NCBI RefSeq assembly: GCF_009914755.1
Contig: NC_060927.1
Source of the DNA: the human T2T-CHM13v2.0 reference genome, Homo sapiens
Strand: one strand, 5' to 3'
DNA length: 64,000 nt
Each line of letters starts with the position of its first letter. Position 1 is the first letter of the stretch. The translations under genes and the position numbers were made by a program. A model generated the notes under the pieces. That model had not been told where the DNA came from. It did no database searches and worked only from the letters and a program-made list of their open reading frames with translations. This document shows positions 1-64,000 of this stretch, in pieces.

Positions 1-1339
1 TCTGCCAGGCTTCTGCACATGTGCCTTTCTTTCCACTAGGTGGCAAGCGCCGACTGCACAATGAAAGGATGTCAGGACGCTGCCTCTCAGTCACTTTTCC
101 AGACACAGTGGACGTAATGCAATTGTGATTTTCCTCTCAACTCCCACAGGTCTCTGAAACTTAACTGCCAGCCTGTAGCTGAGTCCTGTGTCTCAAACCA
201 TAGCCAGGTCAGAGTTTATTTTGAAAGTGGCATGTGGAGTAATATGCCAGATGGTTCGGAGAGAACAAATGTTGCTCAAAGTTCTTACTCCTAAACTGCA
301 GTTGTAGAAGTGTTCTGTCACTGTCCAGGTAATTCTTCCTTTAGCGTAGATAGAATAAAGGGTCTGGGGTTTGTGCAAGTAAAGGGATGAGCAATTAGAG
401 GAGAAATTGTGAGAAAGGGAAGAGATACAGGTTTTGGATATTAAAAGAACCTTTTTTAAAAAAACACACATAGAGGTTGGGGGCCGCAGCTGAACTAACA
501 GGCTATTGCCCTGTGCTCCTGCATTTCAGGCCCCGTAAGAGTTAGATTCTCCCAGGCTCTCTCCTTTGCCTTTGATTTGATTTCCGTTTCTTGATTCTTT
601 TGTTTTCCTGGTGAAGTCTCCTTCCTCTCTGTCTGGAAAGGGGGCAGAGCTTCAGCCTAAGAAAAGCAGGCTGTAGTGACAAAGAAAATGTGCTTCCTCA
701 ATAGATGCAGGTGGAGGCTGTCATCCTGCAAGGATGTTAGACATGGAAAATCACGCGATGTAGAGTTGCCGGGCTGAGCGCGAGCTGGCCAGTCTCTTCT
801 GAGCAGACTCCTTGTCTAAGCCCCCTCCTTGAATATCTGTAGGCAGATGGGCTTTGGAGCCTAGAATATGCTTTTTTAGTTTCTCAGGAAAGTTTTCATC
901 ATTGTTCCTCAGCCTTCGCTATCAGAGATTTTCTTCGCTCTCAGCCAAATCCCTGATGTCTCAGGAGAGGCCCGTCTTCCCTGACCTGTCATCAGCAGCC
1001 CTCTCAATTAATGCTGGACATCTTTTTCAGGGCTACGCTGACTTCTCAAATATTTCTTTTGGCTGCGTTGGGGTTGCTGCTTACGAACACTTGGATTCAG
1101 GTTTATTTTGTTTTAGTTTTTCTCCTGGGAAGTTGCTATATCATATTGTGAGTAGACAATTATCACTGTAGATGAATCCAGCTGCCCACAACCAAATCTG
1201 CAGGATGAGTTTCCTCAACATCCCCTCTCCCCTAGCTCCTGCGGATGGATGTACCTAGAGTTTTTTTTTTGTTTTTTTTTTTTAATCATCTGGAGCACTC
1301 CTTCCACGGTCATCTCTTAGTGTAACTGCACGTTTTTGA

Positions 1340-1775
<436 letters not shown>

Positions 1776-1996
1776 CTGGAACATTTTTATTGCAACACAA
1801 AGAGGTAGAGCGTAAATATCCCTGGCTGCATGGCCAGTTGTCATCTTTTAGGACTGCTCTGTAACTGTGGTCCTTTTCCTGCCAACTGCTGACATTCACG
1901 ATCCTTTCTTCTCCGTTCCTGTGGATTGTGGAATAATTGTAGAAAGTGAAGGCTTTGGCATGCATGGTTCTTGATTTGGTGACTTTACCTCCTCAG

Positions 1997-2151
1997 GTGG
2001 ACCCTGATCAGGACGCCTCTCGAAGTAGGTTGCGGAATGCCCAAGAAAAGATGGTATACTCCCTGGTCTCTGTGCCTGAAGGCAATGACATCTCCTCCAT
2101 TTTCGAGCTAGATCCCACCACTCTGCGTGGAGGTGACAGCCTTGTCCCAAG
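1997..2151 (+). CDS. ITPR1: ITPR1 exon (window exon 1): [10 protein letters not shown]...GDSLVPR, IP3-binding core beta/MIR region
   Basis: cctcag acceptor, AG|gtatca donor; lies within ORF 1946..2260. Confidence 0.97.
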
Positions 2152-3271
2152 GTATCATTTTAAAATTGCTTTTCCCCAAAGAATCAGGCCTGGTGTAGGT
2201 GGCCTGACCAGGTTTCTTGGAATCCAAATCGTTACTGCCTTTTCTTTTAGATTTTTATAAAGGATTTGGTGAAAGGTTTGCACTGACTGCCCGGTATGGC
2301 AACTGATTTTTTTAATGGCTCACCATTGATAAGTTCTCAGTAGTTGAATGAGAAGTGCTATATTTAGGTAAACAAGCCAAACCATAAGCCCAAGTAGCTC
2401 AATTTTCCTAGTTCCCTCTACTCCCTTCCTCCTTCCCCAAACCTTGGGAGAGCTCTTGGTTTGGGGAAAAAGGAAGGGAGTAGAGGAAACTAGGAAATTG
2501 AATGGAAATAGAATAAACCATTGAAAAGAAATTCTACAAGATAAAATACCTGAAGTTCACTGTTTGCATAGTAAATTTTATTAACAAGTATTGAGACATT
2601 CAACCAGAAATCTTTAGTTATTTTTTTAAATTTAACTTTAGTTTTGTTGCTTAAGAATGCATTTTTCAGGGGACATAACTGGACTATAAATAGGGAAACA
2701 AGCTTACTCTTAACAACAGAATCAACAATATTAATAATAATGGCTGACACTTATTGAGCGCTGACTGCATGCTAGACACAAAGCTAAGTACTCTACTTGT
2801 GTTATATAATTTCATCTTTCTCAAAAAACCCAGTGAGAGATAGGTATTGCTATCACCCTTTCTTGTAGATGAAGAAGCTGAGGCTCAGAGAGTTTAAGCA
2901 ACATATCATAAGTCAGTGAGTCCCGTAGCAGAACCCAAAATCTTAAATGTTTAAGACACATAGGGTTATTTGGGCAATTCTGACTCTCCAATACCATGTT
3001 GGTTAATGGAAATGTCACTGTCATTTATGGATTACACGTATGGCCCCTCGTGAAGTATTAGTTGTGTTTCATCCATTCAGAGGTAGCTACTGGTAACATT
3101 TTTGTTTATGTAGTTTTAGACAAGTCTCTGGTCACACAGAGATGACTGTGTCATTTATTATAGATGGGATCATAAGCTATTTTAAACATTTTTAACTGAA
3201 TAGTATGTTTTATACATATCTCCAAGCGAATGAATATCAGTTGTCATTGTCTTAAATAATTGTTGTAATCA

Positions 3272-3580
3272 GGCCGGGCGCAGTGCCTCACACCTGTAAT
3301 CCGAGCACTTTGGGAGGCTGAAGCAGACAGATCACTTGATTGAGTCCAGGTGTTTGAGACCAGCTGGACAACATGACAAAACCCCGACTCTACAAAAAAA
3401 ATGCAAAAATTTAACCGGGCATGGTGGCACACACCTGTAGTCCCAGCTACTTTGAAGGCTGAGGTGGGAGTATCCTAAGCCTGGGAGGCAGAGGTTGCAG
3501 TGAGCCCAGATTGTGCCAACTGTACTCCAGCCTGGGTGACAGAGTGAGACCCTGTCTCCAAAGGAAAAAAAAAAAAGAAA
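3272..3580 (+). mobile_element. Alu SINE
   Basis: ggccgggcgcagtg start, dimer structure, poly-A tail. Confidence 0.95.
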
Positions 3581-4860
3581 CTGTTATAGTCAATTGTAAT
3601 CATCTTTAAATAACAGTAGTATCAACTAGTTAATATTGTATTAACTGGTTCATTATTGGACTGTTCTGTTATACTGTATTAATACAATATATTAATATAG
3701 GTATTCATATGTAATATGTTAATATTACATTGTAACAATAGAATATAATAAATTTGTATTCTATTAACTAGTCCATTATTGAGATATCAGATTGTTTACA
3801 GTTTTTATTGTTACACATAATGCTTTGTTGAACATCTGTTTGCCTCATTTGCACCTGTACTATCACCACTGAAGGAAGAATACCTAAAAATAGGATTGGT
3901 AGATGAAATTATAGATATATTTTATGTGTTCTACAAGGTGCTAGACTTCTTTTCAGAGTTTTGCTTGATTACGCTCTCACCAACCATACATAGGACTTAC
4001 TTCCCTAAGCTCTTGTTGAGACTGGGTTTTAGATCTTTGGAATATGATACAATAAAATGATATTGTTTTAACTTGTGTAACTTTTATACTAAGGAGGTTG
4101 AATCTATACTTCCATGTTTCTTTGTATTTCATTATTAAATTACCCGTTTGTGTCCTTGTCCCATTTTCACTTCCAATATTCATATTTTTCTTATTGATTT
4201 GTAACAGCCCTTTGTGTGTAGAGTAATAACCTTTTAATGCAATGGGCTACTCTTTTATTTTCCCAGGCTATGGTGATTTTTTTTCAACTTTGTTTATGAT
4301 GGTTCTTTTTTTTTTCTATATAGATTATATAAAATTTAAACTATGTAATGAGAGTTATCCGTCTTTTACTTTTAAAATTTAGGAATCTTATATTTTGTTA
4401 TATGATTCAAAAGGCTTTCCCTACTGCAAGATTAGTAAATACTCATTTTTTTCCAGAAATTTTATGATCTCATTTATTGTTTCACTGATCCCTATGAAAA
4501 TTTCAATCATTGCTGTATTATTATTTCTTGTTATAAGCACTAATATATACCCGTAAATACTTCCTGTTGCTCTGTCTCATGCTCTGTTTATGCTGAGACA
4601 CTCATTCATGGAGTATGATCTTATATTTAGAAGTATAATATATAACAGTAACTGTAGAGTCGTTATGAATGATTTTCTATTGTAAATGCATCAGAATGTG
4701 GCTTGGACCTGGACCATTTGCCCCTTCGTGTATACTGCCCAGTGTATGCAGTAGGAAACCACTTTGCTATTTCTATTTTGATAGATTATATTCTAGACTA
4801 GGGGCTATAGAGTAAACCTCAATATTTATTTCCCTAAAACCCTCCTTTTTTCCCTGTTAG

Positions 4861-4960
4861 GAACTCTTATGTTCGGCTCAGACACCTATGTACTAATACC
4901 TGGGTTCACAGCACAAATATTCCTATTGACAAGGAAGAAGAAAAGCCCGTGATGCTGAAA
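4861..4960 (+). CDS. ITPR1: ITPR1 exon (window exon 2): [33 protein letters not shown]
   Basis: pyrimidine tract + ttag acceptor; gtaagt donor; phase-2 junction AG|G = Arg. Confidence 0.97.
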
Positions 4961-5953
4961 GTAAGTCCTGGGACTTGCCTGTCTCCTTTTGGTCTCGTGT
5001 TTCCTAATGAAAGGGCTCCTTTGAGGACAGATCAGGGAGTATGGAGCGTGGAGATTTGTTGCTTTGGCGAGAGTGTGGTCATGGCCGAACTTGAATGTGA
5101 CAAAAGAATACTCTCCACGAGACCTGAGTGGAGCAAACCCAGGGCTTTTGAAATAACTACAACTTTTTAATTTTATTCCATGGCTTCTGCCATAATGGTT
5201 GAGCAATTTTCTGGATTTCAACTGCATTTCATGACTGTCTGAAGGATAATTTGGGCTGGGGAATGTTTGCTTTTGTCTTGAGGTACATCAAGTATCTAGT
5301 TGATTTCCCCCAATCTCTATTATTTGTTTCTCTCTATATGTCAATATACACTTTTATTTCATGAATGTTCTCTCCAGCCCCTTTACTTTCTCTCCCTACT
5401 TCTCCTTCCCCCTGTCTCCAGGGTCATACAGTATAAGTAAATAGACATGGGGGTTTTCTTTTAACAAGTGGAAGGATGCTCTCATGTAACTTTTCTTTTG
5501 TTGTGGCATTGGGGAAGGTTATTGAAATTTTTTACTTCTTTACTGAACATTTTTAGATTTATAGAAAAGTTGAAATAATGGTGCAGTGTCTATCCTTATA
5601 ATGCTCCTCACTTAGAATCATTAATTACCATTTTCCATATTTGCTTTTTCTCTGTATATTTACAAACATCTTCTTTAGTTATGAGAATTTTGGATGCTCC
5701 CTGTAACAAATGAAGTTAAAAATGATATTAATGCCTCCTTCCTGCCACACTGGCCCCCATAATACCAATTTCCAGAGATAACAACTGTTAACCATTTGGA
5801 GTACGTCCTTGTAGATTTTTTCCTATATCATTTTAACTGCAAGATAGCTCTAGTATCTTGGGATCAGCCAGTGTCTCGTAAATGTAGTGTTTGATTAAAG
5901 TCTTATCCTTCCCATCCAAGAGATTATCTCACAAGGACCACCTTGAATTTCAG

Positions 5954-6114
5954 ATTGGCACCTCTCCTGTGAAGGAGGATAAGGAAGCATTTGCCATAGT
6001 TCCGGTTTCTCCTGCTGAAGTTCGGGACCTGGACTTTGCCAATGATGCCAGCAAGGTGCTGGGCTCCATTGCTGGGAAGCTAGAGAAGGGCACCATCACC
6101 CAGAATGAAAGGAG
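5954..6114 (+). CDS. ITPR1: ITPR1 exon (window exon 3): [17 protein letters not shown]...TITQNERR
   Basis: tttcag acceptor; gtgagc donor; within ORF 5891..6118. Confidence 0.97.
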
Positions 6115-6316
6115 GTGAGCACTCCCGCATGCTCAGCACAGCCGCCCTCCCGCACTGAGAGTTTCTGACATCCATGGGGTGGAGTGAGAGAATGGTGACT
6201 CTGAACAGCTAAACATGGGGTAGCAGGCCTTAGCATTTATGGGTGGCTTCAATGTGTAACTTTTAAGAAATAGTACTTTTGCATTCATTTTTTGAGTCTC
6301 TAAAATTATGAAGATC

Positions 6317-6610
6317 AGGTGTAGTGGCTCACACCTGTAATCCCAGGACTTTGGGAGGCTGAGGTGGGTGGATTACTTGAGGTCAGCAGTTCGAGACCAG
6401 CCTGCCTAACATGGTGAAACCCCATCTCTACTAAAAATACAAAAATTAGCCAGGCATGATGGCGGATGCCTGTAATCCCAGCTCCTCAGGAAGCTGAGGC
6501 AGAAGAATTGCTTGAACCCAGGAGGCGGAGGTTATAGTGAGCCAAGATCATACCACTGCACTTCAGCCTGGGTGACAAAGTGAGACTCCATCTCAAAATA
6601 ATAATAATAA
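6317..6610 (+). mobile_element. Alu SINE (AluS-like)
   Basis: Alu consensus with (aat)n tail. Confidence 0.95.
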
Positions 6611-6936
6611 TCAAGTGATGAAGACCTCACTCTCTCTTTCTGTCTCTAAGTTGGTCTCTAGAACCACATTACTAAATGTCAGGGAATGAGGTTACTCTGA
6701 GATAAAATTTTGTGTCTGATATTTCATAAAGGTGATCATCCTTTTGTGGACAATGATATGTTTTGTGTCTTTCACTCTCTTTGATACTTGGCTTCTGTTG
6801 TCAGTTTCAAAGAAATTGGAAAGTGTGGGTCTGCCCCTGTTTAACTGGCTCATTCGTCCAGAAGGCTTCCAAGGCAAAGCTTCCAGCCTGCTGAACACTG
6901 AACACATCTGTCTCTAATAGCGTCTTTCCTCCTAAG

Positions 6937-7078
6937 GTCTGTAACCAAGCTGCTAGAAGATTTGGTTTACTTCGTCACTGGTGGAACTAATTCTGGTCAA
7001 GATGTTCTCGAAGTTGTCTTCTCCAAGCCCAACAGAGAACGGCAGAAACTGATGAGAGAACAGAATATTCTCAAGCAG
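6937..7078 (+). CDS. ITPR1: ITPR1 exon (window exon 4): [12 protein letters not shown]...[15 protein letters not shown] (IP3-contacting basic residues)
   Basis: cctaag acceptor; CAG|gtcggt donor; frame continuous with flanking exons. Confidence 0.96.
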
Positions 7079-7127
7079 GTCGGTGAGATGTGGCGTACTG
7101 GGGATTTGGCTTTATGAGAAATCATAA

Positions 7128-7290
7128 AGCATGAGTGGTAGCTCATGCCTGTAGTCCCAGCACTTTGGGAAGCCGAGGTGGGAGGATCCCCTTGAGCCCA
7201 GGAAATGGAGGTTGCAGTGAGCTGATCGCATCACTGCCCTCCAGCCTGGGTGACAGAGAGAGAGCCTGTCTCAAAAGAGAAAGAAAAAGA
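7128..7290 (+). mobile_element. Truncated/internally deleted Alu
   Basis: gtagctcatgcctgtagtcccagc...ccagcctgggtgacagag and an A-rich tail. Confidence 0.85.
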
Positions 7291-7349
7291 GAAATCAATG
7301 GGATCATTGAGGGATATTGGTGATTCCCACCTCAAAGGCTTGATGAATT

Positions 7350-7860
7350 GATTTTTCAATAGACTATTTTCTAGAGCAGTTTTTAGGTTCTCAGCAAGAT
7401 TGTGCAAAAAGTCCAGAGAGTTCCCATATCTCCTCTTGTCCTCACACACTTGGCCTCCCCCACTACCGACATCCTACATCACAGTGAGACATTTGTGACA
7501 ATTTGGGGAATCAACATTGATACATCATTATCACCTGAAGTCCATAGTTTACATTAGGGTTCTCTCTTGGCATTTTATTTTCTATGGGTTTTGATAAATG
7601 TATGATGCCATTTAGTCACCATTAAAATATCTTACAGAATAGTTTCACTGCCCTGAAATCATCTGTGCTCCTCCTATTTGTCTGTCCTTCCTGCTAACCC
7701 TTCACAGCCATGAACGTTCTTACTGCATGCATTGTTTTCCCTTTACAGAATGTGACATGGTTGGAATCAAACAGTATGTACCCTTTTCAGAGGGGCAAAT
7801 TTCACTTAGTGATATGCATCCAAGGTTCTTCAGTGTCTGTCCATGGCTTGATAGTTCAGT
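7350..7860 (-). mobile_element. Old L1M 3'-end fragment
   Basis: tagagcagtttttaggttc...gagagttccc motif typical of L1M 3' UTR reverse strand. Confidence 0.7.
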
Positions 7861-9009
7861 TCAATTGATTTTTAGCGTACTTGTTGGATATCAATCATGT
7901 GAGAGTTTACCTGTTAGGAACCTCAAGAAACATTCAGCTGACAACTTTATTTTCCTCAAAAATAATGTAAAGTTCAATGTGACCTTAAGGTTATTTCATA
8001 CATTTGGGAGATTTGGCATATTCTATAAACTCAGAAGGCCCATATAGGCTCTTATAGAGTGCCCTATAAGTCACCACAGAATCTTTCCGTAAAGAATGAG
8101 TAGTGGTTGACAGGAAATACATAGATGATATTGTTGGATGTAAATGTAAATAAACTGGTATAAAGACAAATTAGAGGCAGTAAAGTGACAAATCCAGAGT
8201 AGATTAAATGCACAGAGATGCATACCATGTCCTTCTGTAACCCAACTGGAGATTAGCCCACAAACTTGCCACCGGAATTCCTGGCCACCAAAGCTAAAAG
8301 AGAAACATATTAGTTACAAGTCCCACTGGTCCCCATGGAACAAGGGATTTGAGATTATTTTTTCATGTTGGTCTATGATAGACAGAATTTATTAACAATC
8401 CATCTTGTTTCAACAAGAATTTCCAGTTCAAGAGTAAATGTCCAGCTGTTGTTTCATGTGATGATTCTCAAATTAGACCTCTGGCTTAATGCCCATGCTC
8501 ATTTGTACAATAGTAATTCCTGAGAGGCAAAAAATAACTGACTCACTGGCAGGAGCCTTCATTGATTACTTGTGCTGGGCACTAGTGCGACTTAAAATTA
8601 TCATCCATTTTCATCCTTACTACACCTCTGTGATATAGGCATTATTCTTTCCATTTTGCTGGTAAGGAAATGCGGGTTTACTTTGACTGTAATCTGTACT
8701 GCTAGGGAGTAATAAAGGCTTGTGTTTCCACCTAGAATCTGCTGATTCCATTGTCTGTGTTCTTAAACGCTTTGCTCTAAGCACTGTGCTGTTAGGTGTA
8801 TGAGGACCAGTGGAGTCCAGTAGACTTAATTCAGCGCGTCTCCCATCTCAGTTGATGGGCTGAATGCAGTGTTCAGGTTATGGATGTGTTGGGATAGAGA
8901 AATTTTCTAATGTAATCCAGCCACCCTTGAGCTTGCATTACTTCCAAACAGAGGGTTAGCTTTGAAGCCCTAAGTGATTGCCATTTTTGCTTTTCATTTT
9001 CACAAACAG

Positions 9010-9168
9010 ATCTTCAAGTTGTTACAAGCCCCATTCACAGACTGCGGTGATGGCCCAATGCTTCGGCTGGAAGAGCTCGGGGACCAGCGGCACGCTCCTT
9101 TCAGACACATCTGCCGGCTCTGCTACAGGGTGCTGAGACACTCGCAGCAAGACTACAGGAAGAACCAG
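9010..9168 (+). CDS. ITPR1: ITPR1 exon (window exon 5): IFKLLQAPF...SQQDYRKNQ (YRK IP3-binding motif)
   Basis: acag acceptor; CAG|gtttgg donor; within ORF 8974..9237. Confidence 0.97.
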
Positions 9169-9759
9169 GTTTGGATTAAGCATTGGTGGGATGTGGTTGT
9201 CAGTTTCCTCCCTGAAGTTTGTGAACTTTCCTCCTGAGTTTTTAGTGTCACATGTCTATTTATAGAATGGATGCAGAATAGTTCAGTGTTGAGCTTGCTC
9301 TTGGGAAGGAAACACAAGCCCAGGAAGAATATTATTACCTAATCGTTAAGAAACGTACTGGAGAATTCTCTTCTGCAGACATCTTTCTATGAGATTTCTG
9401 GTTTTGGAGTTGGTTTTACATTTATAGAATTTTTTATGACGTATTCCCTTAGGGCTTAGGGGTGAAATGATGCCATGTGTTTATATTAAAGATATAGTGG
9501 AGTCTTTTCTTCCTGCACCTTTAAAATTCTCCGTCTCTTTCTAGAAACATGATCTTTATTTTGTTTCTGATTCATGTTTTATGACATTCTAAGTCATTGT
9601 CTATAGAGATATCTTATACATAGTTATATTTTACATATTATACATAGTATATGTGTATTTATATACACACACAATGTATAGTCTCCTATGAAATAAATGT
9701 CCTAGGAGCTCCAAACAACCTTCAGATTCTAAGAAAACCTGAGAACTATATTGCTACAT

Positions 9760-9970
9760 CATTGGTTCTTAACTGGGGGTAATTTTGTCCCCCAAAGAAT
9801 ATTTGGCAACATCTGGAGACCCTTTTGAGTTTTATAACTTCATGGTGCTGCTGGCATCTGGTGAGGGGAGGCTAGGGATGCTCTCAAACACCCAGCAGTG
9901 CCAAGGACATCCCCACACAACCAAGAATTATCCTGCCTAAAATGTCAGTAGTGCTGAGGTTTAGAAAATT
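9760..9970. mobile_element. MER20-like hAT-Charlie DNA transposon fossil
   Basis: ggttcttaactggggg...tttggcaacatctggagac...aaatgtcagtagtgctgagg. Confidence 0.8.
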
Positions 9971-11248
9971 TGTGCCACATGGAGTACCGTAGGCATGCAA
10001 AATGATGCTTATCATAACCTTGACTCTTACCACTTTATGTGAACTATCCCTGCCTTTTGGGGCAAAAGGCTTTTGTTTTTAAGGTTTTGACTGCCACTAT
10101 ACTGGACTTTTAGAGTTTTTTCTTTGTAATTAAAGGTTTTTGTCATGTCATCATAAAGATAGTGTTGATCTTGAATAGTGCTTTTTTTGAAGTGTATCAA
10201 GCTGTGATTGCTTTAAATCCACCTTCAGTGCGTTGATACTGTAATCCAATAGCCAGAGAGATTTTATTCTGTTCCTCTCTCCCATCTTCAGATGAGGATA
10301 CATCTGGGTCTGTGGGGTGTGTCAAGACACTTTGCTTGTACATGAGGAAACAAACTAGTTACTCTTGGAATTGCTGGATTAGACATCTTTGCTTAGTTGT
10401 TTTCGGATCCTTTACCAGTTGGCAGATGATAAGTTCCTACACAATGCCTCCTTATAGAATACAGGCTGAAAACCATGGCCTGTTTTCATTATGTTAATCC
10501 TAAATAGTTAACCGGGATTTAGGAATTAATGGGAAAAAAATTAAAGCAAGTTTCAAGGGCCACTTGAATTTTGAGCAAGCAGTCTATCTTGGCCAGGGAA
10601 GCATCTTTGAACAGAAACAAACAGGTATTTGTAAGAGATTTCCTTGAGTTCACAAATATTTCTATGGAATGTGATAGCTGATCCCAAAAGAGAGAAACCA
10701 GAGATGTATTCATGAGTTCCATGCATATGATGGATTTTCTTAGGTATTTATTCCTGACCTTCTTATGCTACTCATTGACTTTAAAAAAGTATTTTTACCA
10801 CAAATAAAGGAAATGAAACAGGGTAACATTGTTCCAGATCTCCAGGTAGGCTTTATCTGTGTTTATTTAGCAGCACAGATCACTGGGGGCACAGTTAAGT
10901 CCTCTTGAATTAGGAATACGTTTAGAGCTGAAAACCAGCTTTGGACCTTTTTGAAAAATAAATCACTAGATTAAAATTTATACTGTGCACTTAATAAAAT
11001 ATCCACGTGTAAATACAGGCTATTTTGCTTAATTACATTTGTGTGGCAGGCTTAGAAAAGTAAAGGATGTGAAGGAGTTTGCAGCTGTTGCCCTAGGATA
11101 GAAAGTTGTAGGAAGACCCTCCCTTATACTGTAATGTCTCTTAGGGGCAGTAGTTCTCATCAGGAAACATTGCTGCTTTCTTTAGTCTACGCTTAACCAT
11201 ATTGTCATTTATCCTTCCTACTGACGTCTCTTTTCTCTCCTTATAAAG

Positions 11249-11421
11249 GAGTATATAGCCAAGCAGTTTGGCTTCATGCAGAAGCAGATTGGCTATGATG
11301 TGTTGGCTGAAGACACTATCACTGCCCTGCTCCACAATAATCGGAAACTCCTGGAAAAACACATTACCGCGGCAGAGATTGACACATTTGTCAGCCTGGT
11401 GCGAAAGAACAGGGAGCCCAG
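11249..11421 (+). CDS. ITPR1: ITPR1 exon (window exon 6): [11 protein letters not shown]...VRKNREPR
   Basis: pyrimidine tract + aaag acceptor; gtgagg donor. Confidence 0.96.
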
Positions 11422-11789
11422 GTGAGGCGGGAGTGGGGTCCATGCAGGATGGTGTCTCTGCCTGTAAGATGCAGGGACTTAGCTGGTGCTTTTTACTACG
11501 TTTCCTTGTGCTGCTAGTGACAAGTTTTGATTAGTTAGGTCTGGAGAGGCTTTTTGATGAGTAGTGGCAAGAACTTGGTGTTAAAATGAGACCTGGGGGT
11601 GCATTCCTAGCTCCAGTGTGTCCCACCTGGATGAGCTTGGGTTTTTTCCTGAACTTTAATTTCCTTATCTGCTAAATGGGTAGTTATGAAAATTAAATGA
11701 GAATAAACGCAGGTGACGTGCAGGCACTTAGTGGATGCAGAGGAAATGACAAATTGTTGGCCACTCATTCACTTTTTAAAAAATGTTCT

Positions 11790-12637
<848 letters not shown>

Positions 12638-13525
12638 TCATTCACTTTTTAGCACCTCTTGCTTATCAGTTAAACACTCCCCTCCCTCAGTATAATCAGT
12701 AAGAGTCTTGCAAGTTCAGTTGTTGGTTGAGCGTTTTTATTATAGATTAGTGAATTCTATTGATTGTATCTCATTCACACAGATCTGCTCCTCTTTCGTA
12801 CACCCTCTCCCCATTTCTTTCCCCTTCTCTTGTCCTTCTAATTAAGACCCATATTTTCAGTTGAAGCGGGAAGCAATTTACAATGTGGGTGTCACAAATG
12901 ATTACAATGGAGCACGGACACAGTTGCTGTAAAAACACCTACTACCACCCTTGAAAATAACCCGCATTTTCTGGAGCCTGCTCAAGGGCTCAGGTAGTGA
13001 GCAATGGAAGCACTTCCGTTAATTATCTCATTTAATCCGCAGGACAGCCCTCAGAAGTGACACATTATCCTTTTCTGTAGACGAGCATCAATTAAAGCAC
13101 AGTGAAATTAGTAATTTCCCCAAATGAACGCTCCATAGCAGAACTCCGCTAATAAGATCCTAACTGGGCTTCCAACACACGTAGCCAAACATCAGGGCGT
13201 TGCCTCTCACCACTGTGGTTCCCCTGTGTCTCCACCACACCTTCCTTATGTGAGCTGCTTTCTTGTCTTGTTCCTTCTTCTCATCTTTGCCTCATCACCT
13301 CTTCCTTGACCACAGCCACTCCTGTCTTTCCTTCTTGTTTCCTCTTCCTTCTTTCTGGCATGTGGCTTTCTGGTGATGCCATAAACATTGGCATCAAGAC
13401 TTAGAATGCTGCTGACATGTCTTGGTAAAGGTATGTTGGACCTGTGCACTTAAGGAAGAATTGGGGTCCAGGAGCCTAACCTCTGCTCTATCTACAGAAA
13501 ATGTTTTGTTTCTGTTTCTGTTTAG

Positions 13526-13645
13526 ATTCTTAGATTACCTCTCCGACCTCTGTGTCTCCATGAACAAATCAATTCCAGTGACCCAGGAACTGATATGTAA
13601 AGCTGTGCTGAACCCCACCAACGCTGACATCCTGATTGAGACCAA
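13526..13645 (+). CDS. ITPR1: ITPR1 exon (window exon 7): [14 protein letters not shown]...ADILIETK
   Basis: tttag acceptor; gtgagt donor; within ORF 13422..13649. Confidence 0.97.
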
Positions 13646-14217
13646 GTGAGTGGGGAGCCAGGGTTTAGATGGAAAACATGGGGTTCATTCAGTGTTGGTG
13701 CTCATGAGGAATAAAACCTAGCCCTATCATTTTTTGAGTTGATCTAAAGTCAGTGTGGCTGGCATTTGATCTTCTTATTGGAAAAGTCTTGATTAGGAGA
13801 ATTCCCGAATTTGATTTTGGTGTCACCTCCTCTTCATAGTGGTGTCACTTATTTTGCATACAAGTTTAGAAGTCATGTAAACTCACCGGGGAGCATTTTA
13901 TACAGCTACATTTTAAGAGTTTAAAACTCTTTGTAAGTGTGACCATCAATTTAAAATTTCAAATGACATAATGAATATTCAGTGTTAAGATTAAGTCAGT
14001 GTTGGGAGGAGTTTTAAATTATTACTGTTCAGAACATGTTTATTGGTCTGCAGAATTTTTGTTACCAGTAGTAATTCATTTTTGGCAAAGGAGCAGTTTT
14101 CCTGAGAAGTACAGTGCCGGTAATATGGACAGCCTTAAAAAACATACTAAATTACGTCCTGAGCTAGTGATACTTCATTGATTCACATGTATAACTCAGT
14201 TTTGGGCTTGGGCTAAT

Positions 14218-14436
14218 GCAGGGTTTTTCAGTTTAGGTATTTTCACATTTCGGGCTTGGTAATTCTTTGTTGTGGGGCTGTGCTAGGCACTGTAAAATGT
14301 TCAGCAGCATCCCTGGCCCCTACCCACTTAGATGCCAGTAGCACCTCTCCATTTCGGTTGTGACAACCAAAAACCTGTCCAGAGACATTGCCTGGTGTCC
14401 ACTGGGGGCAGCAGCACCATAGTCGAGAACCACTGG
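14218..14436. mobile_element. MER20-like hAT-Charlie fossil (opposite orientation to the 9760 copy)
   Basis: cagcagcatccctggcccctacccacttagatgccagtagcacc...gagaaccactg. Confidence 0.8.
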
Positions 14437-14600
14437 GTTACAGTATATGAAGATGTTAATGTCAGGCTCTCTGCGGCTCTGCCCTTGGGGGAAATACAAA
14501 ACAAAAAGTGTCTTTCCATGTGTCTTTATGCTGAAAGTAAAGCTAGATCTCAAAGTATTTTTAAAAATAGTAACTTTTCCCTCCTCCTCTTGTTTTCTAG

Positions 14601-14798
14601 GTTGGTTCTTTCTCGTTTTGAATTTGAAGGTGTCTCTTCCACTGGAGAGAATGCTCTGGAGGCAGGAGAAGACGAGGAAGAGGTGTGGCTGTTTTGGAGG
14701 GACAGCAACAAAGAGATTCGCAGCAAGAGTGTGAGGGAATTGGCTCAGGATGCTAAAGAAGGGCAGAAGGAGGACCGAGACGTTCTCAGCTACTACAG
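14601..14798 (+). CDS. ITPR1: ITPR1 exon (window exon 8): [11 protein letters not shown]...DVLSYYR
   Basis: ttctag acceptor; gtgcgt donor; within ORF 14332..14910. Confidence 0.97.
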
Positions 14799-17007
14799 GT
14801 GCGTGGGACACGTGTGGGGCTCAGATTGGGGTGCCCCAAAACAGTGGCACTTAGGAATTTGTTGCTCGTTTGTTGATTACTTCAAGGAATCACAAGGAGT
14901 CATCTTGTAAGATTGTCTAGAAAAAAGCCAGATGTGTGTTTTAGGAGTTTGGAGTGTAAGATTTCAGTTAGTTGACATCTGGATGTGGCTGGTTCCCAAA
15001 AAGGATGAGTGCTTGCCTCAGTCCCTGGTGATAGTTTATCCTTCAGCAGCATGGCCCATAGATATGGTGGTAGGTACGTAAGAGGCAGGCTGTGGGGTCA
15101 CATCCCTACCTCTCCGCTTACCAGTTTTTTGACATTGGCCAAGTTTGATTTTATGCTCTAATTTCTTTATCTGCAAAATGAAGGTGATAGTGCCAATCTC
15201 ACCAAATGTTTATAGACAGAGACAGAAGATGTGTGTGTTTGTATACACATATATCTACACATTCATCCATGTATCTTTCTATAACTACACAAATATATAA
15301 TAAAAAGCATGTACTTACACTAATACTTCCAATTCCATTCCAACACCATAGGATTTATTCTAGCCTTCACCTTTTCCATTTCATGACTCCCTCCAGCTGC
15401 CACGATTCCCTGTATGTTTACCCGTCTGCCCGTTTCCCTGTGTGTACCTGTCTCACCTCTGCCACCCACCTCCGCGGTCCCCAGTGTCTCCTTGGCTCCA
15501 GCTGTAAGACCTGCCAGTCCTGCCACCTGAAGGGAAGGGAAGGGGAAGAAAGAAAGGAAGTGAACCAATTAATACTTTTAAAAGAAAAGGAAAGGGAAGA
15601 TAAAGCAAGGCTTTTATTATTTTTTAATAAAATAAATAAAACTGCAGATAAAATGCCTTTTCTTGCCTCCTGTATTCTGTTCTTTCATTCACGTGTGATG
15701 TACGCATCCTATCCACATTCTCTGTGTGCTGCATTTGTATGCATCTGTAAATCATATGTAGTATTTTATCTCTACTTAAAATTTTATATAAATGGGACTG
15801 TACTCCAAATACCATTCTAAAACTTGCCTTATTTATTCAATACGGGTACTGAAGCCATATTGAATATATCTGCGTTAATAGAGATTAATCCATTTCTGTA
15901 ATTTGGACTGTTGGATGATATTCTGTTTTATTGATTTATCACATTTTCATCGCTGTTTGATATTTGATCACATGCTGCAGTTCTTCATGTCAGGAAACAT
16001 CTTCATTCAAATTTTTCTGAGTATATGTATGAATTTCCATTCCACACTGGGAGGTGGGCTTGGAGGATATTCATATTTTAAGCTTTACTAAGCAATTCTA
16101 AATTGGATGTGTCAGTGTACACACCCACCAGTTGTAGACGACAAGCTTTGTTTCTTCATGTCTTTGTTAACCTTGAATATCATGATGCTTTTTAATTTTT
16201 GGTAATTTTATAAGTGTGAAATAGACTCATGTCTACACTTGCATTTCCCCGACATCTAATGAGGCTGAGAATGTCTTCAAATCATGATTATTAGAAATAC
16301 ATAGAGTTTTTAATTCAGAAGGCAGTATTTTGAAAGCCTGTGGCTTTCTCGTTATTTCACATTTCAAGTATGTTTACTCTTTCAGTGTTTGATGAATCTT
16401 CTCCCAAGTGAATGAGAAAGAGTGCCTTAATTGGTCAGGTTCCAGTTAACAACATTCACTTGCAATTGGATGAAGATGAAAAGTGAGGAGTCTCCTACTT
16501 TTGTAAATGAAATGTTTTTTTACACGTGTAGGAATTAGAGTGACTTACATGATATAAGATCTTTAAAATGTTATAAAATTTCTAATTAGGCTGAATATGT
16601 GTGATATCTTGAACATTTCCTACATGGTCTTTACTGTATAAAACACAGCTGAAGGGAAAGAAATAGACAACCATCTTAGGCCTTAGCATTCCCCCCGTTT
16701 ATTTTAAAAAGTAAACATTAAGGACCTAGTGGAATTAGGTCGTCACATAATTGCTCCAACACAGCTGGATAGACATGTGTTCCTGTTGGCTGTCAACCCA
16801 CACTCTACTGCACAGCTTGAATAGTTCTTTTATCTGCTTGGTACCAAAGCCAAAATCCTGGTATACAAGAGCAATTTAGGGGTGTTGATGTATGAGTTTA
16901 GTTGGCCAAATGTCACTCCCATGACAGTCAGGGCTGCCCAGACGACCCTTCATTCATCCTGAATGATTTCTGGAGCGTGAGCTGTGTGCCCTTGTTCCTT
17001 CCTCTAG

Positions 17008-17259
17008 ATATCAGCTGAACCTCTTTGCGAGGATGTGTCTGGACCGCCAATACCTGGCCATCAACGAAATCTCAGGCCAGCTGGATGTCGATCTCATTCT
17101 CCGCTGCATGTCTGACGAGAACCTGCCCTATGACCTCAGGGCGTCCTTCTGCCGCCTCATGCTTCACATGCATGTGGACCGAGATCCCCAGGAACAAGTC
17201 ACCCCCGTGAAATATGCCCGCCTCTGGTCGGAGATTCCCTCGGAGATCGCCATTGACGA
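17008..17259 (+). CDS. ITPR1: ITPR1 exon (window exon 9): [15 protein letters not shown]...PSEIAID(D)
   Basis: ctctag acceptor; gtgagc donor; overlaps ORF 17033..17263. Confidence 0.97.
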
Positions 17260-17377
17260 GTGAGCCTGGCACCTGAAAACCTCACTTTACATTATTCTGT
17301 GCGGCAGTAGATAGCCCCATATGGTCTCATTAAATCTTAGAAGAAAGATGAAGTGTTGGTTTTTTCTTCAAGCTTAA

Positions 17378-17753
<376 letters not shown>

Positions 17754-18073
17754 CCGATTGTATTTTTTATATCTCATTTATCTCCTCTTTCATTCTGCAA
17801 ATATTTAAGTGTGTACTATGTGCCAAGCTCAAGAAATATATCAGTGAACAAACTAGAAAGCAATCTCTATGCTAGTTGGTGGAAGACAGACAATAGGCAA
17901 GATAAACGACTCAAATATATAGTTGGTGATATATGCTAAGGAGGGAAAAAATAAAGTAGGGTCAAGGGATGCCAAGGGTTAGGGGATGTTGACTTTTGAA
18001 GCTGAGTGACCCAGGAAGACCTCTCTGGGAATAACTTGAAATTTTGTTTCCTTTCTTTCTCCTTTCTTTTCAG

Positions 18074-18215
18074 CTATGATAGTAGTGGAGCTTCCAAAGA
18101 TGAAATTAAGGAGAGATTTGCTCAGACCATGGAGTTTGTGGAGGAGTATTTAAGAGATGTGGTTTGTCAGAGGTTCCCTTTCTCTGATAAAGAGAAGAAT
18201 AAGCTTACGTTTGAG
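18074..18215 (+). CDS. ITPR1: ITPR1 exon (window exon 10): [15 protein letters not shown]...KNKLTFE
   Basis: tttcag acceptor; gtaact donor; within ORF 18006..18296. Confidence 0.97.
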
Positions 18216-18939
18216 GTAACTCATGATGAAATCTTCTATGTGTATTATCTGCCTCTCAGTGGTCATTTTTCTATGGGGCAAATAGAAAATATGTGAGTAG
18301 GTTGTGATTTTGGTCATGATGCTCTGGTTTTGTAATGGAAAGGAATTCAGCTTGGTTTTGTTCCAGAATAAAATAAAACGGATACCAGTCACATGGCTTA
18401 ATAGTAGTTATGGGCTTAAAAGAAATATACAAGGTGACTTGAACCACATAAAATGATAGAACATCACTTTGTGTTAAAACTGACAAGAGAGAAACACTGT
18501 GCTTGCAATCTGCCATAGCTTAATCATTTGCAGAACATAAATCCTTGTTACTTCTGAGTTAACAACGTTTCTGAGACTGCTTTTGCCTTTTAAGAGCTGT
18601 ATTGCTGAGGATCGCAGAGTGTTATTATCTGTGTCCTTATTGGGAATAACTCTGCTTGCCTGGTGTTAATATTATCCTTGGGAAGCTGTGTAGAGCAAAT
18701 GATGAGGTCTTTTTTTTTTTTTGATTAGTCATCAGAGCAGATCAGTAGCTTTCCATTTCTTATTTTTCCTCCTTATGAAACAAAATGAAAATTTATCAGA
18801 AAGTGCAAGGAAAATACATGCCTTCTCTTACCATAAGGAAGGTCCAAGTCTGTCATTTCTAAACTGGTCAACATCAAATGGAATTGAAGGGGATGCAGTT
18901 TATGTAATACCGTCTTCTTCTTTTATTTTAATACAATAG

Positions 18940-19120
18940 GTTGTAAATTTAGCTAGGAATCTCATATACTTTGGTTTCTACAACTTCTCTGACCTTCTAC
19001 GATTAACTAAGATCCTTCTGGCCATATTGGACTGTGTACATGTGACAACAATCTTCCCCATTAGCAAGATGGCGAAAGGAGAAGAGAATAAAGGTAACAA
19101 TGATGTGGAGAAGCTGAAGA
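18940..19120 (+). CDS. ITPR1: ITPR1 exon (window exon 11): [14 protein letters not shown]...EENKG[NNDVEKLKS]; alternative donors after 19093 (SIII-) and 19120 (SIII+)
   Basis: aatag acceptor; donors AAG|gtaaca and AGA|gtgagt are 27 nt apart and in the same phase. Confidence 0.96.
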
Positions 19121-19930
19121 GTGAGTATCTGAGGGTGCCCATACATCTGAGAGATGCCCTCCAGCCTTTCCTGTTATGCTCATGTCATACCCTATATGTG
19201 ATGCCACATCCTTTCTTTGTTCATTCCTTCCCAACTTTTCATCGTGAACATTTTCAAATACTGTGTAAAGAAAAGCGGAAAGAACAGTACGATGGAGTCC
19301 CACGTACCCATGACTTTGAGTCAACAGTTATTCACGTTTTGCTGAATTTTATTTTGTATTTATGTGTATTTATGTGTATTTTATTTTGTATTTATGTGTT
19401 TATGTATGAGTCGTGTGTATATTTTGTTGAACAATTTGAAAGTTACTTAACACTTTGAATGTTTATATAACAAATACATGTCCTATCATTGTTCTTGACA
19501 TTCGTGAGACCCTTGATAATAATATTTGTTTAGGATGTAAGAAAATCCAGGCTTCTATCTTGGTGGCTATTTCCACTTTGTGAGAAGGACAATCTGCCTT
19601 TGCATGTTTATTTCTTCCTCGTTTTAGGGTCAGAGTAGGCAGATATTGGTATCATGTATCAATTATTGTTAACTGGTCTTCTGCAGCTAGAACAGAAAGA
19701 AATACATTGACTTATCTCTATTTGCTAGGTCTTGTGCTGAGTCATGTTGCATTATACCATTTAGTTCTTTTGTTGAGCTCCTTTATTTCCATTTTGTAGA
19801 TGAGGAGACTGAGGCTTAGAGGTAGTATGGTGCACCTAAGGTCAAGCAGCATCAGGATTTGTACCTTGTTAACTTTATGTACCTAGTTCTGTGCTCATAA
19901 CAAGCACATAGTTGATGATCAATAAAATTT

Positions 19931-20240
19931 GGGCAGGGCATAGTGATTCATACCTGTAATACTAACATTTTGGGAGGCTGTAGCAGGAGGATTGCTTGAG
20001 GCCAGGAGTTCGAGACCAGGCTGGGCAATATAGAGAGAACCTATCTCTACCAAAAAAAAAAAAAAAATTAGCTGGGTGTGGTGATGCATGCCTATAGTCC
20101 TAGCTACTTGAGACGTTGAGGCAGGAAGATTGTTTGAGCCCAGAAGTTTGAGGCCACAGGGAACCATCATTGTGTCACTGCACTCCAGCCTAGGTGATAG
20201 AGGAAGATCCTGTCTCTAAAGAAAATTAAAAAAAATAAAA
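19931..20240 (+). mobile_element. Alu SINE (old, AluJ-like)
   Basis: diverged Alu dimer with ggaggattgcttgaggccaggag. Confidence 0.9.
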
Positions 20241-20485
20241 TTTGATGGGCAAGTTAGTGCACAGAAATGCCCCTCTGGGGATTTTGAAGCCCGTGATCTT
20301 TCTGTTGCTCTCAGAAGCCCAGATTTTTGATGTGCATTTACCTTTCCAGGTTTCCAGGGTCCTGAGATTATGTTGGAATAGGGATATGTTAAATAATTTC
20401 TCTCAAAGAGCCCCTGCCCCTTGACATATGCCTCTGAGCATTCTCTAGAGACATTGTGACCGTGGTCTCTCCTGGCCTTTCCTAG

Positions 20486-20673
20486 GCAGTAACGTGATGA
20501 GATCTATTCATGGCGTGGGAGAGCTGATGACCCAGGTGGTGCTCCGGGGAGGAGGCTTTTTGCCCATGACTCCCATGGCTGCTGCCCCTGAAGGCAATGT
20601 GAAGCAGGCAGAGCCTGAGAAGGAGGACATCATGGTCATGGACACCAAGCTGAAGATCATTGAGATACTCCAG
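20486..20673 (+). CDS. ITPR1: ITPR1 exon (window exon 12): [14 protein letters not shown]...KLKIIEILQ
   Basis: cctag acceptor; CAG|gtatcc donor; overlaps ORF 20494..20748. Confidence 0.97.
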
Positions 20674-21059
20674 GTATCCACTAGCTGGAGCTGGGGTAGG
20701 GAGGGTATGTCACAGAGGCGCCATTCAGATCCAGTCCCTCTGTTCTGATGGAGCCCAAGGCTTTCTGGGAAGAAAATGGGGGCAAATCCTTAGCTCATCC
20801 CTCCGTGTCATTTATGAGCTGGCTCCTCTTAATCCCTTTACTGCTTTCTCCTACCCTCCCAACATGGCCATGTCCCTCCAGCCATGTCAAGACTTGCCAT
20901 TGTTATCTTAGCTTTCCATGATCATTGGCCTCCATGCCAACCCTCTGCCTAGAATTCACTTACCTCTGTGTCTCCATGTAGCTGCATCTCTGCTTATTGA
21001 TCATAACTAGGTTCAGGGTTCCATCAACTTTGCAAAGCCTTCCTCCCTTCTTCCCTTTT

Positions 21060-21500
21060 TCATTCAATCAACAAATATTTATTGAGACCAACTCTGTGCC
21101 AAGTCCCCTTAAGCACTGGGAGGGTCCAGCAATGAAAAAAATAGATGAAATTCCTGCTTCTCTAGAATTTACATTTTGATAGAGGGGCATGGGCATGTAT
21201 TAAGAATAAGTGCTAAGAGACGTTAAAAAGTAAAGGAGGGTCAGGATTGTTTGGAGACACTGAGGACAGGGGGCTGGGGTTATTGTGTTTGGTGAGGTTA
21301 TCAGAGAAGGCCTCTCCAGTACAGTGACATGATTACACACCTGAATGAAGTGAGGAGATAGCCACACAGATATCTTGGGAAAGGGTATCTGAGGCAGAGG
21401 GAGCAGCAAACACAAAGACCCCATGGTGAAGAGGGCACATTTGGGAACAGGTGGGGTTCAAGAGGGAATGGGAGAAGATCAAGTCGGGGAGTAAATATAT
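21060..21500. mobile_element. L2 LINE fragment
   Basis: cattcaatcaacaaatatttattgag end and gaggcagagggagcagcaaacacaaagaccc motif. Confidence 0.65.
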
Positions 21501-23111
21501 ATAGCTTCTTGGACAGATTGCCTGTAAGGATGCACAGAGAAGTGGGGACATGGGCAGAGAGCGATTGTTGGTAACATGGTTTATTTTTGTTGTAATATTT
21601 TTTAAGTGGGTGGGTTATAACAAGCTTGTATGGTGAATAGGAATGATCATGTATACAGGGAGAGTTTGTTGCTGTTTGGGGAGAGAATAATTGTAAGAGC
21701 AAAGTCCTTCTGTAGGCAAGCGGGGGTGGAATCTAGTATATAGGGAAGGCTTGGTCGTAGGCATGAAACCCTCCCAAGCCTCTCTACAGCTTTGAACCCC
21801 ACCCGACAACCTGCGCTTCCCTCTTTCTGTGCCGTGTAGGTAACTTTTATTCATCAACAAAATCATCTGCTCCTTAATGGAAAGAATTATGTGTTAGCAC
21901 CTTCTTTTTTTTTATCCCATGTTGCCTGATCTCAACCCCAACAGATGTAGTAGAAATTCATAAATGTTTAAGATCTGGGGGTTTTATTTTTTAGTCTGAA
22001 ATCACCCTTTACCAATGCTTTGAAAGTTTTAATGGGTTGTCTCAAAGTCATGTAATTAGGACGATAAAGACAGCTTAAGTAAAGGAGAAATCTTACTGAA
22101 TTTATGCCTGAGCAACAGTAGAGAAAGATTCCTTTTTTAAAACTTTATTTTTTAATAAATTTTATTTTTACTTTTATTTTCAATTTTTTTTGTCGAGACA
22201 AAATATACATATAAAATTTGCAGGCCATGGTCCATGTGTTCCAAAGTGGTGTCTTGGACGTTTATCAGAAACGACGCAGTGCAAAACTTGGTCACATCTT
22301 GAGGTGCACTCACCGTGGTGACCTAAGAAGGATTGGTCGATTGAGTCATTCTTTCCACGGGTACTTATTGACTCCCTACCATGTGCACTGTGAGGAATGC
22401 AAAAATGATTCAAACAGGGGCTCCATCCACAGGGGTTTATAGTCTGATGGGAGAATAAGGTATGATGAAGCTGCGTGGATGTGGAAATAAAACCACCAGA
22501 AAGTTCTTCTGAGACTGGAGTCCGGGGGTGGGGTCATGTGACTCCACATGGTTAAGGTCAGAGAAGGGTTGATGGAGGAGGTAGGGTTTCATCTGAGCCT
22601 TTAAGGTGCATGGGCTTTGTACATGGAGAAACAAGGGCCCGTTCTCAGGTGGATGGAGCAGCCTGAAGCCGAGTACCATGGGATGCAGGTCAGTGGGCAG
22701 TTCTTGCTGAGCAGAGACATAGAGTGTGCTGAGGGGAAGTTGTCAGAAGTGAGGTTGGAAAGGAGGACCAAGCCACACTGCACAGAGCTTTGGGTGTCTA
22801 AAATGCTAAGGCTTATTCTCTGTTGAGCCTTTGAAAGTCTTCAAGCGGGAGCTTAACATAAGAACAAGTGGTTAGGAGGCTGATTTGGTGAATTTGGTTC
22901 TGTAAATGGAACAGGCAGGAGATAATGAGGCCTTGAGCAGGGAGAAACGGCAGTAGGGGAGAACTCTATGAGAAGCGGTAAATGGAGAACCACCAGGACT
23001 TAGTCTCTGATTAGATGTGTGTCCAGGAAGGAGGCGCTGATGATCAGGCAACTGACTGAGGTTGAGGAAACCCAGGCAGAAAGTAGATGAAGGCAAGACT
23101 GACAATGTTAG

Positions 23112-23616
23112 TGTGTTAGCGCTCTCCAGAGAAACAGAACAAATAGGATACATACAGATAGACAAGAGGGGGTTTATTATGGGAATTGGCCTCACGCAGT
23201 TACGGAGGCCGAGAAGTCCCCCAGTCTGCCACAGCAAGCTGTGTCCCGGGAAAGCCAGTGGTGTGATTCAGCCTGAGTCCCAAGGCTGAGAACCAGGGGA
23301 GCTGAAGGTGTAACTCTCAGTCTGAGGCCAAAAGCCGGAGAACCTGGAGCTCTGATGGGCAGGAGAAGATGAGTGTCCCAGCTCCAGAACAGGTGGATTC
23401 GGTCTTCCTCCACCTGTTTGCTCTATCCAGGCCCTCCGTGGATTGGATGGTGCCCACTCACACTGGGTGAGAGCGGATCTTCTTTACTCAGCTCACTGAT
23501 TCAAATGCCAGTCCATTCTGGAAACCCCCTCATAGATTTACCCGGAAATAAAGTTGTACAAGCTATCTAGGTGTCCTTGAACCCAGTCAAGTTGGCATAT
23601 AAAATTAACCATCGCA
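23112..23616. mobile_element. MLT2-like ERVL solo LTR
   Basis: ctccagagaaacagaac...ggaattggcctcacgc...cccagtcaagttggcatataaaattaaccatc. Confidence 0.85.
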
Positions 23617-24424
23617 GTTACTTTTGTGAAACACTGAGTTTGAGGCCCTGGGAAGATAGCAAATAGGATGTCCAACAGTCTGTAGGACACATACACTGAG
23701 AGCATGGAGGCAGGCCAGAGACCTATCTCCCTCTGGAAGAGGTGATGGCCATTGGACTGGGAAAGGTTGCTGGGAGGCTAAGCAGAGACAAGGGGAGAAC
23801 GGAAGGAAGAATGTGAGTGAGATCCCTACATGATGTCAGCTGCTCAATCTTTCTTTTTGGTTCTAGCAGCAATCCTGGGAAAAGTGACCCTGTGTTGGAA
23901 TAAAGGGTGAGGGAATACAGGAGGCAAAAGAAGAGGGTGTCCAAGGGTTTGTACCCAAACCAGGGGAAACAACCAGAAACAGGAAATAGGAACCAAGCTA
24001 ATTTTCCATAGTAAAAAACAAATTTTTTTTTGTTAATTCTCTTAAATCCAAAGCAGGCAACTTCACTCTTTTCAGTGTTAGGCCCAGAGTTGACATTCAA
24101 TACTTACTGAAATGGAGTCTTGTTTTATAGACTCCATTTATGGAGCCAGGAGTGAGTGATTTAGTGTTCCAATTGTTAAATTAATTGCCAGGATGCTGAA
24201 GCTTACACTAGAGGCTAAGGTGCTATGGGCAGACTTCATATGCCCCATGGAAGTCTGCTGTTGTTAAAATGACTGTTGAAATCTAAGCCAAATACTTGGC
24301 TCACTTAGTGCTTAAGGTAATTGATGCAGCTGATACCAGGCCCCGCCAGTGTGTGGTGGCTTGGCAGAGTCAAGATGGTATGTTAATGTAACCAATCTGT
24401 TTCCATTTCCACTTGAATCTTTAG

Positions 24425-24563
24425 TTTATTTTGAATGTGAGGTTGGATTATAGGATCTCCTGCCTCCTGTGTATATTTAAGCGAGAGTTTGATGAAAGCA
24501 ATTCCCAGACTTCAGAAACATCCTCCGGAAACAGCAGCCAAGAAGGGCCAAGTAATGTACCAG
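24425..24563 (+). CDS. ITPR1: ITPR1 exon (window exon 13): [22 protein letters not shown]...GPSNVP(G)
   Basis: tttag acceptor; CAG|gttagt donor; translated by hand. Confidence 0.96.
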
Positions 24564-25235
24564 GTTAGTGATTCAGAATGGAATTTCAGCCATAGAATGG
24601 GACCTGGCTCTAAGGAAAATGGGGAGAGCAAACAGTATCTTCTAGAAAAAGGGTGAAAATGGTTTTGAGGATTATTGCACCAGGGCATCATCCTGGCAGT
24701 TACTCTTTTTGAGCAAGTGGATAATTGATAGAGCCCAGATTCCTTCTGGGTTGGATCTTGTTTCCTTCCATCTGGGAGTGTCTTAGTGATGAGACAGTTG
24801 AGGTTTCCAGCATTGTGGCTACCCACCTCCCCCGCAAAAATACCAAAATAAAAACAGTAACAAAAAACTCTCCAGGAGACTTCTTGACCACTAGCAGCTT
24901 TTACTCACTTTGGAAGTTTTTCCCTGCCCAGGAACTAGTGGTGACGGGAGATGGTAGGAGTAGAAATAATCCCATCTACCAAGCCCAAGCTTCCATGAGT
25001 GAGATCATTGCTGTCCTTTACCAGGGGACCATGCAGTGAGGGAGGAAGGGGCAGGAATGTGGAATATGTGGTTAATGTCATCTGGGTTAGTCACTCTGCA
25101 TAGCTTTGCAATATAATGTTCTGGGAGATTTGGGGTTAACTCAACAGCTTTACCCTGCAAAACTTATGGATGAGTTCACCAGCAGCATGTTTGCAGACCT
25201 TCCTGCATCTGAAGTGGTATGTTCTAACTTTTCAG

Positions 25236-25290
25236 GTGCTCTTGACTTTGAACACATTGAAGAACAAGCAGAAGGCATCTTTGGAGGAAG
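25236..25290 (+). CDS. ITPR1: ITPR1 exon (window exon 14): GALDFEHIEEQAEGIFGG(S); ends at a non-canonical GA donor
   Basis: tttcag acceptor; the known protein IFGGSEENTP requires the junction GGAAG|T, which places the intron start at gaaagt. Confidence 0.9.
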
Positions 25291-25464
25291 GAAAGTATAT
25301 TTTCAGTTACTGTTTTGTAGGGAAGGCTGCTCTTCCAGAGCTCTCAGAGGCCTTCCCTTTATTATGTTAGTAAATATTTAGTCTCTGGGCTTAGGTTGTT
25401 TTGGTGCTATCTTTGGAACTGTTAGTACTCAAGTCAGAGTTAACTTGGTTGGCTTGATTGGGAG

Positions 25465-25496
25465 GAGAGAGAGAGTGAGAGAGAGAGAGAGAGAAA

Positions 25497-25544
<48 letters not shown>
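25465..25544 (+). repeat. Compound microsatellite (GA)n-(GT)22
   Basis: read directly from sequence. Confidence 0.98.
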
Positions 25545-25547
<3 letters not shown>

Positions 25548-26794
25548 ACCTAGGACAGAAAGGATTTAAGGAGATTTCTCAAAATACCTACATTACAAGA
25601 TTATTTTTACATAGTGAGGAAATGCAATCAAAAGAAGAATAGAAAGAGAGAGGGGCTCAAAACAGAGTGAAGTTAGTAAGATCATGTCCTGCTGCTGCTG
25701 CTGGGCTACAATTTTATCCCTGAGCTCCTTACAGGCTATGCAACAAAGAAAGCAAAATCTGTTCTTTCATTGTTCCTAATATTAATGTATGAACCCCTTT
25801 AAAAAAAAACCGCACTGGTCAATTTTGACTTAAGACATTATTATAATTATGGAACTCTTATACCTCCAAGTATAAAATTTGGTATAAACACCATATGCAC
25901 GTAGTTCTTATAATTAGCACACTTGGTTTGATTATTGCTTTATAACATATTACTCCAAAAAACTGAAGGATTCAAACCACCACCATTTTATTAATACTTC
26001 TTACAGCCCTGTGGCTTGATTAAGCTGGATGGTTCTTCTGCTGGTGGTCACTGTTGGGTCTGTCATACTGTAGTGAGGTGGTAACTGGGGCTGGCACCTC
26101 CAAGTTGGATTATTCACATTTCTGGCACTATAGCAGAGATGCCTGCAAGGCCAGAACTTCTTTCTCTCTCTGTCCATGTGGATAGCTTGGGCTTCTTTAC
26201 AGCACGGTGGCTGACTCAAAAAGCAAATGTTCTAAGAGGACAAGCCAACAGTATGCAAGTGCTAATTGGGCCTCTGCTTGCATTGCATCTCCTAATATCT
26301 TATTGTTCAAGCAAATCCCATGGCCAAGCTCATTGTCAGTGTGGGAGGGGACTACATAAGGGTTTGAACACTCTGTTGGGGCCCACCAGTGTTAATAGTC
26401 TACCTCAATGCTTAATATAAAACCTGTGAAATTTGAATTAGCAACATTATGTACTATGATGGAAGATGTTTTTCTGAAACTTAAACATGGTATTGTGAGT
26501 TTAGCATAATACAGGTTCCATGTGCTGTGTGATCACTCAGCTCTCCCGCCATTTTCCTCATAGTGAACAGCATTGAAACCTTCACACCTTTTTGGAATAC
26601 ATAGCATGAATACAGTATTTATAAGTCTTCTCTGTGCTTTTCTTATTAGCCAGCAACCAGGAAGTTTCCACCATTTGTCATTCATTTGACTCTAAACCCA
26701 ATATAGGTGCAGACCCAATAATTGACTAGCAGTGCTCAGTTATGGAGTAGTCTGCCATTTGATCTAGGATATGCTTATTAATATTTAAATATAG

Positions 26795-26915
26795 TCAGGC
26801 ATGGTAGTGCATTCCTATAGTCCCAGCTACTCAGTATGCTAAGGCAGGAGGATCATTTGAGCATAGGAGTTTGAATTCAGCCTGAGCAACATAGCAAGAC
26901 CTCATCTCTAAAAAC
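26795..26915 (+). mobile_element. Alu monomer (FLAM-like)
   Basis: caggcatggtagtgcattcctatagtcccagctac...cagcctgagcaacatagcaagacc. Confidence 0.8.
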
Positions 26916-27271
26916 TAAATACATAAACTAATAACTTAGGAGAAACACATCCTCTTGCAGTTCTCAGACCACAGACGAAGCCCAGCAGAAGAACACCCTA
27001 TGTAGATGTTGAGAATCTAATGCTAGTCTTGTCACTTTGGCTTAAAATTTGACTTATCTTTTAATATGACATCTTCCTTGTCCCCTCACCTCATAATATA
27101 GTTGAAGATGAAGCAAGGCTGTATTGTTAAAGGAGCTAATGAAAAGTGAAATTGCATGTCTGGAGATCACAGTGCTAGAAATGCAACTAGGTTAGGTGCA
27201 TCTGGGCCCAAGGGGCGTGAGAGGAGGCATTTGTCATTCATTTGGCCTTTCCCCACCTTGTGCTCCTTTAG

Positions 27272-27437
27272 TGAGGAGAACACCCCACTGGACTTGGATG
27301 ACCACGGCGGCAGAACCTTTCTCCGTGTCCTGCTCCACTTGACGATGCATGACTACCCACCCCTGGTGTCAGGGGCCCTGCAGCTCCTCTTCCGGCACTT
27401 CAGCCAGAGGCAGGAGGTGCTCCAGGCCTTCAAACAG
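27272..27437 (+). CDS. ITPR1: ITPR1 exon (window exon 15): [18 protein letters not shown]...EVLQAFKQ
   Basis: ctttag acceptor; CAG|gtagct donor; within ORF 27156..27512. Confidence 0.97.
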
Positions 27438-27513
27438 GTAGCTCAGGTCACCCACGTGTGTGTTGTCTGTCCAAGAAGCTGTTGTGTGCACCTAACGGAT
27501 TGCGTTCATTAAG

Positions 27514-27684
27514 GTTCAACTGCTGGTTACCAGCCAAGATGTGGACAACTACAAACAGATCAAACAAGACTTGGATCAACTGAGGTCCATCGTGGAAAAG
27601 TCAGAGCTTTGGGTGTACAAAGGGCAGGGCCCCGATGAGACTATGGATGGTGCATCTGGAGAAAATGAACATAAGAAAACGGAG
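27514..27684 (+). CDS. ITPR1: ITPR1 exon (window exon 16): [15 protein letters not shown]...NEHKKTE
   Basis: ttaag acceptor after a 76-nt intron; gtgagt donor. Confidence 0.96.
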
Positions 27685-28165
27685 GTGAGTGAAACACAAG
27701 TTATGCTGCCAAAGTGGATGGATGGGCTTCTCGAAACTAGGGAGCATCCTCTTCTGGTTTTAGGTATAAATGTGATAGGATTTATTTTCAAGAGATCTGC
27801 TTGTTAAGTCACCAAGATCACAGCTGTTTGCCTAGGAAATAAGCTACGAATCAAAGTTTAGCTATGTCTCCTGTGCAGCCTTGGACCGTGTAGAAGAGAC
27901 TGCGATATTGAGTGAATTAGCACCAGGTTTCCCTTACAGACCCACTTGGGAATTGACCTGTTCTCTAGGCATGGCCCAGCCCACTACTATCCCTTCCCAA
28001 GGAAACCCATAGCAAGTAGGTAGATGACTGGGGCATAAGCCCAGCATGACTATTGTAAAACAGTATAGAACTCCCTTTCTTTCCTAAAGGTCGATGCTAA
28101 CTGTAAAAAACTGACAGTAGCCCAAGAGTTGTACAGATCACACTTGTGTTCACTTTGGTTTCTAG

Positions 28166-28231
28166 GAGGGAAATAACAAGCCACAAAAGCATGAAAGCAC
28201 CAGCAGCTACAACTACAGAGTGGTCAAAGAG
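28166..28231 (+). CDS. ITPR1: ITPR1 exon (window exon 17): EGNNKPQKHESTSSYNYRVVKE
   Basis: tctag acceptor; gtaagc donor; 66 nt, phase 0/0. Confidence 0.96.
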
Positions 28232-28953
28232 GTAAGCTCCTCCCCCACCACCATTTTTCCTTTCTTTATGAATTCTCTAAGGAGCTTTAGTTTGTGATAG
28301 TCAAGTTGAAGGTACACACATTTGAGCTTTTTTCTTCATGTGGTTTAACAGGGAGAAAGTAGAGCTCAGAGGTTAAGCTCATGGGTTTTGGCATCAGATC
28401 TGGGCTCCACACCCAGCTCTTCTACTTATTATTTTTGTCCTCAGCTTCCTCACCTTTTGTAGGTGCAACCTTTCGTAGGCACCGCATATTTCTGAAGCTT
28501 TACAATTGAAGGAAGGACTAATTGAGAATACTGTCAGGGAGTCATCTAAGTGCCTGGTACACAGTGTCCCCACTGAGAGCTGTAGTTTTTTAGAAACCTT
28601 TGCATACGCTGGTTCAAAGTTGGGAGGCTGGGAGCTTTGTGTGTTTTACCCCAGAGCAAACTCTTCCCAGGGTCTCGGCAATGATGCCAGGTCATTCCAT
28701 TTTAAGCGATATCTCTGAAACTGTCCCACTTGTTGTTGAAGCCATAATCCCCTGCTTATTCTGGAAGACGTGACCTTAGTCTTATGGATTTGGCTTGATG
28801 GAGTCAACAGAAATGCCACATACTGAAGGAATTTTGTTTTACGTTTTTAATGCATTATAATCCCCTTTGCCTCCCTGCCCGCCACCACCCTCTGCAATCT
28901 TTTTCCAGCTATAGTTCCTAGTTTTCTGAGACTGATTTCTTTCATTCTACTAG

Positions 28954-29091
28954 ATTTTGATTCGGCTTAGCAAACTCTGTGTTCAAGAGAGTGCCTCAGT
29001 GAGAAAGAGCAGGAAGCAGCAACAGCGTCTGCTCCGGAACATGGGCGCGCACGCCGTGGTGCTGGAGCTGCTGCAGATTCCCTATGAGAAG
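28954..29091 (+). CDS. ITPR1: ITPR1 exon (window exon 18): [13 protein letters not shown]...LLQIPYEK
   Basis: ctag acceptor; gtgagc donor; overlaps ORF 28957..29253. Confidence 0.97.
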
Positions 29092-30967
29092 GTGAGCGGT
29101 GCCTCATGCACAGCAGCTGCTCTCAGGATGGGGCGGATCCCTGGGTTTCCCCAAACTCTTCACATCTGGATATTGTTAGTGAAGAAATGCATCCAGTGTG
29201 ACTATTGTGACTACAAAGCAATTTCAGGTATTGATATGAAACAGAGCATCTGAAAAATAAAGTAAAATCACCCGTGAATAATCCTCATCCCCAGTTTTAA
29301 GATTCTGTAAAGAAAGAGAGTCCATTTATTCTCCATACTCCCAAGACATATTGGATAGAGACAACTTGGTCTGTGTCAGAGCTTAGAGCTATATCTACCC
29401 ATGAGTTGGTGTGTTTCAATTTCATTTGCAATGTGACTCAACCAATTTAAGTATCACCAGCTATTAAGTGCATGTAGGAACATGGGATGTGCCCACTTTT
29501 GAAGTCCTCAGTAAGACGCTGACATCTGCTTAAGTATTTGGATTTATCAGGTGATGCTTTGATCTAGGTCTTCTTTTCTGTTGCTGGAAGTTGTACTTTG
29601 CCTCTAATTTTTCACATTAGCGTTTGTCATTGATACGTATTTGATTTGGGGAGGCAGGAGCAGGCTGACAGTGCTTTGCATGCATGTAGGCTGACAAGAC
29701 ACTTATGAAATCATTCATTCAAGCCTACAAGACCCACTCGGGTATTTGTGTTGTGCCCACTTGACAGATGAGGAGACTGAGGCTTGGGGAGGTTTAGAGG
29801 TGAAAAGCTCAGACTCAGGTCTCTTGAGTTGACTATTAACTGCTAGAGAGACTGATTTGCTAGAGAAGACTCACCTGATGAAGGCTCATTTCTAGGTGCT
29901 TGCAGGGTGCCAGGCGCCATGCTGAGGCCTTTATACACATTATTAGCTCATGCCATCCTCAAGACACGTGGATGAGATGGGTGGTGCTATCTTTAGCCCC
30001 ATTTTAGATGAGAGAGCTGCAGCGGGAGAGGTTCAGTAACTTGCGTGGATGGCACAGCTGTGTAGAGTGAAACTGGCTCCACTTCACTGTGGATCTGGGG
30101 CCTGCTGCCTTCCCTATGCCTGTCGCCTTCTACTCCAGGAAATTTCCTATGAAAGGATCCTCCTCCTCAGTCATGGGGACCATATGAATCGGGCAGGTCA
30201 GGCCTTTCGGTAGCTATAAATAAAGTCCAAGCTTAATCCCTGTCGTAGGTATAATACCTAGCTAACTTGTAGTTGATACAGGTGTGCATTATCATCCAAA
30301 CTTTGCCTGTCATTTAGACTAGAACCAACAAGCTGATCTACTTCCTTGTGTGTAAGGAACGCGAGGGGGTCATTTGCTAACCATAGTGTTGTCTCATAAT
30401 ATCATCAGTTTCCCTAATGAGAGTTATGCCTTCATAGAGCAGGCTTAATCTACAGGTAACCAGATGTGGTTGGAATTGGTGACTCAAAGGAAGAATATCA
30501 TGTGTGTGTATATCTGTGTGTGTACATGTGCACGCTTTTGTTTGCTTTTGGATGGGCACAGACTTCCAAAGAACGGTGGAGGAATCCCCCACAGGTAATC
30601 TCTTGTGACTTGATGTCTTTGGGGCTTGCTTTCCTTGGAAAAATCCGCTTCACACCACAAGGGTTCTTCACTTAGCTTGTGCACCAGCAGATTCCTTTTA
30701 TACGGAAGGACTGGAGGTGTGTGGAACTGTTTAAGGTTACAGCTGTCAACCAGCAGTGGCTGTCTGTCCCAAGCCCTCTGATTTCTTAGAGCTAGAAGGT
30801 TCACCACCCCTCCTGTTAATAAGGGACAAATGTAATCCCCATTATGTTGTCCTGGGACTTGCTATTAATGTCCTTGTAAATTCTCCTCTGTTTTGGTTTG
30901 ATTGTCAAAGCTGGGAGCTCACCTTCCTCCCACAACTCTGTTTTGTCACAGAGTTATTTTTCTAGAC

Positions 30968-31163
30968 CAGGGGTTAGCAAACTACAGGCATGGGCCGAAT
31001 CTAACCCACCACCTGTTTTGAACAGCATATCAGCTAGGAATGGTTATTACATTTTAAAATAGTCACATAAGTACCTACATAATGTCCTTGATACTCCCTC
31101 TCTACCCACAAAGCCCAAAGTATGTGCTGCCTTGCCCTTTAAGAAAAAGCTTGCTGACCTCAG
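30968..31163. mobile_element. MER58-like hAT fossil
   Basis: caggggttagcaaact...aagcttgctgacctc terminal inverted repeats. Confidence 0.7.
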
Positions 31164-31919
31164 TCTAGCCCGGAACCAAAAGCTAACATTTACAGAGTAA
31201 TCACTGTCTAAGCACTTCATGTGACTTTTCTCACTTAATCTTCATAACAATCACATGAAGTGTGCACTTTTGTTATCTCCTTTTCACGGATGAGTAAACA
31301 GCGACACTGAGAGGCTAAGAAATGTGCTCCAGGTCACACAGCCAGGAAGTTGGAGATCTGGGATAAGAGTAGCGCAGTCAGGTTTGGGGACCTGCATTCC
31401 TACCTGCTATCCTCTCTTGCCTCTGAAATGAGGTGATGGCTGTGAAGACTTAGGAAGACTATTGTGGGCTGTAAGAATATGAAGGATGATTTCCAGTTTA
31501 GAAATTCTTGTTCTGTTTTTACTCTCTTAAATGTTTGCTTGTTTAGAATTGGACAAAATGGCCATGGGTTTTATAGAATTGGCTTATTACGGAATATTTA
31601 ACTCTAAAATACTGAGTTTATGCTATTAATGTATGAATCACATAATCCAACCACGTGAAATGCCAGGGAGGGTATTATCCCCATTTTGCTGATGGGAAAA
31701 CTAAGTCTGAGGTTAAAAATTGTACTTGGGATGATAGAGGAGTTACGGCAGGCACAGTTGCTCTAATGTGTGATCTCAGGAGATTTCCACTTTGCCATGG
31801 GAGCTGATGGCAAAAGTTAATGTCTAATAGGTCGGACAACTTAAAAAGGTGAACCCAAGAGGGAAAATGACTACTCAGCGTCAGTGAGGAAGTCAGCCCC
31901 AGTTCTGTTGTCAGTCCCT

Positions 31920-32068
31920 GTTTTTGTTTACTTTTAAAATTTTTATTATTTTTATCTTTTGTTAGAGATGGGTGTCTCACTATGTTGGCCAGGCTGTTCT
32001 CAAACTCCTGCCCTCAAGTGATCCACCCAAAGGGGTGGGATTACAGGTATGAGCCACTGTGCCCAGCC
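31920..32068 (-). mobile_element. Alu monomer fragment
   Basis: tagagatgggtgtctcactatgttggccaggctg...gagccactgtgcccagcc. Confidence 0.85.
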
Positions 32069-32379
32069 CGTCCCTGTCTTTAGAAGTAGGGGGTTCAGAA
32101 GTTTCAGTCCTTGCTGGATAATGGACTCATGGATGCCTTCTATTAGCCTTACTCTGCAGTGCTCCCTCCCACCCAAATAAGATCTTCACTTTCATCCAAT
32201 GAGCATAGACAAGTTACTGGCTTCTTTTCAGCGTCAGCAGTGCAGCCCCTCAATATTTACCCACAACAGGTCCCCAGCAAACACCTTCTGACTCCCACGT
32301 TAGCAGGAGGTGTTGGGTATAGGAGAAGCTGGTCTCCTGGCCCAGCAATCAGTGCTTTCATCTGTCTCCTCCCACACAG

Positions 32380-32505
32380 GCCGAAGATACCAAGATGCAA
32401 GAGATAATGAGGTTGGCTCATGAATTTTTGCAGAATTTCTGCGCAGGCAACCAGCAGAATCAAGCTTTGCTACATAAACACATAAACCTGTTTCTCAACC
32501 CAGGG
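32380..32505 (+). CDS. ITPR1: ITPR1 exon (window exon 19): [16 protein letters not shown]...NLFLNPG
   Basis: acag acceptor; gtaaga donor; overlaps ORF 32395..32664. Confidence 0.97.
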
Positions 32506-33266
32506 GTAAGACTTGAGGCCAATCTGCAAATCTATAGAGGGAGGAGGGCAGGGAAGAGGGAGGAGGAACAGCTTGTTCTTTGGCTGTTGTGGCTTCTGGG
32601 GCTTGTTATAATGCAACATTCATTCCAAAGGGGAACATTTTCATCACTTATCACGAGGACATAAATACTCATCTTTTGGGGATGAGATGGCAGGAGTTGG
32701 GGAGGGGAAAAGGAGGAAAGTGAGATGGATAAAGTAAGATACGTGTCTATATTTTCCTAGTCAAGTCCTTCATTGTATCAAACTTCAGCAATATAGAAGT
32801 GCTAAATGTCTCTCCTGCCACCTGCTACTGAAGTCATGCATAAAGTTTTCTGTGGCTATGTATACATATATAATATTTCCATATCAAACATATCTGTAAT
32901 ACATCTTAGTTTGTTAAATATATTTCTAGAAGTATATTAAATGTATTGTAGGTTTTGTAAAGAAAAATGATGCCACACTCTATGCATTGTCTTGTGTTCT
33001 GCTTTTTTCACTTAACACATTATGGATGCCTTTGCAAATCAGAGAGATATAAATTTTTCTCATTCTTCTGATGGCCAAATGACATTCCATAGAATGGCTG
33101 TAACTTTTAAAAAAACATTCTCATATTAATGGACAGTTAGGCAATGTCTGATTTTTAACTTTGTAAACAATACTGCAAAGGACATCTTTGTGCATGCACA
33201 CACTCACTCACTCAGTAGTACTGCTAACACTTTCCAGAAAAAGGATTGCTGGATTGTAGGATAATA

Positions 33267-33492
33267 TAGGTTGAGCATCCCAGATCTGAAAATCTGAAAT
33301 CTGAAAGACTCCAAAATTCAAAACTTTTGAGTGCCAGTGTGATGCTCAAAGCAAACACTCATTGGAGCATTTCATATTTTAGATGTTTGGATTTAGGATG
33401 CTCAACCAGCAGACTATAATGCAAATATTCCCAAATCCAAAATGTGAAACCCTTGTGCTCCCAAGCATTTTGGATGAGGGATACTCAACCTG
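33267..33492. mobile_element. MER46A/Tigger4a-like TcMar MITE
   Basis: terminal inverted repeats aggttgagcatccc ... gggatactcaacct. Confidence 0.8.
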
Positions 33493-33812
33493 TGTTCCCT
33501 CAGTGTCATGTTAAGAGAAAGAAAAGTCAAAAGATAAAAAGATTAAAGCCACCACCTCACCCCAAATATAAAACTCAATAACTGTGGGTAAAAAGTGAAA
33601 AATAAGCCTTCTAGAAGGTAACATGAGAATCTTCATGGCTGTGTGGTAAGCAAAATTTTCTTACAAGGCATGCAAAGAACACTATTTTTGAAAATTGATA
33701 AATGGGCCTTCTTTTAAGAACTTCTGTTTGTCCGCTGACACCATTAAGAGCATCCAAAGGGGAGGCAGAGAGTAAAAGACATTTGCGATGCACGTTCTCA
33801 ACAAAGAATTCA

Positions 33813-34181
<369 letters not shown>

Positions 34182-35028
34182 GAACGTAAAGGCAAAAAAC
34201 TTGAACAGACACCCTGTTGGAGAGGATATCCAAATGGCCAGTAAATGTGACAAAGTGTTCAACATGATTAGACATCAGAGAAATGCAAATTAAGTTATGT
34301 TTAGCCACAATAAGATGTGGCTAAAATTTAAAAGACTGACAATACTAAGTGTTGACAAGGATAGGAACAGCTGGAATGTAGAATGCAACTTGTTAACATC
34401 TTTTGAAAGCTGTCAGTATCTTCTAAAGCCAAACATACTCATACTTTGTGACCCAACAATTCTGTTCTTAGACCCAAAAGAAGTATGGGTTTAAGTTCAC
34501 CAGAAGACATGTGTAAGAATGTTCACAGCAACTCTAGTATTTATAATACTAGGAATGTTACTATCTATTAAAACTGGATCCTACTCCAAATGCCCTTCCA
34601 CCATAGAATAAAGATACTGTCATATATTCATGCAATGGAACTTACATATCAGTGAAAAAGAGTGCAAGAGGTTTAAGAACAGGCAAAACTAATCTGGTTA
34701 TATAAGTCAAAATAGTAGTTAAATTGTGAGATAAGGCATAAAGGAGACCTGTTTTGTTTCTTGATCTGGGTGTTCAGGGTCCCTTTATAATCTATTCAGC
34801 TGAATGCTAATGAGTTGTTTACTTTTCTGTATGTTTATTTATATGTCAATGAAAAAAGCTTACTAAAAAAGAAGGTAGTACAGAAGCAAGAATGAGAGAA
34901 ACATATCTTCATGGGTTTAAATGCTTCCCTTGTGTGTGTTTCAGTGGACTCTTCTTTTTCTCACTTTTTAATCTGTTCTGTCAGCTTTTTGACTTGTCCC
35001 TGTGCTCTTTTCCTCACTCTTGTGCCAG

Positions 35029-35229
35029 ATCCTGGAGGCAGTAACCATGCAGCACATCTTCATGAACAATTTCCAGCTTTGCAGTGAGATCAACGAGAGA
35101 GTTGTTCAGCACTTCGTTCACTGCATAGAGACTCACGGTCGGAATGTCCAGTATATAAAGTTCTTACAGACAATTGTCAAGGCAGAAGGGAAATTTATTA
35201 AAAAATGCCAAGACATGGTTATGGCCGAG
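35029..35229 (+). CDS. ITPR1: ITPR1 exon (window exon 20): [14 protein letters not shown]...CQDMVMAE
   Basis: gccag acceptor; gtgatt donor; within ORF 35002..35274. Confidence 0.97.
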
Positions 35230-35755
35230 GTGATTGTTATATATTTCTGTATACCTCCATCTGGTGTTCTGTAGAAATTTTAAAATTATTTAATCTTATC
35301 TGTATGAACTTGCACCCTCTTCAGGAGCCATACAGAAGGACAGAAAGTAATTGTGTGTGCATATGTCTGTGTCATCTCTTGTGTGAGCTTAAGTTGTAGA
35401 TATAGGCAAGAATCTGATCTGATATTTCATAGCAACCAATTTAAGGAAGGATGGCTTGGATTTTTCTGACAGGGGACAGAAAGAGGAATAAGGAACTGAA
35501 TTATAGGGAATGGAGATAAAATGTAGTCAGGACCCAGTGAGCCAGAACGCTTCCATTCTTGTGGATTATGAATTTTAAAAATTATTCACCTAATTAATTA
35601 GATGGAAAAAATTTTGCCTGATGCTTTTTGAGGAGCAGTTGGTCTGTGGAATCAAGGAAAAGCCTTACTTGGTTTATTATGAATTCACTTTGATTTACAA
35701 TCTTGTCTACGTATATGGTTCCATTGGCAGGGAGGGTAGTGTGATTAAGAGTTGA

Positions 35756-36047
35756 GGCCAACGTGGTGGCTCATGCCTGTAATCCCAGCTCTTTGGGAGG
35801 CTGAGGCAGGAGCATCACTTGAGGCCAGGAGTACAGGACCAGCCTGGGCAACATAGTAAGACCCTTGTTTCTACAAAAAATTTTAAAAATTAGCTGGGTG
35901 TAGTGGCATGTGCCCATAATCCCAGTTACAGAGGAAGATCCCTTGAGCCCAGGATTTTGACCTTGCAGTGAGCTATGATGGCACCCACTGCACTCCAGCC
36001 TGGGCAACAGAGTGAGACGTTGTCTCTTAGAAAAAAAATAAAAAAAA
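35756..36047 (+). mobile_element. Alu SINE (AluJ-like)
   Basis: diverged Alu dimer with poly-A. Confidence 0.92.
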
Positions 36048-36723
36048 GAGAGAGTCGGCTCAACCTGGGATACAAATGTCACCTGAACCCCTTCACTGAA
36101 GGGTGCCATGAGATACATTACTTGACCTTTCAACTCCTCAGTGAGCTTTTCTATAACATGAAGATACGCAGATTTCACTTTAAAGAGTTGATATGTGGGG
36201 TAAATGAGATAATGGTGACATTAATGCCTAACACTTTTTGGAAGCCGGTCATACTCTAGGCACAGTCCTAAGCAGTTTGTCTATAATAAATTATTTAATC
36301 TACATAGCACTGTGAGTTAGCTATTGTATTTGTCCTGGTTTCACAGATGAAGAAACTGAGATACAATGAGGTTAGGAAGTTTGTCTAAAGAGTTTATCTT
36401 GGTATCTGGCATCTAATCATTAGAGCTCATAAAGGTTAGTCATTAGTAAGTATTGACCATGTTTATTTTGACTTCTGTGCCAGCCCTTTCTGGGTTTTTT
36501 GTACTTCATGTACTGCTGATGAAATCGATTTATTCTTAAATAAATTTGCAAGAAGCCTCATCTTAGGGGACAAGTTATAAACAGGAATGCCTCAACTTTT
36601 TGAAGAGTAAGTATGGAGAGGAAGGCATATCTTAATTAAAAGTAATTTGTTGATTGAAGAGATAAGATGGTAGATGAAAGAATTGTAAAGGGGATACATT
36701 GTAAAGCATAAAAATAAGATGGA

Positions 36724-37022
36724 GGCAGGGCACATTGGCTCACACCTATAATCCCAGCACTTTGGGAGGCCGAGTTGGGTGGATCATCTGAGGTTGAGAG
36801 TTCGAGACCAGCCTAGCCAACATGGGGAAACCCCGTCTCTACTAAAAATACAAAATTAGCCAGGCATGGTGGTGCATCCCTGTAATCCCAGCTACTCAGG
36901 AGGCTGAGGCAGGAGAATCGCTTGAACCAACCTGGGAGGCGGAGGTTGTGGTGAGCCGAGATCACGGCATTGCACTCCAGCCTGGGCAACAAGAGTGAAA
37001 TTCCATCTCAAAAAAAATAAAT
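36724..37022 (+). mobile_element. Alu SINE (AluS-like)
   Basis: Alu consensus; TSD aaataagatgga on both sides. Confidence 0.95.
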
Positions 37023-37374
37023 AAGATGGAAACATTTAAAAAGAAATATCATAGCCTAATTGGTAGGTATGGAAATACCAGTGCAAGCTTGCAATCTCTG
37101 TTTCCACTTGATGCATTAATGCTGGTATGCAGGCTTTCTCTTCCCCTAATAGCTTTCTAGGGCCAGTGTGGTATTTCTGTATCTGTGGACTAAAATTATG
37201 ATGCTGAAGATTTCTAGTTGTTCAGTTATATAAATGAATGAAGTCAAAATAGGTAAGACTGATTTGGGAAGATAAATGCTAACAGAACCTCTCTCTTCCT
37301 CTGTGAATAGATTTTTTTCATGCTGCCCCACCCCTGCAAGCTTGTAATCTAAACCCACCCTGTTCTTTATGTAG

Positions 37375-37626
37375 CTGGTCAATTCGGGAGAGGATGTCCT
37401 CGTGTTCTACAACGACAGAGCCTCTTTCCAGACTCTGATCCAGATGATGCGGTCAGAACGGGATCGGATGGATGAGAACAGCCCTCTCATGTACCACATC
37501 CACTTGGTCGAGCTCCTGGCTGTGTGCACGGAGGGTAAGAATGTCTACACAGAGATCAAGTGCAACTCCCTGCTCCCGCTGGATGACATCGTTCGCGTGG
37601 TGACCCACGAGGACTGCATCCCTGAG
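37375..37626 (+). CDS. ITPR1: ITPR1 exon (window exon 21): [12 protein letters not shown]...HEDCIPE; includes the Bcl-2 BH4-binding peptide [20 protein letters not shown]
   Basis: gtag acceptor; gtgagc donor; overlaps ORF 37402..37737. Confidence 0.97.
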
Positions 37627-38164
37627 GTGAGCGAGCCCAGCCTGGCTGTGCCCTTCTCGTTGCTATGTGGTGTGTGCTGTCGTGGCTCACTGGGAGACAT
37701 GGTGGTGGCTGGCCTGGGGGAGCCCTCATGGCTCTGAAAGCTGCAGCTCATTTTGTAGTGGGATTTCAGTTCCCTAAAACATTTTCTCGAGCATTGATTT
37801 TGCATGAAAGGAACACGGAAGAAGTTAGTCGTTCTTTCTGTATCTTTAAGAACAGTGAGGAAAAAAGCTTCAGCTCTGTGGACTAATTTAGCCTGTTGAG
37901 CAAAGGGGATATGACCTGAATGAACTTTTCAGAAATGTGACGAAGAGTAGGTTGAGATCTAGTCCATATGAATGTAAGACTTAGTAAGTTAATTCTTTAA
38001 AACAAAAACCCTTATTACAGAAATAATGGCCATTATAAAAAATTTAGGAACTACAGACAATCAATTAAAAAAAAAAATAATGAATACCTAAGTTTTGAAG
38101 TTAATCCTTCCAGGCTTCCTTTTTTCCTACTCATAGATTATATTGATTAGTAATGAAAAACTGG

Positions 38165-38244
38165 ATTATAAAGTATATATTTATGATATATAAAGTATAT
38201 TATAAAGTATATATTTATGATATATAAAGTATATTATAAAGTAT
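38165..38244 (+). repeat. 34-bp AT-rich tandem repeat, about 2.35 copies
   Basis: unit attataaagtatatatttatgatatataaagtat repeated exactly. Confidence 0.93.
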
Positions 38245-38356
38245 GTATTGTAGGTTTTACAATGTGTAATATTAGTTTGTAGTACACATTTATATTACAT
38301 TAAAATATATGACATATATCATATAATGTTTTTAGGTTATTTTGAAAAGCTAAAAA

Positions 38357-38688
38357 CAGTCATGTGTCGCTTAGTGGTGGGGATATCTTTTGAGAAATGC
38401 GTTCTTCGGTGATTTCCTCATTGTGCAAACATCATACAGCGCACTTACACAAACCTAGATGGCACAGCTTGCTACACACCTCGGCTATATGGTACAGCCT
38501 CTTGCTTCCAGGCTACAAACATGCACAACATGTGACTGTCTCAGTACCGAAGGCAATTATAACACAATTGTATTTGTGTATGTAAACATGGAAAAGGTCC
38601 AGTAAAAATTGGGTATTATAATCTTATGGGTCACTGTTGTGTATGAGACCCATCATTGACCAAAATGTCATTAGTCAGTACCTGACCA
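38357..38688. mobile_element. Tigger3a (Golem)-like DNA transposon fossil
   Basis: cagtcatgtgtcgctta...cacaaacctagatgg...ggctacaaac motifs. Confidence 0.8.
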
Positions 38689-39279
38689 TACTCTTTGAAA
38701 AGTTCAAATATCAAAGACTGTAACGGGGTAAACCATGAAAAGTCTTATAATCTGTTTTCCCACCACCCTACAGAAAATAATTTATTATGTTCTTGTGTAT
38801 TTTTCTAGAATTTTGCACATAAACGCATACAGTATATATACTTTACTTCCCCACCCCCTTTTTGTAAATGCAGAAGATGATACTCTAGGTATACTATTCT
38901 GTACCTTAACACTGTAACTTCTTTTCATATCAATTCATAAAAAGATGCCAGATGTTTTTTTACAGTTGCATAAAATGCCATTGTATAGATGTACTGTCAC
39001 GGCCCTTTGTAAGTGTGGAACTAATTTATGATGTAATGAGATAATAATGAATAATTAATTGCTGTAATAAGAAAGCAATGAGATTGCATTCTTTTCACAG
39101 TCTTGGCCACAGTATGTTATCACACTTTTGGGTTCTCATATATCTGGCAGGTGAAAATGGTCATTTCAACATAGTTTTAATTTACAGTTCACTTGTTATG
39201 GATAAAGAAGGTAGAGTTATAACTAGTATTAGGGATGAGAGAAGCGTCGTGTTATAACAAGCATTAGTTTGTTTTTTAC

Positions 39280-40900
39280 TCTTTTTTATTTGAAATACAA
39301 CGGAAGTGCAAAAAAGTACATAAACTCAGTTGTATACTGCAAGAACGATAGAACGATTATAAAGAGAACAGCTTTGTAACTGCCACCCAGGTCAAGAAAT
39401 ATGCAAAAACCTCCCCCCATTCCCCTTTCCTGTCCTCACCTCCCCCAAGGGCTGTCTCCTGAGGGTAACCACAAGCTGATTTTTATGTAATCCTGCAGTT
39501 GCTTTTCTGTATACATCCCTCAACAATATAGTTTAGTTTTGTGAGGTTTTGGACTTCTTCTGTGTATCATTCCATGCCTTTTTAAGTTCAGTTCTGTGTT
39601 GTTAAGGTTGATCCACCCTGATATGTAGCTGCGTTCATTTCCTTTGCTTTGGAGCATTCCTTTCTATTGTGGCACCATGATAGGTTTTTCATTCTTCTAC
39701 TGATGCTCATTTTAGTTGTTTCCAGCTTTTGGCTGTTAGGATTGTGCATACATCCTGGCCCACATGTGTACACTTCCGTCCAGGGTGTGTGGATAGTCAG
39801 AAGTGGAAGTGCTGGATCACAGGAGGTGCATTTCTTCAATTTGATGTGATACAGTCCAGTTGTTTTTAGCATGGTTGCTCCAGTTACCATTCCTCCTCCC
39901 AACCCTGCTAACATTTGCTATCATCAGATCCTTTATTATTTTTTTCAATTTGATGGTTGTATGATAGTATCGCATACCAGCTTAATTTTTAGAAGCTTCA
40001 TGGAGATGTTTACAGATATGATTCACTTGTTTAAAGTGTACAATTGAGTGGTTTTTAATATATTTGCAGAGTTGTGCAATCACCATCACAATTTAGTTAC
40101 TGAATATTTTCATCACCCCAAAAAGAAACCCCATGCCCATTAGCAGTCACTTCCCATTTCCTGCCAACCCCCCTAATCCTAGGCAACTGATTGTCTTTCT
40201 GAATATATGGATTTGCCTATTTGAGACATTTCATGGAATCATACACATGTGGTCTTTTATGACTGGATTTTGTCACCTACATGATTTTTCTCAAGGCTCA
40301 CACAAGTTGTAGCATGTATCAGCACTTCGTTCCTTTATGTTGCTGAGTAATTTTCTATTCTATACATACACCACGTTTTGTGTGTCCATCAGTCAGTTGA
40401 TGGTGATTTGGATTGTTTCCGCTTTTTGACTATTGTGAATAATGCTACTGTGCACACTTGTATACAGGATTTTGTATAGACACATGTTTTCATTAACCAT
40501 AGTGGTTTTAATTTCTACGTCCTTGCTTCCTAATTGAAGTTGAGCCCCTTGCCGTGTGTTTTTTTTTTTTTTTTTTTTGACATTTGATATTCCTTTAAGA
40601 AATATCTGATCCGGTTTTTTGCTTACCTTTTCTCTGGGGGTATCTATCATATAAGCACAGATCTAGGGGCATTCTTCATTGTTACACGCCTTGCAGATAT
40701 CTTGTCCCAACTTGGGCCCATTTACCTCTTGAATGGTGCCTTTTTATGAACAGAAATTCTTAATTTCAAATAGTCAAACTTGTCCCTGTTCTGTGGTCAG
40801 AGGTTTTGCCTCATTCTTTACCTTGAGATCATGAAAATATTCTCTTCCAAAAGCTTTATGGTTTTGGATTTCATAATTGTGAATTTCAAATATCAGAAAA
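39280..40900 (-). mobile_element. Nested old L1M fragments
   Basis: tttaaagtgtacaatt...tcatcaccccaaaaagaaacccc...aataatgctactgtg motifs. Confidence 0.7.
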
Positions 40901-41032
40901 TCATAGAAGTAAGACTTGGCAGTGGGGAATGGGATGACCATTTTCATCGGTCCTTGCTGTGAAGTTGAGGCAGCTAATGAGTTCCATACACACCAAGATG
41001 GTTTTTCAGAAAAGCTTCTTTCTATCTTGCAG

Positions 41033-41158
41033 GTTAAAATTGCATACATTAACTTCCTGAATCACTGCTATGTGGATACAGAGGTGGAAATGAAGGAGAT
41101 TTATACCAGCAATCACATGTGGAAATTGTTTGAGAATTTCCTTGTAGACATCTGCAGG
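41033..41158 (+). CDS. ITPR1: ITPR1 exon (window exon 22): [14 protein letters not shown]...FLVDICR
   Basis: ttgcag acceptor; gtaagg donor; within ORF 40916..41245. Confidence 0.97.
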
Positions 41159-41199
41159 GTAAGGCTTTTGGAACTGAGGAGGCAGAGTTGGAGAGTGAG

Positions 41200-41201
<2 letters not shown>

Positions 41202-41243
<42 letters not shown>
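41202..41243 (+). repeat. (GT)21 microsatellite
   Basis: read directly from sequence. Confidence 0.98.
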
Positions 41244-41245
<2 letters not shown>

Positions 41246-41345
41246 CATCTTTGTGCACACATGAAGAAAACAGCTGCATCATTTCTACTCTAATCCGTGG
41301 CATGAGGAGGCACTTGTGACTTTCTTCTCATGTATCCTTTCTTCC

Positions 41346-41780
<435 letters not shown>

Positions 41781-42364
41781 TAAGGATTTATTTTCCTTGG
41801 TAATATGTCTGTGCTTGAAGGGCACTTCCCTGAGCTTGAGCATTTGTCTCCTGCAATCTGAACTTGAGGATTCTGCAAAACTCTTCACTTCCATTTACTG
41901 CTTTCCTGGCTCAGCCTCAAGAGTGGCCTTAAGATACTTCATTTGGTTTTGCATTGGGCCTAATATTCATGCTAAAGCCACAAGACTGCCACATAACAAA
42001 GCATACCACAGATTTAAAATGAGTTTTGTGATGGTGGAATTTGGCAAGCAGATAGATTAAAAGATTCTTTAGAAGATAATTGTCAGATACATACCAGTTT
42101 CAGAAACATTGTGGTGTGAAAAAGGTGCACTGTAGAATCCTAGAATGTGGTATTTTCTGCTTGACTGTATGATTACTAGTGTGAGACAAGAAGCCTATAA
42201 GAACTTATTTTCCTTCTGAGTGAGAACCGTATTTAGTAATATTTGGTCAGGTGTTGGTTTCACAGACATATTTTTTTAAAAATCTCAAACTCCTCCTAGT
42301 TTTTTAATCCCATTAGCCTAGGGATTTTGGCTTGGAATGGCAGGCCTGCTTTATTTGTTTAAAT

Positions 42365-42556
42365 CAGTGCTCTGTGAAATTTTCTGTAAAGGACCAGATC
42401 GTAAATATGTTCAGCTTTGTGGGCTGTTCATCTCTTTCATGACTACTCAGTTCTGCCCTTCTAGCATGAAAGTAGCCATGGCAAGCAGATTTGGCTGTGT
42501 TCCAATAAAACTTTATTTATAAAGATAATTACTGGCCCTGATTTTGCCGATCCTTG
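42365..42556. mobile_element. MER58A-like hAT fossil
   Basis: ttttctgtaaaggaccagat...ggctgtgttccaataaaactttattta. Confidence 0.8.
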
Positions 42557-42958
42557 CATTAAATTACTTAGAAATGCTGTAAAATCAGTTATTAATATCA
42601 TTCTTGGAATATGTTCTCAGACTGTCTAGTTTTAAGGTGAGAACATGAGAGTCTCTTAGAACACTTGATTTTTATGTCATTCATTCTTTTCAGCATAAGC
42701 AATTTTATCTCTTAAATTATAGAACTAATGAATTCAGTAATAAAACTTGATTTTTTAAAAAATGTGCTAACCCTCTCAATGGCAAATCTTATTCTAGGCA
42801 GCAGAATTAAGCAGAGTACGGGTGAAATCGTAGGTGTCTCCTCACCCCAAAACGTGTATAGTCAGTTATTCTGAAATATGGCTTGCTATTTTGAACAATG
42901 TTGTGTATTGGTCAGATTTTAATTGAATGGAAGATTGTTGTAGGATTGGAGATGGTCA

Positions 42959-43260
<302 letters not shown>

Positions 43261-43704
43261 GGATTGGAGACGGTCAGGTCCACAGGACCTCAGTAACATT
43301 TGACTATTTGGATGAGGAAACCATGGTCTAGAACCGAGGAATGGATTACTCAGGAGAGCAGTTTTCTTTTAGGGGAAATTTAAGACACCTGTAGTCACTG
43401 TGCTTCTTACTGCCGTTTGGGGTTTTGGATTTTCCAGACACACGTAGGAAGCTGCAAGCGGTGGCCTTGTTGGTCTCATACCCATTTTAATGTTTGTGAT
43501 TTTGCATCATGATATCCAAGCTGATCTGCTTCTCTTTTTTTCATGATTTATATTTTATTATTATGATTCCTTAAGGGGAGAAATATTGGCCAGCAGGCCT
43601 TTACCTTTCATTTGTTAAAAGTAACCCACAGGAGGGAGTCGCAGATTTCTTAATGTTTGGTGTAGGTTTTGGTGTAATGCTTAACATACCCACTTGTCTT
43701 CCAG

Positions 43705-43833
43705 GCCTGTAACAACACTAGTGACAGGAAACATGCAGACTCGATTTTGGAGAAGTATGTCACCGAAATCGTCATGAGTATTGTTACTACTTTCTTCAGC
43801 TCTCCCTTCTCAGACCAGAGTACGACTTTGCAG
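43705..43833 (+). CDS. ITPR1: ITPR1 exon (window exon 23): [18 protein letters not shown]...DQSTTLQ
   Basis: ttccag acceptor; gtaaga donor; translated by hand. Confidence 0.97.
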
Positions 43834-44602
43834 GTAAGAAATAACCAACGTCAAGCAGAATGTTCACGATACACCTTCTGCAGTTGGGCTTGATGTGAAT
43901 TTGGGAGTAAGCAATTGTAAATGAACTGGTCTGCAAGGCATTAATACAAGATATATTTCTCTTGGTGGAAGATAGCTTTGATGGGATTTCTTGGGTAAAG
44001 AAGTACCTGGGGATATTTTCTTATACTGAATGGTTCTGTTAACTGTTGATTTTCTCCTTGAGATCTTTTCTGCTTTTTTTGTCCTCCAGTCCTCTGCTTC
44101 CCTGCCCTCCAATCCTAGAGATAACATTTATAAAACATCTAGCACAGTGCCTGACACAGAGTAGGTGCTTTAATAAATGGTAGCCTGTGCTATTTCTGTC
44201 AGACTATAAGCTACATGAAGACAAAGTTATGCCTTACATGCATGGTCATCTCATATACTACTCTATCCCTTGTACCTGGCATTGTGACTGGCACTGAGTT
44301 GCTAATTTGTTGAACAAATGAATAAATGAGACTCAGGAGAGTGGTAGAGACCAGAGATAAACATGTACTGGTTGAAGCCTTAGCCAGGAAAATGAAGCGG
44401 TGAACGAAAAGGGACCTGGAGAGAACACAAATAATGGAGGATGGGATGTAAAAGAGGCAGAACAAGATCAGGAGTTTTCATGCAGGCAGGATGCGATTTG
44501 GGACCTCAGGAATGAAGAAAGGGGAGGATTTTAGGAAAAAAGCAGATGGTGAGCCATCGTGTCCTTTTGCTCTTCCAGGAGGTTGAGTGAGCTGATGTCA
44601 CC

Positions 44603-44960
44603 TGTATTAGTGCATTTTCACGCTGCTGATAAAGACATACCCGATACTGGGCAATTTACAGAAGAAAAAGGTTTAGTGGACTCACAGTTCCATGTGGCTG
44701 GGGAGGCCTCACAGTCATGGTGGAGGGTGAAAGGCACGTCCCACATGGCAGCAGACAAGAGAAGAGAACTTGTGCAGGGAAACTCCCCTTTATAAAACCA
44801 TCAGATCATGCGAGACTCATTCACTATCATGAGAACAGCATGGGAAAGACCCACCCCACGATTCAGTTACCTCCCACCAGGTGTCTCCCACAACATGTGG
44901 GAATTGTGGGAGCTACAATTCAAGATGAAGTTTGGATAGGGACACAGTCAAATCATATCC
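44603..44960. mobile_element. THE1-type MaLR solo LTR
   Basis: tgtattagt...gctgctgataaagacataccc...gggagctacaattcaagatga...gggacacag. Confidence 0.9.
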
Positions 44961-46721
44961 CACCAGATTGCCTGTTGCGTTTGGATGGTTAGCAGGTGGC
45001 TACTCTTATCCATTTAATCATCTTTTGTACACTGAGGTGTCAAATAGGAGCAGATCAGGTGTTCCAGGAATAGGGTTCAGTGGAATTCATCTAGTCAAGA
45101 GACACTGCTTTCTTTGAGCTGGGCTGTTGGGTTCTCATCCCAAATCCAGCACTTACTGGCTAATAGGGCAGGCGATAATGCACTGCTTCCTTCACAGGGT
45201 GATGGTGAAGGCTAAATATGTATAAAGTGCTTAGCACAGAGCCTGGCATGTAGGAAGTGCTGGGGGTAAATGACCGTTCTCATTGGGCCCTTTGAGTTAG
45301 CTCCAGAGCTAACAAGCAGCCACAAAACTCAGGGACTAAATCCTAGGTTTCCCCTGCCAGTTTCCCGGGCTGCCTCTGCTCCTGTCCTCTATTAGGAACA
45401 CAGCTTACTATCTTGGGTGGCTGCAGGCAATAGGACAGAAAGTACTTCCTGAAGAAGGCAATGAGATTCTGGCTGCCAGGTGAACTTCATGGAAAGAGCA
45501 TGGAGGTTTGCCATCAGAGACTCTTGCAGTTGACCTCCTGCTTTGCCGTCACTTCTCTTTTCTTTTGGATAATTTCTTTTATCCTTGCTGGGCCTTTGTT
45601 TTTCATGCGTGACGGGAAGGTAATTCCAAGTCACAGAATTGTTCACTGAGGCCTGAATGAGATCATATGTGAAATGTCTCACACATAGCATGCCCTTAAT
45701 AAATGGAGATTATCTGAACCATGTTTATCAGGGAGGTTCTGAATTTTTAATTAATCTTTTTTATTTTCTTAAAATAGACTTCCTTTCTCCCCTGACGCTT
45801 TCCTTTTTCTTTCATCTCAGAGACCTCTTTCGGGGTTTTCAATACTTTTTTCTTTACTATATTAACTTCCGCTGTTTTTAGAGGGGCTATGCAAGTTGTC
45901 CCCTCTGAAACGAAAAGACCAGTTGAATAGCGCAGCACACACAGCTATCTATCTTTGCCTTGCTGGTCCAAAGCTACCCTTTGAATGGAGACCAAAACTA
46001 TAATTTTTTAATGTACTCAGAAAGTCAGTGTCAAATTGATTCAGTGGATGTTTGAGTACTCTTACTTTAAAATGAGTATAAATTTATACCTTTGTAGAAA
46101 GGAATAAATCTTCTCATGTAACTTCGAAGTACTCATCATAATAAATGAATATTTATAAAGAGTAACTATCCGAATTCTCTTTATGTCATTGAAGACCTTG
46201 CCAGAAATAAAGAAGTAGCAGTCGAGGTGAGATCCACGTATCAGTTTGTTTTTGCTGATTAAAGACATGGGTTCTACTCAGTGGATATAATGTCTGGAAG
46301 GAACTTTGGGGTCAGTCTGCCTCAATCCACTTATTTTATACATTGGATGAAACTGAAGCTCAGAGAGGTGAAGTAATTTGCCTAAAGTCATGCAGCTGCT
46401 TGGTAACTGGATAAGAATACCAGTCTTTGAACTGTGGATCCATTGCTCCTTCTTGTGCTCAAACTTAGTTAAAATAGCATCAAGTTAATGCATTGCCCTA
46501 AAATGCTTCTGAGTTGCTCTCCCTTGGCTAGGTAACTTATGGAATTTAGCTCTTATCCAGGCATCCCCTCTCACCCTTGCCTCAGGGTCCATTAACAAGG
46601 CAGTGTCTGTCTCTGATCTGGGGTCCAGTGGTTCAAGACAATGTCTCTGTCTCTGATCGGATCATCAGTAGTCTACAAATAAAAATCTGTTTTTCACGTT
46701 GCCTCTTTTGGCTTCTTGCAG

Positions 46722-46842
46722 ACTCGCCAGCCTGTCTTTGTGCAACTGCTGCAAGGCGTGTTCAGGGTTTACCACTGCAACTGGTTAATGCCAAGCCAAA
46801 AAGCCTCCGTGGAGAGCTGTATTCGGGTGCTGTCTGATGTAG
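46722..46842 (+). CDS. ITPR1: ITPR1 exon (window exon 24): [15 protein letters not shown]...IRVLSDV(A)
   Basis: ttgcag acceptor; TAG|gtaaga donor; translated by hand. Confidence 0.97.
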
Positions 46843-48022
46843 GTAAGATACCAAGTCAGTTTGGATATACGTGATGAAAATGAATTGTCTGACAGTAGTA
46901 AGGCTGCCATTTATTGAGCACTCATTACAACTCTTCTAAAGTTACACAGACAGGAAGTTTCAGAGCCAGACCCGGAACCAAGGTCTTCTTGATTGCTGGG
47001 CTTCTTTTTTTATCTACCAAGCCAGCATTTCCCAAGGGAAGAGCCAGTGAGTCCTAAGTCAGATAGGCCTAGATAAACAAGCTTCCATGGTTGTTAGGCA
47101 ATTCTTTGGCAAGTAACGATACACACAGCTTATTCAAGGCCCTGGGAAGTCCCTCATTCAAGAAACTAATTTGTTTAATCCAGCAAATGTACTTGACCAT
47201 GTGGTAACTTTTTCCTGGAAAGCACCTGTCACATCCTAAGGAACACCCTTTCTCAGAAATGGTGCACTGCTCCCTTCTTCCCCTTGAGTAGAAATGATTC
47301 TCCATTTCCTCTGTGACTCCCCTCCTGTCCCGCCTCTCATAGGCAGCCTTTGAAAGGAAGTTAGGAAAATTTCTTTTTCCTTCATCCTGACTTTATCAGA
47401 CTCCATGACTTGACCCATTCCCCACCCCCTATTAATGTTGTGCAAAGAGGTAAGCTTCCTGCCTGAAGTTGAGAAGAGAGTTACCTGCCTGGAGTGGCCT
47501 CTTAGATCCTTGCAGACAGTAACAAGAAGAGCAAGACAGGTGTAGTTCTCAGCATTATTTAGTGGCTGTCCAGCAACTGTCAATTGTGTAGGTAAGATAT
47601 CAAGTCAGTTTGGATATACCTTGGGAGATACGTATAATCTATTAGGACTGTTGCCTGATTTCGGTAGTCTCTCGCCCAGTTCCTTTACTCTCCTATGGTA
47701 GGTGTTGATGTCTTTTTATTATTGGTGTGGCCGTATTTCACAGTAAGAAATTAGGTTTTGGAAAATATATACACGACAGGTTCATTGTGTTATATCTTAG
47801 AAACAGGGCCCTGCAATGAAATTCCCAGATAACCCTATACTTTTTCCATACAGGATTATCTATCAAAAAGAATGTGCCTGGTGAACTAATGTGGAAGTAG
47901 AAAGCCAAATACCACACGTTCTCACTTAAAGTGGGAGCTAAATATTGGGTCCACGTGGATGTAAAGATGGGGGACTACTAGAGGGGTAAAGGGGGAAAAG
48001 CGTTGAAAAACTACCTGTTGGA

Positions 48023-48319
<297 letters not shown>

Positions 48320-49129
48320 TCCCTACCTGTTGGGTACTCTGTTCTCTATCTGGGTGATGGGTTCGATCATACCCTAAACCTCAGCATTAAGCAATACACT
48401 TCTGCAGCAAACCTGCACGGGTACCCCCTGATTCTAAGATAAAAGTTGGAAAAAAGAAAAAAAAAAGTTGTGCTTGTTGAGGCCAAAGGAAACGTAGGAG
48501 GAAGCCCTTGCCACAGAGGTTAGTTTTTGTTTAATATTTTAGCAAGTGGTTGACTTGACTAGTAGCTCAGTGCTCATTAGAGAGGGGAAGTCTTTCCATT
48601 TGTCTTGGTGGTGATAAGACAAAAGACAAGGAGAGTTGATGTCTGTGGAACGGTAAGACATGAAAACAGCACTACCCAGAGTCCCCTCTGTGCCTCTTGG
48701 GGGTCGCTTCCTCATGACTAATACCACACCCAGAACCCACTGTGTTAGTTGTTTAGCTTATGAATATCCAAGGCATAGAGTTTCTAGCTGTGACGGGTGT
48801 ACCCTGTGCATCCTGCTTTTCAATTGTTAATTATTTGTATTTTTCCAAATTTCCCACTTTCTATATTAGACTGTTAGAAAGTTGTTGGCTGGCTTATAGT
48901 TTTTTTTCCGCTAAATTGTGTGTGTGTGTATGTTTTTAAATGGGATTTAAATAATTGCTTCTCAGATTCCTCTTTCAGGATGTTGGAGTTGTTTTTACAA
49001 TTAGATAGTTGAGTACTTTCTTTGCTTCTAGTGTTTTGAAGCATTGAAGACAGGAAATCATTGTTTTTTGGACATTTTCCCATATGGAAAAGAGTGATTA
49101 TTAGTCTTAATTATCTTCCTTTTCAAAAT

Positions 49130-49550
49130 CTTTTATTTTGGAATAATTTCAGGTTTATGGGACTGTAGCAAGGGTAATACAGAGAGTTCCCACAAATCCC
49201 TCACCCATTGTCACCCGTTGTCAGCATCTTACATTAGCAGGGCACCTTTGTCAAGGCTAGGAAACTGACACTGGTACAGTGCTATTACCTCAACTCCAGG
49301 CTCGATTCGAATTTCACCACTTTTCCCACTGCTGTCCCTTGTCATGCCCTTTTTCTGTTCCAGGATTTGGTCCAGGTACCACCTTGCATTTGGTTGTCAT
49401 GTCTCTCCAGTCTCTTCTGGTCTGTGACCATTTCTCAGCCTTTCCTTGTTTCTTATGACCTTGACAGTCTTGACAAGTACTAGTCAGGAGTCCTGTAGAG
49501 TGTCTCCCATTATGGGTTTGACTGATGTTTGTCTCATGCTTAGACTGGAG
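49130..49550 (-). mobile_element. Old L1M 3'-end fragment
   Basis: ttttattttggaataatttcagg...cagagagttccc motif. Confidence 0.6.
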
Positions 49551-50058
49551 TTCTCCTTTTTTAAGACGAAGAAAGAAGCACCTATCCAGAAAGAGGAGTT
49601 TATGCCATTGTGAATGCTACCTTTAGGATTATGTTTGGGATAACCCAGCATTTTTGTAGATTGTTGAACAAACCTGAAAAATAACTAGCAAATGATTCAT
49701 TGGCCAAACGAGTTCCCTGTCTTGATTATTCTTAAAATACACACACACCTCAGTGACCCTAAGAAGCCATTCATTGAGGAAACCCATTGAACTTTAACTC
49801 TGACATGCCCTGGCCTTATGACCTGAGAGCATTTTAACATTCCTAAGAACTGCTTCCCCCCAGAATTCACACTGGGAAACCCTGACCTAAAAGATGGTAA
49901 AGTTGACTTGAGCTTCTCAGTCTTTAAGCTCAATACCAGGCAAGCTGGCCCATTCTGGGTGTGAAAAACCTGCTGGATGGGGACTAGGGCATTACGTCCA
50001 TCTGTAGGGTGTCCCCCATAAAAGTTGTAGGCTCACGACTCATCTTTCTCCTGTGCAG

Positions 50059-50243
50059 CCAAGAGCCGGGCCATTGCCATTCCCGTGGACCTGGACAGCC
50101 AAGTCAACAACCTCTTTCTCAAGTCCCACAGCATTGTGCAGAAAACAGCCATGAACTGGCGGCTCTCAGCCCGCAATGCCGCACGCAGGGACTCTGTTCT
50201 GGCAGCTTCCAGAGACTACCGGAATATCATTGAGAGATTGCAG
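50059..50243 (+). CDS. ITPR1: ITPR1 exon (window exon 25): [15 protein letters not shown]...IIERLQ; calmodulin-binding segment and PKA/PKG site RRDS (50184-50195)
   Basis: tgcag acceptor; gtaatg donor; overlaps ORF 50085..50276. Confidence 0.97.
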
Positions 50244-51079
50244 GTAATGCCTGGTGTTGAGAGAAGTGATGCTTAGCCTGGCCTCACGTGATTGCCACAC
50301 ACAGCAGTGCATCCTTGAGCCACAGAGCATCTAAGCTGGGCCGTGGGAAGATGTCGGTGTGCTGAACGAATAGTCAAATGTTATATATGTAGGGCCAGGA
50401 GTGGGAAGTTACTTAGGAATAGAAAAGTTCCTGAAAAGTGATGGTCTTTAAAGGTTACTCCTAGATTTGCAGATTTCTTGGTGAAAAATTGGGACTCTGC
50501 TCTTATTAGAAGGAAGTATTGAAGTATTACAGAGGATGTTTAGAGTAAGAGCATAAATGTTCCATTTTCCCCATCACTCTGGGGTTATTTAGCCTCTTGA
50601 ATCAGCAGGTGAACAAGGGTGGTGATACCTGAGAGAAGAATTTTACATCAGAATGAGCCAGATGGAAACAAAAGTATTCCTTCCAGCTAGATTATTTACC
50701 TTTTTTCGTAGAATCTACCAAGACATCTGCTCTCCTTTTGTTAAAGGGGAGAGTAGTGAGTATTAGATGTTAAGCACTTAAACATGCATCTTAACATTAA
50801 CGTATTTTTTATACAAGCACCTCAGTTGATGCTCTCACAGGTAGTACATAGGTCACAGTTTGAGAATCGCAGATCCTTTGAATGAGCCCACAAGCAGTGT
50901 TTAAGAGTGTAGTCTCAGGCCAGTGCCTGGGTTAAATTTAAATCCTGGCTCTGCCGCTTAGAAATGGTGTAATCTTGGGAAAGTTACTTGACTTCTCGGT
51001 CCTTCAGATTCCTAGTCTGTAAAACAGTAGCACCTACCTCGTGGGGTTGATGTGAGGATTAAGAGAGTTGATAATATGT

Positions 51080-51585
51080 CCCAGTTACCTGTATTTCGTG
51101 CAGTAAATCACAACAATTACCTTATTCTCTTTTGCTCTTCTGGAGGTTGACTGGGCTCCGCTAGCTATTTCTTGCTTAGAGTCTTTCATGGCGTTGCAGT
51201 CAGATAGTGACTGCGGTTGGACTCATCTTGACACCTTGCTCACTCGCATATTTGGCAGTTGATGCTGGTTGTCAGGTGGGACCTCAGCTGGAGTTGTCGA
51301 CTGAAACATCTCCATATAGCCTGGGCTTCCTCACATCATGGCGGCTGTGTCCCAAGATGAGTGTGTGTAGAGAGAGACAAGTGAAAACTTTATTGTTGTT
51401 ATGACCTAGTTTCAGAAGTCACATAGCGTCACTTTTACTGTACTCTTTTGGTCAAGGCAGTCTCAAAGGTTCACTCCAGTTCAGGGGGAGGGAATCTAGA
51501 CCATCATTCAGTGAAAGGGATGTCAGTGTCACATTGTAAGAAGAATGTGAAAGACAGGATGTATTGTGGTATAGCCATCTTAGGA
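51080..51585. mobile_element. MLT1-type MaLR LTR fragment
   Basis: ctgggcttcctcacatcatggcggctg...tcagaagtcacatagcgtcactttt motifs. Confidence 0.65.
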
Positions 51586-54216
51586 AAATAGAGTGCACAT
51601 AAAACACATAGAGCAGTGCCTGGCATGTAGTGAGCACTCAGTTGAGGGCTGCTATTATTATTATTACTATTATTACTGTTGTTTACTGCTATGATTGTAA
51701 TAGTTACTGAGTCTCTGTACAGTTACACAACCTACTTGAAGACAGATGAATTCGTTAAATCATTCATCAGCTCCATGCTAGGCTCTGGGGATACAGTGGT
51801 CAGCAAAACCAGAAATGATGATCTTTGTCTCATAGTATCTCAAGTATCAGAAGGGAGAAAGAGACATTAATTTTAAATATAAAATGGTGAGAGGGACAAG
51901 TGAGAAGTGCAGAGAAGTGAGGAGCGCTTGAAAGATTCTGATGAGGAAACTAATTTTGTCTGAGGTTAGGGATGAGGGTCAAGGAAGACCTTGCTGAGGA
52001 AAGTAACATTTTGAACCAAGATGAGAAGGAACAGCAGGACTTAAAGAATAAAAGGGAGGGAAACAGCATGTGTAAAGACCGTTATACCGAAAAGAAGATG
52101 AAAATAAAAGTATTACTCAATTCCAGCTAGATTATTCCTTTTTTTTCTTAGCGTCTACCAAGAGATCTGCTCTCCCTTTGTTAAAAGGGAGAGTCGTATT
52201 AGATGGGTGTTAAACACTTAAACGTGCATCTTAACTTGACCTATGAAACCCTGCTCTTATGAGCAAAGGAAGTTGAGTGTGGCTGGAGCCAGGAAGCTGG
52301 GGAGGCTGGCGGGATTTCTCGGGTCAAGTTAAGAATTTCAGCCTTTATCATAACACAACCAGTTCTTAAATAACAAAGAGAACCAGTTCTTGATTCCTGA
52401 TGGAGTGCTTCCTGATCCCACTATGCTTTTAGAAAGGCGGGAGGGATGTTGTAGACTCCTCACTCCATGAGCATACAGTATTTTCTCGCCTGCTCAAATG
52501 AAACAAACTATCTGCAATCAAACATGCTGGTTTCTTGTGCTCTTCTTAGATTTATTATGCATATTCTTGGGAAGTTAAATGAAACGCGTAGGTGGGCAGT
52601 ACTGTTCTAAGGACTTGGCCAGTGACGTAAAGGATTTGCATTATCCAGTTATTTACTGTCTGAGTTTTTGTGGTTGATGAGATTGCCTAGTGCAGCAAAA
52701 GTTGTAATATAAGAAATTCACTCGCAAACAGACCACTTCTATAATTAATCCCCATCTAGACATCCTTCTCACTTAATGCTAGCATCTTTCCCCGCCCATT
52801 GCTTTGCCATCTTTGTTGATGTCTCCTTGATTGCTGAATGCTATACATTTGACAGTACAATGCAAATCAATTGCAATGTAAGGTTCAAACTGTGCAAAAG
52901 ATGCAGGATTTCATGAAATACATGAACATGATAAGAACAACTTTAATCCTGTGTAAATACCGTAGACAAAGATTTGCCAGAGTCAGGATCAATAACTATT
53001 GAAGAGAATATTGACCGGGTGCTTCCAAAAGGGATGCTATGGGGGGAACTGATAAGAGCCTCAGAATTTTGCAGAAATGACCCTTTTTTGACTGTGCTGT
53101 GAAAGTCAGTATGAACTAAGGGATGTTGCAAAGTACCGTCTTACAGTCTTGTTGGGAAAATTGCCCCACTCAAAATTATTTGATTGATTCATGTATCTTT
53201 ATGCATCTTAAACCTTATTGAGTGATTACATTCATCACCCAAATTGTGTTAAATCTAAGATTAAATTATCTTCATGTCATTAGTTTCTGGATGAAAGATT
53301 AGTTAATTCTTTGTCAATCCCAACTGGGTCCCAATTTAAGCAGCTTTTCCCATGCAAATGTCCTTGGGTAACCAAGCCTTCCTGTATTATCCAACGTGCT
53401 GTGTTTGGCCCCTGTCTTAGCCAACATGCCTGTAGGCAGGTTCTGAGTCACCAAACCATAGAGCAGGCTTTAGCATCTTTTGAAGATAATTTCTCATCTG
53501 TTTTCTATCATTTGCCTTCAAATGGTGTTTGTTGTGTTGGTTTTGCTGCTCTTTCAACTTCTCTCTGTTTTCCTTTCCTACAGCTATGTGTTTTGCATTT
53601 GAAGACCATCATGCTATCAGGGTACATGTATTTAGCATGTTGATACAGCATGTTCATTCATTGGTGTCCTCATGTTTGTATGACTTTATTATGTGAATAA
53701 TTCATGCTCATTGAAAATAAACAACACTGACAAGTATTTCTATATAGAAGAAAATCAGAATCACCTGTAATCCCACCACCCAGAGAAAACCAGTAGTAAT
53801 GTTTTAATATTTGATGTTTATCCTTTAGCTAGATATTGATGATGTTTATAAAAATAGGATTATTATTGTTTGACCTTTGTTATGCCCATGTCATAGACAT
53901 CTTTCCATGTTGTTAAATTGATTTTTTGCGTCATATTTTAAGCTACATGCAGTGGTACCTTGAGTAGCATAAGGGCCACCTTGAAAGAAGGGGTGGTGGG
54001 AAAGTTGACTTGTTTTCACTTTGTTTTCTGCATCAGAGGCTAATGTTTCAGGTAACCATTGGGCAATGTCTAATAATTTGAGATGCCAGACGGTACTAAA
54101 GTTACTCTAACCTAGCCTACCCGTGCATCAGTGTTTTAGGGCAGAAATCAATGTCCTCACCCTCCTGTGGTCAGCGTCTGCCTGAGCCGTTGACTGAGGC
54201 TGTGTTTCCGTTTTAG

Positions 54217-54365
54217 GACATCGTCTCCGCGCTGGAGGACCGTCTCAGGCCCCTGGTGCAGGCAGAGTTATCTGTGCTCGTGGATGTTCTCCACAGACCC
54301 GAGCTGCTTTTCCCAGAGAACACAGACGCCAGAAGGAAATGTGAAAGTGGCGGTTTCATTTGCAA
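54217..54365 (+). CDS. ITPR1: ITPR1 exon (window exon 26): [15 protein letters not shown]...ESGGFIC(K)
   Basis: tttag acceptor; gtaagc donor; translated by hand. Confidence 0.97.
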
Positions 54366-54821
54366 GTAAGCGGCCTCTCTCTCTGGGGTGTTCATTTGCC
54401 AGAACCTTGATGACCTCACAAAGCTTTTGTTCCCGAAGAAGGAGACGTTGTCCTGTTTTTTAACTTTGATGAATGCAAGGTCATGTGCTAAAGTCCTGTT
54501 CTGACCTCCCCAAAGTAAGTTTGTCTATTAAATCCTGCTTACTGACACTTTTTTGTTTTGTTTTGTTTTGCTTTGTTTTTTGGTGAGAAGTTCTTATTTT
54601 CACTGCATGCCCATTCATTCATTCATTACAGTGCACCCACCGTGTGCTGTGGTACAGACATAAAAAAGCCATGATCCCTCAGCCCTCAGAAATCTCAGAT
54701 CTATCGTGACCTCACCATCTTTTCCTAATAATTTTGTAATTTCTTAGTTTATGCCTTGTGCGTAATCTGTAAGCAACAAGCAGACCCATGGTTAGAAATC
54801 TCCATTAGATTTTTGCCCCAA

Positions 54822-55127
54822 GGCCGGACACGGTGGCTCATGCCTGTAATCCCAGCACTTTGGGAGGCCGGGGCTGGTGAATCACCTGAGGTCAGGGGTT
54901 CAAGACCAGCCTGGCCAACATGGTGAAACCCCATCTTGACTAAAAATACAAAAATTAGCTGGGCATGGTGGCGGGCTCCTGTAATCCCAGCTACTCTGTG
55001 GCTGAGGCAGGGGAATCACTTGAACCCAGGAAGCAGAGGCTACAGTGAGCCAAGATCGCGCTACTGCACTCCAGCCTGGGTGGCAGAACGAGACCTTGTC
55101 TCAAAAAAAAAAAAAAAAAAAAAAAAA
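54822..55127 (+). mobile_element. Alu SINE (AluS-like)
   Basis: Alu consensus, A25 tail, TSD-like agattttt(g/a)ccc. Confidence 0.95.
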
Positions 55128-55648
55128 GAGATTTTTACCCTAAGATTAGTTGTTTGTTTAGCTTGGGGCTGGACTCTGCATGTGAGTTTCTTACTTTTCT
55201 GGGCCCCTCTAAGGACAAGCTTGTGCATAAGGGAACTGTGTGTATTGGCCTCAACCATCATCCTCATGAGTTGTTTTTGTTTTACAGTGTTGGCATATTT
55301 GACCCATTTTACTGGCAATTCTCAGTGGATAAATAGCCACGCTTTATAAACGAGCAGGTCTGAGTGGACCTCTGTCTCGGTTCTCCTCTCCATATAATCT
55401 CTCCATTGTATGTGGCTGACTCCTGCCCAGTGAGCCTGTTTGCTGTGATTTACCAGCAGGTGTCACTATTGAGACACAGTTGCTAACTGGCTGTTCTCAG
55501 TGCAGGGAATGCCCTGAAGTATCTTTAACCTGAGAGCTCTTAATAAATATTTGTTCATTAACGGACTAGTTAAAATAAATTGCTTGTGAAGTCTTTTTAA
55601 TTTAAAATTAGCTTCAAGGAAGTAATCCGTGGTTTTCCCCCCATTCAG

Positions 55649-55760
55649 GTTAATAAAGCATACAAAACAGCTGCTAGAAGAAAATGAAGAGAAGCTCTGC
55701 ATTAAGGTCCTACAGACCCTGAGGGAAATGATGACCAAAGATAGAGGCTATGGAGAAAAG
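55649..55760 (+). CDS. ITPR1: ITPR1 exon (window exon 27): [15 protein letters not shown]...DRGYGEK
   Basis: ttcag acceptor; gtactg donor; within ORF 55629..55838. Confidence 0.97.
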
Positions 55761-58700
55761 GTACTGCATTTTATTTTCATGGTCAAACCAGGTTTTACTA
55801 TGAAACTGAAGGGAGGGACCTTTCAAAACCCACCTTAGCTCAGGCATTACTGACTGAGGGGCTAGCTTTTTTTAAAAGAAAGAAAGAAAGAAAGAAAAAG
55901 CTGTTTATCCTGCCGTTAAAGGGAGCTAAATCATATGACTGTCTTTTTTAAAAGTCAAATATACTTAGTCGTCTCTTATAGGCTGATTGCCACATAATCT
56001 AATGTCAGAGAAGTGGTAATAACAAGATTTTCCATCTATTTAAATTCCCAGTGAGGAGCAAATGCCTCTTTTGTATCAAAGTATGCGTTTCTGATTTTTA
56101 GGTTTCAGCCAAGCATACCTGTGGGTTTACTTGCCTCGTTCAGATGAGCTGTTGCGCAATCCTTTCAGTGCATCAAGAAACGCCCTCCACTTCTAACTGC
56201 AATTAAGGCAGGCATACACGTCACCACTTCTGAGGGAGATTGGGAAATGGACAGTCCCGTGACCTGATTGTTCTTAGTATATGCAGTGAACAAGGATATA
56301 CCAGATCCATTCCTTACACCTCTGATGTTGGGTAGAGCAGGACAGAAACAATGTCATTCCCTTTCCTTTCAGCCCCCAGCAACAAATGATGGGCGTGAAT
56401 TGAAATCTCACTCATTTTCATTTGAAGGTAATAATGTTCAGTAACGGTCAGCTAGCTACATTTAGCAACAATTTCTGAGTAGGTGAATATGCTGATATCA
56501 CTGACTTATCAAAATACCCAGTAAGTCATTTTTCAGCTCTAGGAAGAAGCCTTGATAATTAAATCAGCCTGCCTTGTCAAAATCGATGGTGGCAACCAGA
56601 TTGTCACAAGTATAAATGTCTGCAGGAATGTTGCTTTCTAACCTATCTGTCATTAATATTAGAGCAATGTTACTAGTGAGACTCCTTGGATAAGAAAACA
56701 GAAAACGGATTTTGCAGTTTCTTAGTTTATACCACGGGGCATAATCTGTAAGCAACAAGAGTTCCATGACTAGAAATGTCCATTACATTTTTTAGAAACT
56801 AATTAGAACATAGGTTTCTGTAACTCAGTAGGAATTTTGCAGAGAAAACCTGCCAGACAAGAGTTTATAAATATAAATGATGGAAGTGAAGACCCCTGGC
56901 AAGGTGAGAAGTGCTGGGATGGCCTGTTCATACCTGTATAGGCACCTAGTAGATCTCTTAAAAACAAGAAAAGAAAAAAGGTGGGGGGTACGGGGGAAGG
57001 CTGATGGCAGAGAATACACTTACCAGACAAATAAATATTAACCATTTATTTCACAAGATCTTCATTTCTCTTAAAGTGAGTTTTCAGAAACATTTATAAA
57101 ATATGAATCTAGTTACAGAAACTTGCTCTCCATAAAAAAGGTTAAATCCACCAAAGCTGAGTGAATATTTTTGCATCCATGGGCATAAAACCTGATTTTT
57201 CAAATCTGGAGACCACAATTTTCTCTTATTTGGAATATCTATTTCTTTCCATAACCGAGGTATTTAAAGTAAACTTCGGTGCCTCTATTCTAGTGACTTA
57301 CAAGTTGTGATTATACATGCAGTTCCCTGCAGTTGTCTTTTTATAACCTGGAACGTAGAAGCATTGTCCTGGAGTTTCCTGAGTCTCTATTGCCTGGCGG
57401 ACAAGTATGTCAGGGTCTTTGAGGCTATGTGGAAGGTGTGCTGCCCTGCTCCCTGCCCCTACCCATTAGTGCCAACTGGGAGAGCATCCCAGACCCCAGG
57501 GGATGCCGCATGAGAAATGTCGTAATGCATGTTATAAAGCTCATGGAGAAAGAAAGGGCATAGGGTTGAGAGGACCCTCAAAGGAGATCACTTGGAAAGA
57601 GTAAATTATATCACAGTTTTGTAGAGGTTCCTGGGGTCTAGCTTAAATCCTTTTCAGCTGGTGAAGAAATCAGTCACACCTAAGCAGAGAGGCTTGGAGA
57701 AGAGATGGCCTTTCTTTCCAGTCTGGTTAGGGCTGTCATTCCCATCCATGAATGTGAACAAACTATAGGCCAGCAAGGAAAATGCCATGAAAGCAAGGAA
57801 GATGCTCTAGAAACCCATGTTAGCCACTCCAAACCTGCAAGACTTGTCGTGCTTCTGGCCCAATGCTTGACTGCCAGGAAATGCTACTTAGCCATTCCTA
57901 TTAATTGAGCTTCAAAAGAGAGAGAAGGAGAACAAGGGACACTAAAGTATTTCTGTCTCCTGACCTGGTAGCTGGTATTCACTTTGTCTGTCTCACTAAG
58001 GCTTTTTGAAGATGCTTTTTGATGGTTTACTGGCTGCCCCGTTTGACTAAAGAAGCATGACGCACAGGGCAGGCCGACTTTTTCAAGGGCAGAAATAACC
58101 CGGAGCCAAAGAACTAAGCTTTCTCAAGCAAACCAGTTGGCTTGAGTCAATATAATAAATGAGGTGTTCTTTGGCCTGGGTGCTGAGGACGACACCACGG
58201 TGAGTGTGGAGGCCGTTTCCCTCCTCCCATCCCTGTTTTCTGATGAGTGGCCTCTTATGGAGCTTGTCCCATGACTGACACTTCCCTGGTGATGTCCAGA
58301 ATTGTTCTGCTTCTCTGCCCTCTCCTGAGCCTTCACCGCCAAAGAATCGGATCTGGAGGGGCCCTGGCATGGCTTCTTCCAACTCTCCCTGTGCCTACGA
58401 GGAGGCTGGGGCTAAGAGCTGAGAGACTGCCCGAGGTCACGTGTGAAGTCTAGATGAGATCAAGACTACCGTCTGGGTTTCCCAAATCCCTGTGAGGTGT
58501 CCTCTCCAGCCTCTCCTGAGGTGGTGTCCACCATGTGTGGGCTGGGTTTTCTTGCCTTTTTTCTAAGCGATAATCCTTAAAGATGACGAGACGTAGGTAC
58601 CTTTACCCATCTTTACTTTTTCATTCAACTTTAGTACTTAGTCAAGGTCACAGATGAAAAAGAAAGTTGACATCATTCTTTATTATCCTGTTCAAAAACT

Positions 58701-59461
58701 TTGGCGTGCCTGTTTGGGTCTCCCTGCCTTGGGGAAGAAAGGCCATGAAGAACTGTCACCCATATTACCAAATAGACTAAAACATGATAGAATCACTGTA
58801 AGACTGACCTACACTTTTTAAAAGTCATGGATATTCACTAGTTTCCTAGATTATAAGTTACAATGATAACATTGATCGACCTCTTGTCATGTGCTAGCCA
58901 CTATACTAAACACATCTGCCTTATCTCAGTTCAGCCTCAGAGATAGATACCACTATTGTCATTAACTATTTTATACGCAAGGAAGAGAAAACATAGGCTC
59001 TGAGAGCTACAGAATTTGCCCGGGGTTACATAGTTAATTACAAGGGAACCTGGCTTTCAAACCCAGACAGTCCGATCCTAGAGTCCTAGCTCTTCACCAC
59101 TGCATTATCAGTGAACAGATGGACACCATTTGAGTGTTTTGAGGTCCACCTACAGGTTGAACCTGTAAGTTTCCTTTATGTTACACGATTATGTAAACAA
59201 TAGTGGGCATTAGCCCTGAGAGCACTAAATGTATCAAAACTTAAACATCTAGTCTTCAGCTCATTGCTGATTTTTCACACAGTTGAGAACACTCTCCAAT
59301 AGACGCCAAGTGCATTTACAAAGTGTGATTGTCCCAAGGTCATCCAAAACCTGTAGTTTTGGTCAGTTCCCACACAGAGGAATCAGACTAGTGAGTAGCA
59401 AGTGGTTGGTTCACTTGTCTGGGTCCAGTGCCCCCAAGAAGTGCCTGTTCAAGAACTATCA

Positions 59462-59765
<304 letters not shown>

Positions 59766-61258
59766 TATCACATATGATGAAAGGTAGGGGCTGACTGAAG
59801 AAGATGGCCAGAGATTTTAATCATGACCACTTAGGAATAAAAAAAATCTTTAATTCTTATGTCTCTAAAATGCAAAGGACCACCAATGCATATACTTCTC
59901 AGATCGTTAAATATAAAATAAATATTAAAATTATCACCAAAATAATGATGAAATACATTTTTGCATGATGCTTATAGTGTCTTTTGGTCCTGTGTATTCA
60001 AAGTTAATAAACTTTAAAATTATATCAGGACTTTATAAACACTCTGTGTGCAATGCCTACTAATCTCTGCTTTTAATCTACAGTTTAAACCATGTCTGTG
60101 TTGAAAAGAAAATAACCTCCCACAGCTAAATAGCTCTAAAATTTAATCTGAATCACTCTCTAACTCAGAAAATCTTCAAGCCCCTAGACCCTGCTTGAGA
60201 AGGAAACATAATTATTTTATGTATTATTAATAACTGGTTTTGTTTACTGTGGGTTTTTATTATTAAACTGCTGTTGACTTAAGTTATTACTCAAAGAGCT
60301 TTGGAAAGAAATTCAGAGGCCAGGAATTAATGTAAAAGGATATCTTAGAATGTATTTAAAATCCATTTCCCTTCTGAATAGTAGTAGCTGTTTTAGTACT
60401 AGAAAGTATATGACCTCAGGTAATGCCTGGGTTTTCATTTCATACAAATTGTCAGTCTCCTATTAATTACCAAAGCGTCTTTGCTCCAGCTGAGTAAAGT
60501 ATTAACATTTCCAGCTACTAGTGTTTCTGACAGCAACTTAAATTTGCAAAACATACTAAATGTTAACAAAGCCTAATAAAAAATCAGTTGAGGATCATCC
60601 AACTATCCTTAAACAAGCGTAATTGTGATACTTCTCTTGTGCTTTTGTTTTTCTTGGACACGATGCTGATAAATCCCATGTCACTAATATCACTTGAGTT
60701 GGCACTAATCATCCTAGAGGGAATATAGTTTCCTTTAATCATCCACAGGACCAGGCTGGGGATATGCTGGTCTTATTAGCTGCTGAAGTTACAGCTGGTA
60801 CCGTTTGAGCTTCTGACCCCCGACTGAGTCATAAAATGAAGCTAAGGAAAGAATTTTCTTCTAAACTGGGCTAATTCTACTCTAGTCTTTCACTCTACTC
60901 TTTCCCACCCTCTTCGGAAAAAAACATTGGGGAATTTGCCCTTGCTCCCAGCTCGGTTCATGTTTTCATGTCCACAAGCAAGCACACGGCTGTCTGCACA
61001 TGTGGTTAAGTGACCTGCGAGGTCTGATGCCTGATATGTGAATAAAGCGTGGCAGCATCGTGTCCGTTTTGGTCCTGAGCAGATGTCACTGTGAGCTCTG
61101 GCCGTGTCCTAAGCGCCCAAGCCTCTTAGGATGGTTACCCATCTAGCAAGGCTTTAAGGAGAAACGTCAGCAATAAGAGTAAAGTCTATAAACTTGGCTG
61201 GCTTGTATTTCCTTTCCTAACATTTCCTTCTCTCTCTCTCCCCTTTTTTCTTTTCCAG

Positions 61259-61291
61259 CTAATTTCCATTGATGAATTGGATAATGCTGAG
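61259..61291 (+). CDS. ITPR1: ITPR1 33-nt microexon LISIDELDNAE (first part of the neuronal SII insert)
   Basis: cctaac branch point at 61216-61221, long CT tract, ccag acceptor; weak GAG|gtccta donor; translation matches the SII segment. Confidence 0.92.
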
Positions 61292-64000
61292 GTCCTAATT
61301 TTGTTGTTTTTTGTTTTTCATGTCTCATGGTGGTGTTTCCGTGACACCTTCCCAGTTAGCCCTGTGATCCTTCCTCTAGTCTCACAGCGTCGAGTATCTG
61401 GCTTTGTGTGGTGTGCCCTCTGGGAGTGAGTGGAGTCTGTCGTGTCTGTGTTAGCATTTCCCATGAGTTTGTTTGCCATTAGTCCTTGGAGATCTCATCT
61501 GAGTCTAGATGAAGACTTTCTAAACTGCAGTAAGATTTTAATTGTTCACTGTCTAAAATCTCAGCTGAATTTGTGGTTGACGCTGGCCATTAACCTATCT
61601 CTGAAAGTCAGTTTTGAAATTGGCCTAAAGAACTTCTCTATCTGTGAGTAAAGCATCTGATACAAAACGATACAACAGCATTGGTATAATTTGAAAGTAG
61701 TAAAAAAGGAAAACTCATTACCCTCTTGGTCTACGTATTGAAAAGTATTGAGTGTGAGAGTTCATATAAAACTTTTTTTAAGCGCAGTGTGAATTCCTAC
61801 GTGCTAGTTGAGACTTTCCATCCGCAGGCTCACCGGCAAGGTTAGAAATGTCCTGTATCCATGGCTTCTCTTCTAGGAAAACTATGTATAGATCCAGAAA
61901 TTGAATATCATCCAGTGGCTTCTGTACTTATATATCAAGCTAGTTTCCCGTACCCAGAATTACCATGGAGACTGACTAGTGGTCATTTTGTTTGGGATCT
62001 GGGGGCCTCTTGAATGTTTTCTGTTTTGTGCATTTCTTCAGTATTCCTTGCTGTATTTTTAGGTTGTGACACATGCTAGGTAAATGCTACCAGAAAATTT
62101 TAATTTGAGGAATTCATGTACATAATTGAGAGGGTTTCATTGGTTGGCAAATCAAGCAAACTGGACAAAAACTTAATTTGTCTTTTAAAAGTCACTTCTC
62201 TGATCTACTTCAGATCTCTGTTTCTTCTTTTAGTAGACCAACTAATGCCTTTAGATGAGATAGAGCTACCAAATAGAACATGCTGTCTACTCTAGTATCT
62301 ACTCTAATTAATACACCGTAATTTCAGGAATACTAAGAAATGGTTCAGATATCCCTAAGGAGGGTTTGAATTACCAGCTTGAAACAGAAAGCAGCATGAG
62401 TGCTTATGTTGAATTTGGCACAGTTGCCTCCGGAATGGAGCTCAGAGAGGCTAAGTGACTGGTCCTAGCTCACACAGCTAGACAGTGACTAAATCAGGAC
62501 AAACACGTGGCTGGCTTTCCTGATGTGCTTACTGTTCTACCACAGTCAATTCCATAAGCACAGATTTTTCCTTATATTAATTAGACGGGAGCAGGTGAGA
62601 GGGCCATGCCTTCTGGGAAGACTAGAAGGTGAGAAAAACAAAAGGGAGTGCACCAACTTAATTAACTGCCGTTAACTGCAGGGAATTTTGCCGTTTCCTG
62701 TTTAGCATTCCTTCTTCCGGGTTATTTATATGCCAGAAAAATCACTTCTATGCTGAATTTGATGTTGGCACCCTTTAAGACTCTTGTTTCTACGTAGAGT
62801 TGTAAATGCCTCACTGATTTAAATTTTTCCTCTGAAATATTGAGGTTGAGTTTCTATTTGCTTAAGTACAAATGAAGTCGGGAAAGGAAAACCTTCCCTA
62901 ATCAGAGTCTGTGGTGTTATTAATACACTGTTTTGCCCCATAGTAATCAGTTGATGTGTTTGCTTGCTCAAGATAGAACTTGGGTCTCCTGGCTGGGAGT
63001 TTATTGCTCACTTATGGAAAGATTCCACAGTTGGAGCAGGTGTGTTTGTAATTATACTCTAGGAAATAGAATACTGTCTGTTTATAAAAGAGGAATGTTC
63101 TGGCAGCCACTCAGATTCTTTGAAAATTCCCTGAAGAAGCAACTGTGGATCCCCTTCTGCGTTGTTCCCCTGGCAACTGCCAGCGCTGGGACACCGATGC
63201 CCTGTCCCCAGCCCCTCAGGCTGGTGGATCTGGCCCTCTCAGCGGAGATGCCTCCTTGGCCTTTATAATTGATGCCGTTCTGGAAGCTACCACAGCTCCT
63301 GTGGTTTCTCCCCCACCAAGTCGTTTGCCGGTGTGTACTCCTGGAAACCTGCAGCCCACAGCTGGAGTTCTGCAGAAGCTTAATGAGAATTCGTGCTGGC
63401 CCGGGATTAAGGCAGGGCCTCACATCTGAACTGCGTACCCATGTTCCAAAGTCTAAATGTGGTGGGGAAGAGCCCCAAGGCTGTGTAGGGCCTGCCCAGT
63501 GGCCCACTGAGGAAGGGACGCCATGCTTTGATCATAAAGGCCACTTGATGTGCAATTAATGACTTGATAAAAAGTACAATGCCTACTGAGGCCCTGTCAG
63601 TGCTCTGAGAAAACAGGGTGAAATGAGGACACAGGTGTAGATTTCCTGCAAGAAAAGCGCATGGTATGGGGTCTTCCCCGCTGCCTTCTAGAATAAAATT
63701 TTGTTTGAAACCAGGAAGAGGAGGGGTTGTTTGTTTTTTGGCAAGCAAAGAGGCAGGGTCTCCATCCTTACCCCCTGATTTTTCTTAATCCCCTGGGGCT
63801 GGGGCAGGGGGACAGATGGGGTGGAGGAGAGAGAGAAACTCCTCATGTTGTTGTACCTTCCGCTCAGAGCTGGGTGAATTGTTACACATGTGTACACCTG
63901 TGTAGCCGCCACCTAAATCAAGACACAGAATGTTTCCATCATCCCAGAAAGTTCCCTCCTCTAGCCATTCTTGGCTTGAAAGAGTTAACAGCTGGTGCTA

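What the first reader, a model, noticed from the sequence alone, without database searches (positions are those of the whole stretch)
25281..25311. Non-canonical GA 5' splice site with two competing GT donors (three-way splice choice)
Seen: the sequence is ttggaggaAG|GAAAGTatattttcaGTtact. The IP3R1 protein as I know it (IFGG-S-EENTP) needs the junction AG|T with the exon at 27272, so the intron must start with GA at 25291. AG|GAAAGT matches the U1 consensus AG|GTAAGT except at the normally invariant +2 T. A GT at 25295 (+4 nt) would frameshift. A GT at 25306 (+15 nt) stays in frame and replaces S with RKVYFH. Inference: a major receptor isoform depends on a GA-AG intron, and donor choice could switch between normal protein, an NMD target and a 5-aa-longer isoform. 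GA-AG introns are very rare. This one may already appear in surveys of non-canonical splice sites, so novelty is unverified.
Basis: partly seen in the sequence, partly recalled or inferred. Interest (0 to 1): 0.85.

Follow-up and report, generated by a model that had tools for sequence, protein, structure and literature searches.

The report
Known GA-AG intron in ITPR1
One intron of the human calcium-channel gene ITPR1 really does begin with GA instead of the near-universal GT, but this was published and confirmed at the bench in 2014 and is in the standard gene annotation, so it is a genuine rarity and not a new one.

Summary
Observation confirmed; already known. The window reads ggaggaag|GAAAGTATATTTTCAGTT at 25283-25308. 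All 4 of 4 RefSeq ITPR1 mRNAs join 25290 to 27272, so the 1981-nt intron is GA..AG. It is the only non-GT donor among 28 distinct junctions in the window. No canonical placement gives the same mRNA. Six of six distinct IP3R1 sequences in the PDB read GGS then EENTP across the junction. Parada et al. 2014 (PMC4176328, Fig. [quoted passage not shown] A 2026 preprint calls it a non-canonical U2 intron. The donor matches the U1-complementary consensus at 9 of 11 positions, failing only at -3 and +2. The homologous phase-2 introns of ITPR2 and ITPR3 start with GT, so GA is probably derived. Its first seven intron bases, GAAAGTA, equal those of the FGFR1 and FGFR3 GA sites, but it lacks their upstream helper GT. 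The "three-way choice" is unsupported: the +4 GT is the consensus's own +5/+6 GT, both GTs are weak, and no RefSeq transcript uses them. Read counts could not be checked.

The parts
25236..25290 (+). 55-nt coding exon (exon 26 of MANE NM_001378452.1) that ends in the Ser1054 codon AG|T. It is 60% purine and contains GAAGAA and GGAGGAAG.
   Evidence: RefSeq exon present in 4 of 4 transcripts. Numbering and phase. Composition. PDB IP3R1 chains read GALDFEHIEEQAEGIFGGS.
25288..25298 (+). The GA 5' splice site, positions -3 to +8: aag|GAAAGTAT. Cleavage is between 25290 and 25291, and the non-canonical A (+2) is at 25292.
   Evidence: Sequence. It matches CAG|GTAAGTAT at 9 of 11 positions, tied best of 29 annotated donors in the window, with mismatches only at -3 and +2.
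25291..27271 (+). The GA..AG intron, 1981 nt, U2-type.
   Evidence: No U12 donor or branch-site motif. Published as a GA-AG non-canonical U2 intron.
25295..25296 (+). As a donor it reads aaa|GTATATTT, and use with the normal acceptor would give GGRK then a stop.
   Evidence: 6 of 11 matches, duplex -4.2 kcal/mol. Product. Not used by any of 4 RefSeq transcripts. This GT is the one in the false GT-AG alignment described in PMC4176328.
25306..25307 (+). The GT at '+15', reading tca|GTTACTGT. It is in frame, and its use would replace S with RKVYFH.
   Evidence: 5 of 11 matches, duplex -1.2 kcal/mol. Product. Not annotated.
27237..27271 (+). 3' splice-site region. It holds a candidate branch point TTCAT (A at 27240, 32 nt upstream of the exon), a polypyrimidine tract (86% pyrimidine over -25..-4) and a canonical AG at 27270-27271.
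   Evidence: Sequence. Motif scan. The branch point is a motif match only and was not mapped.
27272..27437 (+). Downstream coding exon. It starts with T (third base of the Ser codon) and then encodes [10 protein letters not shown]...
   Evidence: It is 100% identical over 55 aa to 6 distinct PDB IP3R1 sequences.

Best explanation
This is the constitutive, U2-type GA-AG intron of ITPR1 (c.3161+1G, +2A in the MANE transcript). It is a real, previously published exception to the GT rule and not a regulated three-way donor switch. Shown: the mRNA junction is 25290|27272 and only a GA..AG intron with a proper acceptor can produce it. Shown: proteins made from IP3R1 cDNAs read GGS-EENTP across it. 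Shown: apart from +2 the donor is almost ideal (AG at -2/-1, G at +1, AAGTAT at +3..+8), there is no U12 signature, and the acceptor has a strong pyrimidine tract and AG. Inferred mechanism: U1 snRNA pairs in the normal register over -2..+8 with a single internal mismatch at +2. The consensus +3..+6 and the exon-end AG then keep the later U6 and U5 contacts in the same register, so cleavage falls before the GA. The neighbouring GTs are poor sites in every other position and are not chosen. This is the logic reported for the FGFR GA sites (consensus otherwise), except that here a good exon side (AAG) stands in for the helper GT that FGFR has 6 nt upstream. Inferred history: ITPR2 and ITPR3 have GT at the homologous phase-2 intron, so the ITPR1 GA most simply arose by a T-to-A change at +2 of a /GTAAGTAT-like donor after the paralogues split.
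For: Sequence. The junction is used by 4 of 4 RefSeq mRNAs and is the only non-GT among 28 junctions. Only GA-AG, GG-TA and AG-TT placements give the same mRNA. PDB: 6 of 6 distinct IP3R1 sequences have ...IFGGS at 1026-1044 (or 1021-1039) directly followed by EENTPLD at 1045 (or 1040). That fits the GA junction and not the false canonical one, which would read GGRKENTP. [quoted passage not shown] Donor quality is 9 of 11, tied best of 29 donors; the other 28 average 6.9. No GT or GC lies between -16 and +4, and no nearby candidate beats 7 of 11 or -6.8 kcal/mol. No U12 donor or branch motif is present; there is a yUnAy at -32 and the pyrimidine tract is 86%. Paralogues: ITPR3 ggg|GTGAGG and ITPR2 aag|GTATAG, in the same phase, with junctions confirmed by contiguous PDB numbering. 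FGFR1 and FGFR3 GA sites read aca|GAAAGTAG, so intron bases +1..+7 are the same.
Against: No sequencing reads were available, so 'constitutive' rests on annotation, one paper and cDNA-derived proteins, not on junction counts. A minor leak to the GT sites is not excluded. By computed U1 duplex energy the GA site is only mid-rank, -7.8 kcal/mol, 16th of 29, so pairing strength alone does not explain efficient use. As relayed by Parada et al. and by Frey and Pucker, the FGFR work found that the GA site depends on an upstream GT and on downstream intron elements. ITPR1 lacks the upstream GT, so its autonomy is my inference and untested. Parada et al. themselves say constitutive non-canonical sites are unexplained. 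Vertebrate conservation of the A at +2, and the date of the T-to-A change, could not be tested because no vertebrate genomes were on hand. The direction of change is parsimony over three paralogues only.
Confidence: 0.9

Rival explanations
1. One reading: three donors (GA, GT at +4, GT at +15) compete. Choice among them switches ITPR1 output between the normal protein, an NMD target and an isoform 5 aa longer, possibly in a tissue-specific way.
For: Both GTs exist and the predicted products are as stated: GGRK then stop, and GGRKVYFHEENTP. In the Parada survey 76% of non-canonical sites take part in alternative splicing, mostly through alternative 5'/3' sites. An NMD product would be under-represented in annotation.
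Against: None of the 4 RefSeq transcripts uses either GT, and ITPR1 has no further models in this annotation. Both GTs are weak: 6 of 11 with -4.2 kcal/mol and 5 of 11 with -1.2. The +4 GT is part of the GA donor's own consensus and is shared by the FGFR GA sites. The only published GT model at this spot is reported as a mapping artefact. Literature searches for ITPR1 with GA-AG or non-canonical splicing turned up no report of such isoforms. Supplementary tables of PMC4176328 were closed and might list alternative use.
Confidence: 0.08
2. It is a U12-type (minor spliceosome) intron with non-canonical ends, as U12DB once classified it.
For: The U12DB classification is reported in the TOGA2 preprint. 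U12 introns tolerate unusual terminal dinucleotides (PMC4176328 discussion).
Against: The donor GAAAGTATAT has no match to the /RTATCCT U12 donor motif. There is no TCCTTRAY or CCTTRA branch motif in the last 60 nt (motifs recalled). There is a long pyrimidine tract of 86%. IntronIC classifies it as U2 according to the preprint.
Confidence: 0.02
3. The A at 25292 is an assembly error or a rare allele, or the true junction is the canonical GT(+4)..AG(+4) pair and the mRNA differs from the genome.
For: A canonical GT..AG pair (25295..27275) exists with the same length and frame. A GENCODE model used it.
Against: That pair predicts GGRKENTP, whereas 6 of 6 distinct PDB IP3R1 sequences read GGS+EENTP. 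RefSeq cDNA-based transcripts align at 25290/27272 on T2T-CHM13. Parada et al., on an earlier reference, found Sanger-sequenced cDNA matching the genome without mismatch only under the GA-AG reading. So two different assemblies carry GA. Population data were not available here.
Confidence: 0.01

Closest known systems
The ITPR1 GA-AG junction itself, as published (Parada et al. 2014, NAR, PMC4176328, Fig. 6A; TOGA2 preprint 10.64898/2026.06.30.735536, Suppl. Fig. 8A)
   Same: It is the same intron of the same gene. The paper's 'TGAG' ambiguity is exactly window 27272-27275 against GAAA at 25291-25294, with three mismatches. RefSeq annotates it as GA-AG.
   Different: Nothing of substance differs. 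The preprint numbers it intron 24, whereas it is intron 25 or 26 in the four RefSeq transcripts. The passages I saw do not give the paralogue comparison or the FGFR heptamer comparison.
The /GA alternative 5' splice site at the end of exon 10 of FGFR1, FGFR2 and FGFR3 (Twigg et al. 1998; Brackenridge et al. 2003; known to me from citing passages and from recall, since the papers are not held)
   Same: It is a U2-type GA..AG intron. Intron bases +1..+7 are identical (GAAAGTA) in FGFR1, FGFR3 and ITPR1. All carry the consensus +5/+6 GT.
   Different: The FGFR GA site sits 6 nt downstream of a canonical donor (cag|GTAACA|GAAAGTAG) and is an alternative choice that adds two residues. Its exon side, ACA, is poor, giving 6 of 11 and -4.4 kcal/mol. 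ITPR1 has no GT or GC from -16 to +3, has AAG on the exon side (9 of 11, -7.8), and is used by all 4 RefSeq transcripts. FGFR2 was not examined here.
Genome-wide GA-AG introns of Eurytemora affinis and Oikopleura dioica (Frey and Pucker 2020, PMC7072748)
   Same: The GA is flanked by an upstream AG and a downstream A, as here, and no upstream helper GT is present (passages).
   Different: In those species GA-AG is a common class, outnumbering GC-AG there, and may be served by a variant U1. In human it is an isolated exception.
U12-type introns with non-canonical termini
   Same: The ends are non-canonical, and the intron was once filed as U12 in U12DB.
   Different: No U12 donor or branch-site motif is present, and there is a strong pyrimidine tract. 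IntronIC calls it U2.

Membership tests
U2-type GA-AG non-canonical intron | The intron begins GA and ends AG, and no canonical placement yields the same mRNA. | tested here: met
   Only GA-AG, GG-TA and AG-TT placements are equivalent. The RefSeq junction is 25290/27272.
U2-type GA-AG non-canonical intron | The junction is supported by expressed sequence, not by prediction alone. | tested here: met
   4 of 4 curated NM transcripts use it. 6 of 6 distinct PDB IP3R1 sequences read GGS|EENTP contiguously. RT-PCR and Sanger confirmation is published (PMC4176328). Raw reads were not available.
U2-type GA-AG non-canonical intron | The remaining 5' splice-site positions fit the U1/U6 consensus. | tested here: met
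   9 of 11 matches to CAG|GTAAGTAT, with all of +3..+8 and -2..+1 matching. The consensus and the U1 5' end were typed from recall as short motifs.
U2-type GA-AG non-canonical intron | U2-type 3' end: a yUnAy branch candidate, a pyrimidine tract and AG. | tested here: met
   TTCAT at -32, 86% pyrimidine over -25..-4, and AG at 27270-27271. The branch point is a motif match only.
FGFR-type 'parasitic' GA site (a GA donor that depends on an adjacent canonical donor) | A canonical GT donor lies 6 nt upstream of the GA. | tested here: not met
   No GT or GC lies between -16 and +3 of the ITPR1 site. FGFR1 and FGFR3 both show cag|GTAACA|GAAAGTAG.
FGFR-type 'parasitic' GA site (a GA donor that depends on an adjacent canonical donor) | The GA site is an alternative choice that gives two in-frame isoforms. 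| tested here: not met
   All 4 RefSeq ITPR1 transcripts use the GA site, and no annotated alternative donor exists for this exon.
FGFR-type 'parasitic' GA site (a GA donor that depends on an adjacent canonical donor) | The site depends on downstream intronic enhancer sequences. | not testable with these tools
   The elements are known to me only from one sentence in PMC4176328. ITPR1 has a G-run (tagggaagg) about 26-34 nt into the intron and (GA)15(TG)22 at +175..+254, but function needs a minigene.
U12-type intron | A /RTATCCT donor motif and a TCCTTRAY branch site 10-30 nt from the acceptor. | tested here: not met
   Regex scans of the donor and of the last 60 nt found neither.
   None of the 4 RefSeq transcripts uses 25294 or 25305. 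The published GT model is reported as an artefact. Read-level use could not be tested because reads are closed.

The most novel reading that the evidence does not exclude
The ITPR1 GA donor works on its own. It needs no helper GT, unlike the FGFR sites, and so would be a clean natural model of how the human spliceosome passes an A at +2 through both catalytic steps. Because it is sub-optimal, it may also act as a built-in throttle or weak point for ITPR1 expression. A small share of transcripts would slip to the +4 GT, hit the immediate TGA (GGRK-stop) and be degraded by NMD. That share might rise when spliceosome components are perturbed in neurons that depend heavily on IP3R1.
Probability: 0.12. 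Interest if true: 0.45.

Novelty: already known. Interest (0 to 1): 0.15.

Why it matters
The site matters mainly in practice. It sits in a disease gene; that ITPR1 is linked to spinocerebellar ataxias 15/29 and Gillespie syndrome is my recall, though listings show it in ataxia and aniridia reviews. It is a proven trap for software. Aligners and annotators that allow only GT-AG, GC-AG and AT-AC force a false GT-AG junction that changes two residues, SE to RK. U12DB misfiled the intron, and that propagated into orthologue annotation. Variant interpretation rules that treat +1/+2 as 'canonical GT' do not fit c.3161+2A. Biologically it is one of the few constitutive GA donors in a major human gene. 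It differs from the FGFR paradigm in lacking a helper GT, so it is a reasonable substrate for asking how +2A is tolerated. None of this is new enough to rank the finding high.

Tried and rejected
Hidden canonical junction: rejected, because only three placements give the same mRNA and none is canonical.

U12 intron: rejected on motifs and on the published intronIC call.

A-to-I editing making the site canonical: rejected on first principles. Editing the A of GA would read as GG, not GU. Parada et al. list edited sites in a table seen, and ITPR1 is not among the rows shown there.

Local RNA structure presenting or hiding the donors: folding 25236-25360 gave z = 0.28, with 117 of 200 shuffles folding at least as well. 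There is no signal.

Known structured RNAs: Rfam found 0 matches in the whole window.

Retrocopy of ITPR1 that would show the spliced junction as DNA: the 55-aa exon matched only 3 places in the genome, ITPR1, ITPR2 and ITPR3.

Vertebrate conservation: not testable, because no vertebrate genomes were on hand. I considered using mis-predicted orthologue proteins (GGRKENTP) as a proxy.

Literature (6 of 10 searches counted as used; 7 calls, one of which errored). 'GA-AG' + 'ITPR1' gave 2 papers. 'GA-AG' / 'non-canonical splice' / 'FGFR' gave 60 papers holding at least 2 of the 3 terms, 25 listed. 'ITPR1' + 'non-canonical' + 'splice site' + 'intron' gave 17, 16 listed. 'ITPR1' + 'noncanonical splice' gave 0. 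'GA-AG' + 'IP3R1' gave 0. 'GA-AG' + 'U1 snRNA' + 'human' gave 3.

Papers seen. PMC4176328: abstract, sections 17-19 and passages. The TOGA2 preprint: one figure legend only. PMC7072748: passages only. PMC1557818: a term count only, with 0 hits for GA-AG, ITPR1 and inositol. PMC8975553: passages about an alternative start site in Itpr1, irrelevant here. Twigg 1998, Brackenridge 2003 and Burset 2000 were not seen and are cited from reference lists, citing passages or recall. Supplementary tables of PMC4176328, which are closed, may hold read counts, mouse conservation and alternative use for this junction.

Full report
WHAT IS THERE. Window 25281-25311 reads ttggaggaag|gaaagtatattttcagttact, with g at 25290, g at 25291 and a at 25292. 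The next coding exon begins at 27272, after ...gtgctcctttag. In the RefSeq table for this chromosome ITPR1 has four transcripts, all curated NM records. All four join 25290 to 27272. Of the 28 distinct junctions that lie in the window, 27 are GT..AG and this one is GA..AG. In the MANE transcript NM_001378452.1 the upstream exon is exon 26 and the junction is c.3161|3162. The split codon is AG|T = Ser1054, phase 2. Sliding the junction shows that the same mRNA can be written only as GA-AG, GG-TA or AG-TT, so no canonical reading is hidden in the repeat of AG. The intron is 1981 nt long.

IS THE JUNCTION REAL.

(i) The RefSeq transcripts are cDNA-based and align here without needing a canonical site.

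(ii) Protein sequences deposited with solved IP3R1 structures cross the junction. Six of six distinct IP3R1 sequences read GALDFEHIEEQAEGIFGGS, at 1026-1044 or 1021-1039. This is followed directly by [10 protein letters not shown]..., at 1045 or 1040. The competing canonical pair, GT at 25295 with the AG at 27274-27275, has the same length and frame but would give GGRKENTP. That sequence is not what is seen.

(iii) Parada et al. [quoted passage not shown] Its reads are forced by TopHat, with three mismatches, onto a false GT-AG. A GENCODE model carries the same error. [quoted passage not shown] The 'TGAG' of their figure legend is window 27272-27275 set against GAAA at 25291-25294. Their reference predates T2T-CHM13, so two assemblies carry the A at +2.

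[quoted passage not shown] It says the intron was misclassified as U12 in U12DB and was classified correctly by intronIC. The feature is therefore real and already known.

HOW THE SITE LOOKS TO THE SPLICEOSOME. Against the 11-position complement of the U1 5' end (CAG|GTAAGTAT, typed from recall), the GA site aag|GAAAGTAT matches 9 positions. The two misses are -3 and +2. This ties for best among the 29 annotated donors of the window; the other 28 average 6.9. The computed U1 duplex energy is -7.8 kcal/mol, which is only 16th of 29. Pairing is therefore extensive but interrupted.

No GT or GC lies between -16 and +3. Among all GT/GC candidates from 25236 to 25600, none exceeds 7 of 11 or -6.8 kcal/mol. 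The +4 GT is not an independent feature. It is positions +5/+6 of the donor consensus and is present in any /GTAAGT-like site.

The 3' end is ordinary U2-type. It has a TTCAT branch candidate with its A at 27240, 86% pyrimidines over -25..-4, and AG. There is no /RTATCCT donor motif and no TCCTTRAY or CCTTRA branch motif. The upstream exon is short, at 55 nt, and purine-rich, at 60%, with GAAGAA and GGAGGAAG. That fits enhancer-assisted exon definition, but this is inference only. Folding 25236-25360 shows nothing unusual, with z = 0.28. The motif by itself is not beyond chance: six + strand sites in the window reach 9 of 11, two of them annotated donors, and AGGAAAGT occurs four times.

PARALOGUES. 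The 55-aa downstream exon finds exactly three places in the genome: ITPR1, chr12 and chr6. These lie inside ITPR2 and ITPR3. I located the upstream small exons by local tblastn and alignment.

- ITPR3 ends ...ATGTTTGGAGTGGG|GTGAGG.
- ITPR2 ends ...ATGTTTGCGGGAAG|GTATAG.

Both small exons are 58 nt and end in phase 2, as in ITPR1. Their junctions are confirmed by contiguous numbering in PDB chains. ITPR2 ...MFAGR sits at 1022-1041 and the downstream exon runs from 1043 at query residue 2. ITPR3 ...MFGVG sits at 1021-1039 and the downstream exon runs from 1043 at query residue 4. The same intron therefore has a canonical GT in two of three paralogues. The ITPR1 GA is most simply a derived T-to-A change at +2. 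When it happened I could not test.

COMPARISON WITH THE FGFR GA SITES. I read the FGFR1 and FGFR3 sites from the reference; FGFR2 was not examined. Both are cag|GTAACA|GAAAGTAG. The first seven intron bases of the GA site, GAAAGTA, are identical to ITPR1. That is what 'consensus except +2' predicts. The arrangement differs, however. In FGFR the GA lies 6 nt downstream of a canonical donor (7 of 11, -8.0 kcal/mol) and has a poor exon side, ACA (6 of 11, -4.4). According to the passages in PMC4176328 and PMC7072748, its use depends on that upstream GT and on downstream intron sequences. ITPR1 has no such GT, has AAG on the exon side, and is used by every RefSeq transcript. It belongs to the constitutive class that Parada et al. 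say the parasitic model 'cannot explain'.

THE THREE-WAY CHOICE. The +4 donor gives GGRK followed at once by TGA, and the +15 donor gives GGRKVYFHEENTP. I found no evidence that either donor is used: 0 of 4 RefSeq transcripts, no further ITPR1 models in the annotation, and no report in the literature searches. The one GT model in print is called an artefact. A low-level or NMD-masked leak therefore remains possible, and that is my 'novel case'.

VERDICT. The novelty is 'already known', since the junction is annotated in RefSeq, was published with bench validation in 2014 and was discussed again in 2026. The small additions here are the canonical GT at the homologous intron of ITPR2 and ITPR3, the shared GAAAGTA with FGFR1 and FGFR3, and the absence of the FGFR-type helper GT. 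Interest is 0.15.

Noticed in passing
window 25465-25544: A compound microsatellite, (GA)15 followed by (TG)22.5, lies inside the GA-AG intron, 175-254 nt downstream of the donor. Whether GU- or GA-repeat binding proteins affect use of the weak donor is unknown.
   Followed up: partly
window 19093 / 19120: Two alternative GT donors 27 nt apart (aag|GTAACA and aga|GTGAGT) are each used by 2 of 4 RefSeq transcripts. From recall this is the 9-residue SIII splice region of IP3R1.
   Followed up: no
window 27438-27513: A very short 76-nt intron sits right after the exon downstream of the GA-AG intron. Its acceptor reads attgcgttcattaag| and has a weak pyrimidine tract.
   Followed up: no
window 61259-61291: A 33-nt exon is joined from 55760 in only 2 of 4 RefSeq transcripts. 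It is probably the start of the neuronal SII alternative region (recall), which runs beyond the window.
   Followed up: no
window 885-895: A second GA site, cag|GAAAGTTT, also matches the donor consensus at 9 of 11 positions but is not an annotated splice site. This shows that the motif alone does not make a donor.
   Followed up: no
L007 5395-5452 (ITPR3) and L005 2118-2175, minus strand (ITPR2): The small exon homologous to window 25236-25290 is 58 nt in both paralogues against 55 nt in ITPR1, with the same phases. The peptide motif (E/A)QAE..(I/M)F.G just before the junction is conserved in all three.
   Followed up: partly
window 26772-26917: This is the only stretch masked as a repeat (100 bases or more) between 24000 and 28000, and it lies inside the GA-AG intron. 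No enhancer, silencer or other functional element is annotated in that span.
   Followed up: no
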